Source: a virus
Lineage: Duplodnaviria > Heunggongvirae > Uroviricota > Caudoviricetes
Length of the DNA: 64,000 bases
Direction: 5' to 3' (one strand)
IMG/VR virus record: IMGVR_UViG_3300009131_000001
Location: 17,814-81,813 of that record
Part shown: positions 1 to 64,000 of the stretch, one piece after another
Numbering within the stretch: the stretch's first letter is position 1
How the letters are laid out: every line of letters begins with the position of its first letter
Translations under genes and position numbers: made by a program
The notes under the pieces: generated by a model
What the model was told of the DNA's origin: nothing
What the model saw: only the letters and a program-made list of their open reading frames with translations
Databases searched by the model: none

Positions 1-2280
1 TACTACTTCACATCAAGTATACCTAAAAGAACTATAGATAGTAAGGATACGGGATACTACGACAAGAAGTATGAGGCTGTTGAAGGTAATGAAAGTAAAC
101 TTCAGATGTATGAGTTTATGGTTAGAACCAATAGTAAGCTCAATAAGTATCTAGGAGATGAAATTAGTGGAATAACTCCATATACAATACCAGCATTAGA
201 AAAAACCTCTCTTGAGCACTATATGACAGGTGGAATGAGTAATGCTGTTGGAGAAGCTTGGAATAAGTTTAGAAGTGAATATATTGAAAAAACTAATAAT
301 GAGTTTATTCCAGGTTCTGCTGTAACTGCTAATGATAGGGAAATACTTCAGTTAAGGGCTAAGTTTATTACAGATAATAGGGATAGGATATTAGATTACA
401 TTAAGTTAAAGCAAATTCAATATGAGAATGCTACAAATTCTCCTGCTACACCTGAAATGATTGCTGAATGGAAAAAGGATATAGTTTCACAAATAGCCAG
501 TGAACAATCATTTGATTTACCAACAATACTTAAACTATATGCTCTAGCAGCAACTAACTATAAGTACATGTCTAAGGTGGAGTTTGCCATGACTATTGCT
601 AATGAAATGAATAGACAGGCTAGACAAACTCAACTAAATTCTTATGACCAAGATAAAGTATCGGATTTTTCTAGAGTACTTAGGGATGCTAATGGTTCTG
701 TAGAATGGGTAGAAGATTTTATTAAACATCACTTCAATATAGGAACTAGACTTAAGGAAGGAGTATCTAAAACTAAAACTTATACTAAAAAGGAGCAAAG
801 ACAATTAGATGAGATTGATGCTGAAATTAAGACTCTTCAAGATAGACTTGCTGAAGGTAAGATAGATGAAGCAGAATTTAGTAAGAAGTACGCTGATTTA
901 AGTTCACAAAGAAATAAGATTGGGGGATATTTTAAGGCTTCAGGAGTTGGTGATAAAGTACTTAAATTCTATCAACTTCTAGGAATGGGATGGAATGGGT
1001 TTGCAGGATTTATCAATGTTGGAGTTGGACAGTTAGGTAACTATATTGAAGCGTCAGGAGGACAGAGATTTAATGTAGATGAGTTAAATAAAGCAGAATT
1101 ACTAGTAATGAATTCTATTGCTAAAGGAGTTACTATGGAAATTGTTAATACACCTCAAGCAAGAAAGATTAGAGCTTTAATGGAAAAGTATCAGGTGCTT
1201 AAAGAAACTGCTAATGACCTATATGATAATAGAAAATGGGGTAAATTCTTAGGTAGTAAAAAGGCTAAATACCTAATGCCATACACAATGCAATCCATGA
1301 CTGAGTATGTTAACCAAGCACCTGTAATGATTAGTATGCTTCTACATACTAAGGTTAAGGATGCTAGTGGCAATGAAATATCTCTATGGGATGCTTATGA
1401 CGAAACTGGCAACTTAAAAGATGGGGTAGAGTTTAATGATTCTGAAGAAAATAGGAAGGATTTCTTAACTCAAAAGAGTAAGATAGATTCAGCTATAGTA
1501 TGGATTCATGGTAACTATGACCCCGATAGAAAGGTAATGTATAAGAATAGAATACTTGGTAGAGCACTAATGATGTTTAGAGGATGGCTACCAATGGCTA
1601 TTACCAGTAGGTTTGGTAAGGAAATACCAGATTTTCAAGGTGGGATAATTAGAAAAGGTAGATGGATATCCTATAAAGATTACTATCAATCTGTTGGGGC
1701 AGTTAAAGGTTCTATAAATATTATGAAATCTCTACTAATGAAACTTGCTGGAATGCCTTTAGTAAACAAGATTACTAGGGTGGATAACAGTCAACTATTT
1801 AATGATTTAATATCAGATGAATTTACAGAGGTAGATGCTGCTAATATGAGAAGAAATATGCAAGCATTAATTATGTATGGTTCAATGATGATTCTTACAT
1901 TACTAGTTAAGGCTAATATGGATGATACAGATGATGAAGAAAAAGCTCTATGTTACTTCTGGATTAATCAAATTAATAGAATTCAGTCTGATATGAGCTT
2001 CTTTATTGACCCGACAGAGTTTGTTAAGCTGAATAAAAATGTAGTTCCTGTATTCCAACTAGTTACTAATTTTGAGAAGGCTATGGAATCCACAACTAAT
2101 GTTGTATTTGGAGCAGATGATGAGTATCAGCAAGGCCCATATAAAGGACAATCTAAGCAATTTATAGCTTGGGGTAGAGTTATTCCAGGTATGAATCAAC
2201 TACCCAGATTTAGTTCAATTACAGAACAACTTTACGATAAAAATACTATTACATCAATGGTAACTGATGATGGGGAATAA
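1..2280 (+). CDS. Virion-associated protein, partial at the 5' end (frame is open from nt 1). Gly-rich hydrophobic segments resemble a tape-measure or internal/ejection protein.
   Basis: The frame is open from window position 1 through 2280 with no stop, and the ORF track places the first Met at 106. It carries Gly-zipper/TM-like stretches (GMGWNGFAGFINVGVGQLG; ALIMYGSMMILTLLV) and helical regions. It is the last plus-strand gene before the convergent terminator. Confidence 0.45.
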   Translation, partial: YYFTSSIPKRTIDSKDTGYYDKKYEAVEGNESKLQMYEFMVRTNSKLNKYLGDEISGITPYTIPALEKTSLEHYMTGGMSNAVGEAWNKFRSEYIEKTNNEFIPGSAVTANDREILQLRAKFITDNRDRILDYIKLKQIQYENATNSPATPEMIAEWKKDIVSQIASEQSFDLPTILKLYALAATNYKYMSKVEFAMTIANEMNRQARQTQLNSYDQDKVSDFSRVLRDANGSVEWVEDFIKHHFNIGTRLKEGVSKTKTYTKKEQRQLDEIDAEIKTLQDRLAEGKIDEAEFSKKYADLSSQRNKIGGYFKASGVGDKVLKFYQLLGMGWNGFAGFINVGVGQLGNYIEASGGQRFNVDELNKAELLVMNSIAKGVTMEIVNTPQARKIRALMEKYQVLKETANDLYDNRKWGKFLGSKKAKYLMPYTMQSMTEYVNQAPVMISMLLHTKVKDASGNEISLWDAYDETGNLKDGVEFNDSEENRKDFLTQKSKIDSAIVWIHGNYDPDRKVMYKNRILGRALMMFRGWLPMAITSRFGKEIPDFQGGIIRKGRWISYKDYYQSVGAVKGSINIMKSLLMKLAGMPLVNKITRVDNSQLFNDLISDEFTEVDAANMRRNMQALIMYGSMMILTLLVKANMDDTDDEEKALCYFWINQINRIQSDMSFFIDPTEFVKLNKNVVPVFQLVTNFEKAMESTTNVVFGADDEYQQGPYKGQSKQFIAWGRVIPGMNQLPRFSSITEQLYDKNTITSMVTDDGE

Positions 2281-2324
2281 TGCGTGGCTAAAATTTTTTA
2301 TTGAGCGCAAATAAATAAAATATA

Positions 2325-2360
2325 GGGAAGATATTAATATAGTATCTTCCCTTATTTATT
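2325..2360. terminator. Bidirectional rho-independent terminator between convergent gene blocks
   Basis: Perfect inverted repeat gggaagata/tatcttccc (9 bp) with a 9-nt loop. It is followed by ttatttatt on the plus strand and an A/T run on the minus strand. It lies between the stop at 2280 (+) and the stop at 2359 (-). Confidence 0.6.
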
Positions 2361-3252
2361 AACCACAACTAGAATACCCTCGTACACTACCAGTATTCCC
2401 GCAACTAGAATAATTTGGAACTGTAGGAGATGAATATAAAACATCCATTGGATTGTAAAATTCTACAGGTTTTCCAAAATTCCAATCTTCATATAATATA
2501 CCATCTGGTTGATATATTAATTCATATATAAAGTTTACATGATTAGATGGTTCATTAAGAGAGTACTTGAAATTTACAGGCATTCCCTTAATAAGTTTAC
2601 TATCTAACTTACATACTGGGCAACTATCTTTTCTAATGGACTTTACATTTGAAAATAAGTCATGTAATTTAAAATTATCCAAATTATCTGAATTATAGTT
2701 TTTTCTAAATGTCACAGAAGAAGCCCCAACTTTAAAAGCAAAATCTACATAATCATATAAATATTGTTTATCTCCAAAATTCTCTTCTACTACACAATTT
2801 ATATTAACTGGAATTCCTACATCATTTAATTTCTTACAAATAGTAGTAAGTTTTTTAGTACTTGGAACATCTTTAGTATTAAATATTTTATAGTTTTCTA
2901 TATCATCTATAGAATGTCTAGAAATATTAATATAACGAACCTTATTTTTCAGTATATCTATAACATTTGAAATATTACCCCCATTACTAGTAAGCACTAC
3001 TTTTGGGAAATTATATCTTGAAATAGTTTCTAAAGTAGGTGTAAGAAACTCACTATATGTAGGTTCTCCTCCTGATATTGAACATTGTGTAAATATATCA
3101 GGTAATATACTAAGATAATGGTTAAGTCTAGATAAGTAAGTAACATCTGTATAACTAGGCTTCCAAAAACAAAATCCACAATTAGCATTACATCCTCCAG
3201 GAAGAATTACTGTTAAATTTGGGGATTCTTGTATTGATTTTTTAAGTTTCAT
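2359..3252 (-). CDS. Radical SAM enzyme, viperin/MoaA-like
   Basis: CNANCGFCFW forms a CxxxCxxC motif with an aromatic residue, as in viperin CNYKCGFCFH. SISGGEP is the SAM glycine motif. VVLTSNGG and ISRHSIDDIEN parallel viperin VSIVSNGS and ISCDSFDEEVN. The C-terminus is Cys-rich (CPVC ... SSCG ... SSCG). Confidence 0.7.
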   Translation of the reverse strand: MKLKKSIQESPNLTVILPGGCNANCGFCFWKPSYTDVTYLSRLNHYLSILPDIFTQCSISGGEPTYSEFLTPTLETISRYNFPKVVLTSNGGNISNVIDILKNKVRYINISRHSIDDIENYKIFNTKDVPSTKKLTTICKKLNDVGIPVNINCVVEENFGDKQYLYDYVDFAFKVGASSVTFRKNYNSDNLDNFKLHDLFSNVKSIRKDSCPVCKLDSKLIKGMPVNFKYSLNEPSNHVNFIYELIYQPDGILYEDWNFGKPVEFYNPMDVLYSSPTVPNYSSCGNTGSVRGYSSCG

Positions 3253-3280
3253 ATATAATAATTTTTATTATTTCAATAAT

Positions 3281-3306
3281 AAGGGTACCCATAATAAGGT
3301 ACCCTT
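3281..3306 (-). terminator. Hairpin (possible terminator or regulatory stem-loop) between the HNH gene and the radical SAM gene
   Basis: aagggtacc/ggtaccctt is a perfect 9-bp inverted repeat with an 8-nt loop, and the context is A/T-rich. Confidence 0.3.
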
Positions 3307-3373
3307 AAATATTTAGTTTCACCCCCTGTATAGATAGTTACTCTATCAGATGCTTAAGGTCAGCCTTAACTAT

Positions 3374-3928
3374 TCAGGAATAATCAACAATATCTTTAAT
3401 AAATTTGAATGTTTCTTCTGGGGTAAGACATGCTTTTAAATAGTTAATTGATCTACATACTAAAACAGAGTTTTCTTTTGTATATCCTATTTTAGAATTT
3501 AGTCTATCTATACTCATGGAATATTGAGAATTACTATCTAAACTTAATGGTATATGTGAAAAATAACACAATCCATTTTGTCTATTAAATAATTCCTCAA
3601 TGTAATTTCCATCAAGTTCAAAACATAAATTCTTTTTCTTAGCATTTCCTTTCACCATTGCACATCTACGAAAGAATGGATTTAGCCCTTTTTGCAAAAT
3701 TCCATTTACAAACCATGGGTTTGTAGATTTCTTAATACTCCTTTGACTAGACGTTTTTCTGCATCCGCATGATTTTGTTTTACCAGAAGCTAATCTATAA
3801 ACCGGAACAATTGATGTGTTTCCACAATTACATTGACATAAAAAATAATTTTTATTATTTCTATTGTATGCAAAGTCTACTACTAGCAAATCTCCAAATG
3901 TTTTGTTTATTAAATCTATTTTTTTCAT
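3374..3928 (-). CDS. HNH homing endonuclease (probable start at internal MKKIDL)
   Basis: N-terminal FGDLLVVDF...CQCNCGN...SCGC zinc-finger-like module typical of phage HNH endonucleases. C-terminal SIDRLNSKIGYTKENSVLVCRSINYLK is an HNH motif. Confidence 0.6.
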   Translation of the reverse strand: MKKIDLINKTFGDLLVVDFAYNRNNKNYFLCQCNCGNTSIVPVYRLASGKTKSCGCRKTSSQRSIKKSTNPWFVNGILQKGLNPFFRRCAMVKGNAKKKNLCFELDGNYIEELFNRQNGLCYFSHIPLSLDSNSQYSMSIDRLNSKIGYTKENSVLVCRSINYLKACLTPEETFKFIKDIVDYS

Positions 3929-4024
3929 CTTACTATATTTATTTTTTACAAAAAAACACAATAAAATGCAAAAATCCAAATAATTATTAAATTATATATT
4001 AACTATTAAGGGAGCCACCTCTAA

Positions 4025-4207
4025 CTAATTTCTATCTACACCATCAATATATTCACCAGTAGCATCCCATGTAGGACATTTATATCCATTATAGAAATTA
4101 AATAATTCTGAATCTATTAATTCTTCTACACATAGTAGTAACAAAGAATCTTTATTATCAGTATCTAAAGTACTTATCCATTCTTGTAACCTCTCAGTTC
4201 TAGTCAT
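4025..4207 (-). CDS. hypothetical protein
   Basis: Tightly packed co-oriented ORF in the early block. Confidence 0.35.
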   Translation of the reverse strand: MTRTERLQEWISTLDTDNKDSLLLLCVEELIDSELFNFYNGYKCPTWDATGEYIDGVDRN

Positions 4208-4218
4208 TTTATTTAGTT

Positions 4219-4437
4219 CTATATATTATGAAAATCTATATAATAATTATCACCAATTTTAATAGCATCTACTTCTTTATAATCCACATATTCACAATAT
4301 TCGTGTGATTTTAATTCTTTCAAACTAATATCCCCTAATTTTTTCTTATTAGTAACATCATACACTACTGAAAACCCCATTTCGTGAAAAGCACAATAGT
4401 CCCCACTAATTTCAATATATACTCTAATTTTTTCCAT
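4219..4437 (-). CDS. hypothetical protein
   Basis: Co-oriented ORF, 2-nt spacing to its neighbour. Confidence 0.4.
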   Translation of the reverse strand: MEKIRVYIEISGDYCAFHEMGFSVVYDVTNKKKLGDISLKELKSHEYCEYVDYKEVDAIKIGDNYYIDFHNI

Positions 4438-4439
4438 AA

Positions 4440-4625
4440 TTATACTGTTTTATCAAATACTTTAACTTCAGCAAATAATACATTCAAATATAAAAATTCT
4501 TTGCTGACATTAATTGAAAATAATGATCTACTAAAATCCCAATGAGGTCTTTCAAGTCCACAAAAAGCTAAGTAAAATCCATTATAGGAATTCCACTCAA
4601 AATTAAACAATGTAAATCTCTCCAT
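4440..4625 (-). CDS. hypothetical protein
   Basis: Co-oriented ORF. Confidence 0.35.
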   Translation of the reverse strand: MERFTLFNFEWNSYNGFYLAFCGLERPHWDFSRSLFSINVSKEFLYLNVLFAEVKVFDKTV

Positions 4626-4639
4626 TTTATTTTTATTAA

Positions 4640-4861
4640 TTATTTTACAACTACAAATCCTGTTTTAGGAGCATAAAATCCATCTTGTTCTACTCTCCAG
4701 CTCATTCCTGAAGTATTTGACAAACCAACTACTATAGGTAATCCGCTAGTAGTAAATCCCTGACATACTCCATGTACTAATCCTTTATACCAAGGAGGAT
4801 TAAACACTATAGTATCCCCCACTTCTGGAATATTTCCTAAAATATCTTTTCTTATTTCCAT
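4640..4861 (-). CDS. hypothetical protein
   Basis: Co-oriented ORF, 1-nt spacing to the downstream gene. Confidence 0.4.
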   Translation of the reverse strand: MEIRKDILGNIPEVGDTIVFNPPWYKGLVHGVCQGFTTSGLPIVVGLSNTSGMSWRVEQDGFYAPKTGFVVVK

Positions 4862-4862
4862 T

Positions 4863-5471
4863 TTATTCAGTTTTATTTGTTATTAATTCAGACATAGGAA
4901 GAGTTTCTATCCATTTACAGAAATCTTGCCACTCTTGAAGCTTATGATGCTTGCGCTGTGAATAAATAGTTTTAAGTTGAAGATAGTTAGTTGATATACC
5001 CATCCATTTTAAATAACCAGATGGTAAATTCTCAATTATTCTTTTAAAACATATTTCTTTCTCGTCTAAAAATAACGGCGAATTATATGCCCTTATAGAA
5101 CCATTAATCAATTCTATAATACCATCATGTACATTGTTAGTAAAATCATCTTTAGTTAATTCTCTGCTAGTAATTTTATGCATCTTACTCTGAGAACTAA
5201 CAATGTCTACCCAGTGGTATCTTTGTAATTGTGGGCTAAAATATTCAGGATATTGTAGGTCAAATTGAACTATAATTCCTTTAAGGAAATTATTATGTCC
5301 TGAACCACTTGGTGTATTTGCTAGCTTTTTAGCTCTATTAGTATCCCCATTACATATAGATGATATGGCTTCCGACTTATCTAAATCTTTAGGTTCCCCA
5401 ACTTGCATTGGATAACCACTACGAACTAAGCTTTCTGCCAATCCGTAAATTTTTATATTTTTAATTTTCAT
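4863..5471 (-). CDS. Hypothetical protein with a faint ThyX-like resemblance (not supported)
   Basis: 202-aa ORF. GHNNF...IIVQF...QRYHW loosely recalls the ThyX N-terminal region but lacks the RHR motif. Confidence 0.45.
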   Translation of the reverse strand: MKIKNIKIYGLAESLVRSGYPMQVGEPKDLDKSEAISSICNGDTNRAKKLANTPSGSGHNNFLKGIIVQFDLQYPEYFSPQLQRYHWVDIVSSQSKMHKITSRELTKDDFTNNVHDGIIELINGSIRAYNSPLFLDEKEICFKRIIENLPSGYLKWMGISTNYLQLKTIYSQRKHHKLQEWQDFCKWIETLPMSELITNKTE

Positions 5472-6420
5472 GCAATAGTTTAAAAATTACGCCTTTATAT
5501 TTGTTATTGCCTTTATAGGACTTACCAGACTTTAATAGTTTTTCTATTGTTTTTCTATTAATTCCTGTATATTCTGATGTTTTTATTATATTATCAAACT
5601 GTAATATTTGATTATCATATTCAAAGGTAATTGGAACCCATTGTGAAGATTTTGTATTTTTTCTATTAAATTTCTCAATTCTGTATTTATCAAAAGGATC
5701 ATCTGGATATCTCCAAACAAAACCGTATGCAGATAGTACTTTTCCTTTAGAACATCTTACTATAGGTTGATATTTAAATCCAAGGTTCCTCTCTATTTCC
5801 ACAGAACTTGTAAAAGTTTTTATAAAATTTCCATCTATGTCATATTGATTTATTGGTTTAGATATCCTTAAAATATTTTTTTCTGACATTTTCTTTCCAG
5901 TATTGGCAATACTTATCTTAAGTTTTTGCTCTTCAGATAATTTCTTACCTAATCTAGATAAAGACATATTCTTTCGCCATTCAGGTGTTCTTGGTATATT
6001 ACGTAATGATTTTGAAAGTTTATCTATAGTCTCTTTTCTTCTTTTTACTCCTAAACATGATTTTTCTACTATTTTACAAATATTCATATCTGGATTAATG
6101 ATGTCTATATAATGCTGCTCAAATTTCATACATTCTTCTGCATCACAATAATGAATAACATATGCTTTAATATTATAGCATTTATTATAAATATTTTGCA
6201 TGAACACATTATAATGCTTATTTCTATGTAATAACCATTTATGTTGATTTATTCTTTCAGATAATCCTAATTTATTTGCTGTGCTACCAATATACAAATG
6301 ACTACCAATTTTTATTAAATATATACCAGTACTTCTATTTATTTTTTTAACTATTACTTTCCCATTACATTCCTCAATAATTTTCTCTAGTTCTTCTATA
6401 TTTTTTATATTGTTATTCAT
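5461..6420 (-). CDS. GIY-YIG homing endonuclease with NUMOD3/IENR1-like DNA-binding repeats
   Basis: GIYLIKIGSHLYIGST is a GIY-YIG core. NUMOD3-like EEQKLKISIANTGKK and a C-terminal IENR1-like YTGINRKTIEKLLKSGKSYKG are present. Confidence 0.75.
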   Translation of the reverse strand: MNNNIKNIEELEKIIEECNGKVIVKKINRSTGIYLIKIGSHLYIGSTANKLGLSERINQHKWLLHRNKHYNVFMQNIYNKCYNIKAYVIHYCDAEECMKFEQHYIDIINPDMNICKIVEKSCLGVKRRKETIDKLSKSLRNIPRTPEWRKNMSLSRLGKKLSEEQKLKISIANTGKKMSEKNILRISKPINQYDIDGNFIKTFTSSVEIERNLGFKYQPIVRCSKGKVLSAYGFVWRYPDDPFDKYRIEKFNRKNTKSSQWVPITFEYDNQILQFDNIIKTSEYTGINRKTIEKLLKSGKSYKGNNKYKGVIFKLLHEN

Positions 6421-6549
6421 ATAAGTTATTATAATATTAGGTTATTTATTTAAGAGAATCTAGCCCATAAGGAAGTCTTAAAGCCTCAAACATTGCCCTA
6501 AGACCTCCCATGTCAATTAATTCTACTTCTAGTCTTTTATTAATTTTCA

Positions 6550-6765
6550 TTATTCTAGTTCTTTTTTAAGTTGGTCTGCAATTAGCAATACATATTTACG
6601 ATCTACGTAAGATTCAATTTCATCAGCACATCTTCTTACAGTTTCTTCAATTGCTTCAATTTGAATTTGCTTAATAATTATAACAACTTCTTCTTCTGTT
6701 GCTGCAACTATAAAATTTTTATACCTTTTTGCAATTTCTTCAGGCTTTCTCATATAATTCTTCAT
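6550..6765 (-). CDS. hypothetical protein
   Basis: Co-oriented early ORF. Confidence 0.35.
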   Translation of the reverse strand: MKNYMRKPEEIAKRYKNFIVAATEEEVVIIIKQIQIEAIEETVRRCADEIESYVDRKYVLLIADQLKKELE

Positions 6766-7123
6766 TTAAAAACTCATTAATTGTTTCATAGAAATCTAAT
6801 TCTTCCCAAGTTTCTCCTTTGTATTTATTTTCAAATTTCAAAGTTAAATATTGAGCCAACTCAACTAGACCTTTTCTACCCTGAGATTCATATATTTCAT
6901 CAACAAGTTTTGACTTAAAAGTTGTACATTCTGCTTCCATCCAAGATAATTCGGCAACAATATTGTAGTAAGTTTCTAAATAAGATTCTGCTCCATTTGG
7001 GAATTTTTCATTTAATTGCAACTGTAGTCCTGAAAATTCCCTCCAATGGTATTCATTAGTTTTACTTCCAATATTATTTATTAGATGTTCTAAACACTGA
7101 GTAGTTTGCTGTATTATATCCAT
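6740..7123 (-). CDS. hypothetical protein
   Basis: Co-oriented early ORF, 127 aa. Confidence 0.45.
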   Translation of the reverse strand: MDIIQQTTQCLEHLINNIGSKTNEYHWREFSGLQLQLNEKFPNGAESYLETYYNIVAELSWMEAECTTFKSKLVDEIYESQGRKGLVELAQYLTLKFENKYKGETWEELDFYETINEFLNEELYEKA

Positions 7124-7344
7124 TATTCAGTCACTTTACATTTATATTGTATAGGGGCTTTATATAAACCGAATGTTACTGTTTGAAGCAGTTGTTTCCA
7201 CCATTTTTTATGAGGAGTTTCCAGAATTTTCATCTTAACATTCTTCTCACATATTATTATATCTCCTTTATAGAAATAGTTATTATTGAATTGTAAATAA
7301 AATTTATCCCCATTATTTATACCTGGTAATTCTTTATTTTCCAT
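7123..7344 (-). CDS. hypothetical protein
   Basis: Start/stop overlap coupling with its neighbours. Confidence 0.4.
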   Translation of the reverse strand: MENKELPGINNGDKFYLQFNNNYFYKGDIIICEKNVKMKILETPHKKWWKQLLQTVTFGLYKAPIQYKCKVTE

Positions 7345-7603
7345 TTCTTTCTTTTAAAAATTCTTGGAATAGTTCTTTATTTGTAAGAATATTATTTTCT
7401 AGATTATACTCTAATCTAGAAGCATAATCATATACCCAATCAGCGAACCCAATACATAAATCCTCTATTTTTGATTCTGCGTATTCTACACCTGATTTAA
7501 ATTCACCAGTAAGTTCATCCTTATATTTACATGCCCAATCTGGAAGGTACGAATAAATTTCTAGTGCTGCTTTTTCTACTTCTTCCTCGTTAAATATTTT
7601 CAT
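7334..7603 (-). CDS. hypothetical protein
   Basis: Overlapping coupled ORF. Confidence 0.4.
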   Translation of the reverse strand: MKIFNEEEVEKAALEIYSYLPDWACKYKDELTGEFKSGVEYAESKIEDLCIGFADWVYDYASRLEYNLENNILTNKELFQEFLKERNGK

Positions 7604-7851
7604 ACTATTTGATTTTTAACTCTTCTAATATCTTCATAGTTAACAACATATCTTTCCCTACCCATCCAATCTGACCCTGTCCAAGTTTCAGTAGTAACTT
7701 CTGCCACAGTAACACATAAATCAACAGTTTGATTACATGCTTCTCTCATAGCATTTAAAATCTCTTGTTTAAAAGCATCAGATTTAGTTTCTATTCCAAC
7801 TACTTTGTCAAGTATTTCTTCAAGGTTAATTATCCTCATTATCCAACTCAA
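7600..7851 (-). CDS. hypothetical protein
   Basis: 4-nt overlap coupling. Confidence 0.4.
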   Translation of the reverse strand: MSWIMRIINLEEILDKVVGIETKSDAFKQEILNAMREACNQTVDLCVTVAEVTTETWTGSDWMGRERYVVNYEDIRRVKNQIV

Positions 7852-8020
7852 TTACTAGTTTATCACTTTTCTTTTTGTAGTTAACCTTTTTAAGATTCTG
7901 CTTCTTCTTACCTAGTACAAATTCAATAGATAAATCTTTATCATCTATTAAATGTCTTTTATACTTAGCACTTGCCCCATCCTTAAATGTCTTTCCCATA
8001 CTTATAAGTATAACTTGCAA
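7826..8020 (-). CDS. hypothetical protein
   Basis: Lys-rich small ORF. Confidence 0.3.
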   Translation of the reverse strand: MQVILISMGKTFKDGASAKYKRHLIDDKDLSIEFVLGKKKQNLKKVNYKKKSDKLVIELDNEDN

Positions 8021-8246
8021 TTAAAGTTTCAATCTCATTAACTACCTTAAATACATCCATAACATCTTCTCCATTAGAATTTGTATAGCATTTAGTTTTT
8101 ACTTTAATGTTATTGTTTCCAACAATACTAGTAATACTCTTACTATTAAATTCTAATGAAGTAAGATGTTTCTTCTCCGATTCAATTTTAATCTGAAAGT
8201 TGCCCATATTTATAAAATGTGTCAATTCTTTCTTTTGCTCTATCAA
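7983..8246 (-). CDS. hypothetical protein
   Basis: Co-oriented ORF. Confidence 0.35.
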   Translation of the reverse strand: MIEQKKELTHFINMGNFQIKIESEKKHLTSLEFNSKSITSIVGNNNIKVKTKCYTNSNGEDVMDVFKVVNEIETLIASYTYKYGKDI

Positions 8247-8493
8247 TAATATCTAAGTCTTCTATTTTACCAAAGAATCCCCAAATACTATCAATAATCT
8301 GCTTATTCTTATCTAGTAGAACATATCCATAGACATCTCCATTTAGATAATCTTGTTGCTCTTTCTTTAGCAATTCTTCATCAAATACATCATTACCATC
8401 AATATAAATATCAGGCATTGATTCTGGTTCATAAGGGTCTATATCTTTATGAATCTCAATAAATACACCTCTATAAGGTACTTCTAGCTCCAT
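8188..8493 (-). CDS. hypothetical acidic protein
   Basis: 101 aa, D/E-rich. Confidence 0.4.
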   Translation of the reverse strand: MELEVPYRGVFIEIHKDIDPYEPESMPDIYIDGNDVFDEELLKKEQQDYLNGDVYGYVLLDKNKQIIDSIWGFFGKIEDLDIIDRAKERIDTFYKYGQLSD

Positions 8494-8504
8494 ATTATTT
8501 TGTT

Positions 8505-8741
8505 TTATTCTATTAAACCGTTTAGAATTGATTGTTTGTCAACACTTGGGAAAGTTTCATCCCAATCGGATTTGGCATTATCAGCAGCCCATCTAATACA
8601 AGCATTCCAAGCATCTTTTTGAAATAATCTAATCATTCCTTTTATTTGTAAGTGCTCTTCTTCATCTTTAAAATTAACACAGTTAAGTAAGAATCTATCT
8701 ATATAATTATCTGATTGTAACTCTTCAAATTCTTCTACCAT
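8505..8741 (-). CDS. hypothetical protein
   Basis: Co-oriented ORF. Confidence 0.4.
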   Translation of the reverse strand: MVEEFEELQSDNYIDRFLLNCVNFKDEEEHLQIKGMIRLFQKDAWNACIRWAADNAKSDWDETFPSVDKQSILNGLIE

Positions 8742-8742
8742 A

Positions 8743-8946
8743 CTATTTCTTTTTGTATACTTTCTCTAGCCATATTTTAAATCTCTTACACTTAAATTTA
8801 AATATTAATATACCCCCTAATAAAAGTACATTAATAAGATTGCAAGTATACGCAACATTAAGTCCATATAAAATATAGCATATAGTATCCGTAAGTAACC
8901 AAAATATATAAAAGGTTACTAAAACTAAATCTTTGTGTGTCACCAT
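8743..8946 (-). CDS. small membrane protein
   Basis: 67 aa with two hydrophobic segments (FYIFWLLTDTICYILYGL; LINVLLLGGILIF). Confidence 0.4.
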   Translation of the reverse strand: MVTHKDLVLVTFYIFWLLTDTICYILYGLNVAYTCNLINVLLLGGILIFKFKCKRFKIWLEKVYKKK

Positions 8947-9617
8947 GTTATTTCTTTTTTATTTATTGCACATAAAAATTCATTAATATTCTTAAACATC
9001 CAAAATAATACATCTGGATTATTAATTGGATTTTTAACTTTAATTTTTCTATGCATAATACTAATATGCCTTTCAAAACTCCAGTTATCTTCCCCAATCA
9101 TTACCCAACAAATATGAGGATAATTATTAATTTCCTCAATAGTCTTTATAATAAATTTATTCCAAAGATGTAAATGGTCTAGAGGTCTATTCTTTACATA
9201 GGTTAATTCCTTGTTTAGAAGAAATACTCCTTGTTTAGACCATCTACTTAAATCCATTAAATCTAATCCACTTAGTAGATTAGTGTCATTTTCAGGATAT
9301 TCACTATTAACCTCTTTAAAAATAATCTTTAGAATTGGAGATTCCTCAATTAATTTAGAACCTGATAAGCATAATCCATCATATTCTCCATTGTAGGTAT
9401 AGTGATTGGCTATAATAACTACTTTAATATCTTTAGGTTGAGTTAATCTATAACATCTAAAGTTATCCTCACTACCTTGTTCTGGATATATTATTTTACC
9501 AGACTTTCGCTCATTTGCTATAAAAGTATTGATCTTATAGAAATCATTAGAGGTAAGGAATGGCTCTAATTTAGAATACCATTCCTCACCAAATAGTTGA
9601 ATTAGTCTATCTTTCAC
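8940..9617 (-). CDS. Uracil-DNA glycosylase (family 1) homolog with substituted catalytic motifs
   Basis: ERKSGKIIYP matches Ung ERQSGVTIYP. KVVIIANHYTYNGEYDGLCLS aligns to [22 protein letters not shown] but replaces GQDPYH. RWSKQGVFLLNKELT matches SWARQGVLLLNTVLT. IKVKNPINNP sits in place of LKAPHPSPLS, so His is lost. Confidence 0.6.
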   Translation of the reverse strand: MKDRLIQLFGEEWYSKLEPFLTSNDFYKINTFIANERKSGKIIYPEQGSEDNFRCYRLTQPKDIKVVIIANHYTYNGEYDGLCLSGSKLIEESPILKIIFKEVNSEYPENDTNLLSGLDLMDLSRWSKQGVFLLNKELTYVKNRPLDHLHLWNKFIIKTIEEINNYPHICWVMIGEDNWSFERHISIMHRKIKVKNPINNPDVLFWMFKNINEFLCAINKKEITW

Positions 9618-9827
9618 CTAATCAATTTCTTTAAAATTAGGGTCTTCCCTTTCTAAATAATATTCCCAACTACCCAAAACATCAGTAATTGTAGTTTCAG
9701 CAAATCCCTGAGATTGTAATAGCTCCCTAAAATGTCTACAATACTTGTAAATATTATTATCAGGGTCAAATTCAACTGAGTATTTCTCATTCTCAGTTTC
9801 TAATGATAGTTTTACCCTCCTACTCAT
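9618..9827 (-). CDS. hypothetical protein
   Basis: Co-oriented ORF. Confidence 0.4.
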   Translation of the reverse strand: MSRRVKLSLETENEKYSVEFDPDNNIYKYCRHFRELLQSQGFAETTITDVLGSWEYYLEREDPNFKEID

Positions 9828-10032
9828 ACTTTCCCATTTTAAACATAAAATTTAATGAATCTATTAATTCTAAAGCTTCTTTTCTATTTAAGTAGGCTAG
9901 ATTCCTTTTAGAGTTATCATCAGTTTCTATAATACTTAAGAAAATAGAATCTTCATTACTGTAGTCCTTTTGTAACTTTATTTGTTGCTCTGTATCACAA
10001 ATGCTTATTATAATATCTCTCTCATCAATCAT
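9820..10032 (-). CDS. hypothetical protein
   Basis: Co-oriented ORF. Confidence 0.4.
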   Translation of the reverse strand: MIDERDIIISICDTEQQIKLQKDYSNEDSIFLSIIETDDNSKRNLAYLNRKEALELIDSLNFMFKMGKYE

Positions 10033-10756
10033 AATCAGTTAATATTTCGTCATTAATATTAGGAATAGAATCTAACTCATTTCCTTTAGGTATTTTACAG
10101 CCTAAAAAGTTTTCAAGCTCTTCAATATAAAATGGACTTTGCATAACTACCTTATATTGAATAGAATCTACTCCATTAAAAATTCTTATTTTCTCCTTTA
10201 ATTTACTAGAAAATTTTGAATATTCCGCATTTTTAAATTTATTTATATCTTCCCAATGTTCTTTAGGAATAGTGAAAGCATAGACAACTAAATTTGGAGA
10301 TACATCTATTGTTTTGTAGTAATTAGGATATTTTGTAATTAATGATTCAAAATATCTATACTTTTCACCTCTTATAAATCTATATGTTAAATATAAAAAC
10401 TTCCCATTTAAAGACTTGTCATTATCAATTTCTAAGTAAGCATTGATAAAGTAGCTATTTAAAAATAACTTCTGCCTAGATATTCCTAGACATGGGAGTA
10501 AATATGAAGTAGTTCTATTTCTACAATAAGAAATTAATGTATAATTACCTTCAGAATTTTTATTAATCTTTCTTATCCTATACTTCACATTTACCCCATC
10601 AATCTGAATATTAATATAATCATCAGTATTCAGAGTAGTATCTCCACATTGTAAACTTGTTATGCTATTATCTTTATAATTTTCAACTATATTAAAAGGT
10701 GTGGAAATCTCTACTAATCTACTTGTCTTCTTATTTATAGTAAAGAATTCCTGCAT
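10025..10756 (-). CDS. hypothetical protein
   Basis: 243-aa ORF with overlap coupling. Confidence 0.5.
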   Translation of the reverse strand: MQEFFTINKKTSRLVEISTPFNIVENYKDNSITSLQCGDTTLNTDDYINIQIDGVNVKYRIRKINKNSEGNYTLISYCRNRTTSYLLPCLGISRQKLFLNSYFINAYLEIDNDKSLNGKFLYLTYRFIRGEKYRYFESLITKYPNYYKTIDVSPNLVVYAFTIPKEHWEDINKFKNAEYSKFSSKLKEKIRIFNGVDSIQYKVVMQSPFYIEELENFLGCKIPKGNELDSIPNINDEILTDYD

Positions 10757-10761
10757 ACAAA

Positions 10762-11778
10762 CTATCCAATTATATTTTTACCTAATTCATAGTATCTAAA
10801 CTTATGTTCCCAACTGTCATTCTGAATATGCCATTTTAATTCTATAATTAATTCAGGAATAGACGGAATCTTATTATATTTAGGATATAAAACATCCATA
10901 AAATAAGTAGTTTTTTCTGCTTCACCATCTAAAATATCCCTATCTAATACCCAATCAACTAAATCATCACATAACTCATAAACCTCTGGTTTATTTGCTC
11001 CTGTTGTATCAATAGTTACATTGATATATTTATACTCATAATCAGCATATTCAGAGTAATTCTTCTTAAACAATTCCCCATAAAAAGGAGTTTGTAGATA
11101 GTAATGATACTTCCAGAAATTAGATATAAAATTACCCGAATAAGTCTTTACATCTACAATATAGACAATCTTTTCATTCTCATCTACATCTACAATATCA
11201 GGCTTACCTTTACACTCTATTCCCCATAATTCAGCAAATAGTTCTAATTGCTTAAATTGTTTGGTAAAATTTCTAGAATCTAAGTAATATTCAGTAGTTG
11301 GTTCATAGTGTGCAGATGTAATTAGGTTTTCAGCAAATTCTAATGTGTCAGCAGATATTACAGATTTACCTTCCGCTTGAGCAGATTGCATTGTTTCAAC
11401 ATAATCAGAACATCCTTCATAGAATTTCTTAATTACAGTTTCATCTTTTAACCTAGAATCATAATTTACATTATCTCTAGCTTGTAGTATGACTATATTA
11501 CTTGGACTTGTTAGTAATGGATCTGAAGCCAATCTAACATATTCATCTGCTAATGCTAGCATCCCTCCACTAGGTTTATTCCTAACTACTGCAAACTTAT
11601 TATAAACTGGTTCATCACTAGTTAGTAGATGGTCTACAATATTTCCTAATTCAAATCCACTTGAGGATTTATCTTCACCATCTATCATAGCCTTAGCCTC
11701 TTTAGGGGAGGCTATTAGGCTAGATAGTAGCGAATAATTTACTGCTTTACTTTCTTTGTAATTTAATATTTCTCCCAT
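10762..11778 (-). CDS. PD-(D/E)xK (RecB/Cas4-like) nuclease, probable recombination exonuclease
   Basis: GKPDIVDVDENEKIVYIVDVKTYSG gives a D...D/ExK core. A QTPFYGELF Q..Y motif follows. Confidence 0.55.
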   Translation of the reverse strand: MGEILNYKESKAVNYSLLSSLIASPKEAKAMIDGEDKSSSGFELGNIVDHLLTSDEPVYNKFAVVRNKPSGGMLALADEYVRLASDPLLTSPSNIVILQARDNVNYDSRLKDETVIKKFYEGCSDYVETMQSAQAEGKSVISADTLEFAENLITSAHYEPTTEYYLDSRNFTKQFKQLELFAELWGIECKGKPDIVDVDENEKIVYIVDVKTYSGNFISNFWKYHYYLQTPFYGELFKKNYSEYADYEYKYINVTIDTTGANKPEVYELCDDLVDWVLDRDILDGEAEKTTYFMDVLYPKYNKIPSIPELIIELKWHIQNDSWEHKFRYYELGKNIIG

Positions 11779-12332
11779 GGTTGTATTGCTGTATGTAATC
11801 CTAATGTACCCCCCTTATAAAATGTTAGAGGGTTTGATATATAATTATGCATTGCCAATCTTTTTAGAAATTTAGTGCCTATCAAAGAACTTATAGAATT
11901 TCTAATAGTTTTCTCAGTACAATTTAAAAATTTAGCACATTCTTGAATTTGTAAGGAACTAAAAATTATAATTTTAGATTTAGGTTCTTGAAATTCTACC
12001 ATATACATAAATACTTGTAAATCTCTAAGGCTGCTGAATTCAGTCAACCATTCCAATCCTTCAGTTGAATGTACCATAATAAAAGTTTCTTTTTTATCTT
12101 TTTCCCAACTTCTATTATGAATTTCCGAATGACATTTATAACATAGAGTTATTAACAAACTATTATCATATTCCCAAGCATTTCTGCCCTTTATATATTT
12201 AATATGATGTATATTTAATTTATCAATACTTCCACACCTTGTACATTTATAGGAATCTCTTTCTAAAATAGATTGCCTTTTACTTTTCCATTCTTTAGTC
12301 AATAATTGTTTTCTATATTCTTCTTTATTCAT
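11763..12332 (-). CDS. HNH endonuclease
   Basis: CTRCGSIDKLNIHHIKYI...NSLLITLCYKCHSEIH is a classic HNH C..C...HH...N...C..CH motif. Confidence 0.7.
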   Translation of the reverse strand: MNKEEYRKQLLTKEWKSKRQSILERDSYKCTRCGSIDKLNIHHIKYIKGRNAWEYDNSLLITLCYKCHSEIHNRSWEKDKKETFIMVHSTEGLEWLTEFSSLRDLQVFMYMVEFQEPKSKIIIFSSLQIQECAKFLNCTEKTIRNSISSLIGTKFLKRLAMHNYISNPLTFYKGGTLGLHTAIQPWEKY

Positions 12333-12370
12333 TATTGCATAATTTATTTTATTTATAAAATATTTTTATA

Positions 12371-12886
12371 TTAATTATTGCTAGACTCACTTTCAAACTC
12401 TATGTTCAAAGTTAATTTACCCCCTTCTTTTAAAAGTTGTTCTCTAGTTTTTAAATCTCCTTTCCAGAAATAGCAAGGATTTATAGTATAATCTCTTTTT
12501 TTATCTGTAATGAAATTATTTTTCTTTAGTCTACTAATAGAATTGGCTAGGGTATTGTAAGTAATACCTAATATTTCACATATTTCATCTCTTCTATTAG
12601 TGGACATACTCACTTTCCCAGTATTAAATTCTGCCATATTACATAGCACATATAAAACTTTTAAATCTACAATACTTTTCAACCCTATAATATCTTTCAA
12701 TAAAGTAAGAAAAGTAAAGTAAAATTCATCAGATTTTGTCTTAACAGAAAACGTTTTAGAGATAGTATTAGAAATAACTTCTCCAGTTTCCTTATCTACA
12801 ATTTCAGTAGTAGTTTCATTTTTTAACCTCATGTCTGTACTTATTAATTTTAATACAAACATATTAAAATTATCTGACACTTCCAA
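12371..12886 (-). CDS. putative winged-helix DNA-binding regulator (paralog of 40721..41200)
   Basis: Shares D(K/P)ETGEVIS...F...K and a wHTH-like ICEILGITYNTLANSISRLKKNNFI with the plus-strand ORF at 40721. Confidence 0.5.
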   Translation of the reverse strand: MEVSDNFNMFVLKLISTDMRLKNETTTEIVDKETGEVISNTISKTFSVKTKSDEFYFTFLTLLKDIIGLKSIVDLKVLYVLCNMAEFNTGKVSMSTNRRDEICEILGITYNTLANSISRLKKNNFITDKKRDYTINPCYFWKGDLKTREQLLKEGGKLTLNIEFESESSNN

Positions 12887-13029
12887 ATATATTTAATATT
12901 TTTTGATTAAAAAATTTAACTCCATAATTAAAAAGAGTAACTACAGAGTTAAATTTACTCATTGTCGAATTAAAATTAATAGTTGTAATTAACTGTAATT
13001 CAGTATAATATATGATGCTTCTTCTTATC

Positions 13030-13452
13030 TTATATATTTTCTTTATAATCAGTATCATCTTCATCTATAGAATCTTTTATATCATCAAAAAATTCTTCAA
13101 TTTCATTTTTTAAATCATAAAAGTTACTTCTAACATTTTCCGATGCTAATAAAGATGCTAGTATTTCGCTATTTAGATTTTTGAGAGAATACCCCAATTC
13201 ATCTGCTAATCCTAAAGATTCTGTAAGAGATGGGTCATTTTCTTGAAGATATTGAATAGCATTAGAGTAGTAAATAATTTCAACATTATATCCATCATTA
13301 TCTGCAATCATATCAGAAATAGATTCAAAAGGATTATCTAAATCTATACTATCAATATCTACATAATCATTTAGTTCAATACCGCATCTTTTAGATATAT
13401 CTTTAAGAAATAAGAATATTTTATCATAAATTATTGGATTCATATTTACCAA
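13030..13452 (-). CDS. highly acidic protein (candidate DNA mimic)
   Basis: 140 aa, rich in D/E (for example DIDSIDLDNPFESISDMIADNDGYN and the EEFFDDIKDSIDEDDTDYKENI tail). Confidence 0.5.
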   Translation of the reverse strand: MVNMNPIIYDKIFLFLKDISKRCGIELNDYVDIDSIDLDNPFESISDMIADNDGYNVEIIYYSNAIQYLQENDPSLTESLGLADELGYSLKNLNSEILASLLASENVRSNFYDLKNEIEEFFDDIKDSIDEDDTDYKENI

Positions 13453-14489
13453 TTTAGATTATTATCTTTTACAAACTTCTCAATCTCAATATCTCTTATA
13501 TCATGACATCCTGCCAAAATATAATAATAAACTCGTTGAGTTTGTAAATTTAGTTTTTTATAGATTCTTTGAACTTTATAATTACCAATATTTATAGGGC
13601 AACCGCTAGATTCCCATTCAGTATCAGTATCTACACACTCTCTAAACTTCTTGTATAATAACTCACAGTGGGATAGTGGAACTAAAACTCCTCTACTAGT
13701 TTCTACTGTATTTTGTTTTAACCTTAAATAAATAGGTACATTATATAAACAACCATTATATTCAAATGCTAACCACTTATCAATAAGTTCTTTTTCTTTT
13801 TGAGCTTTTAATTCTTGTGCTTTAAATCTGGCAAGTCTCAAAGATTCCACATCTTGTTGATACTTCTCTTCTACAAGAGTCTTTAAAGTTGAATCTGTAA
13901 AATACTTTAATTTCTTTTCATAACTCCCCTTAAATTTATTATTTGCTGCCCAATTTTTTACTTCAAACTTTAAATTATCTTCCTCAATCCATCTATATTT
14001 TTCATACTTTTCTAAGTATTCAGGAAGTAATTCTTCACATTGCATAGTACTACAAAAACTAGTAGCAGAATTTATTACAGACTGAAAATGTTTAGGATTG
14101 CCAAAATAGGAAATTCCATTATTCAAAGAGTTTTTATTTGCAGCAAGAGTTTCTACATATTCATCTAAATATGATCTTTTATCTGGAAAATTATGCCAAT
14201 TATTCCAATAAAATACTGACCAATCATTTGGAACAGCTCTACTAACATGTAATTGGTGTTTAGATGTTGAACTGCTATAAGAACCACTTCTGAATAGAAG
14301 TATTTTATTTTCAAAATCTGCTATTCCTATTACAGAGGAATAAGAATATATTTTATTATCCTGAAATTTAAAATTACTTCCATACCCATCACTTATCCCA
14401 AATTCATCCTGATGAAAAAATGCATGAGCAAGTTCCTTATTATTAAAACAATGTTTTGCCATATTACTACATATATAAAGACCTCTCAA
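13446..14489 (-). CDS. hypothetical protein
   Basis: 347-aa ORF (possible start at internal MAKH). No recognisable motif. Confidence 0.5.
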   Translation of the reverse strand: MRGLYICSNMAKHCFNNKELAHAFFHQDEFGISDGYGSNFKFQDNKIYSYSSVIGIADFENKILLFRSGSYSSSTSKHQLHVSRAVPNDWSVFYWNNWHNFPDKRSYLDEYVETLAANKNSLNNGISYFGNPKHFQSVINSATSFCSTMQCEELLPEYLEKYEKYRWIEEDNLKFEVKNWAANNKFKGSYEKKLKYFTDSTLKTLVEEKYQQDVESLRLARFKAQELKAQKEKELIDKWLAFEYNGCLYNVPIYLRLKQNTVETSRGVLVPLSHCELLYKKFRECVDTDTEWESSGCPINIGNYKVQRIYKKLNLQTQRVYYYILAGCHDIRDIEIEKFVKDNNLNW

Positions 14490-14965
14490 TTAAGAGAGGT
14501 CTTATTAATAATATTTTTTATTAGTTTAATTGCTTCATCTATTTGATACTGGTTGTGAGGTTCAAATATAAACCACTCATTACCAGTAGTTTCCAAATAC
14601 TCTCTAAACATTTTCATCTTAAGAGAATATGTAGATGATTTAATTCCTTTTGTTTCTATAATCCACTTATCTCCTACAAAATCGGGAGTATAAGTAGTAT
14701 TTGTTAATTTTGTTGTATTTAATTTTAACCCCTTAGTATTCTTATCAGGGTCATAGAATTTAACTAGATTTGGCTTATTGCCTATCAAAAGAATAAATGC
14801 TCTAGGTTCATACTTGAATTGCAGACTACTTTCTTTTAATTTCTTATAGCAATATAACTCCAATCTACTTTTAAAATCTATTCCACCATAAGATACTTTC
14901 TTAGCATTCTTAACCTTCTTATTTTCAGTATTATTTTTCTTTTGGAATTTCTTTATTTTCTTCAT
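14486..14965 (-). CDS. T7 endonuclease I-like Holliday junction resolvase
   Basis: FKSRLELYCYKKLKESSLQFKYEP...TTYTPDFVGDKWIIETKG parallels T7 gp3 FRSGLEDKVSKQLESKGIKFEYE...HTYTPDFLLPNGIFVETKG. Confidence 0.7.
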   Translation of the reverse strand: MKKIKKFQKKNNTENKKVKNAKKVSYGGIDFKSRLELYCYKKLKESSLQFKYEPRAFILLIGNKPNLVKFYDPDKNTKGLKLNTTKLTNTTYTPDFVGDKWIIETKGIKSSTYSLKMKMFREYLETTGNEWFIFEPHNQYQIDEAIKLIKNIINKTSLN

Positions 14966-15161
14966 TCATTCCTAATAAATATTTCTCAGCATATACATGC
15001 CAATTTGTCATATCTTCTTTAAGAAAAGCCATTGATAAAAGAACTATAGTAGTTCTAAAGGCTTCTTTAGATTTAGTACAGAACTCTTCCTTATCTAAAA
15101 GTGCATTACATTGATTATCGTTATAAACTCTAAAATACTCATCAAATATTTCTTGTGTCAT
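14931..15161 (-). CDS. hypothetical protein
   Basis: Co-oriented ORF. Confidence 0.35.
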   Translation of the reverse strand: MTQEIFDEYFRVYNDNQCNALLDKEEFCTKSKEAFRTTIVLLSMAFLKEDMTNWHVYAEKYLLGMNEENKEIPKEK

Positions 15162-15162
15162 A

Positions 15163-15579
15163 TTATTCTACAATTAGATTATATTCTTTCTTAATACTAT
15201 CAATAATCTCTTGTAAATTTTCACACTCGATTTGTGCAATAATAATTTTATTTTTAATACTTTCTAACGATGGGTATTTTAAATTGCATCCCTCTTCTAC
15301 TTCTTTGGTATATTGCTTATAACATTGACTGATAAAAGAGGGAATTCTTTCACTTCTATCAAGCCATCCTGACATATTAAATTTATAAATATCTTTAAAG
15401 CTATTTATTAAGGAATCTATCTTTATAAATTCTTTATATTTAGTGGTTTTTTTAAATTCTTTTTCCCAAACTTCTTTACATTTTGTGCCTGCTTTAATAG
15501 TGTCTACATTACTGTTTACAATTTCACTTTGAATTTTACCCGCAATAGCATTAATTTCTTGATTATTTAACTTTTTCAT
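15163..15579 (-). CDS. hypothetical protein
   Basis: 138-aa ORF. Confidence 0.45.
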   Translation of the reverse strand: MKKLNNQEINAIAGKIQSEIVNSNVDTIKAGTKCKEVWEKEFKKTTKYKEFIKIDSLINSFKDIYKFNMSGWLDRSERIPSFISQCYKQYTKEVEEGCNLKYPSLESIKNKIIIAQIECENLQEIIDSIKKEYNLIVE

Positions 15580-16579
15580 TTAATTGTTCTATTAATTGTT
15601 CGTAAAACTGCTTAATCCCATACTTACAAGAGTAGTCAAATGGGTCTTTTTCATTAATAGTTGGATTATACATATACTCAAGCCCATATAGTTCACTAAA
15701 ATGTTTAGCATTAACTATTCCTGGGTTATCAGAATCATAGTATAATATAATTCTTTTCCACCTACTTCTCATTTTATCTAGCCATTGAGATGGGCATATT
15801 GAAGTTTCTGTGTTCGGCGCAACGCCATGTATAATTTTATCTTTAACCCAACCATTAATATTAATTCTCCAAAAGACTCCTGCATCCTTTTTACTGCTAG
15901 TTATAAATAAAATATCCCCATACTTAGGCATTACATCTATAAGTTGAACCGTAGTATCATCTACATTAGATACCCATTTTAACTTAGATTTTGGTTGATA
16001 TATTTTCCTTCTAAATACTCCATTATGAAAGTAGTAATCATAAGAATAGGCTAATTTACTAGCCTTAATACATCTTCTACCTTTATCATTATCTATCCAA
16101 AAATACTCTATTGGAATAGTTTTAGCCTTAACTAGCATTTCCTTACTCCATATCTCAGGATTCCAGAATTCTAAATCATACTTACTAAAATCTCTAGCCT
16201 TTATATCCAGTATGGTAGGAGTTTTATCAACTCTTTCAGACTTAATTCTCTCCTTTAGGGTATACTGATATATTTTAGATTTAGAAAATTCTATGGAATC
16301 ATTTGCTACAATTTCTATAGCATCCTGTAATGAAATAGAAAACTTCTTTTGAAGATAATCTAGTATATCAAGGCTTCCTTCATTCTCCCCAAAATCTTTG
16401 TATTTAAGCCCTGTATTTGTAGGATTTATTACACATGAAGGATTACTATCACTTCTAAACTCTGATTTAAAAAAAGCCCCAACCTGATTAAAGTTGGGGC
16501 AATATTTTCTAAATAAATCTTCATGGGATACAGAGTCCAGAACTTCTTGTAAGTTGTAGATTCTTCTTCCCTTAATCAT
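15563..16579 (-). CDS. DNA primase (TOPRIM domain)
   Basis: YYDSDNPG DxD TOPRIM motif; ILFITSSKKDAG; N-terminal Cys/His-containing region. Confidence 0.55.
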   Translation of the reverse strand: MIKGRRIYNLQEVLDSVSHEDLFRKYCPNFNQVGAFFKSEFRSDSNPSCVINPTNTGLKYKDFGENEGSLDILDYLQKKFSISLQDAIEIVANDSIEFSKSKIYQYTLKERIKSERVDKTPTILDIKARDFSKYDLEFWNPEIWSKEMLVKAKTIPIEYFWIDNDKGRRCIKASKLAYSYDYYFHNGVFRRKIYQPKSKLKWVSNVDDTTVQLIDVMPKYGDILFITSSKKDAGVFWRININGWVKDKIIHGVAPNTETSICPSQWLDKMRSRWKRIILYYDSDNPGIVNAKHFSELYGLEYMYNPTINEKDPFDYSCKYGIKQFYEQLIEQLNEKVK

Positions 16580-16583
16580 ATCT

Positions 16584-17405
16584 TTAGAATGCTAGATCAT
16601 CAGCAGGAGCACTAATAGTAGATTCATATCCACCATTATTAGTATCTGGAGTTACAGGCTTGTGATTATATACTTGAAATTCATAAGTCCAAGTATCTTT
16701 GATTGGATATCCAGACTTTTCTTTATTAGAGATAAATCTCTCAAATGCCTTATAATCATCATCCCTCTTAAATCCCCTATCAAATACATTAGAATCTACA
16801 GTTTGATATTGCTTATCTCCAGCATCACGTACTTTATACAGTGCTTTAAATATATTATCCTTATACATAGATAGGATATCCTTAAGCTCCTTAACATTTC
16901 CTTTAGAGATAATATCATTAAGAGTATCAAGAGATACTTCATCACCAGGCTTTACATTAACCCAATTGATAAGTAGATTGATAAGACCTACTTCACCTAC
17001 CTTGGCAATTCTAGCACCTTTCTCAGAGAACCATTTCTCCCCTTTAGCATTAGTCCTATTAATTGCTGCATCAACAGATTCACTCCAAGTAGATTGTCCT
17101 AAATTATTAATAATCTCATATTTATCACCATTTTTATTAACCCTACCCTTATTTTCTAGGAATAGTGTGATATTAGTTTTCAAATCTTCCTTATCAGGAT
17201 TTTGAATGAAAAATTGAAGTTTCAACTTTTGTACTCCATTTTCATCTGTAGTTAGATACTCAGGTTCATTAGTAAAATTAAATCCAAGCTTATTAAGTTC
17301 TTCAAGGTTAGGATTAACCGCTAATACCTTAGCCTTACCTACACCTGTATAAAGATTAAATACTTTTTGAGTTTCTACACTTGAATTATTTCCTGCAATT
17401 GCCAT
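16584..17405 (-). CDS. ssDNA-binding protein, T7 gp2.5-like
   Basis: Sits beside the primase. The C-terminal acidic tail ends in Phe (ISAPADDLAF), like gp2.5. Confidence 0.45.
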   Translation of the reverse strand: MAIAGNNSSVETQKVFNLYTGVGKAKVLAVNPNLEELNKLGFNFTNEPEYLTTDENGVQKLKLQFFIQNPDKEDLKTNITLFLENKGRVNKNGDKYEIINNLGQSTWSESVDAAINRTNAKGEKWFSEKGARIAKVGEVGLINLLINWVNVKPGDEVSLDTLNDIISKGNVKELKDILSMYKDNIFKALYKVRDAGDKQYQTVDSNVFDRGFKRDDDYKAFERFISNKEKSGYPIKDTWTYEFQVYNHKPVTPDTNNGGYESTISAPADDLAF

Positions 17406-17440
17406 AATTATATAAAATTTAATTGTTTTAGTTTAAAATA

Positions 17441-17468
17441 AAACTAGTTGTTAGGTACAACTAGCAAA
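17441..17468 (-). terminator. rho-independent terminator (minus strand)
   Basis: Stem ctagttgt/acaactag with a 5-nt loop, followed on the minus strand by TTTTATTTT. Lies between the small ORF and the SSB gene. Confidence 0.5.
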
Positions 17469-17490
17469 ACCTTATAAATAAAAATATAGA

Positions 17491-17655
17491 TTATTCCTTA
17501 TCTTTAGACATGTCTTCCATAGCAAGTGAGCATGCCTCTGCTAACATGCTTGTAATTTCATCTTTAGTAAAAGATTCTTTTTCAGAATTTTTCATAAGTT
17601 CGTCCATCTTACCTGAAAGTAAAAGACCAATCATCATAACCATTACTTCTTTCAT
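17491..17655 (-). CDS. small hydrophobic peptide (54 aa)
   Basis: Hand translation gives MKEVMVMMIGLLLSGKMDELMKNSEKESFTKDEITSMLAEACSLAMEDMSKDKE. It is flanked by two minus-strand terminators. Confidence 0.3.
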   Translation of the reverse strand: MKEVMVMMIGLLLSGKMDELMKNSEKESFTKDEITSMLAEACSLAMEDMSKDKE

Positions 17656-17669
17656 AATATAAAATTTAA

Positions 17670-17712
17670 ATACGCAAAAATAAAAATACCAGTTTCTTCT
17701 TTCATCTAAACT
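17670..17712 (-). terminator. rho-independent terminator (minus strand)
   Basis: taccagttt/aaactggta 9-bp stem with a 12-nt loop, then TTTTTATTTTT on the minus strand. Confidence 0.45.
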
Positions 17713-17923
17713 GGTAAAGGATGGATTAGGATTAGTTGCGCATACTACCTAATGTGTCAAGTTTCATACTCTGAGTTGCCCCGTTTGTGAGTAGAGGATT
17801 TACTTACTCAATGTTTTATTTACCACTCTTCAATCTCTCTAATCATAGTAGTTTGATTTTATCTTACAAATATACTATAAAATATATTTATAGAATGGTA
17901 TTCTTAGAGAATTTAACTCTTCA

Positions 17924-18205
17924 CTAGATACTCTCTGTAAGTTCAAATGTGGAATTTTCTTCTTGTTGAATTTCTTCCTCAACAGATTCTTCAACAAATT
18001 CAAACAAACTCTTCTTCTTAGGTTTAATACCCTTAATTCCAAGTTGTTTTTTCAAAGCTGCTACATTAAGACCTGTTAACTTTTCCTTATCATCAGCATT
18101 GTAATCCTCATTAAGTCTAGTAGCAATCTCATCATTCTTTAGACCTAGAGTTTGTACATAGTAAGTAATCTTGTCTTTAAGTTCTGTCTTTGTAATTTTA
18201 ATCAT
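17924..18205 (-). CDS. hypothetical protein with acidic C-terminus
   Basis: C-terminus is FEFVEESVEEEIQQEENSTFELTESI. Confidence 0.45.
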   Translation of the reverse strand: MIKITKTELKDKITYYVQTLGLKNDEIATRLNEDYNADDKEKLTGLNVAALKKQLGIKGIKPKKKSLFEFVEESVEEEIQQEENSTFELTESI

Positions 18206-18227
18206 TTGTTTAATCTTTTAAATTGTT

Positions 18228-18437
18228 TTATAGTACATCAATAACATCAAATCCCAACATATCTCCTAATTGACATTCCCAATCATCCAAATCAACTTCA
18301 TCTGATTGTAATTCTTTTAGAGAAATCAATGCGGCTAACATTCTATGTAATTCAGGATTATTCTTAACTGAATTTTCTAATTCTTCTTCAGATACTTCAT
18401 TATATCTGTTAATTAAATCTTTACAATATATATTCAT
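18228..18437 (-). CDS. hypothetical protein
   Basis: Co-oriented ORF. Confidence 0.4.
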   Translation of the reverse strand: MNIYCKDLINRYNEVSEEELENSVKNNPELHRMLAALISLKELQSDEVDLDDWECQLGDMLGFDVIDVL

Positions 18438-18438
18438 A

Positions 18439-18675
18439 CTAATGCCTATCCACTATAAGTGATACAATACCTAAAACAATTGCCACAATAACTACTACTG
18501 CTAAGATAATACCTCCTATTGCTACTGGAATCCATAGTGGAGAAGTTACCCACCACCAAGACCATGCTGTTACTTGTCCTATTTCCGCAAGTTTTAGGAA
18601 CAAGAATACTAGAAATATCCCTGTACTAAGACTAATTATGGACTTAGATTCTTTAACTGAAATTTTGTCTGACAT
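18439..18675 (-). CDS. small membrane protein (Trp-rich TM, holin-like topology)
   Basis: Two hydrophobic helices: LSTGIFLVFLFLKLA and WIPVAIGGIILAVVVIVAIVLGIVSLIV. Confidence 0.45.
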   Translation of the reverse strand: MSDKISVKESKSIISLSTGIFLVFLFLKLAEIGQVTAWSWWWVTSPLWIPVAIGGIILAVVVIVAIVLGIVSLIVDRH

Positions 18676-18686
18676 TGTTAATTATT

Positions 18687-19451
18687 TTAATCCATGAAAA
18701 TTCTATCCCAATGATATACTATCTTACCGTCTATTGTTTCAGATAGTTGAATATCTTTACCTCTAAGATGTGGAGGTCTTGCACCACAAATAGTTGAATC
18801 ATTAGCAGCAAAATTTAAATATGTTCCATCCTCTTCTCTATGAAGATATGCTAAAGCATCCGCATTAGCACAAGTTATAGATGCAATTTTACCTGTTAAA
18901 TCTAGAGCTTTTTGAGATATTTCCTTACCTTGAAAATCTACCATTTTTTCTTTTAAATGCCCCACAAGAATAATATGTGGTGCTAACTTAGATATCTTCT
19001 CTAACCAAGTAGACATTGATAATCTCAACCACATATAACCACCTCCATTTGGAAGAGTGAGTACAGATTTCCACTGATTTCTTGGTAATAACTTAGTAGC
19101 GTCTTTAGGGTCTCTATTAAAAGCCTTACCAATAGGTTGCCTCATATACTCTTCAGTAGCTTCCCATTCCATCCAAGATTCAAGTTTGGTAATAGTATCT
19201 ACTGCAATATATTTATAAGGTCTTCCAGCCTTCATTATTTCAGTACCAAGTTCCTGTAATTCTGTGAGAGAATGTACTTTAACTTTTAATGCGGAAACAA
19301 AATCAGAACCATTTTCTAAATCTATTAACAAACAATTATCTAATGCTGCTACAGCAGTTGTCTTACCATGCTTAGGCGGAGAAAAAATAATTAGAGTATT
19401 ACAATTAAAAGATTTAGGCTCAATTTTTTGTGTTGGTAATTCTATTGCCAT
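18687..19451 (-). CDS. AAA_24 / Sak4-like RecA-fold ATPase
   Basis: Walker A SPPKHGKTT; LLIDLENG; IAVDTITKLESW (Walker B-like); GGYMW; ILVGH. Confidence 0.6.
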   Translation of the reverse strand: MAIELPTQKIEPKSFNCNTLIIFSPPKHGKTTAVAALDNCLLIDLENGSDFVSALKVKVHSLTELQELGTEIMKAGRPYKYIAVDTITKLESWMEWEATEEYMRQPIGKAFNRDPKDATKLLPRNQWKSVLTLPNGGGYMWLRLSMSTWLEKISKLAPHIILVGHLKEKMVDFQGKEISQKALDLTGKIASITCANADALAYLHREEDGTYLNFAANDSTICGARPPHLRGKDIQLSETIDGKIVYHWDRIFMD

Positions 19452-19478
19452 TTATCTGAAATTTAATTATTGTTAGTA

Positions 19479-19841
19479 CTATCTATTATCACCACTCCCA
19501 TCAATCACTCCTCTATCTTGTCTAGAAGCTAGTTTATCAAGATTTGCTTGACATACTTCTTCAAGAGTCCAGCCCATAACTTTGCACAATCCTGCTACCT
19601 GCCAACATATATCACCGAGTTCACATTTTAATTCATTTTCAATGTTTATTGTATCATCAAATATACCTATCGCACGTAATTCGTTGCTTTTAATATCTAA
19701 ATCTTTTTTCCTAATACCTTTAGCAACTTTACTTGAAAATTCTCCAACCTCTCCAACAAGATTAAGCATCATATATGCAAAATTATCACTACTAGGCATA
19801 CAAGTAGTCATTGCTTTATCTTGATATTCATTTAATTCCAT
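19479..19841 (-). CDS. mazG: MazG-like nucleoside triphosphate pyrophosphohydrolase
   Basis: EYQDKA...LVGEVGEF...ELGDICWQV...LEEV...NLDKL is the MazG EExx(E/D) architecture. Confidence 0.7.
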   Translation of the reverse strand: MELNEYQDKAMTTCMPSSDNFAYMMLNLVGEVGEFSSKVAKGIRKKDLDIKSNELRAIGIFDDTINIENELKCELGDICWQVAGLCKVMGWTLEEVCQANLDKLASRQDRGVIDGSGDNR

Positions 19842-19935
19842 CTATTCTTCATCTTTGTAGTTTATAACTTGGTAATCTTCTGGTAACTTAAAGTTTCTTA
19901 GTTGTTCCAATTCTGCATCTAGTTCTACTAGCCAG

Positions 19936-20367
19936 TTATCCAATTGTTCCATAATTAATCATTTTTAATTTTTTAATATACTTCTTATCACTAGCATACT
20001 TTCTTTTAACTAGGAATGTATAATAGCAACCTGAAGTATACCTTTTATTTTGAAAATACTTGTAGGACTTAACACAATCAGTCCAATGCTTGAACTTAGC
20101 ATACTTACCATTAAATACTAATCCAAATAAGTTATTATTTCTTTTACATACCTCACTAGTTAACCAACCAGTTTCAAGTATTGCTTGTTTAATAACAATA
20201 TTAGGATGTTTTACTCTTTGTAATTTAAGGTAAGCTTCTAAATTATTTAGAGTCAGTGGACTCTGAGTTAGTACTTGTAGTCTTAGATTTCTTTGGTCTA
20301 CTACTTTTCTTTGATGGTTTATCTGTAGGGGTATTATTAGTATTAGCAGTATTATTAATTTCTTCAT
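19936..20367 (-). CDS. Peptidoglycan hydrolase with a glucosaminidase (FlgJ C-terminal-like) domain and an N-terminal signal/anchor
   Basis: AILETGWLTS...NNLFGLV...KFKHWTDCVKSY matches AILESGWG...NNLFGIK of the mannosyl-glycoprotein endo-beta-N-acetylglucosaminidase family. The hydrophobic N-terminus is MKKLIILLILIIPL. Confidence 0.6.
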   Translation of the reverse strand: MKKLIILLILIIPLQINHQRKVVDQRNLRLQVLTQSPLTLNNLEAYLKLQRVKHPNIVIKQAILETGWLTSEVCKRNNNLFGLVFNGKYAKFKHWTDCVKSYKYFQNKRYTSGCYYTFLVKRKYASDKKYIKKLKMINYGTIG

Positions 20368-20560
20368 ATTCTATTATAGTTGTAGTAATTACATGGATAT
20401 AATCTTTTCCTGTAATGTATCTCCAAAAATCTTTAAATGTAGGTCTAATTAATAAATTATGTGTAAGAACAGTATCACCGTCTTTATTAACAAACACTCT
20501 ATCAATACCGCCTTCTACATTTGTAGAGTGCTCAATACGCTTGTCTTTAATCTTTAACAT
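20243..20560 (-). CDS. Hypothetical protein with a low-complexity T/S/K-rich C-terminus; it overlaps the downstream hydrolase gene by 125 nt.
   Basis: ORF track; C-terminal NTANTNNTPTDKPSKKSSRPKKSKTTSTNSESTDSK. Confidence 0.4.
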   Translation of the reverse strand: MLKIKDKRIEHSTNVEGGIDRVFVNKDGDTVLTHNLLIRPTFKDFWRYITGKDYIHVITTTIIEYEEINNTANTNNTPTDKPSKKSSRPKKSKTTSTNSESTDSK

Positions 20561-20822
20561 CTTCTTCCTGTTTTAATTGTTTATATTCTTCTAAATAAAT
20601 TTTAATAACATCAATTGTTTTAAGTAAATCTTCTTCCCAAGTTCCTTTATGCCTACATCTAACAACTCTTTTAATTATATCTTGTTCCCAAGAATTAAGT
20701 TGCCATTCATATCCAAATTTATACAGAGAATCTTTACCTTTATAATAGTCTCTAGTGTTAATTGATTTAGGTTCCTTTTTAGGAGGCCAATCTGAGCAAA
20801 TAGGCATTATTCCACTCTCCAT
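20547..20822 (-). CDS. hypothetical protein
   Basis: Co-oriented ORF. Confidence 0.4.
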   Translation of the reverse strand: MESGIMPICSDWPPKKEPKSINTRDYYKGKDSLYKFGYEWQLNSWEQDIIKRVVRCRHKGTWEEDLLKTIDVIKIYLEEYKQLKQEEDVKD

Positions 20823-21046
20823 TTAAAATGTTTACATCTACCACTTGCTTGAGTCATTATGCAAGAAGTCTTTTCTCCTTTATATATAAACTCTAATTTA
20901 TTATCATCTTTAAAACATGTACCAACTATTACTGTAATAAATTCTTTCTTATTTGTTGATAGTTGCTTTAACTTCATCATATTTCCCCAATAATTACAGT
21001 TTCTACAACTATTAGGATGCCCTAAACTATTAGTTTTAATTTCCAT
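20807..21046 (-). CDS. hypothetical Cys-rich protein
   Basis: CRNCNYW...C...C. Confidence 0.4.
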   Translation of the reverse strand: MEIKTNSLGHPNSCRNCNYWGNMMKLKQLSTNKKEFITVIVGTCFKDDNKLEFIYKGEKTSCIMTQASGRCKHFKWRVE

Positions 21047-21059
21047 TTAATATATTATT

Positions 21060-21227
21060 TTAATTTGTTACAGTATCTTTAGGTGGATGCATAGGATAGA
21101 AATCTGTTGAATCTACAGTATCCACACTATTTCTATCATTAGTATCTATTTTAGCATTTTTACTATTACACATTGAGAAAATAACTAATAAAAATACAAT
21201 AATTACTACATATTTGCAATATTTCAT
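21060..21227 (-). CDS. small secreted/lipoprotein-like peptide (55 aa)
   Basis: Hand translation gives MKYCKYVVIIVFLLVIFSMCNSKNAKIDTNDRNSVDTVDSTDFYPMHPPKDTVTN. There is a signal peptide followed by Cys, and an ATGA overlap with the upstream helicase gene. Confidence 0.3.
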   Translation of the reverse strand: MKYCKYVVIIVFLLVIFSMCNSKNAKIDTNDRNSVDTVDSTDFYPMHPPKDTVTN

Positions 21228-22387
21228 ATCTTAAATCCTGGTTTAATATTTCTCTCTTTAATTGCTTTATAAATAGTGGGATTCATTTGATTAGGTAGAG
21301 GCATTTCATCAAACCTGCTACATGCACCATCAAAATATAATGGGATTTCTTTATTACATTCCGATATATTAGATTTTAATAGAATTATACTTCTAAAAGC
21401 ATCCCCCAAAACTCTGATATTGTATCCTTCAACTTCTGGATATTGTTCTATACCATATCTAGCAGGAGCAAATAATCCAAATACCAATTGGTGATCTCTT
21501 TGACATTCCTTAGAGCCTCCTAATCCGTCTAAAGATGGTTTACATTTATCAATTACTAATTCCCCCTTATAGTTATATTGAGGTTTTTCAGACTCACTGG
21601 ATTGTTGTAAAATATTTATTAAAGTCCAATTCCAATGTTTAGTAATTTGAAGTCTGCCATATTGTCTAGTCCACTTATTTATAGTCTCTCTTTCTTGTAG
21701 AAGAATTCCTCCTTCTTTTTCTCTGGTTAAGTTATTAAGATTATCTACAATCATAATAACTTGCGTGTCAGGGTCATTTGCTTGATAATGTGAATATACC
21801 TTTTCTTTTACAGTTTCATTACTTTCATTAGTAAAATCTACTTCTTTATAATGATGGGTTCCCAACTGAATACTTAAATTTCTAGCCCATTTATAAATTC
21901 CATAAGGATTAAAGATGCTATCGGAAATTTCGCAATCTTCAAGGATATTTATAATCTCTAATTCAACATCATCCAATTTATCTTTAACTTCTTTGGGAAT
22001 CACTTGCTTTCTCATACTATTTAATGCTAATACATCAATTCTAATTCCATACTTATCATATAAAATCATGCAGAATAACCTGTTTATTAGCATCTCTTTA
22101 GTGTCCTCAAGAAGAGTAATTACAAATTTTACTTTATAGGTATTATTTGGTAATATTTTTTTGAGCTTATAATGAGTAAATAATATCATACCTAACCAAG
22201 AATTGGACTTACCAACTCCACTATTGGCAGTAAACATTATTTGAGTTCCAAATGGGATTACTGGTATATAATTTCCAAGTCTAGGAAATGTATGATACCA
22301 AGGTAATCCGACTAATTTACCCTCTAATACTTTAGCCTCATTTTTTATAATACTGTCCTTGACACTTCGTATAGTATCAGTTAACAT
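21224..22387 (-). CDS. DnaB-like replicative helicase (RecA-fold C-terminal domain)
   Basis: Walker A FTANSGVGKSNSWL, Walker B IMIVDNLN, and Q-containing H3 region ILQQSSE. Confidence 0.6.
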   Translation of the reverse strand: MLTDTIRSVKDSIIKNEAKVLEGKLVGLPWYHTFPRLGNYIPVIPFGTQIMFTANSGVGKSNSWLGMILFTHYKLKKILPNNTYKVKFVITLLEDTKEMLINRLFCMILYDKYGIRIDVLALNSMRKQVIPKEVKDKLDDVELEIINILEDCEISDSIFNPYGIYKWARNLSIQLGTHHYKEVDFTNESNETVKEKVYSHYQANDPDTQVIMIVDNLNNLTREKEGGILLQERETINKWTRQYGRLQITKHWNWTLINILQQSSESEKPQYNYKGELVIDKCKPSLDGLGGSKECQRDHQLVFGLFAPARYGIEQYPEVEGYNIRVLGDAFRSIILLKSNISECNKEIPLYFDGACSRFDEMPLPNQMNPTIYKAIKERNIKPGFKI

Positions 22388-22914
22388 AACTCTATTGGAT
22401 TATAGGTATTAGTAGTATCTTCACCCACCTCATTGATATAACCTTGAAATTTAGTTTCATTAAATAAAGTTTCAGGTCTTAAATAAGATTGCATATTAGT
22501 TCCCCACCAATCTTTAAACTTCTTATCAATAACTCTAGTTAAATCATCTTTTGTGTAACCAGATTTTAGTCTAGCATTTACAAATTTTAAATTAGATTTT
22601 GATCTTATGTCGAAGCCTCTTTTAGTAGGTGCTTTAGATTTAATCTTTAAATTAAGATAATTTAGAATTTCAATTGCCTCAGTATTCTTTTCAGATTTCT
22701 CAAATAATTGAATTAATTTATCTCTAGGTTCAAATTCATACTCTTCTAAATTTAGAATTTTAATGTATCCTCGATTTTCTAAGATATGATAAGTATCATA
22801 TGAAGTATTTTTCCAATCATTATATCCTTCATAAATTAGTTGCATTGAAACGTACAAAGAAATATCAAGATTACTTTTGGATAAATTATCTAAATCAATT
22901 GTTAAAGTTTTCAT
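22381..22914 (-). CDS. hypothetical protein
   Basis: 177-aa ORF. Confidence 0.45.
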   Translation of the reverse strand: MKTLTIDLDNLSKSNLDISLYVSMQLIYEGYNDWKNTSYDTYHILENRGYIKILNLEEYEFEPRDKLIQLFEKSEKNTEAIEILNYLNLKIKSKAPTKRGFDIRSKSNLKFVNARLKSGYTKDDLTRVIDKKFKDWWGTNMQSYLRPETLFNETKFQGYINEVGEDTTNTYNPIELC

Positions 22915-23098
22915 ATGTTAAATATTTATATTGATAATCATCGTATAACCCTAAATGTTTCATTTGAAGAGTTATATCTTCTTCTTCTAATTCAAGAGTA
23001 GTCTTAGATATAAGTATGTTCCCATATAATTTAGAATACAACTTATTCAAACTCTCTTGAATTATAGAAGATTTAATTTTATTTAGAGATTTTAGCAT
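22895..23098 (-). CDS. hypothetical protein
   Basis: Co-oriented ORF. Confidence 0.35.
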   Translation of the reverse strand: MLKSLNKIKSSIIQESLNKLYSKLYGNILISKTTLELEEEDITLQMKHLGLYDDYQYKYLTYENFNN

Positions 23099-23945
23099 TA
23101 TAATATTCTGCTATTTCTTTAATTTGTTCTTTAGTAAAAGTTCCTTTACCAATAGTTACAGATTCAATATCTTTATTAGTATTAGGGTACTCTCTGCACG
23201 TAAATAAGTCAATAAAAACTTCTCTACTAATCTCAGCACATCCAAACTTTACATAACCATCAAAAAATTCTCCTTTATATCCATTGATAGTAATATTAGG
23301 AAATTCTTCTTCATAGGCAGGATCAAACCACAATTCAAGTACTCCTGCTTCTTCCAGTCTTTTTAGTATTGTTGGATATCCTTTAAAAGTCATTTGATTA
23401 GTAATGGTATATTCATTACCACCAATAACAGATACAGCATTCATATACTTTTTACAATCCTCTTTAAGTTTATAACCTACTATTTTCTTTTCCATATCTT
23501 TTGATTTTAGTACATATTTCTGAAATTGTTCAAATGTGATTTCTGTGTAATTTTGAACATGTGTATATGCCCAACATTTATCTGAAGTTATAAAAATTAC
23601 GTTGTTTGGAGAGCTTTTATACCAATCAAATCCAGCCCAATTAGTTAAAATTAATCCTTCTTGTGGGTTATTTATTTTTACATACCACTTATCGGGAAGT
23701 ACAAATTCATCAATAGGTTTAGATAATTCTATAAATTGATCTAATGTTAGTAGAGTTGGATTATTTTTAAATGATTCTATAGATGAATAACATCTCCAAT
23801 AGCCATCGCCATTTCCATAATATTCACCTAATCCTTGCAATTCCCTATTATACTCTTGACATAAATATTTTAAAACACTATCTTTATATTTCTGAGAAAA
23901 ATCATTCTCAACTATCCAATAGTTTGGTAATCTATTCATTTTCAA
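23079..23945 (-). CDS. hypothetical protein
   Basis: 288-aa ORF. Confidence 0.5.
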   Translation of the reverse strand: MKMNRLPNYWIVENDFSQKYKDSVLKYLCQEYNRELQGLGEYYGNGDGYWRCYSSIESFKNNPTLLTLDQFIELSKPIDEFVLPDKWYVKINNPQEGLILTNWAGFDWYKSSPNNVIFITSDKCWAYTHVQNYTEITFEQFQKYVLKSKDMEKKIVGYKLKEDCKKYMNAVSVIGGNEYTITNQMTFKGYPTILKRLEEAGVLELWFDPAYEEEFPNITINGYKGEFFDGYVKFGCAEISREVFIDLFTCREYPNTNKDIESVTIGKGTFTKEQIKEIAEYYNAKISK

Positions 23946-24077
23946 TTCTTTTAATATTTGCTAAAATAAGTTCATAAGTATCTTTTGCTCCCTCATAGTA
24001 ATCATTATTACTACTACCAGCAAACTTCTTACAATTATCTATTTGAATTTGAATAAGTTGTTTTAATTCTTCCATAT

Positions 24078-25385
24078 TTAAATAGGTATTTCATTAACGT
24101 TAGTAATTTCAGTAATCCATTCAGAATCTACATTTTTTAAACAAGATTCTAACCAAGTTTCTGACTGGGTATTTCTAGGAACAATCCACATACAAATACC
24201 TAAGTCATTAGTATTCAATCTATTAAGTCTTCCTGCCTTTTGACTACTACTGGTATCACTTCCATTAAAACTCTCCATAATAGCATATTTAGCATTTTTA
24301 AGGTTAAGTCCTAATGTAAGCATATCACAACTAGATAATTCTCTAATAACTCCTTCATTGAATTGCTCTAGAAGTAATTTATTAGAATCTGCTTCTTTCT
24401 TAGAATGTATAGAATATCTAGATAGTTTTGATGCTTGGTTAGTTAAAGCAGAGAATATTAAAACTTTATTATCAGTTCCTTGTAGTATTCTATCCTTAAA
24501 TCTATTGCACCAATACTTACTAGATTCTAAATTCCATAAGAATTCTTTTCTATATCTAATAGAATTAAAGAATGCTCTACCAGCATCAGAGTACTGTTTA
24601 TCTAACTTATTACCATTCTCATCAATACCTTTCATCCATTGAATAGAAATTTTAAAAAAATCATCAGCACCTAAATATGCCATAGTTTTCTTAGCCTTAT
24701 CATACCTCTCAGATAAGTATTGATATTGAGATAATTCTCCTTTAGTCCAAGATTTAGTTTTAGTTCCAACTTTTATTTTAAAATCATCAGTTAAATCATA
24801 TCTAAACACATAGTTCATAGTATGATTAATTAAACCATCTTTAGCACTATTATAATATTCAAATACAATTGGCAGTTTAGTACTATAGAATTGAGATTTA
24901 AACTCATCAGATTTATTAGGAGTACCTGTTAATCCGAGGATTTTCTTTCTTAGCCATAAGGCATTCTCAATTAAAGCAGAATACTCAGAAGATATTACAA
25001 GATGCCCCTCATCGATAATTATGAGATCATACTCATTAATTCTAGACTTACTCCATTTATAACAAGTCTGGATATTAAATAAGTCAATGCTAATTAAGGT
25101 ATCATCATATTCCCAAATAGAATCTAATACTTCCTCTATTTTTGTAAATCCCCACTTATGTAACTCATTACTCCAAGACTCTTTAAGGTTAGTTCTAGGA
25201 GAAGTTATAAGAACTTTTCTAGGAGTAAATCTTTTTATAGCCTTTATTCCTATCAAACTTTTACCTGAACCTGGTGTAGCTACAACAACTCCACAACAAC
25301 CTTTATTTATCCAAGTATTTAGTGCTTTGCTTTGAATTTCATCTTTAGTCATTAATCTAGTAAATTTGTTTCTACTACACTCCAA
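24078..25385 (-). CDS. SF2 DEAD/DEAH-box-type helicase
   Basis: Motif I ATPGSGKS, motif II IIIDEGH, motif III LTGTP, motif VI QKAGRLNR. Confidence 0.7.
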   Translation of the reverse strand: MECSRNKFTRLMTKDEIQSKALNTWINKGCCGVVVATPGSGKSLIGIKAIKRFTPRKVLITSPRTNLKESWSNELHKWGFTKIEEVLDSIWEYDDTLISIDLFNIQTCYKWSKSRINEYDLIIIDEGHLVISSEYSALIENALWLRKKILGLTGTPNKSDEFKSQFYSTKLPIVFEYYNSAKDGLINHTMNYVFRYDLTDDFKIKVGTKTKSWTKGELSQYQYLSERYDKAKKTMAYLGADDFFKISIQWMKGIDENGNKLDKQYSDAGRAFFNSIRYRKEFLWNLESSKYWCNRFKDRILQGTDNKVLIFSALTNQASKLSRYSIHSKKEADSNKLLLEQFNEGVIRELSSCDMLTLGLNLKNAKYAIMESFNGSDTSSSQKAGRLNRLNTNDLGICMWIVPRNTQSETWLESCLKNVDSEWITEITNVNEIPI

Positions 25386-25579
25386 GCCATATCTTCATTC
25401 CAAGAATTTTTAAATTCTTGAGACTCTTCTTTAAACCATTCCATATAGTCATTTTTAGTCTTTTCCTTATCTAATTCAATAGCTTTTTCAGCCCCCTCTC
25501 TAGACTTATGTAAAGAAATAGTATATATACCATCTGCATCTTGACAAGTTGCTGCATATATTTTATTCATAAATTTCAT
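25352..25579 (-). CDS. hypothetical protein
   Basis: Co-oriented ORF. Confidence 0.4.
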   Translation of the reverse strand: MKFMNKIYAATCQDADGIYTISLHKSREGAEKAIELDKEKTKNDYMEWFKEESQEFKNSWNEDMAWSVVETNLLD

Positions 25580-25874
25580 TAGTCACATCTTTAATTATTT
25601 TCTCAATTTCTTCACTTAATGTAAATAGTGCTATCTTTTGTCCATCTGTTAGATTATTATAGCACCAGTTTACATTAGAATTTACTTGAGATTTAAATGC
25701 TTCAAATGTTCTTTCTATACCTTTTAATTCCTTTTTGTAATTAGGGTTTAATTTGGGATAGTTAGCATTCAATTCTTTAGAGAGTAAATCCGATAAAATT
25801 TGTAACTTGAGGATACTCTTTATGAATTCCATATCAGTACCCTCAAATTGTAATTTATTTTTTAAATTAGACAT
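25563..25874 (-). CDS. hypothetical protein
   Basis: Co-oriented ORF. Confidence 0.4.
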   Translation of the reverse strand: MSNLKNKLQFEGTDMEFIKSILKLQILSDLLSKELNANYPKLNPNYKKELKGIERTFEAFKSQVNSNVNWCYNNLTDGQKIALFTLSEEIEKIIKDVTNEIYE

Positions 25875-26031
25875 TCTTAGATTTAACTACTTTAATATCA
25901 CTTACTTTACCACAAACAGTACATCTGTACTTGTTACCATCTTTACCTGCTTCATTGCAAAGTCTTTGACCTTTACCATAAATCTTATCTTGTGCTTCAT
26001 GCATACATGCACAGTTCATTACTTTACTCAT
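25867..26031 (-). CDS. small zinc-ribbon protein (54 aa)
   Basis: Hand translation gives MSKVMNCACMHEAQDKIYGKGQRLCNEAGKDGNKYRCTVCGKVSDIKVVKSKN with CxC...CxxC. It is below the 60-aa track cutoff. Confidence 0.35.
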   Translation of the reverse strand: MSKVMNCACMHEAQDKIYGKGQRLCNEAGKDGNKYRCTVCGKVSDIKVVKSKNV

Positions 26032-26446
26032 TAGAAATTAGTTTAAAATTCATATTATTACAAGAAGCAATTCTTCTAAGGTATACCTCATCTGAGTATA
26101 CACTATCACTATCTCCGCCAGAAGTCATAAAAGTCATTTTCCCATCTATTTGTAAAGATGAAAACATAAAACATTCATTAGTAATATTTGACTTTGCTCT
26201 CATACCTGCAAAAGCAAGTCTTTCAGTATGTGTAGTTGCATCAGATACACATATTATATCTATGCCATCTTCCATACCTTCTAATAAATGTTTGTGTTCA
26301 GGTTTTATTCTATTAGATGAATAGGCTAATGCAGTATCAAAATCCCAATTTTTATATGGGAATTTCTTTAGTTTCTTAGAAATCTCATAAAATCTTTGAT
26401 GGTAGTTTCTATAAATCAGTCTGCACTCTAAAGTTTCTTTACTCAT
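26024..26446 (-). CDS. hypothetical protein
   Basis: 140-aa ORF. Confidence 0.45.
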   Translation of the reverse strand: MSKETLECRLIYRNYHQRFYEISKKLKKFPYKNWDFDTALAYSSNRIKPEHKHLLEGMEDGIDIICVSDATTHTERLAFAGMRAKSNITNECFMFSSLQIDGKMTFMTSGGDSDSVYSDEVYLRRIASCNNMNFKLISNE

Positions 26447-26454
26447 TGTTGTAG

Positions 26455-26652
26455 TTATTTAATTCTAATACTAATACATTCATCTCTTAAAGGACATTTA
26501 GGATGCATTTCATTTCCATTATCAATTGCTCCTATTTGTAATGTGTAATCTAAACTTTTTTGATTCCAATTAATAGGATGTCCGCAATATAGATTAAGTT
26601 CAGTTGCAAATATTAAAGGGCACTCATTACACTTATCAACTCTTATTACCAT
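26455..26652 (-). CDS. hypothetical Cys-containing protein
   Basis: CNECP...CGHP...CPLRDEC. Confidence 0.4.
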   Translation of the reverse strand: MVIRVDKCNECPLIFATELNLYCGHPINWNQKSLDYTLQIGAIDNGNEMHPKCPLRDECISIRIK

Positions 26653-26653
26653 A

Positions 26654-26860
26654 TTATGAAATACTTTTTAAGTCAGTTAATTTAATACATTCCAAATCTA
26701 ATCTTTTCTCAGCAATAACATCTTGAGTATTTAATATAAACTTACCAATAGCTTCTTCTTTTGATTGTGCATATATTCGACGTATTATATTTTCCATAAT
26801 AGTTGTAGAGAATTTTGTTTCTTTTACTACCATCTGACAACATATATATAAATCTTGCAT
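26654..26860 (-). CDS. hypothetical protein
   Basis: Co-oriented ORF. Confidence 0.4.
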   Translation of the reverse strand: MQDLYICCQMVVKETKFSTTIMENIIRRIYAQSKEEAIGKFILNTQDVIAEKRLDLECIKLTDLKSIS

Positions 26861-26873
26861 ACTAAATTAAATT

Positions 26874-27131
26874 TTAAAGAGATTTCTCATGTTTCATATC
26901 TAAAATATAACTTCTCTTATCTTGGAGAGTTATTAATATAGATTCTAATTCTTCTTTAATCAAAGGTTCTAATTCACAATTCCATAATTGTTTATTAATA
27001 TCCTGTATATATTCATTTACTTTAAATAGATTGTATCTACTTAAATCTTGTTCATCTATGTAGTATTTAGCCATTAGTGAGTCCAATAAGGTGTTATACA
27101 AGGTTCTGCTTTTAAAGGAATGATAGGACAA
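26874..27131 (-). CDS. hypothetical protein
   Basis: Co-oriented ORF overlapping the polymerase gene's upstream end. Confidence 0.35.
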   Translation of the reverse strand: MSYHSFKSRTLYNTLLDSLMAKYYIDEQDLSRYNLFKVNEYIQDINKQLWNCELEPLIKEELESILITLQDKRSYILDMKHEKSL

Positions 27132-29029
27132 AATGGTTTAGCCCCAGTTTCCATACAATCCTTAAGTATTAATGCCCATTCTTCAGATATATTTACAGGT
27201 ACTTCTAGTAAGGCCTCATCATAAATTAAATCTACAATTTTTACTTTCATAAAATTTCCAGTAGATACTATTTTCCTAAATAAAAGAATCATAGAATATT
27301 TAAGTACTTCAGCCCCAGTTCCTTGAATAGGAAAGTTTAGTGAACTTCTATACATATCCCCCTTAATAGCGTGATATTTCTTCTGTTCCTCTTTAGATAA
27401 ACTATTATATCCCTCTCTATTTATAGTTTCTTGTAATTCCTTTAATCTATTAATATCTGGATACCAATATTTTCTTCTACATATATTATTAAAAGTTATA
27501 TATCCATTTTTAAAAGATGTTTCTGATATATATTTAAAATAATTAGCAATTCCTGGAAATGCGGACATATAAGAATTATAAATTCTCTCTCCTTCATCTA
27601 TAGGAATATTTAAATTATTAGCAATAGTAAATCCATTACCTCCATAAGAGATAGCAAATCTAGCAGATTTAGCATTTTGTCTTAAATCAGGTCGTAACTT
27701 CTTTACCTCTTCTTCGAATATATTCTGTAATTCTTTAGGAAAACACATTTTTGCTACAAAACTATGCCCATCTCTTTTTCTAGTAGTATCTAAATAAAAT
27801 TCAGTTAATACTTTGTCTTGACATTTATTTGCAAAGATGATGTCTTCTTGACCCGAGTAGTCGCAGTCTATCAATATGTTACCTCGCTCTGGTACAAAAC
27901 ATTTCCTAGTATCTTCATCTCTTGGAATATTGAGCATATTAATATATTCTGTATGATTTGCTTTATCCTTACCTCCAGAATACATCCTACCAGTATTTAG
28001 TAATTGTCCAAAATTAGTATGAATTCTACCTGTTACTGGATTTATATGCTTATAGAAGTTTTCTCCATAAGTACTTAATTCCTTTTGAAGTTCTTTATAT
28101 TTGATATATATATTTATTATAGGATATTCATTTGCAAGTTTTCTTATATGTTTTGCCGAAACAGATTCCTTTTCCTCCCCCCTTTCAACAATACTTGTAT
28201 CTATTCCTAAAATATTAAATAAATCAATAACTTGTTTGGAAGAATTCCAATTAATATTTACTCGTATTTCAGTAGAAAACAAATCTAACTGTCGGTCAAT
28301 AAACTTAGTAATATTTAGTCTTAATATTTCATTATTAAGTTCTTTTTCAATTTCTAGAAGTTTTGCTTTGGATTTATTTATTCTTTGTTGCCAAAGATTT
28401 CTATCTAATTTAATTCCACAAAACTCCAAATAAGTGATTACAGGTACAAATAAATTATCTAGTTCAATGGCTTTATAAACATCCCATTCATAAGCCAATT
28501 TCAATTGTTTTCTTTTAATTTCATGCAAAAAAGCTACATCTTTTGCACCATATATTATTACTCTATCAGAAAGTCCTTCTTTATGAATATTTCCTCTAAT
28601 AGTTTTATCTAAAGTTTCACCACAATATCTTTTAACTAAGGCATCAAGAGCCTTTCCATGTAATTTATCATCATTATTATAAAGTATTTGTTCTGCTATA
28701 TAAGTATCATAAACTTTCATAGGAATGATACCTTTAATATATAACCATCTTATATCAAACTTTAGGTGTTGCCCTATAATTAATTTATTTTCTATAAGTT
28801 CTTTATAATATTTATCTATAGGAATCTCTTGAGTATTTATTACAAACTGATTAGTTTCATCTCCTAACTGAAGTGATAAAGTCTGTTTAGTATAAACATC
28901 AAATCCAGTAGTTTCAAAATCTAATCCAATTTCATCTAATTTATTTAAATACTCTAAACTATCTTCTACAGAACACCATTTAATTTTATCACTATCAAAT
29001 AATCTTTTACTTCCTACATAATAGTACAT
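27074..29029 (-). CDS. DNA polymerase, family A (Pol I/T7 gp5-like) with 3'-5' exonuclease domain
   Basis: Exo I GLDFETTG; motif A DCDYSGQEDII; motif B RQNAKSARFAISYGG; motif C IYDEALLEV. Confidence 0.85.
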   Translation of the reverse strand: MYYYVGSKRLFDSDKIKWCSVEDSLEYLNKLDEIGLDFETTGFDVYTKQTLSLQLGDETNQFVINTQEIPIDKYYKELIENKLIIGQHLKFDIRWLYIKGIIPMKVYDTYIAEQILYNNDDKLHGKALDALVKRYCGETLDKTIRGNIHKEGLSDRVIIYGAKDVAFLHEIKRKQLKLAYEWDVYKAIELDNLFVPVITYLEFCGIKLDRNLWQQRINKSKAKLLEIEKELNNEILRLNITKFIDRQLDLFSTEIRVNINWNSSKQVIDLFNILGIDTSIVERGEEKESVSAKHIRKLANEYPIINIYIKYKELQKELSTYGENFYKHINPVTGRIHTNFGQLLNTGRMYSGGKDKANHTEYINMLNIPRDEDTRKCFVPERGNILIDCDYSGQEDIIFANKCQDKVLTEFYLDTTRKRDGHSFVAKMCFPKELQNIFEEEVKKLRPDLRQNAKSARFAISYGGNGFTIANNLNIPIDEGERIYNSYMSAFPGIANYFKYISETSFKNGYITFNNICRRKYWYPDINRLKELQETINREGYNSLSKEEQKKYHAIKGDMYRSSLNFPIQGTGAEVLKYSMILLFRKIVSTGNFMKVKIVDLIYDEALLEVPVNISEEWALILKDCMETGAKPFCPIIPLKAEPCITPYWTH

Positions 29030-29080
29030 ATATACATAAGTAAAAATAAGGAGGAATAAATCCTCCTTATAAGTTATAAT

Positions 29081-29551
29081 TTATAAATAGTTACTAAAAG
29101 ACTTAGCGGCTTCAGTAGCAAGAGTATTAATCTTACTATTAGTTGAAGTTGAATCTGCTAGTAATTTTTCATCAGTTCTTTTATCATCTAATAATACAAA
29201 GATTTGATTTCTATAAATTAATGCTCCATCCTGAGTCATTAATTCTCCATTAGTAGGATTCTTTTTAGGTTCATGTCCTTCGTATTGAGGATTTAACGAT
29301 TCAATAATAAGAATTTTACCCTCAATAGGAAATTCATTACCTTCTACAAGATTATTCTCCTGTACTAGTTGCTCAATAATCTCTGTTCTACCCGTATAAA
29401 AGGCTCTTCTTTTATCTACAGTGGCAAATCCTGTTGGAGCAATACCAAATGTGTCACATCCTATTAGAATACTTGAAAATTCTGGATTCTTACTAGTTAG
29501 AATAATAGAATCACTTTTTTCTGATTTTAAAACTTTAATCTTCTGTTGCAT
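29081..29551 (-). CDS. hypothetical protein
   Basis: 156-aa ORF. Confidence 0.45.
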   Translation of the reverse strand: MQQKIKVLKSEKSDSIILTSKNPEFSSILIGCDTFGIAPTGFATVDKRRAFYTGRTEIIEQLVQENNLVEGNEFPIEGKILIIESLNPQYEGHEPKKNPTNGELMTQDGALIYRNQIFVLLDDKRTDEKLLADSTSTNSKINTLATEAAKSFSNYL

Positions 29552-29556
29552 TTTAT

Positions 29557-29856
29557 TTAATTTATTTTATGAGCCATAATTATATCACCACTATTTTCAA
29601 CTATTTGAATAGTTCTAATGTACCATTGAGATGTTGAATTAAATTCATCAGATAATTCCCCACTAAAAGTATTAAAGTATTTATAACTTTTATCTAATAC
29701 ATTTACTATCTGCATACTAGTATCATATTCAAGAGATTTAATCATATCTCCGACTTCTACATTTGAATCTGTATTAAATGAATATTTTTTCGCCTTACAA
29801 ATATCTTTATTATTTGTAATCTTTGAATTTGTGTAAATCACTAAAATTGTTTTCAT
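29557..29856 (-). CDS. hypothetical protein
   Basis: Co-oriented ORF. Confidence 0.4.
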   Translation of the reverse strand: MKTILVIYTNSKITNNKDICKAKKYSFNTDSNVEVGDMIKSLEYDTSMQIVNVLDKSYKYFNTFSGELSDEFNSTSQWYIRTIQIVENSGDIIMAHKIN

Positions 29857-29861
29857 TTTAT

Positions 29862-30245
29862 TTAATTTTTGTTATTAATCAATAATAGTCCTTGTTTAAT
29901 ACCTTCTTCTAAAACTTCTTCATAAGTATTCCAAACACCTCCATCATTAGGGCCATCTCCAATCTGACTCCACATTATATTTGTACCTCCTTCTGCTTTA
30001 TTTAAAGCATAATAATATCCACAAGCATTGTTTTCAATTACTATATGGATATTATGAACTTCTCTCAACCATTTTTGAAGTAAACTTTGTGTACATACAG
30101 CATATTCTGAATCATCTTCTGAATTTTTCCAGGATTTAAATGTTTTGCTTAAAATCCCACCTTCATAAGAATATTCACACATTTCATCAAATCCTTTTTC
30201 CTTAGCTAATTTAGCTACTTCAAAAGATATTAAAGTTTCTTTCAT
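29862..30245 (-). CDS. hypothetical protein
   Basis: 127-aa ORF. Confidence 0.45.
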   Translation of the reverse strand: MKETLISFEVAKLAKEKGFDEMCEYSYEGGILSKTFKSWKNSEDDSEYAVCTQSLLQKWLREVHNIHIVIENNACGYYYALNKAEGGTNIMWSQIGDGPNDGGVWNTYEEVLEEGIKQGLLLINNKN

Positions 30246-30247
30246 AA

Positions 30248-30571
30248 TTAATTAGTTTTATATTTTATTTCTTTAAATATAACACCTGTTTTATCCTTTC
30301 TACATAAAGGGCTACATATACCATATGTGGTAATACTACACCTACCATAATATGTACATTCTGGACAATAACTGCCTTTAATTACTACTATTTGTTTACC
30401 ATCTTCTTCATACTTATACCCAATAGGAAGATCAAGGTATGTAATATCAAATTTATATTTCGCTTTTTCTTTATAACACATAATGATAACGCAAATTCCC
30501 ATTCCTAATATTATACACATACCTATTAATAAAAATGGTTCATTAATAAATTCAATCAGAATTTCTTTCAT
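30248..30571 (-). CDS. membrane-anchored Cys-rich protein
   Basis: N-terminal TM helix PFLLIGMCIILGMGICVIIMCY, then CPEC...C...C. Confidence 0.45.
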   Translation of the reverse strand: MKEILIEFINEPFLLIGMCIILGMGICVIIMCYKEKAKYKFDITYLDLPIGYKYEEDGKQIVVIKGSYCPECTYYGRCSITTYGICSPLCRKDKTGVIFKEIKYKTN

Positions 30572-30573
30572 AA

Positions 30574-30846
30574 CTAATTTATTAAATTTGCAAAAACATC
30601 ATCATATATTTCATACCCAAGTCTTTTATGCTTAAGTATATAATCAGCCTCTTTAAGTGATTCATTTTTAGTTAATATCTCACTTAAACAGGTAATAGGC
30701 CTAGTACACTCATCTAAGAATGCTATTGCTTGACCTTCATTGGAAAATACCCTTCTTGAGTTTTCTGTCATATCTAGGTAGTTTCCAATGTGATCTTGCG
30801 TTATTTTCTCAGGGTCTGCATAGTAATGTACTGTTACAATTCCCAT
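30574..30846 (-). CDS. hypothetical protein
   Basis: Co-oriented ORF. Confidence 0.4.
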   Translation of the reverse strand: MGIVTVHYYADPEKITQDHIGNYLDMTENSRRVFSNEGQAIAFLDECTRPITCLSEILTKNESLKEADYILKHKRLGYEIYDDVFANLIN

Positions 30847-30872
30847 AAGTTTTTAAAATTTAGTTAATATTA

Positions 30873-31070
30873 CTAAGGTTTAAACCCTAATTCTTTAAAT
30901 GTCTTATCATTTAATCTTTTTGTCTTAATATGTCTAATGACAGTAACTAAGAATTTAAGGCTAATACTAAAAATAGCCCATACAAAAAGAAAAAGGCATA
31001 TAGCCCAAAATACAAAACATACAAAACTTCCTAAGTTTTCCATGTTAAAAGTCAATAATAATTCTCCCAT
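30873..31070 (-). CDS. small membrane protein
   Basis: SFVCFVFWAICLFLFVWAIFSISLKFLV. Confidence 0.4.
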   Translation of the reverse strand: MGELLLTFNMENLGSFVCFVFWAICLFLFVWAIFSISLKFLVTVIRHIKTKRLNDKTFKELGFKP

Positions 31071-31096
31071 AATTTATATAAAGTTTAGTTCTGGTT

Positions 31097-31276
31097 TCAG
31101 TAAGTATCACTCTTTTCATACTTAACTGCTGAGATGAAAAGAATGCCAATAAGAATGAATAAAGAAGGGATGATATAAGCATAGTTACTATCTACCCCAT
31201 CCTTAATCATTGCAATAAGTGTGAGTATTCCAAATAGGAATATTACAACCCCCATAAAATATCCAAAGAATTTCAT
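31097..31276 (-). CDS. small 2-TM membrane protein (59 aa)
   Basis: Hand translation gives MKFFGYFMGVVIFLFGILTLIAMIKDGVDSNYAYIIPSLFILIGILFISAVKYEKSDTY. It is below the track cutoff. Confidence 0.35.
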   Translation of the reverse strand: MKFFGYFMGVVIFLFGILTLIAMIKDGVDSNYAYIIPSLFILIGILFISAVKYEKSDTY

Positions 31277-31401
31277 AAAGTCAAGTTTTAAATGTTAATA
31301 ATTAATTAGTTAGAAAAGAAAACCCATCCATAGAATATCACTATTCAAAAGATGGGTTCATTATTGTTTGTGGTTTCCTATACTTAGGAATTTATAAGAA
31401 G

Positions 31402-31510
31402 TGGCAAAGGCAGGATTTGAACCTGCAATTTGTAGCCTTGTAGTGTCATTGGGGCTACATCGAGAAAACACACTAAAACTCTAAGCGTCTACCAATTCCG
31501 CCACTTTGCC
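31402..31510 (-). tRNA. tRNA-like gene with an oversized central region. The acceptor, D and T arms are Leu-type (type II), but the anticodon/variable region cannot be folded canonically.
   Basis: Minus-strand GGCAAAG-TG-GCGGAATTGGTAGACGC...GCAGGTTCAAATCCTGC-CTTTGCC-A has a perfect 7-bp acceptor stem and a 5-bp T stem. GTGGCGGAATTGGTAGACGC is identical to the bacterial tRNA-Leu D arm. The 58 nt between the D and T arms exceed the ~35 nt expected for type II. A 7-bp stem TGTAGCC/GGCTACA is present. Confidence 0.5.
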
Positions 31511-31555
31511 ATAAAATAAATCCCTACCAATTTCTCAATTAATAGGGATTAAATG

Positions 31556-32416
31556 CTATTTATTCATATTCATAATAATACCTTGTCCAGAACCTAGCAT
31601 TGTTTCTGGCAATTTACCATTCCACTTTTGAATCCATTGTTGTTGTACCAATAAGGCATTTAAAGTAGTTTGTTTCAATCTATTAGCTTCTGCTTCTGCT
31701 CTAGCAATTGCAAGAAGTGCTTTAGCTTTACCTTCTGCTTGCGCTACTTCAATAGCTGCCTGTGCTTCAGCAGTTCTCTTTTCATTTTCAGCTTTTTGCG
31801 CTAATTGCGTTGCTTGTACTTTACTATTAAGAGCCTCTTGAACAGATTGCGGAATTCTCACAGAACCTATTAAATATAGATTATCTATAAATATTCCACT
31901 AGGCATTAGTTGATTTTTTACTATAATTTTTACAGTATCAATCATTTTAGACTTTCCTGCTCCATATACAGATTCTACAGGCATTGTAGAAGCTACTTTA
32001 TTTAATGCATCTCTGATTGAATTCCTAACAACTACTGCCCTAATTTCATCAACCCCTTTTCTATAAGTTTGAAACATTTTAGCAATACTAGCTTGTTCAA
32101 AATGCATTGAAACTCCTAAATCAGCAGAGCATTCCATACCTTCAACTGTCTGAAATACAAACTGCTCATTAGCAGGAGAGCCTTCATCTGATGAAGATGT
32201 ATACGTATAGTTTACCTGAAATGTAGGAAATGTAAATAATTCAGTATTAATTCCGATATAATATCTACCGGGGCCTACTACTTCATCATCAACTCCTTTA
32301 TCAGAACCTAACATATTAACCTTAATTCCTGCATAGCCAGATTCTACCTTATCCATACAAGATGTAAAGAATGTTACGCACATCCCAAAAACTAAAAATA
32401 AACTTACTTTTCTCAT
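31556..32416 (-). CDS. SPFH/band-7 (prohibitin/HflKC-like) lipoprotein
   Basis: Signal peptide plus lipobox FFTSC. The SPFH core is ...VVVRNSIRDALNKVASTMPVESVYG.... The C-terminus is an Ala/Glu-rich coiled coil (AEAQAAIEVAQAEGKAKALLAIARAEAEANRLKQ) typical of band-7 proteins. Confidence 0.65.
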   Translation of the reverse strand: MRKVSLFLVFGMCVTFFTSCMDKVESGYAGIKVNMLGSDKGVDDEVVGPGRYYIGINTELFTFPTFQVNYTYTSSSDEGSPANEQFVFQTVEGMECSADLGVSMHFEQASIAKMFQTYRKGVDEIRAVVVRNSIRDALNKVASTMPVESVYGAGKSKMIDTVKIIVKNQLMPSGIFIDNLYLIGSVRIPQSVQEALNSKVQATQLAQKAENEKRTAEAQAAIEVAQAEGKAKALLAIARAEAEANRLKQTTLNALLVQQQWIQKWNGKLPETMLGSGQGIIMNMNK

Positions 32417-32423
32417 GATATAA

Positions 32424-32672
32424 TTAAAATTTAAAATTTCTTGTCATAATTGTTATTAAATATTTACCTAAATGCAAAGTGTTCAATATCCCTAATACTA
32501 GCCCTAGTATACATAAAGTATTACTGGGATACGAGATCAGAAATGGCAATATTACACCATACATCAATGAAATATTAACTAGCAAATAACAAATAATTGC
32601 TATGATGTTAGTATGAAATACTTGTAAAAATTTCTTCATATGGTTAAATAAAAAATCCAGCCCTATCATCAC
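32424..32672 (-). CDS. small polytopic membrane protein (possible NfeD-like partner of the SPFH protein)
   Basis: Two or three TM helices, with its stop 7 nt upstream of the SPFH gene. Confidence 0.45.
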   Translation of the reverse strand: MMIGLDFLFNHMKKFLQVFHTNIIAIICYLLVNISLMYGVILPFLISYPSNTLCILGLVLGILNTLHLGKYLITIMTRNFKF

Positions 32673-32716
32673 GACAGTACTGGATAAAAATACAATTACT
32701 AATTAATTAATCTAAA

Positions 32717-33184
32717 TTACTTCTTGGTTACAAATTTGCTAATCTTATATTCCCAATCAGAAATTTGCTTCTTCAAACCTTCATTGGCCTTTTCATTTCT
32801 TTCTTTAGTCTCTTCAATAGATTCTTGGAAATCTACTCTAGCCTTAATAGCCTCAGTAAACTGTTTATCCAAATCTTTTACATACTTTTTTCTAGACTCA
32901 ATAGACTGAACTCTATCCAAATCCATTTTCATAAAAGCCTCATCTTCTTCATGCTTAAGTTCTTCTAACTTTTCTTCAGCATCTTCAAGAAATAGATCAA
33001 GTTTTCTATTATTCTCATCAATTTGAGAATTAGCTTCCCTAATCTGACCTTTGTAATGCTTTACTAGTTGATGTACTTGAGCTCCAAGTTTACTATCATC
33101 ATCCACTTTAAGAAATGATTTAATCTTAGCTACTACTACATCATACATTGAACCATTGTTTACAGATTCTACATTCTTTGACAT
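32717..33184 (-). CDS. coiled-coil protein
   Basis: 155 aa, charged and heptad-rich (for example LDLFLEDAEEKLEELKHEEDEAFMKMDLDRVQSIE). Confidence 0.5.
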   Translation of the reverse strand: MSKNVESVNNGSMYDVVVAKIKSFLKVDDDSKLGAQVHQLVKHYKGQIREANSQIDENNRKLDLFLEDAEEKLEELKHEEDEAFMKMDLDRVQSIESRKKYVKDLDKQFTEAIKARVDFQESIEETKERNEKANEGLKKQISDWEYKISKFVTKK

Positions 33185-33214
33185 AATACAAAAGTTTTAA
33201 TTGTTTATAAAAAA

Positions 33215-34936
33215 TTAATTAATCTTACTTACAAAATCTGGAAATAAAGAAAACTCGGGTTTTTCTTTAACACATTCTTCAAAAGTTAATGGGTTTTTAA
33301 GTGCTGATTTATCAATATCTGAATCATTTCCTTTCTTAGGTTTAAACCACCATTCATTTTTATATCCAGTTAAATCTAACCATTCTTCGAATGATACGAT
33401 ACTCCTATATGCAAAAGAATCACAGAAACTTCTTCTATTCAAACCTATGTGAGTGTCTTGCTTAAACACATTCCAGTTTACCCCTTTAGACCACAAATTG
33501 GTATAACCCAATTTGTTACTAACAAAATCCCATTTTTCTTGTGTATCTACATGTACAGCGTCATAATCAGATAATGATTTTTTTGGAATATGTTTAATAT
33601 CTTTTGGAAATAATCCATCTTCTTCATAATGTATTATAGGTTCTTCTTTTTTATTTTTAGGATTCCCGTGCTTATCTATTTCTCCTTTTATCCATTGAAT
33701 TTGTTGTTCATTAGTAAAAAAGTTATCAAATATCTTATCTTTAAAAGGGCATGAGTCATCAATACATGATAATCCACTACAAAAAGAACAATCCTTAATG
33801 TTTAGTCTTAAAGTTTGTGATAGACAGGTATTTTCTTTTTTATTACGTATAAACTCACACAACTCTTCAACACTTTTACCACTTTCTCTGACAATAATAC
33901 TAGGATCATTATTTTTAACAGCTCTAGTTATTGTAGTGGATAAATCATATTGTTTAGGATTAGGTTTAATTGATTCTGTAATTTCTTTTGGTTTAGTAAC
34001 AGAATCTATTTCTTCTTGGGTTGCAGGTCTTGAATTATATTTATCAAACCAACCTGAAAAAGTAGGATACTTTGCATGCATTAAATCTGTCTGAAACTTA
34101 CCGTTTTTTTCATAAGTTAATTTAACAATATCTCCCTTTTTATGGGTGCTTCCATTAAGTACAACAATCCAATCTCCTACTTTAAATTCAGGCGTTTCGT
34201 TAGTTTTCATTTCTACTTTATTAGGAATTTTATCTGGATGATTCTCTGGAAGATATTGTTGAATTTCTTCTAAAGAAACTTCTTTAAAATCTCTTTCAAT
34301 ATCAATTATAGCTCCATTACTAGAATTAATTTTATATTTACTGTTATGAATATACCCAGTATCAGTTATAAAGTTATTATTTCTAACTTCTTTAAATTTA
34401 ATAATATATTCACCGCATCCTCTACATTTATACCATTTTCCTACTATAAATTTAGAATCTGAACTAGTTTCTTTTACTTCTGGAGTTGAAACAATCTCTG
34501 CCCATTTATTTGATTGTACACCAAAATGCTTGTGATAAAGATTATTATTAACATACGAAAATATACTAGAGGAATGCTCTACCCTGAACTCAATGTTCTT
34601 TGGAATTATATATGCATTATTAGTGACTAAACATTTAAATTTAGTACCAATAGTATATCTTCTTTTTGCTTCTTCAAGTAATTCCTCTTTAGATGCTTTA
34701 CTCCAATCTTTTTCTGTTGTAGTATTAATACCTAAATCTGACAATGTTTTTTCTGGTAAATCGTAAGTTTCAGAATCATTTAATGTATAGGTACTATTCG
34801 CAACTATAAAATATGGCCAAAATATACCATAACTATAGTTATTGCAACAGTTTAATTTATTATTAATAGCCCATGTTTCACATAATTCACTTTCTTCTTT
34901 TGAATTACATTTAATATAAAAATCTTCCATAATCAT
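33215..34936 (-). CDS. Large Cys-rich hypothetical protein. It shares a domain with 36106..36723 and the HYEEDGLFP motif with the terminase.
   Basis: 573 aa. Cys clusters KCRGCGEY and CSFCSGLSCIDDSCPF. Contains PIIHYEEDGLFP. Confidence 0.55.
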   Translation of the reverse strand: MIMEDFYIKCNSKEESELCETWAINNKLNCCNNYSYGIFWPYFIVANSTYTLNDSETYDLPEKTLSDLGINTTTEKDWSKASKEELLEEAKRRYTIGTKFKCLVTNNAYIIPKNIEFRVEHSSSIFSYVNNNLYHKHFGVQSNKWAEIVSTPEVKETSSDSKFIVGKWYKCRGCGEYIIKFKEVRNNNFITDTGYIHNSKYKINSSNGAIIDIERDFKEVSLEEIQQYLPENHPDKIPNKVEMKTNETPEFKVGDWIVVLNGSTHKKGDIVKLTYEKNGKFQTDLMHAKYPTFSGWFDKYNSRPATQEEIDSVTKPKEITESIKPNPKQYDLSTTITRAVKNNDPSIIVRESGKSVEELCEFIRNKKENTCLSQTLRLNIKDCSFCSGLSCIDDSCPFKDKIFDNFFTNEQQIQWIKGEIDKHGNPKNKKEEPIIHYEEDGLFPKDIKHIPKKSLSDYDAVHVDTQEKWDFVSNKLGYTNLWSKGVNWNVFKQDTHIGLNRRSFCDSFAYRSIVSFEEWLDLTGYKNEWWFKPKKGNDSDIDKSALKNPLTFEECVKEKPEFSLFPDFVSKIN

Positions 34937-35069
34937 TTAGTTAAAAGTTAATAAATAAAATAGAATATAATACTTAACTACAATTTAAAACAAGTATTAA
35001 CCACCAATCCAATCTGTATAACCTAGAATGTTAAGTATTATACTCTATCCATTATCTCACGACAATGTA

Positions 35070-35330
35070 TTATTTCTTTATTTTAAAGAATTTATTGTAA
35101 TTAATGCATTTATCATCATCTTCCCCTTCATAGTTCTCAATTGGAAAAAATAATAGCCATCCAATCATACAAAATATAGTATTTATAATCGGAATAAATA
35201 TTATAATTATCCATATTGAGTCTGGGTCAGTACATTCCCAAATACCATTTTTACTATGTGCTAAATGTGTATGAAGCCATTGTAAATATGCAGATACTAA
35301 ATAAACTGCAATTAATATAATCCAAATCAT
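35070..35330 (-). CDS. small membrane protein
   Basis: MIWIILIAVYLVSAYLQWL ... IIIIFIPIINTIFCMIGWLLFF. Confidence 0.45.
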   Translation of the reverse strand: MIWIILIAVYLVSAYLQWLHTHLAHSKNGIWECTDPDSIWIIIIFIPIINTIFCMIGWLLFFPIENYEGEDDDKCINYNKFFKIKK

Positions 35331-35331
35331 T

Positions 35332-35589
35332 TTATTTCTTATTTATATTATTAATAAATTCCTCATTAAACCAATATTTATCTTTTAATGGTTTAAAAGA
35401 ATAGAGCATTTCCTCATAAGATATATTATGATAATAAATTAGCAACTGATGACAATTTTGAGAGTTGAAAATCCTATCAAGTAAGTTATGTCTATATTTA
35501 CAAACTTTTTTATTTCTATATAGTCCATAAAACGATAAGATCGATACTATTGTTAGTATACATAATAAGACAACTAAGATTGTGTGCAT
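35332..35589 (-). CDS. membrane-anchored protein
   Basis: N-terminal TM helix MHTILVVLLCILTIVSILSFYGLY. Confidence 0.45.
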   Translation of the reverse strand: MHTILVVLLCILTIVSILSFYGLYRNKKVCKYRHNLLDRIFNSQNCHQLLIYYHNISYEEMLYSFKPLKDKYWFNEEFINNINKK

Positions 35590-35808
35590 TTTATTTAAGT
35601 TTTAAAAGTTAATAAAAACAATATCTCCACTACTATCACAGCACTAGAGATATTTAAATGCAAATCAATACAAAGGTGCAATTAAGGAATAAACCTTTGT
35701 AGTATTTTTACTTAATACCTATTAAACATAGTATTAAGATAATTGTAATTGTGATATATGAATGTTTATTCACCCATAACTCAAACTTAGTTAGTAGTTT
35801 ATCCATAG

Positions 35809-35952
35809 TTAATCAATTACAACCATTGATAAAATATACATAACATCTTCCGCAATTTCTTCAATGGCTTCTGTTCTTGAAGTGGCTTTAACTTGAATGT
35901 TTAAACAAGGAATTCCTTGCTTGTTGATAAATGAGAAAAAATAAGTTTTCAT
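35809..35952 (-). CDS. Small hypothetical protein. The probable start is the internal MKTYFF, preceded by a conserved upstream motif.
   Basis: The ORF track entry is 35809..36012. TTAACTTTTTAAAAC lies immediately upstream of the internal Met. Confidence 0.35.
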   Translation of the reverse strand: MKTYFFSFINKQGIPCLNIQVKATSRTEAIEEIAEDVMYILSMVVID

Positions 35953-36105
35953 TGTGTTTTGTTTTAAAAAGTTAATGTTAAATATCTCAATTAGTTTAAA
36001 TAACATCACCACGTAGAGGTTTGAGATATGATGTCATTTTATACATAGTGTATCACTACAATATGTAAAGGGATTTCAACCTGTATAACCTATTTATGAA
36101 AAAAT

Positions 36106-36723
36106 CTACTCTATAATCAAATCAATTAATTTCTTCTTATCAACATCTACTAATTTAGTAACTGCTAATTCTCTAAGAAATTGAATTGACAATGATTCTA
36201 ACTTATTTATATCAAAAAATACTCCCTTTTGTTTAGGTTTTACTTCTTGAGTATTAGTATCTGATTGACATGGTTTTGAGATAATTTTAGCCCATTTATT
36301 TGTGTTTATATCAAAAACTATCATATTATCATTAAATATATAACTCATCCTACTAATTTTAAGTGGTTTCGATATAATAAATATATCTCCAGAATATGGA
36401 GATTTACATACAGTACCAATAGGATAATTCTTTATAACATATTCTAATAACTCTTCTCTACTAGAATTCTTATCAGGAATGCTAGATTTAGGTTGTTTAT
36501 TAACACCATTTTTAGTATTAATCACACTAGAATTATCAGATTCTAATGAGAATACTTTATCTTGCTTGGATAGTACATTATACCATCTAGCACTACATAC
36601 TCCAAACTTTTTACTCTTTAATCTTTTACTTGCATTTCTAAAGGCATTAGCAAGATTATTAGGAGATTTAGATATTTCTTCTTTTAGAATAGTATCTTCC
36701 TTTTTAGTCCAAATAGTTCTCAT
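36106..36723 (-). CDS. hypothetical protein (shares a YPIGT...NKWA.I.S.P domain with 33215..34936)
   Basis: LLEYVIKNYPIGTVCK...NTNKWAKIISKP compared with AKRRYTIGTKFK...QSNKWAEIVSTP. Confidence 0.5.
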   Translation of the reverse strand: MRTIWTKKEDTILKEEISKSPNNLANAFRNASKRLKSKKFGVCSARWYNVLSKQDKVFSLESDNSSVINTKNGVNKQPKSSIPDKNSSREELLEYVIKNYPIGTVCKSPYSGDIFIISKPLKISRMSYIFNDNMIVFDINTNKWAKIISKPCQSDTNTQEVKPKQKGVFFDINKLESLSIQFLRELAVTKLVDVDKKKLIDLIIE

Positions 36724-36753
36724 ATTAAATTGTTTTAAAATTGTTGTTAAAAG

Positions 36754-36906
36754 TTAATCATAAGTCTCAGAACCAGGATAATACTGCCCATTAGCAAAAT
36801 CCTCATCAAAAATATCTTGATATCTTCCACAGTGGGGGCACTCTAATGATTTATTATAATCATATTCTTTCCCACATTTGTTACATGTTATTATGTCCTC
36901 TTCCAT
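36754..36906 (-). CDS. small zinc-ribbon protein (50 aa)
   Basis: Hand translation gives MEEDIITCNKCGKEYDYNKSLECPHCGRYQDIFDEDFANGQYYPGSETYD with CxxC...CxxC. Confidence 0.35.
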   Translation of the reverse strand: MEEDIITCNKCGKEYDYNKSLECPHCGRYQDIFDEDFANGQYYPGSETYD

Positions 36907-37128
36907 ATTTTAAAGTGTTAAAAATTAATCCTCAACTATCACAATTGAATTAAATCATTTCTGATTAGTATTAGATAGTTGAGGATATAAAATGTTATTC
37001 AGTTTGGTCAAAATCACTTGTTAAAATATATACTAGTCCAATAGCAAATACTAGTATACATAATGGATTATGAAAGTAGGCTGTTATGCCTAAAAGTATA
37101 ATCCATAAAATGGGTATTAAATAGGATT

Positions 37129-37893
37129 TCATTGTTTCTTTTTGTTTTGGTTAAACCATTCATTAAATGACTTTGTACTACGTACTTCTTTATCAATAGT
37201 TCTTAAATTATAAGAATACTTACACAAAGCAAGAACTTCCTCTTCTGTATAAAGGACAGGTTCTTCAAACTCTGCACAACTTCCAAATTCATCTGTTATA
37301 GTTGATTTTTTCTTGCAATTGTTAACACATTTATCACAAGTGCCTTTATTAATAATAGTTACAAAACCATTGGTTAAAATAGGCTCTATTATTTTTATCG
37401 CTGGTTGACCCCCATCAAGAGTGTAAGGTTTAGAAGTCTCTTCTTCAAAATGTTCTTCCATTTCAAATTCAACATCCTTAATAGTCCCATTATGGTATGG
37501 CTCTACAAACTCAGAAATGTATTCTGGAGATATTTGAGATTGTGTGGCTATTACTTTTTTAAAGTGAGATTTATGTATATATGGCTCAAATCTACATTTT
37601 ATTTTTATTATATCATTATTTGAACCAAATCCAACGCATGTAACTATTTCTTCATTATCTAATAATAAAGTATCTCCAACTTCAATCTTTTTATCTTCTA
37701 ATGAGATTAAAATGAGGTCTTTGGGGATCCAACCTAAAACCCTTAATCTCCTATATTCTGCCCCGGTATTGCATTTAAATATATTACCATTTGGTCTTGA
37801 TAATATATTATATACATTTTTTTCATCTATTGCGTTAACCAATACAGGTTTTACTAATTTTGTTTTCATTTGCTTGAGTTTTAAAAAGTTCAA
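37129..37893 (-). CDS. hypothetical protein
   Basis: 254 aa with a C-terminal Cys cluster CDKCVNNC. Confidence 0.5.
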   Translation of the reverse strand: MNFLKLKQMKTKLVKPVLVNAIDEKNVYNILSRPNGNIFKCNTGAEYRRLRVLGWIPKDLILISLEDKKIEVGDTLLLDNEEIVTCVGFGSNNDIIKIKCRFEPYIHKSHFKKVIATQSQISPEYISEFVEPYHNGTIKDVEFEMEEHFEEETSKPYTLDGGQPAIKIIEPILTNGFVTIINKGTCDKCVNNCKKKSTITDEFGSCAEFEEPVLYTEEEVLALCKYSYNLRTIDKEVRSTKSFNEWFNQNKKKQ

Positions 37894-37967
37894 TATTTTG
37901 ATAAACCCCTCAGTTCAATCTATTAGATATGTAGTTGAGGGGTTTTTAGTTAATGCCAAAAGAAAAT

Positions 37968-38070
37968 AATGACTGATAATCTGAATTCGCTACCACTATG
38001 CCCTCAACATTTCTTGTTAAGTATAGAATAATTCAAATAACTCCAATGCTGGCATCAATTATCAGTCATT
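37968..38070. repeat. 13-bp perfect inverted repeat (aatgactgataat / attatcagtcatt) enclosing a 77-nt GC-richer segment. It is a structured element or MITE-like insertion within a 385-bp non-coding region.
   Basis: Seen directly in the sequence. Internal sub-palindromes gaattcgc/gcgaatt and ttagca-cagtt-tgctaa are nearby. Confidence 0.4.
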
Positions 38071-38278
38071 AAAAAGAAAGTAACAAGTATTTTCATGATA
38101 TATTCATTTATTATCGAGCGAATTAGCACAGTTTGCTAATACCTCTAAAACTTCAATAACTGTTTATTACTTGTTACTATAAGTTTAGTAAGTTCTAATT
38201 TAGATACCGTTTTTATCAGAGTGAAATTAATCCGTTAAATAAAATACGGATAAATTGGACTAGAACTTACTTTATGTT

Positions 38279-38554
38279 TTACTTTAATGTACCACCTACA
38301 TTTACTTCGTATTTACCTCCAAAGTATTCATAGGTTTTATTTGTTTTGGTATCTTTAATTATTAGTAAATACTTATAAGCTTCAAAATTAGCATTATTAA
38401 CTCCTTTTATTACTACTACAGCATGTCCTTCACAAGCCTTAATAATTTCATCTAATGAATGATAATCAGGATTTTTTATTGTTCCTTTTGCTCTATCAAA
38501 ATTACATGATGTTAATAATACTAGTATTAGTAAGTTTAGTACAAAAGTTTTCAT
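38279..38554 (-). CDS. lipoprotein
   Basis: MKTFVLNLLILVLLTSCNF gives a signal peptide plus the LTSC lipobox. Confidence 0.5.
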   Translation of the reverse strand: MKTFVLNLLILVLLTSCNFDRAKGTIKNPDYHSLDEIIKACEGHAVVVIKGVNNANFEAYKYLLIIKDTKTNKTYEYFGGKYEVNVGGTLK

Positions 38555-38575
38555 AAGTTAACTGAGTTTAAAATG

Positions 38576-38863
38576 TTACTTATTAAGCTTCTTTATCCAA
38601 TGTTTTAGAAACTTAATTCTAGGAGTTTTATTTCCACGTGTCCACCAGTATCCATGATTTCTATATTTAAAAGAATAGCCATACTGATACCATTTGGGTC
38701 TGTGTGTATCTAAGAAATTATGTAATAAGACCCACTCTTCCCCCGAAATTAGATTACCCCGATGTAAAGCAAGGAGTTTATTACATAATCCATGATGCAA
38801 ATTACTTTCAACTTCTTTTAAAAGAATTTCAAGTAATGTTTTTAAATCTCTAGTGTTTTCCAT
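38576..38863 (-). CDS. hypothetical basic protein
   Basis: 95-aa ORF, W/K/R-rich. Confidence 0.4.
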   Translation of the reverse strand: MENTRDLKTLLEILLKEVESNLHHGLCNKLLALHRGNLISGEEWVLLHNFLDTHRPKWYQYGYSFKYRNHGYWWTRGNKTPRIKFLKHWIKKLNK

Positions 38864-38888
38864 TTATTTGAGTTTAAAATGTTGCTTA

Positions 38889-39320
38889 CTACTGTTTACT
38901 CAAAGATATTATATGAATTTTCCATCCATTAACATCATCAATTACTGGCAATCCATACGAAATGAATTTTAATGTTACTTTAAATCCAGTTTGATTAGCT
39001 ACTGCTGGATGAGCATTAGAACCTGCTATATTAGGAAATGCTCCTTTTATAACTTTAACATTTTTACAAATAGTAACAGGTTTAAACTTATCTTTTCTAT
39101 ATACTAACTTTTGCTCATTGCATATAAGAGAATCCCCATTATATCCTAAATAAGTAAATTCAGCAATTACTTCATATGTAGAAAGTAATCTATCTTTTAA
39201 ATCTTTGAAGATTTCTAGATGTTGATTAGTTCTAATTAAATATGCACATGAAAATATTTTATCATATATTGTCTCATCAGAACATGTTTTATTATAGTTC
39301 ATGTTACTTCTATCAATCAT
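38889..39320 (-). CDS. hypothetical protein
   Basis: 143-aa ORF. Confidence 0.45.
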   Translation of the reverse strand: MIDRSNMNYNKTCSDETIYDKIFSCAYLIRTNQHLEIFKDLKDRLLSTYEVIAEFTYLGYNGDSLICNEQKLVYRKDKFKPVTICKNVKVIKGAFPNIAGSNAHPAVANQTGFKVTLKFISYGLPVIDDVNGWKIHIISLSKQ

Positions 39321-39421
39321 TGTAATAAAGTTTAAAATGTTATTAGATGGGATTTAAGTAAATTTGTAGTGTCAACTACTAAATAAAGGAAATATAGGAG
39401 GTGTAAAACCTCCCATAATCC

Positions 39422-39727
39422 CTATAACTTACTAATTTCCATTAATGTAACATTAACTTCTTCTTCAGTAAGATTCCCTAGTACATCATTAATAATGGAT
39501 GTAGAATAATCTATATCAAAAGAAAATTCATCATTAAATGGTACACCTTTAATATTTTTTAGTACTGCAAGTTCCCACAATCCAATCTTATTACCATAAG
39601 AGAAATCATGCTTAAGAATACTAACACCTTTACCATTAGGAAATATTGCTACATACTGAATTCCCCTATTTGTAGGTCTATTAGGAAGTTCTTTAAAATC
39701 CATAATATATGATGTTAAATTAAACAA
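39422..39727 (-). CDS. hypothetical protein
   Basis: 101-aa ORF. Confidence 0.4.
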   Translation of the reverse strand: MFNLTSYIMDFKELPNRPTNRGIQYVAIFPNGKGVSILKHDFSYGNKIGLWELAVLKNIKGVPFNDEFSFDIDYSTSIINDVLGNLTEEEVNVTLMEISKL

Positions 39728-39777
39728 TCAAACTTAAGAATATGGGAGAATATTTCATCTCCCATAATTCACACATC

Positions 39778-40044
39778 TTACAGTGTATCCTGAATATTTT
39801 CTTCAGGATTACTTCCAGCCTTATGAATAAGGTAGAATTCATCTGCACCAGCAACTACCCTAGATACCATTGTGTTAGTCCTATAATCAGAACTAACTGC
39901 GCCACTAATCCTACCTAACTTGGTAGAATAGCAGGAGAAGAATAACTTACCACTATTAGGATTCTTAATAATGTCAATCTTAGTGATTCCATTATTACCC
40001 TTGAAGTCTGCTAGTGAGAAGGTGTTAACAAATGTTAAGTCCAT
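39778..40044 (-). CDS. hypothetical protein (first gene of the leftward block)
   Basis: 88-aa ORF adjacent to the divergent control region. Confidence 0.45.
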   Translation of the reverse strand: MDLTFVNTFSLADFKGNNGITKIDIIKNPNSGKLFFSCYSTKLGRISGAVSSDYRTNTMVSRVVAGADEFYLIHKAGSNPEENIQDTL

Positions 40045-40086
40045 GATAACGTAATTTTGAAATGAAACAATAAATACAAGGTTAAA

Positions 40087-40246
40087 TATAAAGTGTGCAA
40101 TCCACTATTCTGTCTGTAATTTACCTGTTAACTTGCTTCAGCGTTCCATCATAGCCTCCAAGTCTTAGTTGAGCAGCTAGGTAACGGTTAGGCAGGACTT
40201 TCACCTTCAGGTTGTGGTATAACTTCAAATTAAGCACACTTTATAT
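40087..40246. ncRNA. candidate structured RNA or IR-bounded element: 12-bp perfect inverted repeat (tataaagtgtgc / gcacactttata) enclosing a ~136-nt segment of clearly higher GC than its surroundings
   Basis: Seen in the sequence. It is non-coding in all frames and lies in the 5' region of the leftward early transcription unit. Confidence 0.35.
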
Positions 40247-40330
40247 AGGAAACCCCAATAGGGGATATGCCCAAAATTTAGTTTGGGTGTGGGGGTTATG
40301 GGTGGGTTAGTCAGTGATATTATTAGTATT

Positions 40331-40413
40331 CAAAATTTTGAAAAAATTATCAAAAATTTTATAGTTAATGATCTCAGTAATATCCAAAATTTTAAAAATT
40401 TTTCAAAAAATTA
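40331..40413. repeat. Two ~30-bp AT-rich direct repeats (caaaattttgaaaaaattatcaaaaatttt / ccaaaattttaaaaatttttcaaaaaatta), each containing the palindrome CAAAATTTTG or a near match. Candidate origin iterons or regulator sites.
   Basis: Direct reading; about 53 bp centre-to-centre. Confidence 0.5.
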
Positions 40414-40432
40414 TTTTACTACTTAAGGTCAT

Positions 40433-40465
40433 GTACTTAAATAAGTACACTAGTGTACTTAAATT
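40433..40465. promoter_or_regulatory. Stacked palindromic operator-like sites: gtacttaaataagtac and the 18-bp perfect palindrome aagtacactagtgtactt. There are three GTACTTA / TAAGTAC half-sites.
   Basis: Direct reading. Confidence 0.5.
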
Positions 40466-40600
40466 AAGATACCTAAAGAATAGTAGTTATAGAGTAAATA
40501 AAGAGAAGGAACTGTTAGTATTTTTATAGGATAATTATTTGAATACTAGTGAGTTAAGTATTGAAATACTCCATTCCTTAGTAGTATCAGACTACCTTGA

Positions 40601-40638
40601 TAGTCATACCAGAGTGATGCTTAGTCATACCAGAGTGA
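40601..40638. promoter_or_regulatory. Tandem 17-bp direct repeat tagtcataccagagtga x2 with a 21-bp period, immediately upstream of the rightward promoter
   Basis: Direct reading. Confidence 0.5.
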
Positions 40639-40667
40639 CTAAAAATGTTAAATAAGTACGACTATTA

Positions 40668-40699
40668 TTTGGAATTGTTAGATATTAGTCATATTTTTG
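40668..40699 (+). promoter_or_regulatory. Bacteroidota-type sigma-A promoter for the rightward operon: -33 TTTG, a 20-nt spacer, then -7 TAttTTTG
   Basis: TTTG at 40668-40671 and TATTTTTG at 40692-40699. The spacing matches the Bacteroides/Flavobacterium consensus TTTG-N19-21-TAnnTTTG. The ATG at 40721 has no SD. Confidence 0.5.
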
Positions 40700-40720
40700 T
40701 AAGACTAAATTAAAATAATT

Positions 40721-41200
40721 ATGCAGTTAGAGAAAATTGTAGAAACTGAACATGGGTTTGTAGACCCTGAAACTGGAGAAGTTATTTCTTCATCCTTTAC
40801 TAATACAAAGCATATCATAAAGAAGAAGACTACTTTTGATAATTTTGTGCAGGTATATATTAGAGATTTGGCAGATATTTATAGGATTACTAGTAGAACT
40901 CAGATTGCTCTTCTAATGGTACTATGTGAAGAATCTAAAATGATTTTAAGTAATTCAGATATTCTTCCGACATTTACTGCTCTTATTGATGATAAGCAAA
41001 GATGGGCAGAGAAGTTACAAATAAATGCAGGAAAGAATGTGGATAATGCCCTAGCTGAATTGGTTAAAAAAAATATTGTACTTAGAATAAGTAGAGGCAA
41101 ATATTCTTTAAACCCTAAGTATATATTCTCAGGAGCATTAAAGGATAGACCTAAAATGCTTGAACTATGTGTGAAATATGAAATATCAGAATCTGTATAA
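40721..41200 (+). CDS. putative winged-helix DNA-binding regulator (paralog of 12371..12886); first gene of the rightward block
   Basis: DPETGEVISSSFTN...; ALAELVKKNIVLRISRGKYSLNPKYIFSG wHTH-like segment. Confidence 0.5.
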   Translation: MQLEKIVETEHGFVDPETGEVISSSFTNTKHIIKKKTTFDNFVQVYIRDLADIYRITSRTQIALLMVLCEESKMILSNSDILPTFTALIDDKQRWAEKLQINAGKNVDNALAELVKKNIVLRISRGKYSLNPKYIFSGALKDRPKMLELCVKYEISESV

Positions 41201-41280
41201 ACATTATTTAACACATCTATAGGATAAGAGTTAGAAATTAATCTTTATATTTATCACCAATTAAATTTAACTAGTAGAAT

Positions 41281-41811
41281 ATGACTAAGGAGGAATTAAT
41301 AAAAAGTATAGAAAGAAACCTTACAAGTCTTAAAATTATTTGTAAGGATTCAGAAGATAATGAATGGGGAGAGATAATAAAAAGCTCTTATAGTAATGAC
41401 AGAACTTTTTTCTATCGAGGATGTTTAAATACTCCTACAGAGCAACTACTTATCTATAAGGCTATATTATCTACAATACCTGTAGAGTATAGAGATAATG
41501 CTACAATACAATTTAGCATGGAAGGTTCGTTAGTTCAGAAATTGAGTATTAGCGTATATGGTGAGTATAATTGTACTGTTAGTATGTATATGATAAAAAC
41601 AGCTCCTGGGCGGATTAAGTTAAGAAGTGCTTGGGATAATACAGAGATTGAATACGGGTTTGTACACTGTTTTGATAATGCTAAAAGTCTTACGGAAATA
41701 CCTGTTATAGAAAATAATTACACTCAGCCAATAGTTGATGGCTTTGAAATGCCTGAACTTCCTGATGAAGTTATTGAAAATATATTTAAAGAATTTGATA
41801 GTAAAGAATAA
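41281..41811 (+). CDS. hypothetical protein
   Basis: 176-aa ORF. Confidence 0.5.
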   Translation: MTKEELIKSIERNLTSLKIICKDSEDNEWGEIIKSSYSNDRTFFYRGCLNTPTEQLLIYKAILSTIPVEYRDNATIQFSMEGSLVQKLSISVYGEYNCTVSMYMIKTAPGRIKLRSAWDNTEIEYGFVHCFDNAKSLTEIPVIENNYTQPIVDGFEMPELPDEVIENIFKEFDSKE

Positions 41812-41907
41812 ACTATTATATTTGTACTGATTCTACACTCAGTATGAGATATAGTTGGTGTAGATGTTTGTAATTGTTTTTCATATGACTGATATTTTGG
41901 ATGATGG

Positions 41908-41945
41908 AATCCCTACTAGTTAATTCTGGTAGGGATTTTTCTTTC
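41908..41945 (+). terminator. rho-independent terminator
   Basis: aatccctac/gtagggatt 9-bp stem with a 12-nt loop, followed by TTTTCTTT. Confidence 0.5.
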
Positions 41946-42028
41946 ACATCTTAACCTTATTTATATGTTCTCTAGGATTAACTGTTTGAAGTTTTAGTAT
42001 ATTTGAGCAGAATTAAAACTGATTTACT

Positions 42029-42274
42029 ATGGTAAAATATTTTTGTGATTGCTGCAATAGAGAATTAGATGGTAGGTATTATGAAATACCTATAATGAAA
42101 CATATTGTTGAACAAGGTATAGATAAAATTATGTCAGGACATTTTAAAATGATTGACGGGGAAATGCATAGTATTTCTGGAGTCATAGTGAATAAACAAC
42201 TTTGCCTACCTTGCTATAATAAAATTATGTATAGAATAACTGAGGAGTTTGAAAATTTGAAAAGTTCTAAATAG
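42029..42274 (+). CDS. small zinc-finger protein
   Basis: CDCCNREL...CLPCYNK gives paired CxxC. Confidence 0.45.
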   Translation: MVKYFCDCCNRELDGRYYEIPIMKHIVEQGIDKIMSGHFKMIDGEMHSISGVIVNKQLCLPCYNKIMYRITEEFENLKSSK

Positions 42275-42281
42275 TATTAAA

Positions 42282-42506
42282 GTGGAAGATAAAGTAGAAA
42301 GATTAAAGGAAGTACTCAAGGAGTATGAACCTCACCTTAAAGTATGGAATACTATTCATTTAGAGGTTATAGATGATTTTATTTATATTATGTTTCTAGA
42401 ACCTAAGCATAAAAATGGGTATTCATCACTTATTAAGGAAGCACCTATAGCTGATATTGATAGGATTATAGAGATTTATGAAACTAAACTTAAGAAGTAT
42501 GAATGA
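42282..42506 (+). CDS. hypothetical protein
   Basis: Co-oriented ORF. Confidence 0.4.
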   Translation: MEDKVERLKEVLKEYEPHLKVWNTIHLEVIDDFIYIMFLEPKHKNGYSSLIKEAPIADIDRIIEIYETKLKKYE

Positions 42507-42663
42507 TTTACTAGAGATTAAGTATGAGATACTAAATGAATTATTAGAAGAATACTTACTATGTGAAGATGAATCTAAACTATCTAAACTAAGAGATATG
42601 ATTGATAGGTTAGATTATAGTATTGATTTAGATGAAGGATATAAATATTTAAGTAATGATTAA
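42478..42663 (+). CDS. hypothetical protein
   Basis: Co-oriented ORF. Confidence 0.35.
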   Translation: MKLNLRSMNDLLEIKYEILNELLEEYLLCEDESKLSKLRDMIDRLDYSIDLDEGYKYLSND

Positions 42664-42889
42664 AGAACCAAATTTACAGGAATTTCAAGATTTACAGTTA
42701 AATTTTGATATGATTAGTAGGGGTATTAGACCTGAAGGAATGGGTTTTGAGAAGTTTAAGTACTATAGAAAGATTACTCAGGCATTACTTAAGAGAAGAC
42801 TTAAAGGAGAATTAGTACATATGAGTACTTCTCTAGGATTGGGTAAAGGAAGTGGGGTTACTTATATTAAACCTAAAGAATTAGTATAA
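42656..42889 (+). CDS. hypothetical protein
   Basis: Co-oriented ORF. Confidence 0.4.
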   Translation: MIKEPNLQEFQDLQLNFDMISRGIRPEGMGFEKFKYYRKITQALLKRRLKGELVHMSTSLGLGKGSGVTYIKPKELV

Positions 42890-43195
42890 GTGGAAAATAT
42901 GATACCTAAACAATTTAAATTATTTGGAAGTACTATAGAAGTTATATTTGACAATAAGTACTGTAATAATAAAAACTTATATGGGGAAGCATCCTATAGT
43001 GAAAATAAAATTATCTTATCAAATGTTGATGGGGTAGATGATTTATCTCCAGATAGAGTGTTGGATACATACTACCATGAAAAGGTACATTTAATACTGG
43101 ACAGTATGGGAGAAGCTGATTTAAGTAAGAATGAAAAGTTTGTAGAGATATTTTCAAAACTGTTAAGGCAGTCTGATATAACAAGTGAATATTAA
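42890..43195 (+). CDS. small protein with an HExxH motif (possible mini metallopeptidase / ImmA-IrrE-like)
   Basis: YHEKVHLILDS contains HEKVH. Confidence 0.35.
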   Translation: MENMIPKQFKLFGSTIEVIFDNKYCNNKNLYGEASYSENKIILSNVDGVDDLSPDRVLDTYYHEKVHLILDSMGEADLSKNEKFVEIFSKLLRQSDITSEY

Positions 43196-43211
43196 TTTTA
43201 ATTTTATATAA

Positions 43212-43586
43212 ATGGAATTTAAGGTAAGAGGAAATGTAGTATTATTTGATGCACTTGAGATTAAGAAAGCATCTAAACTTATTCTAGATATGAAAGATAA
43301 GAAGTATAAGCTGATTGTTGCTTATAGAGGTGATGAAGTTGCAGGAATACACATAGGTAATGAGATTGTACTTAGAAATGATAATGCTAAGGAAATAGTG
43401 GAATTAGGTGGACATATTTATTGGCTTACTGCTCCACATAATGTATTAGCAATAGTTGAAGGAAATGACGTAGATACTTATACTTATGAGGAAACTACTA
43501 ACAGACAGAAGAATTCTCCATTAGCCGGAAGTGGCAATGATTTGATTCTACCGCATAATCAGGATATTATAATGCCTAATAATTAA
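43212..43586 (+). CDS. hypothetical protein
   Basis: 124-aa ORF. Confidence 0.45.
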   Translation: MEFKVRGNVVLFDALEIKKASKLILDMKDKKYKLIVAYRGDEVAGIHIGNEIVLRNDNAKEIVELGGHIYWLTAPHNVLAIVEGNDVDTYTYEETTNRQKNSPLAGSGNDLILPHNQDIIMPNN

Positions 43587-43606
43587 TTCAATTAAAATAA
43601 TAAATT

Positions 43607-43897
43607 ATGAATTTTGGACAAGCAATTGAAGCCTTAAAAGAAGGTAAATTAGTAGCAAGAGAAGGTTGGAATGGTAAGGGGTTATTTGTAATGAAACAAA
43701 TTCCTGCCGAAATTGGATTAGAGATTATCCCTAAAATGCAGTCTGTACAAGAAAGTGCTAAACAAATTTTAGTATCTAGAGGTACAACTCTAAAATATGA
43801 GAATCAAATGCTTATTATAAAACCAAATGGTACGGCAGATTCATGGGTTCCAAGCTCTTCTGATGTATTTGCAGAAGATTGGATTGTTGTAGAATAA
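43607..43897 (+). CDS. DUF2829-family protein (Tad2-like candidate anti-Thoeris sponge)
   Basis: N-terminus MNFGQAIEALKEGKLVAREGWNGKGLFVM matches the DUF2829 signature (M.FG.A.EALK.GKKV.R.GWNGKG) recalled from memory. The protein is ~96 aa, the typical family size. Confidence 0.5.
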   Translation: MNFGQAIEALKEGKLVAREGWNGKGLFVMKQIPAEIGLEIIPKMQSVQESAKQILVSRGTTLKYENQMLIIKPNGTADSWVPSSSDVFAEDWIVVE

Positions 43898-43919
43898 TAA
43901 TTAAATTAACTTAATTTAA

Positions 43920-43956
43920 ATCCTCACTAATAAAAATAGTGGGGATTTTATTTTTT
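43920..43956 (+). terminator. rho-independent terminator
   Basis: atcctcacta/tagtggggat 10-bp stem (one G-U) with a 7-nt loop, followed by TTTTATTTTTT. Confidence 0.6.
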
Positions 43957-44004
43957 ATATATAAATGTTTTATATATTTGTATTATAATTAAAATTAATA
44001 ATTA

Positions 44005-45000
44005 ATGGGTAGAGTAAGAAAAATAGGAGTCTATAAAATTACTTGTAATATTACTGGAATGTCTTATATAGGACAGAGTAATGATGTTTATAGAAGATTG
44101 AGATTTTATAAATCTCTGAGATGTAGGCAACAACCAAGAATTTACAGATCTCTATCTAAGTATGGCATAGATAATCACATATTTACAATCATTTGGGAAT
44201 CTACCTATAGTAGTAAACACATAATATTACAAAAGGACACTCTTAATATTTTGGAAAAATTTTACATATTTAAATATAATACCCTATCTCCCAATGGGTT
44301 AAATTTGTATTCTGGAGGAGATTCTTATACAGCATCTGAAGAAACTAGACTTAAATTAAGTAAATCTAAAAGTGGTATAAATCATCCAATGTATGGAAAG
44401 ATTGGAAAATTAAATCCAGCATCAAAGGAGGTTGTGCAATTAAGTAAAGATGGAGAGTTTATAAAAGATTGGGAATCTGCAACTGTTGCAGAAAAGACTT
44501 TAAATATAGCTAGAGATTTAGTATCAGCATGTTGTAGAGAAGATAGATATAGTACTAATGGGTATATATGGATGTGGAAAGCAGATTTTGATACTTACGG
44601 GCCAAAAATATACAAATTACCAAAAAGAAAAGATAGTCTATCAAAGAAGACTTATCAATATGATTTACAAGGTAAATATTTAAGAGAGTGGAATTCTACT
44701 ATGGATATAGAAAGAGAACTTAATATTGCAAATACATCTATAAGTAATGTATGCACAAATCAAAAAGGACAGGCTGGAGGATTTCAATGGAGATACTTTA
44801 TAAATGAAAATGGTATAAATGAATATATTACTAAGGGATTTCATGTAGTAGTTACAGATATAGATACAGGACTAATTCAAGAGTTTGAAAGTCTAGCTAA
44901 AATAAGTAAGACCTTTAAAATAAAGTGGTATATAATTAAAGAATGTTGCGAAGGTATTAGGAAATATTATAAAAATTATAAATTTAGTTATAAATATTAA
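44005..45000 (+). CDS. GIY-YIG homing endonuclease with NUMOD-type DNA-binding repeats
   Basis: GVYKITCNITGMSYIGQS is a GIY-YIG core. NUMOD3-like TRLKLSKSKSGINHPMYGK. Repeated IENR1/NUMOD1-like segments (KEVVQLSKDGEFIKDWESATVAEKTLNIA; LREWNSTMDIERELNIANTSISNVC). Confidence 0.7.
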   Translation: MGRVRKIGVYKITCNITGMSYIGQSNDVYRRLRFYKSLRCRQQPRIYRSLSKYGIDNHIFTIIWESTYSSKHIILQKDTLNILEKFYIFKYNTLSPNGLNLYSGGDSYTASEETRLKLSKSKSGINHPMYGKIGKLNPASKEVVQLSKDGEFIKDWESATVAEKTLNIARDLVSACCREDRYSTNGYIWMWKADFDTYGPKIYKLPKRKDSLSKKTYQYDLQGKYLREWNSTMDIERELNIANTSISNVCTNQKGQAGGFQWRYFINENGINEYITKGFHVVVTDIDTGLIQEFESLAKISKTFKIKWYIIKECCEGIRKYYKNYKFSYKY

Positions 45001-45015
45001 ATGTAGATTTTAGTT

Positions 45016-45534
45016 ATGAATAATAGGATACCAAAAGATTTTTTTATTACTAAAGGCTCTGGATTATCTGATATAACCATGCATGCTGGAGCATTTCATT
45101 TTGCATTATGGGATGCTGGAATTGATGGTTATAATTTTGTAAAATATTCATCAGTTTTACATAAAAAAGCAGAATGTGTAAATATTGAAAGTATTAAAAG
45201 TATGCCAGAACACGGTAGTGAGATGATGTGTATTCAAGCTATTGCCGAAGGAAAGGGTGGAGAAACTATTTCAGCAGGTATTATTTATGGATATCTTTAT
45301 GATCTAGAGGGCAATTGTTATGGAGGGATAGTTTGTGAAGAGTCTAATACGTATGGTGAGTCACAATTAACTTACAAATTAATAAATATAATAGATGATA
45401 TGTATTGTAAAACTTATAAAACTAAAGGATTGATACTAAGAGATGTAAAAACAATTACTGAAGAATTGTCAATTCCTAATGATGTTAGATTTGGATGTTG
45501 TTTAGTTAGTCTGTGTTTTATAAATTATTTGTAG
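45016..45534 (+). CDS. pdaD: pyruvoyl-dependent arginine decarboxylase (PdaD family)
   Basis: MNNRIPKDFFITKGSG...FHFALWDAGIDGYNFVKYSSVL parallels the PdaD N-terminus (...PK.FF.T.G.G...FE.AL..AGI...NLV.VSSI.P) including the Ser-Ser self-cleavage site. GGETISAGIIYGY matches GETISAAISVA. Confidence 0.65.
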   Translation: MNNRIPKDFFITKGSGLSDITMHAGAFHFALWDAGIDGYNFVKYSSVLHKKAECVNIESIKSMPEHGSEMMCIQAIAEGKGGETISAGIIYGYLYDLEGNCYGGIVCEESNTYGESQLTYKLINIIDDMYCKTYKTKGLILRDVKTITEELSIPNDVRFGCCLVSLCFINYL

Positions 45535-45535
45535 T

Positions 45536-45901
45536 ATGGAAATAAAAACTAATGTTAAAGGAGTAGATAAGTATATTACTATAGTCGGAATGCTTAGTAG
45601 CAAGTTACTTGGCAATGAACCATTTTGCGATTTACAACCTAAATGTCAGCTAGTATATGCATACTTACTATACTATAGAAATGATGTGTATGGGCATTTA
45701 GAGGAAAATTTGGCTAATAAGTTAACCTTTGATGGTGATACTAGAAGACTTATTGCAGAGGCACTTAAGGTAGAGAGAGTAGGTGTTTCTAACTATACTA
45801 AGATTCTTAAGGAAAGAGGTATTCTTAATGAGGATAAGAAATCTTTCAATAAGAAGTATCACATACCCAATCTTAAAGAATTTATTATTAGATTTGAGTA
45901 A
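45536..45901 (+). CDS. hypothetical protein (possible HTH)
   Basis: TRRLIAEALKVERVGVSNYTKILKERGIL is helix-turn-helix-like. Confidence 0.45.
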   Translation: MEIKTNVKGVDKYITIVGMLSSKLLGNEPFCDLQPKCQLVYAYLLYYRNDVYGHLEENLANKLTFDGDTRRLIAEALKVERVGVSNYTKILKERGILNEDKKSFNKKYHIPNLKEFIIRFE

Positions 45902-46095
45902 TGTTTATTATAAGATTTCATTTTAGAAATGTAGACGAATCTATAGATTTTATAGAACAATCCAAATCTATGTTAGAAGGATTTGACTATAAGATTAATA
46001 TAGAGGATAACGGTAAAATAGTTAAAGTTGAAATATTAAAACTAAAAGATAAAGTAATATGGGAAGTAAAAGGAAAGTGTTTTTATATGAACTAG
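45901..46095 (+). CDS. hypothetical protein
   Basis: 64-aa ORF with ATGA-type overlap. Confidence 0.35.
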   Translation: MFIIRFHFRNVDESIDFIEQSKSMLEGFDYKINIEDNGKIVKVEILKLKDKVIWEVKGKCFYMN

Positions 46096-47312
46096 CAACT
46101 GGTAAGACTATAGAATTTAATAGTCAGACTTCTGCTGGAGAGTTTTTACATGTTAGTGAAGCAACAATACGTAAGTATAATAATACTCTTAAAGAGATTG
46201 ATGGGTATAGAATATATAGTGGAGATAAAGTAGCACTTGCTGGAGAATCCTTATTAAATAGTATTAATGACCATAAAGAAACAAATGAAAACATTAATAC
46301 TAATGAGTTGGATTCAAGGATAAGTGAATTAGGTTATTCTAAATCTGATATACAGTCTGTTAAAACTTGGCAAACCCAGAAAGGTGAGACTAGATTTAGT
46401 ATTGTAACTAAACCAGATCAAGTTAATTCTGAAGAATTCCTGGAGAATCTTAAGAATAAGTTATCTGAATCCGTCAAACCATTTGAGATTCAACTTACAC
46501 CTGCTAAAGTTAGTGGGGTAGATTTAATAGTTTATACTTCAGATAAGCATGTTGGGGCTTGTAGTAAAGATTCTCAATATAATAATGAGTATAATGAGAT
46601 GGAATTTACTCGTAGAATGCAACAAATCTATCAAGAAATTGCATATGTAAAATTTGAATTTGGGCATATTAATAGTCTAATATTTATTGATTTAGGGGAT
46701 AATCTTGATGGGTATAATGCTCAAACTACTAGAGGTAATCATCCACTACCCCAGAATATGACTGATGAGGAATCATTTGATACTTATGTAAATGTACATA
46801 AGATATTCTTTGATAGTTTGGTAGAAAATAGTATGGCTAGTGAGTATAAGGCATACTTTGTAAATGATAGTAATCACTCTGGAAGTTTCGGATATACTGC
46901 AAATAGGGCATTGGAGATTTATCTTAATGTTAAGTTTCCATTCATAGAAACTATTCAGATGAATAAGTTTATGGAACATTTTATTCTAGGAGATGATTGC
47001 TATATTCTATGTCATGGTAAAGACAAGATTGATAGAAAGAATGGATTACCATTACATCTTAACGATGGTACTTATAAGTTAATATCTGACTACATTGACT
47101 ATAATAAGTTACATAATTATAACGTACATTTTGTAAAGGGGGATTTACACCAGAGTGCTTTTGAAAAGAATAGTAAGTTTACTTATAGGAATATACCTAG
47201 TGTATATGGTGCTAGTAAGTGGATTATGAATAACTTTGGATTGAATAAGCCTGGATTCTCAATGGATGTTTATCATATGGGGAATATTTATAGAAGAGAT
47301 ATTGAACTTTAA
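46059..47312 (+). CDS. calcineurin-like metallophosphoesterase with an N-terminal NUMOD1/IENR1-like DNA-binding module
   Basis: MPP motifs in order: DKHVG (D.H), GDNLDG (GDxxD), NDSNHSG (GNH-like), CHGKD (GH), GDLHQS. The N-terminal YELATGKTIEFNSQTSAGEFLHVSEATIRKY resembles homing-endonuclease DNA-binding repeats. Confidence 0.65.
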   Translation: MGSKRKVFLYELATGKTIEFNSQTSAGEFLHVSEATIRKYNNTLKEIDGYRIYSGDKVALAGESLLNSINDHKETNENINTNELDSRISELGYSKSDIQSVKTWQTQKGETRFSIVTKPDQVNSEEFLENLKNKLSESVKPFEIQLTPAKVSGVDLIVYTSDKHVGACSKDSQYNNEYNEMEFTRRMQQIYQEIAYVKFEFGHINSLIFIDLGDNLDGYNAQTTRGNHPLPQNMTDEESFDTYVNVHKIFFDSLVENSMASEYKAYFVNDSNHSGSFGYTANRALEIYLNVKFPFIETIQMNKFMEHFILGDDCYILCHGKDKIDRKNGLPLHLNDGTYKLISDYIDYNKLHNYNVHFVKGDLHQSAFEKNSKFTYRNIPSVYGASKWIMNNFGLNKPGFSMDVYHMGNIYRRDIEL

Positions 47313-47322
47313 ATTATAAATT

Positions 47323-47730
47323 ATGGAAAAATATTATTCGCCAAGTTCAGAAGAATTAAGAGTAGGTTTTGAATGTGAGATTAAATTACATACTGGAGAA
47401 TGGAAACCTATAAGATTAACTGAAGAATCCATGAAAACTACCTACTCTTCAGTAGATATTATAAGAGTTAAATATTTAGATAGGGATGATATAGAGAGTT
47501 TTGGGTTTGAATTTTGTGGTGCTGGATTTGATAATTATATGAATCACTTTAGTGATGGGTTCTTTAATATATGTTTTAGAGATATTGACGGGGATAATAA
47601 GGGAATTTCAATTAATCATGAAAGGAATAGTGGGGAGTATGTAAAAGATTTTTCTGGGTTTATAAAAAATAAATCTGAGCTGGAAATACTCCTAAAACAA
47701 CTAGGAATTAGAAACAATGAAGAATATTAA
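47323..47730 (+). CDS. hypothetical protein (paralog of 48136..48555)
   Basis: Shared YY(S/T)PS.EE.R.GFE.E...; VKYLD..DIESFGFE(F/Y); IKNKSEL...LK..G(I/V). Confidence 0.5.
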   Translation: MEKYYSPSSEELRVGFECEIKLHTGEWKPIRLTEESMKTTYSSVDIIRVKYLDRDDIESFGFEFCGAGFDNYMNHFSDGFFNICFRDIDGDNKGISINHERNSGEYVKDFSGFIKNKSELEILLKQLGIRNNEEY

Positions 47731-47890
47731 ACTATGTGTAAAATGTGGTTGTAGTGCTAGTAAGGTAGTAGAGGAATTTAATATAAAGATTCCTCTATGT
47801 ACCAAGCACTATAGAGAATATATTGAGGAAGAAGATGGATTTGTTGATAATGTGGAAGTAGTGGAGGAGGAAGAATATGACATTGATTAA
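47717..47890 (+). CDS. small zinc-ribbon protein (57 aa)
   Basis: Hand translation gives MKNIKLCVKCGCSASKVVEEFNIKIPLCTKHYREYIEEEDGFVDNVEVVEEEEYDID. It is below the track cutoff. Confidence 0.35.
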   Translation: MKNIKLCVKCGCSASKVVEEFNIKIPLCTKHYREYIEEEDGFVDNVEVVEEEEYDID

Positions 47891-48146
47891 ACCTAATTAC
47901 TTCTTAGATGGAGTAATGAGAGAAGTTGCTACTAAATATGATATTCCATTTGTTAAAGTACAAGAATGTATGGCTGCTCAATATGAGTTTGTTAGAAGAA
48001 GCGTTGAGAGTTATAATTCTAAAACTCAAACTGGAGCAAGGGTAATATATTTACCTAACTTTGGAAAGTTTATTATATCGGATAAGGTAATTAGTAATTT
48101 ACAGGAGAAGTATAAAGATTATAAGGAGAAGGAAGATGGAGAATAA
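47877..48146 (+). CDS. hypothetical protein
   Basis: 89-aa ORF. Confidence 0.4.
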   Translation: MTLIKPNYFLDGVMREVATKYDIPFVKVQECMAAQYEFVRRSVESYNSKTQTGARVIYLPNFGKFIISDKVISNLQEKYKDYKEKEDGE

Positions 48147-48555
48147 ATATTACACACCTAGTATTGAGGAATTTAGAATTGGGTTTGAGTATGAAGTGTA
48201 TATTCCAGAAAAAGAATTGTGGAGTAGTGAAACTTTTTATTTAAACCAATCTCATATTGATATTATAAAATATGTAGATATACAAACAGAAAATACTTTA
48301 AGACGAGTAAGAGTAAAATATCTAGATAGTTCTGATATAGAAAGTTTTGGGTTTGAATATAGTCATACTCCAAGAAAAAATGTGCTATTATTTAAAAGTA
48401 ATGAATATAATTTGTGGTTTGAAATGGATTTTAATTTTGTTAGAATAAGAAATACTAAAGAGATACTTCCGGGGAATATTCAATTGTTTTTTGGGAAGAT
48501 TAAAAATAAATCAGAACTACAACAAGTTCTTAAAATGATAGGAGTTATAGAATAA
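48136..48555 (+). CDS. hypothetical protein (paralog of 47323..47730)
   Basis: See 47323..47730. Confidence 0.5.
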   Translation: MENKYYTPSIEEFRIGFEYEVYIPEKELWSSETFYLNQSHIDIIKYVDIQTENTLRRVRVKYLDSSDIESFGFEYSHTPRKNVLLFKSNEYNLWFEMDFNFVRIRNTKEILPGNIQLFFGKIKNKSELQQVLKMIGVIE

Positions 48556-49121
48556 TGAAACTATTTGAATTAAATAGACTTACCTATGAAATAGAGATTG
48601 CTCCTGAAGCATTACTATTAGAACCTTTTAAAAGGCTTATTGATAGGGATAAGTCTAAGACTAAGGATATGGTTAAGAAGGAATTGGCTTTGATATACCA
48701 TTATTGCGATATTAGAAGTGATTATTCTGGTATGGAAAATAATACTAAACTTGCTCAAATTATTGAGAATCTTAAGTTTAGTAAAGGATATACTCCTGAT
48801 AAGATGGTAAAAGAAGCAATGGAATTCTATATGAGTTTTAAGACTCCTATTCAAGAATTATATGAAGGGGCTGTAATTGCTGCTCAAGCAGTTAATGAGT
48901 ATCTTAGGAAGTCCAAAGAATTGTTGGAAGAAAGAACTAAGGATGGTAAGATAGTGACTGACATTGCTAAAATTACAGCGTCTATTGAGAAGTTACCTAA
49001 GATTATGATGAACCTTAAGACTGCTGAGAAGGAATATATTAAGGAAACTAAGGAAACTGAGGGAAGGATGAAGGGGTCTAAGGCAATGAATATGTTTGAG
49101 GATGGATTAAAGACTGAATAG
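48555..49121 (+). CDS. hypothetical protein; candidate small terminase subunit by position only
   Basis: 188 aa, helical/charged, immediately upstream of the large terminase with a 1-nt gap. Confidence 0.3.
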   Translation: MKLFELNRLTYEIEIAPEALLLEPFKRLIDRDKSKTKDMVKKELALIYHYCDIRSDYSGMENNTKLAQIIENLKFSKGYTPDKMVKEAMEFYMSFKTPIQELYEGAVIAAQAVNEYLRKSKELLEERTKDGKIVTDIAKITASIEKLPKIMMNLKTAEKEYIKETKETEGRMKGSKAMNMFEDGLKTE

Positions 49122-49122
49122 T

Positions 49123-52100
49123 ATGGATTATACCAAACTAAATAAGTATCAAACATTAATAACTCCAGAACTAGAAAAGTCTTTACCTAAAGAAGTTTAT
49201 GCAGAACTTATCAATACTATTGATACTATTCCTTTTGTTAATTGGTTAGTACAACCTGAAGAAGTTAGGGGATTTGCTAAAGATAGGGTTAGGCATAAAG
49301 ATTTAGATGATTCTGATGAAAGAAAGCAATATGATGATAATAGGATAGTTGTAGATGTAACTAAACCTCATATACTTGAGGATATGGATTTCTTTAGGGA
49401 AAGGGCTATATTCTTTGATAAGTATGGATGTTATACAGATTTAACTCCTAATCCTAATCCTAATAGTGATTACGCTTTATTTTGGAAGGAAGAAATTAGA
49501 AGGTGGAAGGATGGATTAATTAAACCTAGTGATGGAGAATGGATTCCAGGAGGATTGTACTTTTATTGGAATTATTGTCCAATATGGCAAACCCAAACTG
49601 ACAGTATAACTATAAAAGGTAGAACTAAATCTAGGGCTAAACGTGTTAAAAAATTCCCTAAACCTTGGTTAGGAGATTATTTATTTTATCATTATATAGA
49701 ACAGGCTCAAGAATATGCACTACATGGTAAACTTCTAAAATGTCGTGGCGTTGGATTTAGCTTTAAAATGGGGAGTTTATCTCCTAGAAATATGTATGTG
49801 TATCAAGGTGAAGGAAATCCTAATTTCCATTTGGCTAGTGATAAAGGATTTTTACAGGGTGATAAGGGAGTATATAGTAAAGTAATCACTGTATTAGACT
49901 GGATTGCAGATACTACCCCACTCCCAAAATTAAGACTTGTGAATAGTGCTAGAAGTATGGAAATTAAACTGGGCTATCAAGATGAATATGGGGTAAATAG
50001 AGGCCCTCAGTCTAGTGTATTTGGTATATCTCTTAAGGATAATCCGGATAAGGCTCGGGGTATTCGCGGGCCTTTAGTCCATTATGAGGAAGATGGGCTA
50101 TTTCCTAATCTAGAAGATGCATGGAATATTAATCTTAAATCTGTAGAGGATGGTGACGAATCATTTGGTTTTCAATTAGCTGGCGGGTGTTTAACTGAAA
50201 ATAATTATGTATGGACTCATAATGGAAGTCTAAAAAGAATTAAAGATCTTAAAGTATCTGATGGTATAATAGGATTTAATAATGATAATCAAACTTTTAC
50301 TAAAGAACCTATTACTTATTTACAACCTACTATTAATAAACCTTGTTTGAGAATAGAAACTAATACTGGAAGATTTATTGAATGCAGTACAGATCATCCT
50401 ATACTGTACAGTCATTCTTTACTCTTTAAAAGAGAAGAACTACCTTCAGTAAATGGTAAAAGAAAAAGAAAGACATTTAAAGTAGTATCATTTAATCCTG
50501 CAAATAATTTAGTAATAGGAGACCAAGTAGCAACATTAGATCAGTTTCCCATATTTTCAGACATAGATATGTGGAATCCCAGACTAGTTGGATGGTTAGT
50601 AGGTGATGGTAGTTATGGTATAGATAAGACTCCAGTATTATCTAATTGTGAAGATGAGATAAATAGTTGGTTACATAATAATTTTAAAGATGATGTAACT
50701 ACAGAAAAATCATATATAACTAAGGATGGTAAAACTTATGAAGAAAATAGAATAAAAGGTATCACTAAAGAATTACGTAAGTTAGGGATATATGGACAAA
50801 CCAAATCAAATAAAAGACTTCCAATAGACATACATAATTACTCATTGAACACAGTCACGGAGTTTATAGGGGGATTTTATGATACTGATGGATATATTTC
50901 AAATACAGGTAGAGTTTCTTTATCCTCAGGACATAAAGAAATCTTGTTAGAAATGCAATTGTTATTACAAAAATTAGGTATTCATGGAAATATTATGTAT
51001 GTTAAACCAAATTTTAAAAACCCAAAAAGTAAAAATGGACATTATAATCTAGAAGTAGCAGATAGAGATAGTTTATTAAATTTTCAAAAGCACATAAAAC
51101 TATCTCCTAAAGTAAAAGCAGAAAGACTTGCTAATATTCATAATTTATATAAAAGTAAATCTCAACGTGCAAAACATCTTTCTGGAGTAAGATTTGAAAG
51201 AGTAGTTAAGATTGAGAATATAGGTATTCAACCTGTTTATAATTTAACTGCTGGAGAAACACATACTTATGTAGGAAATGGAATTATTACTCACAATACA
51301 GGAGGTACAGAAGGGGCTAGTTTTGAGGGTTCTGAGAAACTATTTTATCATCCAGATGCCTATAATATATACGGAATAAGTAACGTATATGATAGAAATG
51401 TAAATTCTGATTTAAAGTGTGGTTTCTTCTGGGGAGCATACTTAAATAGAAATAAGTGCTATGATTTAGATACAGGAGAACCTGATGTAATAAAGGCATT
51501 GTGTCAAATTTTACAAAATAGGTATAAAGTAAAAAATAATTCTACAGACCCCAAAGCAATTACTCAAAAAAAGGCCGAAGAACCTATTACTCCACAAGAG
51601 GCTATCATGCGTAGGGAGGGGAATATATTTCCTGCTGAAGATATTAAGAACTATCTTGCTGAAATAATGCCTAACTTCCAAAACTTTGTTAGTAGTCACT
51701 ATGTAGGCAAACTAGTTATTAATACTTCTGGAGATGTAGAGTGGAAACTAAATGAAGGTAACTTATACCCTATTAGGGATTTTCCATTTTTAGATGGTAA
51801 TAAAGAAGGTGCTGTAGAAATATATGAAATGCCTAAAAGATTTGGTAATGGGGAAATTCCTGTTGGTAGGTATATTTGTGGTATAGACCCCTATGACGAT
51901 GAAACTGGTACTTCATTAGGCAGTATATTTGTATTTGATAGGTGGAGTAGATGTATAGTTGCAGAGTATACTGGTAGACCTAGATTTGCAGATGAATTCT
52001 ATGAGATTTGCTATAGATTAGCCAAGTATTACAATGCAATGATAATGTATGAGAATAATAAGAAAGGATTATTTGTATATTTTAGAAATAAGAATATACT

Positions 52101-52512
52101 TCATATGCTGGCAGATGTTCCTAAAATACTTACTGATAAGCAGTCTTTAAAACCTGATACATTATATGGGAATAAATCCAAAGGGTTCAATGCCACTGCT
52201 GAAGTAAATACATTCTTAAGAACTGCTCAAGTTAAATGGATGTGTGAACCTTTAATGGATGATGAAGGAAACCCTAATGGATTGACTAGACTACATAAGA
52301 TTAGAAGTGTTGCATATCTTAAGGAGTGTGCTAGTTGGAATAGTGATGGTAACTTTGATAGGGTTAGTGCTATGGGAGCAGTAATGCTGTATGATTTAGA
52401 ATTAGGTAATGTAGAGATTAAAAGAACTACTGAACAAATTAAAACTAGAGCACATGATAAATATTTTGATAAGTTCTATGGAAACAAATCTAAAATGTTA
52501 AATACATGGTAA
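49123..52512 (+). CDS. terminase large subunit interrupted by an intein
   Basis: The C-terminal RNase H-like nuclease domain (YICGIDPYDDETGTSLGSIFVFDR...IVAEYTGR...EFYEICYRLAKYYNAMIMYENNKKG) is typical of TerL. A 370-aa intein is inserted after ...FQLAGG. Confidence 0.65.
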   Translation: MDYTKLNKYQTLITPELEKSLPKEVYAELINTIDTIPFVNWLVQPEEVRGFAKDRVRHKDLDDSDERKQYDDNRIVVDVTKPHILEDMDFFRERAIFFDKYGCYTDLTPNPNPNSDYALFWKEEIRRWKDGLIKPSDGEWIPGGLYFYWNYCPIWQTQTDSITIKGRTKSRAKRVKKFPKPWLGDYLFYHYIEQAQEYALHGKLLKCRGVGFSFKMGSLSPRNMYVYQGEGNPNFHLASDKGFLQGDKGVYSKVITVLDWIADTTPLPKLRLVNSARSMEIKLGYQDEYGVNRGPQSSVFGISLKDNPDKARGIRGPLVHYEEDGLFPNLEDAWNINLKSVEDGDESFGFQLAGGCLTENNYVWTHNGSLKRIKDLKVSDGIIGFNNDNQTFTKEPITYLQPTINKPCLRIETNTGRFIECSTDHPILYSHSLLFKREELPSVNGKRKRKTFKVVSFNPANNLVIGDQVATLDQFPIFSDIDMWNPRLVGWLVGDGSYGIDKTPVLSNCEDEINSWLHNNFKDDVTTEKSYITKDGKTYEENRIKGITKELRKLGIYGQTKSNKRLPIDIHNYSLNTVTEFIGGFYDTDGYISNTGRVSLSSGHKEILLEMQLLLQKLGIHGNIMYVKPNFKNPKSKNGHYNLEVADRDSLLNFQKHIKLSPKVKAERLANIHNLYKSKSQRAKHLSGVRFERVVKIENIGIQPVYNLTAGETHTYVGNGIITHNTGGTEGASFEGSEKLFYHPDAYNIYGISNVYDRNVNSDLKCGFFWGAYLNRNKCYDLDTGEPDVIKALCQILQNRYKVKNNSTDPKAITQKKAEEPITPQEAIMRREGNIFPAEDIKNYLAEIMPNFQNFVSSHYVGKLVINTSGDVEWKLNEGNLYPIRDFPFLDGNKEGAVEIYEMPKRFGNGEIPVGRYICGIDPYDDETGTSLGSIFVFDRWSRCIVAEYTGRPRFADEFYEICYRLAKYYNAMIMYENNKKGLFVYFRNKNILHMLADVPKILTDKQSLKPDTLYGNKSKGFNATAEVNTFLRTAQVKWMCEPLMDDEGNPNGLTRLHKIRSVAYLKECASWNSDGNFDRVSAMGAVMLYDLELGNVEIKRTTEQIKTRAHDKYFDKFYGNKSKMLNTW
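50188..51297 (+). mobile_element. Intein with a LAGLIDADG homing endonuclease domain inside the terminase large subunit
   Basis: It starts with Cys (CLTENNY) at 50188 and ends ...GIITHN at 51297, followed by Thr (+1). Two LAGLIDADG motifs are present: LVGWLVGDGSYGID and FIGGFYDTDGYIS. The length of 1110 nt is in frame. Confidence 0.75.
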
Positions 52513-52568
52513 TTAAATTAGTGTTGATGATATGAATATGTATAAATTTGGAAACTAAATATTAAAGT

Positions 52569-55106
52569 ATGATAAAGGAATCATCTGCAATGGGAGTTCA
52601 AAGTGTTAACTTTTTCCCAGCACAAATGCTTACTGATAAAGAAAGAACTGATGATTTCTATCAGCAGTGCATTGATGCTGGATTAAGTATAGTTAACTGG
52701 AACCTCAACTTATATAGTTCAATTGGTGTAAGAAACACCAGAAAGAATAAGATTATCAACTACAATCTTTTCAATGATATTGTTGATAGAGAGGAAATGA
52801 ATAGGGTTATTAATCCTTGGGGATTTGATGATGTTGCCAAACTTCCTAGATATAAGAATTACTCTTTACTAAATAGTAGTCTGATGTTGCTATTCGGTGA
52901 GGAAAGAAGAAGGGCATTTAATCCTATTGCTACATCTATTAATAGCGATGCGGTTAATGAGAGATTACGAACTATTAATAATGCTTTTACTCAAACTGTA
53001 ACACAATCACTTATAAATCCAAATGAATCTCCTGAAGAAACTGAAAGGAAGATGCAGGAGTTTGGTAAGTGGGCTAATTTTGAGTATAAGGATAGAAGGG
53101 CTAGAATGGCTCAACAGGTTATTAACTACTTATACAGGACTGACTATGCTGCGGAGACTTTTAGTAGAGGATTTGAGGATTTACTAATTGCTGGGGAGGA
53201 GATATATTTTGGAGATGTTATAGGTAATAAACCTGTACTTAGAAAGGGTAATCCTTTAAATACGTATAGTTTGAGAGCAGGTACATCCTATAAGATAGAA
53301 GATTCAGATATTATTGTTGAGGATGGGTATTTACCTTTGGGAGAAGTTCTTGATAGGTACTATGATGATTTATCACCTAAAGAAATAGATGCACTACAAC
53401 AAGGATTTAGAATATCTACAGGTAAAGGGCTTATTCAGGGGCAAGAGGCTAACCCAGTATTTGACCCAAGTCTAATATTTGGAGTAGAATTAAATGGTAA
53501 TATATTTAATCCCAATAACTCTGATGTATCATATTTTGCTGGAGGATTTGATGTTCAAGGTAATGTTAGGTGTACTAGAGTTCTTTGGAAGGGTATGAGA
53601 AAGGTAGGCTCACTAGAAACTACTGACCCTGAAACAGGTGAAACCATTAAGAAGTATGTAGATGAATCCTATAAGCCTAACAAAATGTTAGGTGAAAAGA
53701 TAGAGTGGATGTGGCTATCTGAATGGTTTGAAGGTACTAAGATTGGTAATAATGTGTATACCAGAATGAGACCTTGTCCAGTACAGTTTAGAAGTATGGA
53801 TAATCCATCTATCTGTAAGCCTCCTGTGGTAGGTATAGTTGTTAATGTTAATGCTAATAAGGGTAGAAGTTTGGTTGATATGACTAGGGAATATCAGTAC
53901 CTATATAATGCTCTTATGGCAAGAATGGAAATGACTATGGTTAAGGATAGGGGTAAAATGGCTAGACTAGATTTATCCTTAATTCCTGATGGTTGGGAAA
54001 TGGATAAGTGGATGTACTATGCTGAGGTATTAGGTTGGCAAGTAGTAGACCCATTTAATGAAGGGCAGAAAGGTGCAGCCACTGGTAAGTTAGCAGGAGC
54101 AATGAATCAGAATTCTTCTTCTATAGATTTGGAACAGGGGCAATACCTACAAAGAACTCTACTAATGGCAGATTTCATTGCTAGAAGAGTTGAGGATATA
54201 ACGGGTATTAACCCACAAAGAAAGGGGGCTGTAGATAATAGGGAAACTGTTGGAGGTGTTGAGAGGGCTGTAACTCAGAGTTCTATGAGTACTGAAAAGT
54301 GGTTTGTACTACACGATAATGTTAGAATTAGAGCATTAAAGATGTGGCTAGAACTTGCCAAGTTTGCTTGGAGAAATGAGCAGTTTAAGAGGCCATATAT
54401 TATGGATGACGGTAGTATGGGTATCTTGGATTTTGACTATGAAACATTTGTAGAATCTGAGTATGGTATAGATATTACTTCAAGTAGTGCTGATATGGAA
54501 ATGACTCAAGCACTTAAGCAACTTGCACAACCATTTCTACAAAATGGGGGTAATCTATCAATTGTTGCAGATTTGTATAGAACTACAGACCCACAAAGTC
54601 TACAGAGAAAGATTGAGGCTTATGAGCAACAGATTGCAGATAATACTAGACAGACTCAGGAGCAGCAGAATCAGATACAAATGCAGCAAATTGAACAGGC
54701 TAGTGCTCAAGCAGAAGCTACTGCACAAAGAGAGTATGATTTGGAAATGGCTAAACTTGACCTTGAAAGGTATAAGATTGATACTGAAGCATCTACTAAG
54801 ATTCAGGTAGCACAAATGGCTACTTATAATAAGAGGGAGGATATTGACTTAAATAAGAATGGTATTCCAGACCCAATGGAAATTGCTTCTAATGCTTTAA
54901 ATGCTAGAAAACAAGAGGCTGATGAATTTCAGAAGGAGTTAGATACTACATTAAAGTATAAGTTAGAACAGGAGAAAATGGATTTAGAGAGAGAGAAAAT
55001 GCAACATGATAAAGAGTTGCAGGATAAGAAGGATAAAGCAGCAATGGCTAGAGAGAAGTTGAAGGCTAGTACAGCACGTAAAAATAAAGTTTCAGGAGAG
55101 AAATAA
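52569..55106 (+). CDS. portal protein (probable)
   Basis: 845 aa, immediately after the terminase. The C-terminal Q-rich coiled segment is common in portals. No decisive motif. Confidence 0.5.
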   Translation: MIKESSAMGVQSVNFFPAQMLTDKERTDDFYQQCIDAGLSIVNWNLNLYSSIGVRNTRKNKIINYNLFNDIVDREEMNRVINPWGFDDVAKLPRYKNYSLLNSSLMLLFGEERRRAFNPIATSINSDAVNERLRTINNAFTQTVTQSLINPNESPEETERKMQEFGKWANFEYKDRRARMAQQVINYLYRTDYAAETFSRGFEDLLIAGEEIYFGDVIGNKPVLRKGNPLNTYSLRAGTSYKIEDSDIIVEDGYLPLGEVLDRYYDDLSPKEIDALQQGFRISTGKGLIQGQEANPVFDPSLIFGVELNGNIFNPNNSDVSYFAGGFDVQGNVRCTRVLWKGMRKVGSLETTDPETGETIKKYVDESYKPNKMLGEKIEWMWLSEWFEGTKIGNNVYTRMRPCPVQFRSMDNPSICKPPVVGIVVNVNANKGRSLVDMTREYQYLYNALMARMEMTMVKDRGKMARLDLSLIPDGWEMDKWMYYAEVLGWQVVDPFNEGQKGAATGKLAGAMNQNSSSIDLEQGQYLQRTLLMADFIARRVEDITGINPQRKGAVDNRETVGGVERAVTQSSMSTEKWFVLHDNVRIRALKMWLELAKFAWRNEQFKRPYIMDDGSMGILDFDYETFVESEYGIDITSSSADMEMTQALKQLAQPFLQNGGNLSIVADLYRTTDPQSLQRKIEAYEQQIADNTRQTQEQQNQIQMQQIEQASAQAEATAQREYDLEMAKLDLERYKIDTEASTKIQVAQMATYNKREDIDLNKNGIPDPMEIASNALNARKQEADEFQKELDTTLKYKLEQEKMDLEREKMQHDKELQDKKDKAAMAREKLKASTARKNKVSGEK

Positions 55107-55108
55107 CT

Positions 55109-55606
55109 ATGAAAAGAATATCAGAAGAATTAGAGAAGAGAATTAACATCCATATAGAACTTGAGGAAAACTCCTCAAGGCTCTATAGGGCTATGGGAGA
55201 ATGGTTTGAGTACAATGGTTGGTTTAATGCTGCAAAACTTTGGAAGAAGTATGCAGATGAAGAAATGGCACATTGCAGTAAGTTTTATCAGTATCTACAG
55301 GATAGGGATGTTTTACCTGTAACTCCAATGGTTAAAGAACAACCTAATGAGTATGAGTCTATGGAGAAGATTATAGAGGCATCTTATAAGCATGAAATTG
55401 AGGTAAGTAAGGAATTATCCAAAACTGCAACAATGGCTTTAAAGGAAGGTGATTTAACAGTATTTGGATTTATGCATTGGTTTATTCAAGAGCAAATTGA
55501 AGAAGAATCTAAGATGATGGCATTCTTGGATAGAATTGATATGCTTAAACAGACTAATACTAGTCTATTCTTTATGGAAGAGGCTTTTGAAGAAGCTTTA
55601 GGATAA
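55109..55606 (+). CDS. ftn: ferritin-like protein (bacterial non-haem ferritin Ftn type)
   Basis: Ferroxidase-centre pattern E..Y...EE.AH...Y; YKHE is identical to the E. coli FtnA segment YKHEQ; DLTVFGFMHWFIQEQIEEE matches DYPTFNFLQWYVSEQHEEE. Confidence 0.75.
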   Translation: MKRISEELEKRINIHIELEENSSRLYRAMGEWFEYNGWFNAAKLWKKYADEEMAHCSKFYQYLQDRDVLPVTPMVKEQPNEYESMEKIIEASYKHEIEVSKELSKTATMALKEGDLTVFGFMHWFIQEQIEEESKMMAFLDRIDMLKQTNTSLFFMEEAFEEALG

Positions 55607-55695
55607 TATTATGTTATACGTGAAAATTAAAACTAATAAATAAATTGTAGAAGAATTTAACTTTTAAGTTCTTTGCTCAAAGAAGAAGGAAAATT

Positions 55696-56892
55696 ATGGC
55701 AGGAATGTTTGATGTAGATTTTAATTCTGACCCACAAGGTGAGTTGGAAATGAATATTGATGAAATAGTCAATTTAAAAGGTAGTGAAGATTCATCTACT
55801 GAGGAAGAAAAAGTGGATGATAATAGTAAAGAAAAAGTAGATAATACTGATTCTGATGAATTAAATCTTTCAATAGATGAAATTATTAAATTAGATTCTA
55901 TTGAAGATGGTGAAGTAAAAGAAGATAATAATGAAGAAATAAAGCCCTCTTCTGCAACAAAAGAGACTGCTAATTCCTTCCTTCTTCTCAGTAAAGCTCT
56001 TGCAGAAGAGGGTATTTTATCTGAATTTGATGAAGAAGGTTTCGGAAAATTAGTGGAAGAAACAGGTAGTGGTGGTAAAGCACTACTACAGTTAGTAAAT
56101 GCTAGGGTAGAAGAAATGGAAAAATCCATTAAAGAAACCTACGAAGAAGACTATAAGACATACTTACAGCTAAAAGAATCTGGAGTACCACAAGATGAGG
56201 CATTTGAGTTAACTAATTTAAGCTCTCAACTAGAACAGATTGATAATGATATTCTAGAAGAATCCGAAGAAACTAGACGTGGTATTCTAGAAATGCATTT
56301 TAAGAATACTACTAAGTGGGATGATTCAAGGATATCCAAGCATATTGATAAGTTGGTAACTAATGGTGAGGACATTGATGAGGCAAAGGAGGCATTGCCA
56401 GAACTTCAAAAGCATACTAAAGAGGCTATTCAGAGTAAACAGAGTGAGTATGCTAAGTACCAAGAGGATTTAGCAAAGCAACAGGAAGAGGCTGCTAAGG
56501 ATATTAGAGATACTTTCAAAGCAGACGCAGAAATTGTTAAGGGAGTTAAGCTTACAAAGACTCAAGCCATTAAGGCTCAAGAATTACTTTTAACCCCAAT
56601 CAAGTTGGAAGATGGCAGTATAACTAATCCTTTGTGGGCTGAAAGGGCAAAGAATCCTTTAGAGTTTGATAAGAAGATTGCAGCACTATACGCTGCCGGA
56701 GCATTTGAGGGCAATATAACAACTGCAAAAGCAAGTAAAAAAGTTGCTCTGGATGAATTAGATAAAGTACTTAAAACTGGTAGTAAATCTTCATTTAAGG
56801 GAAATACTGCTGCTAATACAGAAGTTATTGATGAGCAGAAACAACTTCTAGATGATAAGTTTATGCGCTCAATAAGAAGAAATAACGAATAA
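55696..56892 (+). CDS. scaffolding protein (probable)
   Basis: 398 aa, very acidic, highly helical and low in complexity, sitting between the portal and capsid candidates. Confidence 0.5.
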   Translation: MAGMFDVDFNSDPQGELEMNIDEIVNLKGSEDSSTEEEKVDDNSKEKVDNTDSDELNLSIDEIIKLDSIEDGEVKEDNNEEIKPSSATKETANSFLLLSKALAEEGILSEFDEEGFGKLVEETGSGGKALLQLVNARVEEMEKSIKETYEEDYKTYLQLKESGVPQDEAFELTNLSSQLEQIDNDILEESEETRRGILEMHFKNTTKWDDSRISKHIDKLVTNGEDIDEAKEALPELQKHTKEAIQSKQSEYAKYQEDLAKQQEEAAKDIRDTFKADAEIVKGVKLTKTQAIKAQELLLTPIKLEDGSITNPLWAERAKNPLEFDKKIAALYAAGAFEGNITTAKASKKVALDELDKVLKTGSKSSFKGNTAANTEVIDEQKQLLDDKFMRSIRRNNE

Positions 56893-56913
56893 AACCTATT
56901 AAAATAATAAAAC

Positions 56914-58413
56914 ATGGGATTTCAAGTAAGTAAACTGCAAATTACAGAACCTAAATACTGGAGTAACTTTACCAGTATGGATCACCTGGCTGCTATGGGT
57001 AACTATCAGCCTGAATACATTAATCAAACCTTGGAATATCTGTATGATGTAAACTACGGATATAACTTTGGTAGTATGATTAATAAGCTACCTGTTCACT
57101 ATATTGATAATGGTGAAATGAACTATAGATGGGCAATGATTGGTGGAGAGGAAAGACCTATTCCACTAGTAAAAGCCTCTCTTGATGCAACTGGTACTGC
57201 CCTTAATGCAACAGACAAACCAGGTCAATATGGTGCCAGCTTCTACATGTGGTTTGCTGAACCATATTTTACTGCTACAACTACTTTACTTGGTTCTAAA
57301 CCAGAAGCATATGTAATTAGATGTAAATCTGATGCTATTCAGGTAGGTGATTTATATCGTCATGAAGTAGAATTACTTACGTCAAATCCAGCATTCTTTG
57401 TACCTGTTGCAGACCTTATTGCAGACAGCCTATGGAATGAAGGATGGGGGCAAGTAGAACAAGCCCTCTCTAAGAGGGGTAATGGTATCCATCATGGTAC
57501 TCACTTCATGTTTGAGAATACCCTTAATGTAATTCGTAAGAACTATGAAGTTCCTGGTAATGTGCTGCGTAATGGTACTCAAAATAACCCACTTGCATTT
57601 GCATTTAAAGATTTGGAAACTGGTCAAACTAGTAAGAAATGGATTGATAAGCAAGCTTGGGATTTCTATCGCCAGTTTAGAAATGATGCATATAGACTAG
57701 ACCTCTATGGTAAGTCAAATAAGCAACTTGATGGTTCTTATGGTAATAGAGGTGAATCTGGTAATGTAATTAAGTCTGGATTTGGTCTATATGAGCAAAT
57801 GAATAATAGTAATATTCTATACTACAATAAGTTTAGTATTGATGCATTACTTGACTTTGTACTTAGTGTTACTGTAGGTAAGTTCCGTGAAGACCAGCGT
57901 AAACTTGTTGTTACTTGTGGAGAATATGGAGCAGTTCAATTCCATAAGGCACTACTTGCTAAACCAGGTGCATCTAGCTTCTTCAGAAGTGATTATCCTC
58001 TTGAGAAAGCTGCTAATGGCAAGTTAGGTTGGAATGAGGGACAATTCACTACTATTAAGTGGGTTAATGGTATTGAGATTACCTTGGTAATTGATAGCCA
58101 AAAAGACAGCCCTTTCCATACTTTGAAGCATCCTGATGGAGGTAATGTTGCATCTTATATCTATGATATCTTTGACTTTGGGCAAACTAATGGTCAGGCA
58201 AATATCATGCGTGTAATGCAACGTAACTTTGAAGAAACCTTCGGTTATATTCCAGGTATGTTTGACCCATTTACTCCTGGTGGTAAGGCTGGTAATCCTA
58301 AGACTATTACCTCTTCTGTAGATGGTTACTCAGTATATGGTTGGAAGCAACGTGGTATTATGATTAAGAATCCTCTTAAGACAGGTAGGTTTATTCCTGC
58401 AATCTATAGATAG
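56914..58413 (+). CDS. major capsid protein (candidate)
   Basis: 499 aa, immediately after the scaffold, with GC-richer 'highly expressed' codon choice. A strong terminator follows it. Confidence 0.45.
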   Translation: MGFQVSKLQITEPKYWSNFTSMDHLAAMGNYQPEYINQTLEYLYDVNYGYNFGSMINKLPVHYIDNGEMNYRWAMIGGEERPIPLVKASLDATGTALNATDKPGQYGASFYMWFAEPYFTATTTLLGSKPEAYVIRCKSDAIQVGDLYRHEVELLTSNPAFFVPVADLIADSLWNEGWGQVEQALSKRGNGIHHGTHFMFENTLNVIRKNYEVPGNVLRNGTQNNPLAFAFKDLETGQTSKKWIDKQAWDFYRQFRNDAYRLDLYGKSNKQLDGSYGNRGESGNVIKSGFGLYEQMNNSNILYYNKFSIDALLDFVLSVTVGKFREDQRKLVVTCGEYGAVQFHKALLAKPGASSFFRSDYPLEKAANGKLGWNEGQFTTIKWVNGIEITLVIDSQKDSPFHTLKHPDGGNVASYIYDIFDFGQTNGQANIMRVMQRNFEETFGYIPGMFDPFTPGGKAGNPKTITSSVDGYSVYGWKQRGIMIKNPLKTGRFIPAIYR

Positions 58414-58439
58414 TAATTCTAATTGTTTGTAAAATGTTA

Positions 58440-58480
58440 AATAGGTGGTAGTTTATTCTATCACCTATTTTATTTTTAAT
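58440..58480 (+). terminator. rho-independent terminator after the capsid-candidate gene
   Basis: aataggtg/cacctatt 8-bp stem, followed by TTTATTTTTAATTT. Confidence 0.5.
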
Positions 58481-58526
58481 TTAAATAACATTACTTTAGC
58501 ATAAAATTTAACTAAATTAGTAAAAC

Positions 58527-59459
58527 ATGGAAGTGAAGGAAGGAAAAGGACTAATTGAGGAAGGTCTTGATAAAGGATACCTTAAGAGTAAAAAGGTTTA
58601 TATTAAACCTCTTATTCAGGCACAGCCTCTACTTGGTGCAAATCAAAAAGGGCATCCAGCCCAATTTATGATGGATGAATGTAGATGGGGATATACATTA
58701 GGTGTTACTAGGGCAGGACATCTAATTAATCCATTTGAATCTGAGGAAGAAAGGAAGTACTTTGAGAGTATTTATGATAGGTCTTTAAACTACCGTGATA
58801 ACGTAGATAACTTCTGGACAACTTTTATAGTTTATATTGATAAATCATCTGAGCTACTTGCTGGTAGAAAATTTCTAGATTTATCTATTCCAGAAGATAA
58901 CCTAAAGTATAGGGTACTAAAATCCTGTGAAACAGACTTTGCAATTGGTAAAGAGGATTATGATACAAATCCATTTAGGAAGTTTATTCTTGTAGATGAA
59001 GACTTCTCAATGAATGAGGATGCTGGTAAGCTTAAGGATGAAACTGATGTTTACATTGAGATTGGTAAGATTAGAACTTCTAAGACTGAAATGATTAGAT
59101 TCCTAACTCTATACTACGCAATGAAAAGAAGTGGTAAGATTGTGCCAGAGGATAATAAGAATGAGTGGTATGAATCTGAGATTATGGGTTGTTTAAAGAA
59201 GGACTTTGAGATTGTGAAAAAGATTGTTGATGATAAGGATAGGAATATCAAATCACTTATCTCAGATGGGCTTGTTAAAGGGGCAGTAGAAAGAGTTGGG
59301 GCTGCAAGTTATAGGTTGCCCGGAATGCCTGAATCATATACAATGGAGGTATTTATCTCAGTAATTAAGGATTTGAAGGAAGTTACAGACCCATTGTACC
59401 TAACCTTAGTTGCTCAGGTAGAAAGTAAAAGTGCTAAGAAAAAAGTAGTAAAAGAATAA
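58527..59459 (+). CDS. hypothetical structural protein
   Basis: 310 aa in the morphogenesis block. Confidence 0.5.
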   Translation: MEVKEGKGLIEEGLDKGYLKSKKVYIKPLIQAQPLLGANQKGHPAQFMMDECRWGYTLGVTRAGHLINPFESEEERKYFESIYDRSLNYRDNVDNFWTTFIVYIDKSSELLAGRKFLDLSIPEDNLKYRVLKSCETDFAIGKEDYDTNPFRKFILVDEDFSMNEDAGKLKDETDVYIEIGKIRTSKTEMIRFLTLYYAMKRSGKIVPEDNKNEWYESEIMGCLKKDFEIVKKIVDDKDRNIKSLISDGLVKGAVERVGAASYRLPGMPESYTMEVFISVIKDLKEVTDPLYLTLVAQVESKSAKKKVVKE

Positions 59460-59463
59460 TATA

Positions 59464-60153
59464 ATGACAGTACAACAATTCATAGATAAGTTTAGATTAC
59501 TTACAGAGGTAGTTTCAAGTTATGAAGCCCCAGGGCTACTAGATGTTGAAATCTATGATCTGCTTAATATCTCTCAAAAAGAGTTGGCTCTAGAGTTGTG
59601 TACTAATGGAAAGGCTGATAGCTTATATAGTCTAATAGTTCAGGGGGAAGTATCACTTTCCTCTGAAACTATTGGGCCTTTACCTAATAATAGCAAGGTA
59701 TATAGAGGGAATCTTCCAGATAACTTCTTTTATCCAATAAAAGGGCAAATTGCTATAAGTAGAACTGCCCTATCTAGCAGTGGATTTATACCTACATATG
59801 AGATGGGCAATACTATAGTTAGCCTTAAGGAGGTTGATGTGGATTTTGCAAATAATTTTATTGAAAATCCTTTTAATAGGAATACTATTTTACTTAATCC
59901 TTTATATTGGATTGAGAGTCAGGAAAGTCTTAACAAGGCTAGGATAAAGGTTATTGCTGATTCATATACTACTGTTGGGGCATTTACAACTATTATAAGT
60001 CAACCAAATGTAGTTTTTACCTATATTAGGACTCCATCAGATATTACTGAATCTGTTACTTCAGAACTACCAGAAATGTTACATGAAGTTATCCTTAATA
60101 AGGCTGTAGAAAAAAGGAATTTATCTCTAACATCTAATGCTAATAAAAACTAG
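59464..60153 (+). CDS. structural protein, member 1 of three tandem paralogs (~230 aa each)
   Basis: LPDNFFYPIKG and a C-terminal PEMLHEVILNKAVE, shared with the next two ORFs. Confidence 0.5.
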   Translation: MTVQQFIDKFRLLTEVVSSYEAPGLLDVEIYDLLNISQKELALELCTNGKADSLYSLIVQGEVSLSSETIGPLPNNSKVYRGNLPDNFFYPIKGQIAISRTALSSSGFIPTYEMGNTIVSLKEVDVDFANNFIENPFNRNTILLNPLYWIESQESLNKARIKVIADSYTTVGAFTTIISQPNVVFTYIRTPSDITESVTSELPEMLHEVILNKAVEKRNLSLTSNANKN

Positions 60154-60158
60154 TTAGT

Positions 60159-60863
60159 ATGACTACAACAGAAATGATGTATGAATTTCAGAGTTTGCTA
60201 GATACTTCTGTTCCTGCATATGCTGAACAGTTGAGACTAAATTCTGATAAAATAATGATGCAGCTTAATATTGGATATAGGAGATATATACTGGAGAAAT
60301 TTCTATCATCCAGAGATTCCAATACAAATGCGCTAACCATACAAGCCCATCAAGATGTTCTATCAAATTTAATTGAGGTGGCACATTTACCAGCAGTAAG
60401 TATAGGTAGTGGGGAACTTGTTGGTATTGGGTATAGTGTAGTACTTCCTGATAACTACTACTACTACATTAGGGGAGCTGTAGCAACTACTAGAGCAGAT
60501 GAAATTCAGACCAGTGATAATTCCTATAGCAACTTAATACTTACTAACTCATATCAGACATTTGAAAATGCTAAAACTACTAGGTTTAATACCCCAATAC
60601 TTAGAGAACCTATTAGCATACTGTTACAGGATAAGTTGGTTATTTTGGTAGATAAATGGACTAAGATAGGAAGTGGTAATGTATGTACTTTAACCTATCT
60701 AAAAACTCCAAAAAATCTTGGATTTGAGGATACTTCTATAGTGGCCACTGTACCAGAAATTGCTGAGGTTCTACATGAGGATATAGTTAAGTACAGCTAC
60801 CAGCTATTTATGAGTAATATTTCATTTTCTAACAGAGTAAATAATCCAACCAATGACAACTAA
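60159..60863 (+). CDS. structural protein, tandem paralog 2
   Basis: LPDNYYYYIRG; PEIAEVLHEDIVKYS. Confidence 0.5.
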   Translation: MTTTEMMYEFQSLLDTSVPAYAEQLRLNSDKIMMQLNIGYRRYILEKFLSSRDSNTNALTIQAHQDVLSNLIEVAHLPAVSIGSGELVGIGYSVVLPDNYYYYIRGAVATTRADEIQTSDNSYSNLILTNSYQTFENAKTTRFNTPILREPISILLQDKLVILVDKWTKIGSGNVCTLTYLKTPKNLGFEDTSIVATVPEIAEVLHEDIVKYSYQLFMSNISFSNRVNNPTNDN

Positions 60864-61542
60864 AGAAATGGTATATAATTGTGATGGTAGGTTAAAAACC
60901 ATCACTAAGAGTGGGGATATATTTATTCCTACAAGTGAGTGGTTACAGTACCTGAATGAGGCTCAGGAAATGGTATTTAGAGATAATTTACCATTTAATC
61001 AAGAAAATTTTACTCAGTTTGACTTAAACACTACCACCAGAAATAATCTAGCAGCACTTATAAAGGATAAACAGTACCTACCTGCGGATAGTAGGACTAC
61101 TACCACAAGTAAGTTTTCTGGAGTTAACTATATATTTGAATACCCAATAGACTTAAAGTATGTAGATGTAGGTGAGGTAAATATGGTTAAAAATGGCAGG
61201 ACTGTTTACTGTAGGGTTAAAGATGTAGAACCTAGATACTATCATCAGAATAGAAAAAATCCATTTAAAAAGCCTAATGCTGAGATAGTGTGGAGAATGG
61301 ATTATGGTTCTAATGGTAAAAGGTATAATGAAATTGTTATACCTGAAGGATTTACTTTAAATAATTTTACATTAAGGTATATAATTAACTTACCTTGCTT
61401 GGACTATGAAAGTGATTCATTGTTGGCTAGTTCTCTACATATAGATATTGTTAACAAAGCAGTTGATATATGTATGAAAGCACACCAGAATAACTTATAT
61501 TTGAAACAAGTTGCAATGCAACAAAATAATGAAAGAGAATAA
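60853..61542 (+). CDS. structural protein, tandem paralog 3 (more divergent)
   Basis: Same length and MTT start; LHIDIVNKAVD; NPFKKPN compared with NPFNRNT. Confidence 0.45.
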   Translation: MTTKEMVYNCDGRLKTITKSGDIFIPTSEWLQYLNEAQEMVFRDNLPFNQENFTQFDLNTTTRNNLAALIKDKQYLPADSRTTTTSKFSGVNYIFEYPIDLKYVDVGEVNMVKNGRTVYCRVKDVEPRYYHQNRKNPFKKPNAEIVWRMDYGSNGKRYNEIVIPEGFTLNNFTLRYIINLPCLDYESDSLLASSLHIDIVNKAVDICMKAHQNNLYLKQVAMQQNNERE

Positions 61543-61570
61543 TTTTTTGTTTAACTAAAACTAAATTAAA

Positions 61571-62797
61571 ATGATTGATGGTCAATCCGCAGTTACTGGT
61601 TTATATGCTGCAAATGCCGCTCGTGGGGCAAATACCACAGTTGCTACACTACCAAATAAGTCAGTAGCCATTGTAGATATGGCAGGTACTGTACAAACTT
61701 CTGCTATTACTGATACGAAATTGAAAGTACGTATCGCCTCTAAAGATTCTAATGGGTATGTAACATACTCTCCTGTATTTACTATGGGTACTGTTGAATC
61801 AAAGACTTATACGGACTATGTTGCCCCTACTCAACAGGTAACTATTGTTGGGTATAATCCAACTACTACTCTAGGAGCATTTGATGCTACAGTTAACACG
61901 GACTATGAGCTATCTCTAGATTTGTTGAGTACTTTTGGTATTTATAATAACACTCCTGTTATTAAACAAGTATCTTATGCTACTGGTGCTACTACTTCTC
62001 AGGAAGCAATTGTAACTGGTCTTAAGACGGCTTGGGATGCTTTGATGGCTTATGAGGCAACTCCATTTGCTATTATAGAAAGAATGTCTGATGGTACTAG
62101 AACTGCCTTTGCTGCTGGTACTGGAGATGCTACTGGTGTAAAACCTGTTAATGGTTCTACCTATGTACCATTTGTTAAGGCTGCTGATGCTGCTGCTACT
62201 ATTCAAACAGCAATTACTTCTGGATATGTTAAACTATCTGGTGTAACTTATGTTGTTACTGGCGGCACTACTAGTGGGTTTACTATTGATAAACCTTTTA
62301 CTGGAACAACTGGTACTATTGCATTTACAGATGGCACTACTGGTACTTATGCCACAATTACTAATTGGGGCCTTAAGATTACAGGACTACTTCTTCCAGT
62401 AGTTAATCCACAGGTACAAGATTACTATAGAGTAAGCTTCTTCACACGTCTACGTAAACCTAATCAAGGTATTTATGCTGATAGTGGAATTCCAATTGTA
62501 AATGTTACTGCTCCTTCTGATGGTAATGGTACTGGATATAAGCTTGCTATTAAGGAGTATAGGATGAACTTTGGTAATACTAACATCACCTTGAGTTCTT
62601 TCCCAACTACTAAGATTAAGCAAGAAATTGTACCTACTGCTACTTACGAGCAAATTGTACTTAAAGCATATGATGAAACTTATACCTCAGTAGCAACTGG
62701 AGTTCAGCCAAAATCTGTTTATGACATGATTATTGCAGTTGAGGCATCTCTAGATACTGATGTAACATCTCTTAAAACTGTTTTGGGTATATCATAA
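61571..62797 (+). CDS. major structural protein (Thr/Gly/Ala-rich; candidate major tail or capsid-associated protein)
   Basis: 408 aa. The composition and codon bias indicate high expression. Confidence 0.5.
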   Translation: MIDGQSAVTGLYAANAARGANTTVATLPNKSVAIVDMAGTVQTSAITDTKLKVRIASKDSNGYVTYSPVFTMGTVESKTYTDYVAPTQQVTIVGYNPTTTLGAFDATVNTDYELSLDLLSTFGIYNNTPVIKQVSYATGATTSQEAIVTGLKTAWDALMAYEATPFAIIERMSDGTRTAFAAGTGDATGVKPVNGSTYVPFVKAADAAATIQTAITSGYVKLSGVTYVVTGGTTSGFTIDKPFTGTTGTIAFTDGTTGTYATITNWGLKITGLLLPVVNPQVQDYYRVSFFTRLRKPNQGIYADSGIPIVNVTAPSDGNGTGYKLAIKEYRMNFGNTNITLSSFPTTKIKQEIVPTATYEQIVLKAYDETYTSVATGVQPKSVYDMIIAVEASLDTDVTSLKTVLGIS

Positions 62798-62816
62798 TTA
62801 GTAAACTTATCTTGAC

Positions 62817-63176
62817 ATGGGTTGTTCAACCACTATAGGAATTTATAAGAAAAAGAGTTCAATTAAGGCAACTTTGAAGTTTAATATTGCTATTACTTCA
62901 TTCGCTGATATATTTGTAGTATTCATAGATAAAAATGGTAACATATTAGGTAAGTATTCCAAAAATGCTGCTAGTGGGTATGATAACAACTCTGTCAAGA
63001 TAAGTGCAATTAATCCAAATTGGTTAGAAGTATACATAGATACTACAGTCACGGAAAATGCCGTGGCTGATAGTATTTATGATATTACTATAGATTATAG
63101 GTTGACAAATTCAAACTACTCTTCTGGAGTAGAAGTTAAAATATTAGAGGCACCTTCTTTGAAATTTATAGAGTAA
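62817..63176 (+). CDS. hypothetical structural protein
   Basis: 119-aa ORF. Confidence 0.4.
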   Translation: MGCSTTIGIYKKKSSIKATLKFNIAITSFADIFVVFIDKNGNILGKYSKNAASGYDNNSVKISAINPNWLEVYIDTTVTENAVADSIYDITIDYRLTNSNYSSGVEVKILEAPSLKFIE

Positions 63177-64000
63177 TGGGAATTGATGTAGGACTATCTG
63201 AGGTTGATAGAATAGAGGTGGTATTTGAGGAAGTAAATAATGAAGATATTACAGTTGAATTATTAGATAATCCTGTAACCATTGAATTAGAGACTCCTCC
63301 TGAAATACAAGTAGCTATTAATGAAATATATTCGGATGTTAATGTTATACTAGACCATGACAAGTTAATTAATAGGAATTTAAATAAGCAGCATACTGCC
63401 GAGACTATTCAAGAATCTACATCTAAAAGATTTACATCAGACACTGAGATAAGTAATTTAGAACCTAAAAGGGGGATTGATGATTTTTATATTACCGATG
63501 CCGAAAAAAACCAAGGAGGTTTAGCAACAGGTAACGTTGTATTGCCTACTGTTAAAGATGTTGCTGATTACGTTAGTAGTTTAACATATAAACTTATAGC
63601 AAGTTTTAATCCAATCGTAGGCACTGTGGGATTTTCTACAATATATGATAATAATGGCAAATTATTAAGCGATTATAATATTAAAAGATGTATAATAGAA
63701 ATTTATATTGCAACAAATGTAAACAGTGTTCAATTTGGAGAGTTATCAATAAATAACGTTAAAACATTAACATATAAACAAACAGGAAATTTAAGATCAG
63801 GTATTATTATTAGAAATAATTCTGAATCATACAATTGGATTAATATCGATTTTTTAGGGTTATTAAAATTTACAACATACGGGAATAATTCTACAACTCA
63901 ATTAAATGATACTTCGTTTACAAATGCAAGTTATCAGGGCATAAATAGATCAATTTTAAATGGTATATTAAATAAGTTAGATTTAACTCTTGGTGGAGGT
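63176..64000 (+). CDS. Structural protein, partial at the 3' end (runs off the window). Candidate tail or fibre protein.
   Basis: ATG at 63176 overlaps the upstream stop (TAATG). The frame is open to the end of the window and the protein is Asn/Thr-rich. Confidence 0.45.
   Translation, partial: MGIDVGLSEVDRIEVVFEEVNNEDITVELLDNPVTIELETPPEIQVAINEIYSDVNVILDHDKLINRNLNKQHTAETIQESTSKRFTSDTEISNLEPKRGIDDFYITDAEKNQGGLATGNVVLPTVKDVADYVSSLTYKLIASFNPIVGTVGFSTIYDNNGKLLSDYNIKRCIIEIYIATNVNSVQFGELSINNVKTLTYKQTGNLRSGIIIRNNSESYNWINIDFLGLLKFTTYGNNSTTQLNDTSFTNASYQGINRSILNGILNKLDLTLGGG

Follow-up and report, generated by a model that had tools for sequence, protein, structure and literature searches.

The DNA analysed here, referred to as the window, is a 64,000-nucleotide stretch of a Caudoviricetes virus record (IMG/VR IMGVR_UViG_3300009131_000001). 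It contains a 1129-aa open reading frame (ORF), recovered exactly as in the original prediction, which had read it as a large terminase subunit (TerL) split by an intein (Table 1). The unspliced ORF matches the profile phrog_6681 ('terminase large subunit') with E=1.6e-100 in two separate stretches. Removal of the 1110-nt insert leaves a protein of 759 aa, for which the match to this Crassvirales TerL profile becomes full length, a single unbroken stretch covering 111-752 of 759 aa (E=1.5e-108). A structural model of the spliced form, compared by Foldseek, has T4 gp17 as its best match (2e-11), followed by the terminases of T7, P74-26, HK97 and G20c, and its nuclease domain matches those of the G20c, RB49 and P74-26 TerLs; the fold is that of an ASCE ATPase joined to an RNase H-like nuclease. 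The C-extein holds what is left of the ATPase domain, together with the nuclease domain. The gene is followed directly by the portal gene, and a Crass_capsid match (1e-101) lies further downstream. These observations support the assignment of the host gene as the large terminase of a crAss-like (Crassvirales) phage, and that part of the original prediction is upheld. No nucleotide-level match among GenBank phages was obtained when the TerL gene was searched by megablast. At the protein level, the spliced TerL is approximately 40-42% identical to annotated crAss TerLs, with the best GenBank sequences (Steigviridae) at approximately 42%.

Table 1. Features of the TerL locus and other putative mobile endonuclease genes in the window (positions are those of the window)
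Feature	Position	Strand	Evidence
TerL precursor ORF, 1129 aa + stop	49123..52512	+	ORF list; phrog_6681
N-extein, aa 1-355: N-terminal region and first part of ATPase domain, ending ...FGFQLAGG	49123..50187	+	Collinear with intein-less L005 allele
Putative Walker A-like P-loop LLKCRGVGFSFK, aa 204-215; deviant, Lys206 upstream, without the GK[ST] lysine	49732..49767	+	Putative motif assignment
Walker B PLVHYEEDG, aa 317-325	50071..50097	+	hhalign to T4 gp17; E322, E323 invariant
Last five N-extein codons QLAGG, end of β-strand before putative C-motif	50173..50187	+	Model strand 350-355; G355 invariant
Intein, 370 aa, precursor aa 356-725: split HINT + inserted LAGLIDADG endonuclease domain	50188..51297	+	Pfam, AlphaFold, Foldseek
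Block A CLTENNYVWTHNG, Cys1 as first nucleophile	50188..50226	+	Cys1 in 142/142 relatives
Block B GRFIECSTDHPILY, Ser67 + His70	50368..50409	+	'CSxDHP' kept in same-site inteins
First LAGLIDADG motif LVGWLVGDGSY, acidic Asp140, intein 133-143	50584..50616	+	Sequence motif
Second LAGLIDADG motif FIGGFYDTDGY, acidic Asp234, intein 226-236	50863..50895	+	Pfam LAGLIDADG_3
Blocks F + G, VYNLTAGETHTYVG and NGIITHN, C-terminal His369-Asn370	51235..51297	+	HN end in 120/142 relatives
C-extein, precursor aa 726-1129, Thr first (+1 nucleophile, putative C-motif TGG)	51298..52509	+	T356 invariant
First nuclease acidic motif ICGIDPYDD (putative), extein 548-556	51874..51900	+	D552, D555 invariant
Portal gene, directly downstream of TerL	52569..55106	+	phrog_6547, E=1.8e-123
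GIY-YIG/NUMOD-type ORF	5461..6420	-	
GIY-YIG/NUMOD-type ORF	44005..45000	+	
HNH ORF	11763..12332	-	
ORF with NUMOD1 N-terminus, 417 aa	46059..47312		

Anatomy of the intein

The predicted boundaries of the 370-aa insert are exact: CLTENNY begins at precursor residue 356, and the THN/TGGTEG junction places the last intein residue at 725. Its ends are also as described, with Cys1, a final His-Asn and Thr at +1, and both LAGLIDADG blocks are present, an agreement that far exceeds what chance would give. Blocks A, B, F and G were all located, and Pfam Intein_splicing reached 38.5 bits, above its cut-off of 35.8. In the same search of the insert alone, LAGLIDADG_3 (PF14528) matched intein residues 223-303 with E=2e-13; this LAGLIDADG_3/Hom_end match covers the second half of the endonuclease only, and the first LAGLIDADG motif lies outside it.

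The AlphaFold model of the intein (pLDDT 91.5) contains a full-length endonuclease domain of high confidence, flanked by two HINT halves that fold together. When PDB sequences were searched with the intein by phmmer, the matches were no more than marginal (7qss, 1e-4; 1dq3, 3e-3), and the fold comparison was decisive instead. The 13 best Foldseek matches to PDB entries are without exception intein homing endonucleases, led by 7qsu (7.8e-19) and followed by PI-SceI and PI-PfuI, whereas lower matches include mini-inteins (Mtu RecA, Ssp/Npu DnaB), Hedgehog Hint domains and free LAGLIDADG enzymes; the central domain matches I-DmoI and I-Tsp061I. PI-SceI, PI-PfuI and TliVMA/PhoVMA likewise combine a split HINT domain and a LAGLIDADG endonuclease of two motifs. 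These solved inteins align with ours at Foldseek E values of 8e-19 to 1e-15, a query-normalised TM-score of approximately 0.65 and 12-18% identity. They differ in their hosts, which are V-ATPase and ribonucleotide reductase rather than TerL, and in chain length (361-454 aa versus 370 aa here, where the +1 residue is Thr).

The insert has the attributes of a class-1 intein, namely Cys1, a (T/S)xxH block B, a terminal HN followed by Thr, a HINT fold and precise presence or absence among alleles. A two-motif LAGLIDADG endonuclease is indicated by its two acidic motifs (Asp140 and Asp234), the profile match and the fold. Three features are less typical. In block F, Asn352 stands at a position that is Asp in many class-1 inteins; block B reads S67-T-D-H70, with Ser at the usual Thr position, a Ser that is conserved among the aligned same-site inteins; and the N-terminal block CLTENN differs from CVCAGT, which is commoner within the family. 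Because all three variants recur among relatives, they are probably tolerated. A class-3 or class-2 mechanism was rejected given the presence of Cys1 and a block F without Cys at the class-3 position. The sequence blocks and the model together indicate that the insert, which lies in frame in a crAss-like TerL, is very probably a class-1 intein harbouring a two-motif LAGLIDADG endonuclease.

CrAss-like phages contain many group I introns with endonuclease ORFs (Yutin 2021, PMC7886860), and free-standing GIY-YIG and HNH genes also occur in the window. An intron, a free-standing homing-endonuclease gene that happens to be in frame, or an assembly chimera would nevertheless be an extremely improbable account of the insert. 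The ORF is unbroken through both junctions, the boundaries fall exactly at C1 and at HN/T, the HINT halves surround the endonuclease domain and fold together with one another in the model, and an identical 1129-aa precursor was called on four Logan contigs, one of them a 78-kb contig from SRR5476985.

The original prediction had listed two HNH genes, two GIY-YIG genes and a NUMOD1-tagged phosphoesterase elsewhere in the genome. Both GIY-YIG ORFs, one HNH ORF and the NUMOD1 N-terminus were recovered; a second HNH ORF was not found in the window, nor was a phosphoesterase domain detected on the 417-aa NUMOD1 ORF. The description of this genome as unusually rich in selfish endonucleases, which was partly checked, needs tempering, as such richness is normal in some crAss-like lineages (PMC7886860).

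Insertion site and the intein-less allele

A search of all PDB sequences with the crAss TerL profile found none even at E<=10, and the motifs were therefore mapped by hhalign to T4 gp17 and on the predicted structure. In Steigviridae TerLs, the aligned counterpart of the putative P-loop LLKCRGVGFSFK is their RGxxKS P-loop; residues L205, K206, R208, G209, G211 and S213 are invariant among 34 TerLs, and in the TerL model a β-strand (201-205) is followed by a helix (213-217). For Walker B, LVHYEE pairs with MIYIDE (251-256, numbering verified) of T4 gp17, a weak match (E=0.08, probability 0.7%) that is still weak with a cropped ATPase domain (E=0.012, probability 3.6%), and the model places a β-strand at 318-322. 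The hhalign result was trusted over this segment only. Longer forced alignments (mact 0.05 or 0) opened an implausible 10-residue gap and were not used in placing the C-motif.

The intein junction follows a strand (350-355) that comes after the Walker B strand and a helix, in a region where the TerL model has moderate confidence (pLDDT about 63-76). G355 and T356, which the intein separates, are invariant among 34 TerLs at 58-84% identity, and likewise across an alignment with two Steigviridae TerLs (approximately 40%) among its members. The spacing from Walker B to the junction is 33 residues, versus 29-31 in gp17. This combination of a weak hhalign anchor, a moderate-confidence model and residue invariance, rather than a residue-level structural superposition, suggests that the invariant Gly-Thr at the intein is the ATPase coupling C-motif (motif III). 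The guess that the junction marks a conserved ATPase site was right, but the intein had been placed between an N-terminal region and the nuclease domain, which is incorrect: it lies inside the ATPase domain, approximately 33 residues past Walker B, and is separated by approximately 190 extein residues from the first nuclease motif (GIDPYDD, extein 550-556). The suggested comparison with intein-less TerLs mapped the insertion after the Walker B strand and before the invariant Thr.

A natural intein-less TerL (P0001) was found on contig L005. It is 759 aa long and 99% identical to the excised protein, which makes the predicted length of ~759 aa exact. The DNA of L005 is 94-95% identical to positions 48493-50183 and 51297-54644 of the window, the gap being the intein, and the L005 allele lacks exactly these 1110 nt. 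Without the intein both genes are 2280 nt, and their codon differences comprise 116 synonymous and 10 non-synonymous changes. The empty site, ...GCTGGAGGT/ACTGGAGGTACA... (also TTTCAATTAGCTGGAGGT/ACTGGAGGTACAGAAGGG), is a candidate substrate for the endonuclease; beside the junction it differs from the flanks in the window (GGC GGG / ACA) by three synonymous changes.

If the insert were a dead intein or another non-splicing in-frame insertion, TerL would be non-functional or would work as a 1129-aa protein. We regard this as very improbable, although the Asn that replaces the common Asp in block F would fit it. TerL is essential, single-copy and adjoins the portal gene, and the excess of synonymous over non-synonymous extein differences from the empty allele argues against a non-functional gene. 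The insert splits the ATPase core right after a β-strand; its terminal catalytic residues are all intact, its +1 Thr is invariant in TerL, and the same termini are kept by 142 relatives. Related TerL inteins, moreover, splice efficiently (PMC5050341).

That this class-1 intein splices while its endonuclease is inactive or has no target, so that it persists as a vertically inherited resident whose homing cycle has reached the decay phase, is an alternative that we consider unlikely yet worth weighing. In the comparison with L005, no co-conversion tract was seen beside the intein, the mismatch rate near the junction being at or below background; recent homing of this copy is consequently not directly evidenced. 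Nor does the intein show a composition anomaly: its GC content of 27.8% is ordinary (30th percentile of the window), which argues against a very recent foreign arrival. Its nearest relatives found are just 67% (P0150) and 68% (fragment P0121) identical, which also fits a long-resident element. Against decay, Asp140 and Asp234 are both retained, the endonuclease domain is full length and confidently modelled, and occupied and empty alleles occur in phages that are 5-6% diverged in DNA, as would be expected of ongoing gain and loss. In addition, another TerL intein in the same phage population, at the P-loop of P0002, is surrounded by a clear co-conversion tract, so that homing is active there.

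Related inteins and known systems

An exhaustive search with the intein returned 214 cluster representatives at E<=1e-30. This search was needed, as a word-indexed protein search with the intein alone gave only 29 matches, the closest relatives not among them. In diverse phage TerLs, no fewer than 142 related inteins lie at this site or at another located three codons downstream, most commonly in a hydrophobic stretch ending G/intein/TGG. Among the 142 full-length relatives, Cys1 is present in all, the HN end in 120 and Thr +1 in 132. The same-site inteins of P0012, P0013, P0017 and P0089 show homology along their entire length, at 31-35% identity. Five or six intein sites are used in the TerLs of these relatives: Walker A, the G/T junction, a second GG/T three codons downstream, the nuclease active-site motifs G/xDPYDD and NxDR/xSAM, and GNK/xKG. 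A single TerL carries up to four inteins. The TerL of this crAss-like clade may, we suggest tentatively and with some doubt, be an exceptional multi-site intein hotspot.

The P-loop intein of P0002, a close relative, combines a block B Trp, a block F Cys and a Thr-His-Asn end, which we take to be a class-3 signature and which would imply a different splicing mechanism. Bacteroides phage DAC15 and crAssphage cr111_1 have TerLs of the same family with in-frame LAGLIDADG inteins of approximately 340-360 aa; in contrast to the intein described here, these are inserted at Walker A rather than at the C-motif, and are without Cys or Ser at position 1. RefSeq names the intein-bearing DAC15 TerL 'DarB-like antirestriction'.

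TerL inteins have already been reported in crAss-like phages. According to Yutin 2021 (PMC7886860), the Delta-group TerL 'typically contains an intein', and one TerL is shown there with two. The inteins of Delta (Suoliviridae) and Zeta TerLs share the phage order and the host gene with ours; the TerL of the present phage, at only approximately 42% identity to the best GenBank crAss sequences (Steigviridae), belongs to a different lineage. Mycobacteriophage inteins at site TerL6-f, such as that of Chandler gp6, which spliced in a reporter assay (Kelley 2016, PMC5050341), occupy the coupling C-motif of a phage TerL ATPase, where ours may also lie, and share the rationale of a selfish element within a conserved ATPase motif. 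Their hosts are siphoviruses of Actinobacteria rather than Crassvirales, and the TerL family is also different. Furthermore, every mycobacteriophage TerL intein lay in the ATPase domain, whereas the relatives described above also have nuclease-domain sites.

Proposed splicing and homing, and their significance

Translation would yield a 1129-aa precursor whose ATPase fold is interrupted immediately ahead of the invariant Thr of the putative C-motif. An N-S acyl shift at Cys1, aided by Ser67 and His70 of block B, would be followed by transfer of the thioester to the hydroxyl of the +1 Thr. Cyclisation of Asn370, assisted by His369, would free the intein, and an O-N shift would join ...FQLAGG-TGGTEG... 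to give the active 759-aa TerL, with the predicted junction peptide ...FQLAGGTGGTEGASF... (SFGFQLAGGTGGTEGASFEGSEK). Once released, the 370-aa intein, whose putative catalytic acids are Asp140 and Asp234, would cut the insertion site in intein-less TerL alleles of co-infecting relatives, and recombinational repair would copy it into the cut allele.

The TerL intein is correctly identified but ordinary, as an intein with a homing endonuclease is a well-documented selfish element, and it adds one more case to the known rule that inteins favour the most conserved catalytic motifs of essential phage ATPases. If the intein sites of the relatives prove uncatalogued, intein site choice and switching would have a natural study system in this clade, to which the intein of the window would belong as just one ordinary member. 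Crassvirales phylogeny relies chiefly on TerL as its marker, and overlooked inteins make the protein appear too long, disrupt alignments and lead to wrong names; with the exact boundaries given here, the mature 759-aa TerL can be used instead of the precursor. The intein of the window and the empty L005 allele together provide a defined enzyme and substrate pair for homing in an uncultured phage lineage.

An intein in the large terminase gene

Translation of the 1129-aa large terminase (TerL) ORF places the CLTENNY start of the insert at precursor residue 356 and its GIITHN end at residue 725, followed by TGGTEGAS; these figures reproduce the originally predicted 370-aa insert and 759-aa remainder, the sum of the two flanks. 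When searched alone against Pfam, the insert matched LAGLIDADG_3 (E = 2e-13) and Intein_splicing (38.5 bits; cut-off of 35.8), with a sub-threshold Hint match at its N terminus. Intein blocks A, B, F and G are present, as are the two LAGLIDADG motifs that had been claimed. In a Foldseek search of the PDB using an AlphaFold2 model built from 28 homologues (mean pLDDT of 91.5, pTM of 0.87), the top 13 matches were all intein homing endonucleases, among them TliVMA (7qsu, 7.8e-19), PI-SceI, PI-PfuI, PhoVMA and PI-TkoII, followed by free LAGLIDADG enzymes (I-Tsp061I and I-DmoI), Hedgehog Hint domains and mini-inteins. The insert is a two-motif LAGLIDADG domain splitting a HINT domain.

The strongest evidence that TerL is the host protein, and for the exact boundaries, is a natural empty allele on contig L005, the 759-aa product of which (P0001) is 99% identical to the conceptually spliced protein. 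L005 aligns with window positions 48493-50183 (95.2% DNA identity) and 51297-54644 (93.9%), with no alignment between 50183 and 51297, and both genes, after excision from the window, are 2280 nt without gaps. Codon differences number 126, of which 116 are synonymous; the extein is thus subject to purifying selection. A precursor of identical sequence was also predicted on four Logan contigs and so is not an assembly artefact. The predicted large-terminase identity is borne out by the phrog_6681 profile (terminase large subunit), whose match is broken into two stretches in the intact ORF and becomes a single stretch (111-752 of 759 aa, E = 1.5e-108) after excision, and by the best tblastn matches, which are crAss-like TerLs (~40-42% identity). 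The portal gene lies directly downstream, and the window carries genes for a Crassvirus major capsid protein (PF23898, 1e-101) and a crAss tail ring protein as well.

Features of the TerL intein and of neighbouring genes in the window
Feature	Position	Strand	Sequence or match
TerL ORF	nt 49123..52512	+	1129 aa
Intein	nt 50188..51297	+	370 aa
Block A	intein residue 1		C1-LTENNYVW
Block B	intein residues 67, 70		ECS67TDH70P
First LAGLIDADG motif	intein residue 140		LVGWLVGD140GSY
Second LAGLIDADG motif	intein residue 234		FIGGFYDTD234GY
Block F			VYNLTAGETHTYVG
Block G	intein residues 369, 370		NGIITH369N370, then Thr
Clade P-loop	nt 49732-49767 (TerL aa 204-215)	+	LK-C-RG-V-G-F-S
Endonuclease-like ORF	nt 5461..6420	-	GIY...YIG sequence pattern, NUMOD1
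Endonuclease-like ORF	nt 11763..12332	-	HNH endonuclease
Endonuclease-like ORF	nt 44005..45000	+	NUMOD1, NUMOD3, near-threshold GIY-YIG; PHROG homing-endonuclease families
Endonuclease-like ORF	nt 46059..47312	+	417 aa; phrog_22398 (function not assigned); N-terminal NUMOD1 DNA-binding module
Paralogous small ORFs	nt 47323-47730, 48136-48555		MExYY(S/T)PSxEExR(V/I)GFExE... and ...IKNKSELxxxLKxxG(I/V)

Four further ORFs are free-standing, homing-endonuclease-like genes. Of the two HNH, two GIY-YIG and one NUMOD1-tagged phosphoesterase genes in the original prediction, both GIY-YIG/NUMOD1 ORFs, one HNH and the NUMOD1 module were recovered; a second HNH was not found in the window, and no phosphoesterase domain was detected in the 417-aa protein. 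Two small paralogous ORFs upstream of TerL share the two motifs listed in the table, the first at the N terminus and the second at the C terminus, and gave no family match. The domain scan, which covered 76 ORFs, also revealed a Tad2-like Thoeris anti-defence domain (PF11195, 1.4e-21), a pyruvoyl-dependent arginine decarboxylase (8e-24), a ferritin-like protein (1.4e-24), a radical SAM protein, MazG, a family A DNA polymerase and two RepL-like proteins.

Position of the insertion within TerL

The junction residues, G355 and T356 in extein numbering, do not vary across 34 TerLs (identity down to 58%), nor with two Steigviridae TerLs (~40% identity) added, in keeping with the conserved ATPase-domain site proposed at the outset. 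By hhalign, DNPDKARGIRGPLVHYEEDGLFPN paired weakly with a 24-residue segment of the T4 large terminase gp17 (probability of 0.7-3.6%, E of 0.08-0.012), which sets LVHYEE over the gp17 Walker B MIYIDE (251-256; gp17 numbering checked). The gp17 TTT, which we take to be the C-motif, occupies residues 285-287, 29-31 residues past E256; T356 is 33 residues past E323. When the empty allele was modelled with AlphaFold (pLDDT of 76.8), strand 201-205 came ahead of the P-loop-like KCRGVGFS, Walker B formed strand 318-322, and a helix led to strand 350-355 (FQLAGG), with T356 starting the next loop; the best PDB matches were T4 gp17 (2e-11), the T7, PhiV-1, P74-26 and HK97 TerLs and the G20c nuclease domain. 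On the basis of the invariance, the weak pairing, the spacing, the strand order and the PDB matches, the intein probably lies inside the ATPase domain, at the C-motif. This reading is supported by P0155, a TerL with canonical Walker A (GSRRLGKS) and Walker B (LVIDEVG), in which an intein of the same family also follows the next strand (PILTG/intein/TGGT). A location at the ATPase-nuclease boundary was rejected, with the first nuclease acidic motif, GIDPYDD, lying ~190 extein residues further on.

The P-loop of this clade has an invariant upstream Lys206 and no Lys at the GK[ST] position, presumably resembling the 'deviant Walker A' of lambda gpA; that of Steigviridae TerLs is RGxxKS.

The empty-allele sequence around L005 position 1942 is GCTGGAGGT/ACTGGAGGTACA, and the junction is a perfect 9-bp tandem repeat (CTGGAGGTA twice, coding GGT-GGT); related inteins occupy one or other of the two GG/T junctions, which are separated by three codons. 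The occupied allele (window 50170-50187 and 51298-51315) differs at three of the four wobble positions closest to the junction, each change being synonymous (GGC GGG/ACA), amounting to ~25% of bases versus a 5% background. These differences could be due to chance or related to endonuclease recognition or immunity.

Relatives and other TerL inteins

An exhaustive phmmer search with the intein, covering 1.84 billion cluster representatives, returned 2984 matches at E<=1e-3 and 214 at E<=1e-30; the best 150 are mostly proteins of ~1040-1480 aa. All 142 full-length relatives have Cys at position 1, 120 end in HN and 8 in Gln, and the +1 residue is Thr (132), Ser (9) or Cys (1). The most frequent context (75/142) is hydrophobic-G/intein/TGG, and a second group occurs three codons downstream, at GTGG/intein/TE(G/D). 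At this G/T junction, four close TerL homologues (P0012, P0013, P0017 and P0089) have inteins that align with the window intein over their full length at 31-35% identity (exteins, 61-65%). The closest relative (67% identity) shares the unusual CLTENN N terminus and resides in P0150, a crAss-like TerL also bearing a P-loop intein. The family extends beyond crAss-like phages, as P0155 shows. At the same site, some inteins, including those of P0012 and P0089, terminate in Lys-Gln, Arg-Gln or Ser-Gln, Gln being rare at the C terminus, and in others the penultimate residue is Gly, Ala, Ser or Phe. Full-length relatives (33-36% identity) were also observed in Gly/Ala/Gln-rich proteins unlike terminases, P0129 and P0130 (GGPWG/C...HN/SLIGG and NPFAM/C...HN/CAGAA), which may be a case of extein switching.

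The window intein belongs to a well-known kind, and its crAss-like lineage is only distantly related to those described. Mycobacteriophage TerLs have seven insertion sites, including the C-motif (Kelley et al. 2016, PMC5050341), and 293 TerL inteins were counted in actinobacteriophages (2025 preprint, 10.1101/2025.01.02.630785). A passage in Yutin et al. 2021 (PMC7886860) states that Delta-group crAss-like TerL 'typically contains an intein', and one TerL with two is depicted there; a 2023 review (PMC10136315) repeats the Delta-group statement. All mycobacteriophage TerL inteins were in the ATPase domain (PMC5050341), whereas relatives have nuclease-domain inteins as well (P0005, P0100, P0102, P0188 and P0193), at G/(C)DPYDD, NxDR/(C)SAM and, for a class-3-like intein, GNK/.../SKG. 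P0188 (1824 aa) contains three inteins and P0193 (1765 aa) four.

Walker A-site inteins were observed in P0002, P0058, P0104, P0150, crAssphage cr111_1 (L001:1489-4788) and Bacteroides phage DAC15 (L002:1486-4818; NC_055832, YP_010106262). The ~1100-aa TerLs of the two named phages, both cultured or reference crAss phages, contain in-frame LAGLIDADG inteins of ~340-360 aa (RGxxK/...HN/S); RefSeq labels the DAC15 protein 'DarB-like antirestriction', apparently an annotation error to which the intein gave rise. Inteins at this site have Glu or Ala, not Cys or Ser, as their first residue; block B contains Trp (NHLW), block F contains Cys (SSCFLVDND), and the last three residues are Thr-His-Asn. 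We take this set to be the class-3 'WCT' signature; one TerL family would then host inteins of two mechanistic classes.

Predicted splicing and homing

P0002 (1119 aa) has a mosaic extein: over residues 1-120 and ~440-759 it shares 95-100% identity with the P0001/window type, and over ~120-440, a segment with the P-loop intein at its centre, 85-100% (mostly at least 97%) with the P0003 type. From these sequences, the mosaic looks like a co-conversion tract of ~1 kb left by homing within this phage population.

The anatomy of the window insert fits standard class-1 splicing and homing, whereby the precursor would splice and the released LAGLIDADG enzyme would then home into empty alleles such as L005. 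Among mycobacteriophage TerL inteins, five representatives spliced efficiently, including one at the C-motif (TerL6-f), and a further two cleaved the cognate alleles that lack an intein (PMC5050341). With its ATPase core interrupted, the precursor would not be an active motor, and splicing would therefore be required for packaging, as Kelley et al. argued for the mycobacteriophage inteins (PMC5050341).

Follow-up and report, generated by a model that had tools for sequence, protein, structure and literature searches.

Why does a gene for a ferritin lie among the head genes of a tailed phage, and what would its product do there? The question is raised by the stretch of viral DNA that we have analysed here as a whole (64,000 nucleotides, "the window"), where a first-pass annotation, made from the sequence alone, had placed an Ftn-type ferritin gene between the portal gene and the scaffold gene.

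The ferritin and its ferroxidase centre

The gene is located at positions 55109..55606 of the + strand and encodes a protein of 165 aa, with an ATG start, a TAA stop and the motif MKRIS at the N-terminus of the product. The protein matches the Pfam family PF00210 (Ferritin) over residues 10-145 with 87.1 bits (E=1.4e-24), above the gathering cut-off of 24.5 bits, and a phmmer search of the PDB with the same ORF has matched 127 ferritin sequences, with E of about 1e-25 at best, the top ones being bacterial non-heme ferritins; FtnA of E. coli (PDB ID 1eum) is aligned over residues 6-159 with E=2.4e-24. The two blocks by which the gene had been recognized as FtnA-like in the first-pass annotation, YKHE and WFIQEQIEEE, both align with FtnA: SYKHE (residues 92-96) is aligned with TYKHE, and WFIQEQIEEE (residues 124-133) is aligned with WYVSEQHEEE. 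The Ftn-type assignment is confirmed by these matches.

The residue numbering of the window ferritin is that of FtnA+2, as read from the PDB alignment, and in this register the set of ferroxidase and site-C residues is complete, with ten of the ten FtnA positions retained: E19, Y26, E51, E52, H55, E96, E128, Q129, E131 and E132. The di-iron ligands E19, E52, H55, E96, Q129 and E132, together with Y26, correspond to E17, E50, H53, E94, Q127, E130 and Y24 of FtnA, and the site-C ligands E51, E128, E131 and E132 correspond to E49, E126, E129 and E130. All ten residues are invariant across the alignment of 17 close homologues, and the full pattern is also the commonest one among the wider homologues, where it is kept in 166 of 194 sequences; the lack of ferroxidase-centre residues that the first-pass annotation had named as a refutation is not observed.

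The AF2 monomer model of the protein (pLDDT 95.7) has helices at residues 6-35, 39-65, 85-112, 116-148 and 153-164, i.e. a four-helix bundle, in which helices B and C are joined by a long loop, plus a short fifth (E) helix, and the comparison of the model with 24-mer prokaryotic ferritins by Foldseek gives TM values of 0.89-0.94. The ORF encodes a true Ftn-type ferritin whose ferroxidase centre is complete; its product would most likely assemble as a cage of 24 subunits with a di-iron ferroxidase centre. The score against the NCBIfam equivalog model for FtnA (NF007638) is 91.9 bits, below the cut-off of 178, and the protein is therefore classed, by the NCBI rule, as a divergent ferritin and not as an FtnA orthologue in the strict sense. 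In PHROGs, the ORF matches phrog_16594, which is annotated as 'unknown function'.

Other members of the superfamily have been considered and ruled out as identities of the protein. Bacterioferritin (Bfr), which we take to be marked by a second histidine (ExxH in helix D) and by the heme-binding Met52, does not agree with a helix D that reads EQIEEE, where Q129 and E132 form the Q-x-x-E that we take to be the Ftn pattern, and the best PDB and NCBIfam matches are non-heme ferritins. Dps proteins are 12-mers with an inter-subunit ferroxidase site and without an E helix; the NCBIfam Dps models are unmatched by the window protein, its E helix is present and its top structural matches are 24-mer ferritins. 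An encapsulin-like cargo protein has been rejected on the length, which is that of FtnA, and on the C-terminus, which is aligned without a targeting extension.

The head-gene neighbourhood and its conservation

The ferritin gene is located in a string of genes on the + strand. On its 5' side lie the large terminase (TerL) gene (49123..52512; phrog_6681, E=1.6e-100), split by a LAGLIDADG-containing intein (Pfam LAGLIDADG_3, Intein_splicing and Hint), and the portal gene (52569..55106; 845 aa, TAA stop; phrog_6547, E=1.8e-123). Only 2 nt separate the portal stop from the ferritin ATG, and a purine-rich AGGAGA (55094..55099, +), a possible ribosome-binding site, is located within the 3' end of the portal gene, 9 nt 5' of that ATG. 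On the 3' side, a spacer of 89 nt (55607..55695, +) leads to an acidic ORF of 398 aa (55696..56892, +), which is followed by the gene for a crAss-type major capsid protein (MCP; 56914..58413, +; PF23898 Crass_capsid, E=1.3e-101; phrog_11589) and by a terminator-like hairpin (58439..58470, +), with a 13-bp stem and then a T-run; this hairpin is the sole terminator-like site of the + strand in the interval 48-60 kb, and the first one downstream of the ferritin gene. The acidic ORF has no match in Pfam or PHROG, and we call it scaffold-like by position and composition only, an ORF of 370-436 aa being located just 5' of the MCP gene in every relative examined; with the word scaffold understood in this manner, the position that had been described for the ferritin gene is borne out.

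With a crAss-type MCP, a portal and a TerL in its late-gene block, the window is the DNA of a crAss-like (Crassvirales-type) phage. The best GenBank matches of the MCP are from Crassvirales (IAS virus, cr112_1 and PhiCrAssBcn), at no more than 30% identity, and no similarity to the window at the level of DNA has been found among GenBank phages. The window has a GC content of ~25-37%, and its genes switch strand near 40 kb; the GC content of the ferritin gene is inside the local range.

Several other genes of the window are mentioned here for completeness. The TerL intein extends over ~50180-51300, with Hint, Intein_splicing and LAGLIDADG_3 covering residues ~353-727 and the PHROG TerL matches restarting at residue 721. 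GIY-YIG, NUMOD1 or NUMOD3 domains occur in three free-standing genes of the homing-endonuclease type (44005-45000, +; 46059-47312, +; 5461-6420, -), of which two are within the late-gene block, 5' of TerL. An SPFH/Band-7 family protein is encoded in the replication-side block (31556-32416, -; PF01145, E=2.6e-18), and a radical-SAM protein is encoded at 2359-3252 (-; PF04055, E=5e-10), the MoaA, viperin-like and NrdG models being matched weakly, far below their cut-offs.

The same position has been compared in related phages, where loci are referred to by our own labels (L) and ferritin lineages by P numbers. A word-indexed protein search has returned only 18 ferritin homologues at E<1e-5, all of them metagenomic, and two close ferritin loci were found in IMG/VR. 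In the context look-ups of L003 and L006, the order is portal, small ORFs, ferritin, an ORF of ~400 aa and Crass_capsid, and the ferritins are 49-51% identical to that of the window. A scan of IMG/VR with an MCP profile has yielded 72 related loci, including 41 distinct contigs with a readable portal-to-MCP interval. Of these 41 contigs, 27 have no gene in the slot that separates the portal gene from the scaffold-like gene, 10 have a ferritin there (L001, L002, L035-L038, L040, L041, L043 and L076) and 4 have a DnaQ-like exonuclease. The relatives with the exonuclease are distant ones (L061 2633-3622, L071 3514-4515, L072 3742-4671 and L075 3620-4576), and its family is PF13482, DnaQ-like 3'-5', with a C-terminal zinc ribbon; as the exonuclease replaces the ferritin in these distant relatives, the portal-scaffold slot is a hot spot for accessory genes. 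On a neighbour-joining (NJ) tree of the MCPs, the ferritin carriers are located in at least three lineages, interleaved with lineages whose slot is empty.

An exhaustive phmmer search of 1.84 billion representative proteins has given 1,958 matches at E<=1e-3, and the genomic context has been looked up for ten of the top-hit lineages. In seven of the ten (P0010, P0014, P0023/P0170, P0025, P0026, P0037 and P0038), the ferritin is located directly after the portal and 5' of Crass_capsid, i.e. in the same slot, and the ferritins of these seven are 35-49% identical to the window protein in global alignment. A single ORF of ~400 aa lies between the ferritin and the capsid gene in six of the seven slot lineages; L111 (P0037) has an extra ORF of 314 aa between the ferritin and the ~400-aa ORF. 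Over all searches, the order portal, ferritin, scaffold-like gene, MCP occurs at L001, L002, L003, L006, L035-L038, L040, L041, L043, L103, L105-L107 and L110.

In two of the ten lineages, the ferritin is located elsewhere among structural genes: L109 (P0034; ferritin at 5331-5864) is another crAss-like phage, with the CrAss_Ring_1 and CrAss_Ring_2 families nearby, and L004 (P0017; ferritin at 4052-4588) is a 97-kb contig of unconfirmed crAss-like status, where PHROG virion-structural and tail-like matches flank the ferritin, which clusters with Maribacter ferritins at 91-93% bootstrap. In the remaining lineage (P0027/L108; ferritin at 6001-6495), the gene is part of the tail module of an unclassified phage, 5' of a phrog_5302 tail protein. 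A 476-aa protein of L004 has been tried as a crAss MCP, and hhalign has found no relationship, nor is this protein related to the tail protein of 494 aa at L108.

The placement had been called unusual, and it is so among phages at large: a tblastn search of 50,697 GenBank phage records has returned five weak ferritin matches, none of them in a crAss-like phage, and hardly any sequenced phage has a classical ferritin; no crAss-like phage in culture or in GenBank carries the gene. For this ferritin family, however, the portal-scaffold placement is the rule, and its conservation across relatives appears to be newly recognized here. The GenBank matches H1-H3 have been set aside, as they come from UNVERIFIED contigs of 46-59% GC, without crAss head genes.

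Other ORFs have been observed next to the ferritin in particular loci. At L006, an 87-aa ORF between the portal and the ferritin (7706-7969) has collagen-like Gly-X-Y repeats (PF01391, E=8.5e-9), and the ORFs just 3' of the ferritin at L109 (5997-7154) and at L111 (3146-4090) have a sub-threshold match to calcineurin-like metallophosphoesterases (PF00149, E ~3e-3).

Inheritance and transcription of the slot ferritin

In the pairwise comparison of 12 slot loci, the identity of the ferritins is correlated with that of the MCPs (Spearman 0.78) and of the portals (0.72), the value between MCP and portal being 0.73, and a Mantel test of ferritin identity against head-gene identity gives r=0.79 with p=2e-4; the 12 loci include phages with MCPs that are only 25-30% identical to the window MCP. 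Among close relatives, dN/dS is 0.05-0.06 for the ferritin and 0.03-0.06 for the portal, values that show strong purifying selection on the ferritin in the phage.

These results bear on the reading of the gene as one without a selected role in the phage, be it a neutral passenger (moron) or a contaminant of bacterial or assembly origin. The contents of the slot vary (empty, ferritin, small ORFs or exonuclease) and L076 carries a very different slot ferritin, with 27% identity, as might be expected of a passenger; a dN/dS of ~0.06, the co-divergence of the ferritin with the head genes and a gene GC within the local range all speak against it, and contamination or an assembly artefact is ruled out by the same layout in many independent assemblies (JGI, ENA and Logan). 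The reading is strongly disfavoured, and we regard it as highly improbable.

The deep nodes of the NJ tree of the ferritins have less than 50% bootstrap for the monophyly of the slot ferritins, so that the tree shows neither monophyly nor a donor lineage, and the case for a single ancient acquisition rests instead on synteny and on the Mantel test; these favour a capture long ago, after which the gene was inherited vertically and repeatedly lost. The ferritin is old but dispensable, the slot being empty in 27 of the 41 MCP-retrieved relatives, a count that also fits an accessory role. As is the case for phage auxiliary genes, cellular homologues exist and the presence of the gene varies among related phages. 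A pattern scan of GTDB, with one genome per species, has confirmed 25 cellular relatives, all from Bacteroidota and 31-36% identical; the patterns bias the retrieval, and the link to a Bacteroidota host or origin is suggestive only.

A further element that accompanies the slot is the motif KR[ILV]S, located just before helix A in all slot ferritins except that of L076 (with ER in P0026) and present in 48 of the 194 sequences; chromosomal Bacteroidota ferritins, FtnA and the L076 ferritin are without it. The L076 ferritin (2423-2911), which is only 27% identical to that of the window, is separated from the remaining slot ferritins in 92% of the NJ bootstraps and may have reached this slot by a second capture or by replacing another ferritin.

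Local variations also occur among the slot ferritins. The slot-resident proteins of L105 (6001-6504) and L106 (5021-5524), which belong to P0170/P0023, and that of P0022 have the replacements E96T, E128D and E131H/K, with Y26F in addition in P0023. Three crAss-like phages that are deeply diverged have slot ferritins of 185-188 aa (L107 2593-3153, L110 6001-6567 and L111 2586-3143), in which the N-terminal segment, through KR[IV]S, comprises 20-28 residues that are rich in Lys, Pro, Gly and Ser, with a net charge of +3 to +5.

With regard to expression, the first-pass annotation had proposed co-transcription with the head-gene cluster at a late, high level. The ferritin gene is likely to be co-transcribed with the genes for head and packaging proteins, given the 2-nt gap to the portal gene and the lack of a terminator-like hairpin on the + strand before position 58439. 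The level is another matter, because a putative promoter is located 3' of the ferritin in relatives: 24 of 32 distinct relatives have the box TAnnTTTG at a distance of 15-50 nt 5' of the scaffold-like gene, compared with 3.3% of control positions, and the box reads TATATTTG in most of them, often with TTTG ~20 nt further 5'. We take TAnnTTTG/TATATTTG to be the Bacteroidota -7 promoter consensus, which was reportedly described by Bayley and colleagues in 2000, and the box is probably a Bacteroidota-type promoter for a unit of the scaffold-like gene and the MCP gene. In nine of 14 ferritin loci, the box is located between the ferritin and the scaffold-like gene, and most of these loci have no box directly 5' of the ferritin. 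On this comparative reading, the ferritin would belong to the TerL-portal transcription unit and not to the high-output scaffold-MCP unit, the box being 3' of it, and a separate promoter would boost the scaffold-like gene and the MCP; the claim of high-level expression is weakened accordingly.

In the clade of the window, GTTCTTTG is located at 55668-55675 (+), where relatives carry TATATTTG, with ATTG at 55644-47, 20 nt 5'; the two elements correspond by position to the conserved promoter, in a degenerate form. A candidate promoter with the pattern TTTG-N17-23-TAnnTTTG is located at 48411..48439 (+), 5' of the TerL-portal-ferritin string. The strict Bacteroidota pattern has five matches in the window against 4.1 expected, which is not significant alone, and a scan of the window for the sigma-70 consensus has given 55 matches against 52.7 expected from shuffles. 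The promoter signal is significant only comparatively, in the relatives, and promoters of the window itself are established by neither scan.

Two observations on the same interval can be added. An inverted repeat, TTCTTTG-ct-CAAAGAA (55669-55684), overlaps the degenerate -7-like element and is located just 5' of the purine-rich leader of the scaffold-like gene. The loci with the TATATTTG/TAnnTTTG box include L003, L006, L010, L013, L035-L041, L073, L076, L077, L103 and L105.

Proposed function and known systems

The family membership, the intact catalytic residues, the fold, the purifying selection, the conserved synteny and the co-divergence with the head genes are shown by the analysis. The explanation that we favour, and to which we give about an even chance of being correct, is that of a functional Ftn ferritin, acquired anciently, kept vertically and made late, which would sequester Fe(II) in the cytoplasm and thereby protect the phage DNA. 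According to this explanation, an ancestor of a broad, uncultured group of crAss-like phages of Bacteroidota would have acquired the ferritin long ago, and vertical descent would since have kept the gene in its place 3' of the portal and 5' of the scaffold-like gene. It would be transcribed late, together with the terminase and the portal, and its subunits would assemble into a 24-mer cage that oxidises and sequesters free Fe(II), presumably in the cytoplasm of the infected cell. Fenton chemistry would be limited during the replication and packaging of the phage DNA, at a time when host iron proteins are being dismantled or an oxygen-sensitive host is under stress, and a Bacteroidota host under oxygen or iron stress might be kept productive until lysis.

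Several findings run counter to this explanation. The low bootstrap values of the deep ferritin nodes and the score below the FtnA equivalog cut-off are among them. The ferritins of L004, L108 and L109 are also located inside structural-gene modules, which would not be expected of a purely metabolic role, and in the slot sublineage of P0022 and P0023/L105/L106 the residues E96, E128 and E131 are replaced, as is Y26 in P0023; these replacements suggest that ferroxidase activity may not always be the selected trait.

The locations in structural modules and the altered ferroxidase centre count in favour of a ferritin that is associated with the virion, as the first-pass annotation had also suggested, or with DNA, i.e. 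located in the capsid, or bound to DNA or to the portal during packaging through a basic N-terminus on its exterior, providing the encapsidated DNA with Dps-like protection from iron-catalysed damage or being delivered with the genome. The region of the portal and scaffold genes is a frequent site of genes for internal or minor head proteins, and the position of the ferritin between the portal and the scaffold-like gene is fixed even though the MCPs are only 25-30% identical. The residues K2-R3 are invariant in the 17 homologues, and the tails of L107, L110 and L111, with 20-28 residues and a net charge of +3 to +5, recall the Lys-rich DNA-binding tail of E. coli Dps. The window protein itself, however, has the 165-aa length of FtnA, with neither an extension nor a targeting peptide relative to cellular ferritins; a 24-mer of 12 nm is too large to exit through the portal; and the slot is empty in most relatives, so that the ferritin is not needed for assembly. 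Ferritin-superfamily proteins have nevertheless been reported in the particles of phage G (PMC12484599) and, as gp217, of Vi01-like phages (PMC10892097). Taken together, we consider an association with the virion or with DNA unlikely. In its boldest form, the slot ferritin would be capsid-internal or DNA-associated throughout a large environmental group of crAss-like phages, as a cage or sub-assembly that the basic N-terminus tethers and that accompanies the packaged genome or protects it from iron-catalysed damage; for this form our expectation is low, and if it were true, this would be the first classical ferritin as a virion component.

The cytoplasmic sequestration that we favour also has to be weighed against the use of the ferritin as an iron reservoir, which would buffer iron and later release it for iron-dependent enzymes of the phage or the host, such as a phage radical-SAM enzyme or Fe-S proteins. 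The window does contain a radical-SAM gene (2359-3252, -), and so does L108, an unrelated phage locus, close to its ferritin; that of the window, however, is part of a non-late block on the opposite strand, whereas the ferritin is in the late block, and a scan of IMG/VR with the window radical-SAM protein has found no relatives, so that no co-occurrence is established. Late synthesis would also be an odd timing for the building of a store, and we regard a reservoir as very unlikely.

Last, the location of a gene for an iron-binding protein in the structural region is the sole support for a 'Ferrojan horse', an idea raised for Vi01-like phages (PMC10892097), where an iron-loaded protein on or in the particle exploits the iron-uptake receptors of the host at adsorption. 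The window ferritin is located in the head module and not in a tail module, it has no receptor-binding feature, and the study of the Vi01-like phages has found no dependence on TonB or FeoB (PMC10892097); we find this mechanism hardly credible for the window ferritin.

Whichever mechanism applies, the best matches of the window ferritin in the library of 1.84 billion proteins are mostly phage genes at one fixed place of the head module. They point to an undescribed, deeply branching crAss-like group from non-gut samples, and offer a widespread and tractable case for how phages handle iron and oxidative damage in assembly, and for whether iron proteins travel in virions. The searchable literature has yielded no description of a classical ferritin from a crAss-like phage, and the closest known systems resemble the slot ferritin in part.

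The prokaryotic Ftn proteins, i.e. E. coli FtnA (1eum) and the chromosomal ferritins of Bacteroidota, share with the window protein the Pfam family, the length, the four-helix bundle with the E helix and the A/B and site-C ligands. The window ferritin differs from them in sequence, its identity with the cellular ferritins found being only 28-36%, in its score, which does not reach the equivalog cut-off of NCBIfam, and in its KR[ILV]S N-terminus, and its gene is part of a phage head-gene string instead of a chromosomal regulon for iron or oxidative stress.

Among viruses, Dps (DPS) and Mn-catalase genes are carried by 'Gratiaviridae' and Lactobacillus phages (PMC8008677), and a Dps-like, ferritin-like DNA-binding protein has been found in the particles of phage G (PMC12484599). 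These are likewise phage-borne members of the ferritin superfamily with a proposed role against oxidative or iron damage, whereas the window protein is a classical Ftn by sequence and by fold. The ferritin-like genes of giant viruses (NCLDV), which have been read as part of virocell metabolism (PMC7136201), also represent iron storage encoded by a virus; as described, they belong to eukaryotic viruses and have no link to a capsid module. Gp217 of Vi01-like phages, for which Phyre2 gives a ferritin fold (threading at 22% identity) and which has been detected by mass spectrometry (PMC10892097), is another ferritin-like protein of a phage structural operon, in this case the tail operon of a myovirus; the GenBank phage search has found no sequence relationship between gp217 and the window ferritin.

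The arrangement at the locus is also reminiscent of encapsulins with Flp or IMEF cargo, where a ferritin-superfamily gene is likewise located just 5' of the gene for an HK97-fold shell; here, however, the C-terminal targeting peptide is missing, a scaffold-like gene intervenes and the shell is a DNA-filled phage capsid, so that the resemblance is one of layout only. The family of the protein is thus well known, and what is unexpected, in comparison with all of these systems, is its apparently ancient residence in the head module, where it co-diverges with the head genes across a broad group of undescribed environmental crAss-like phages.
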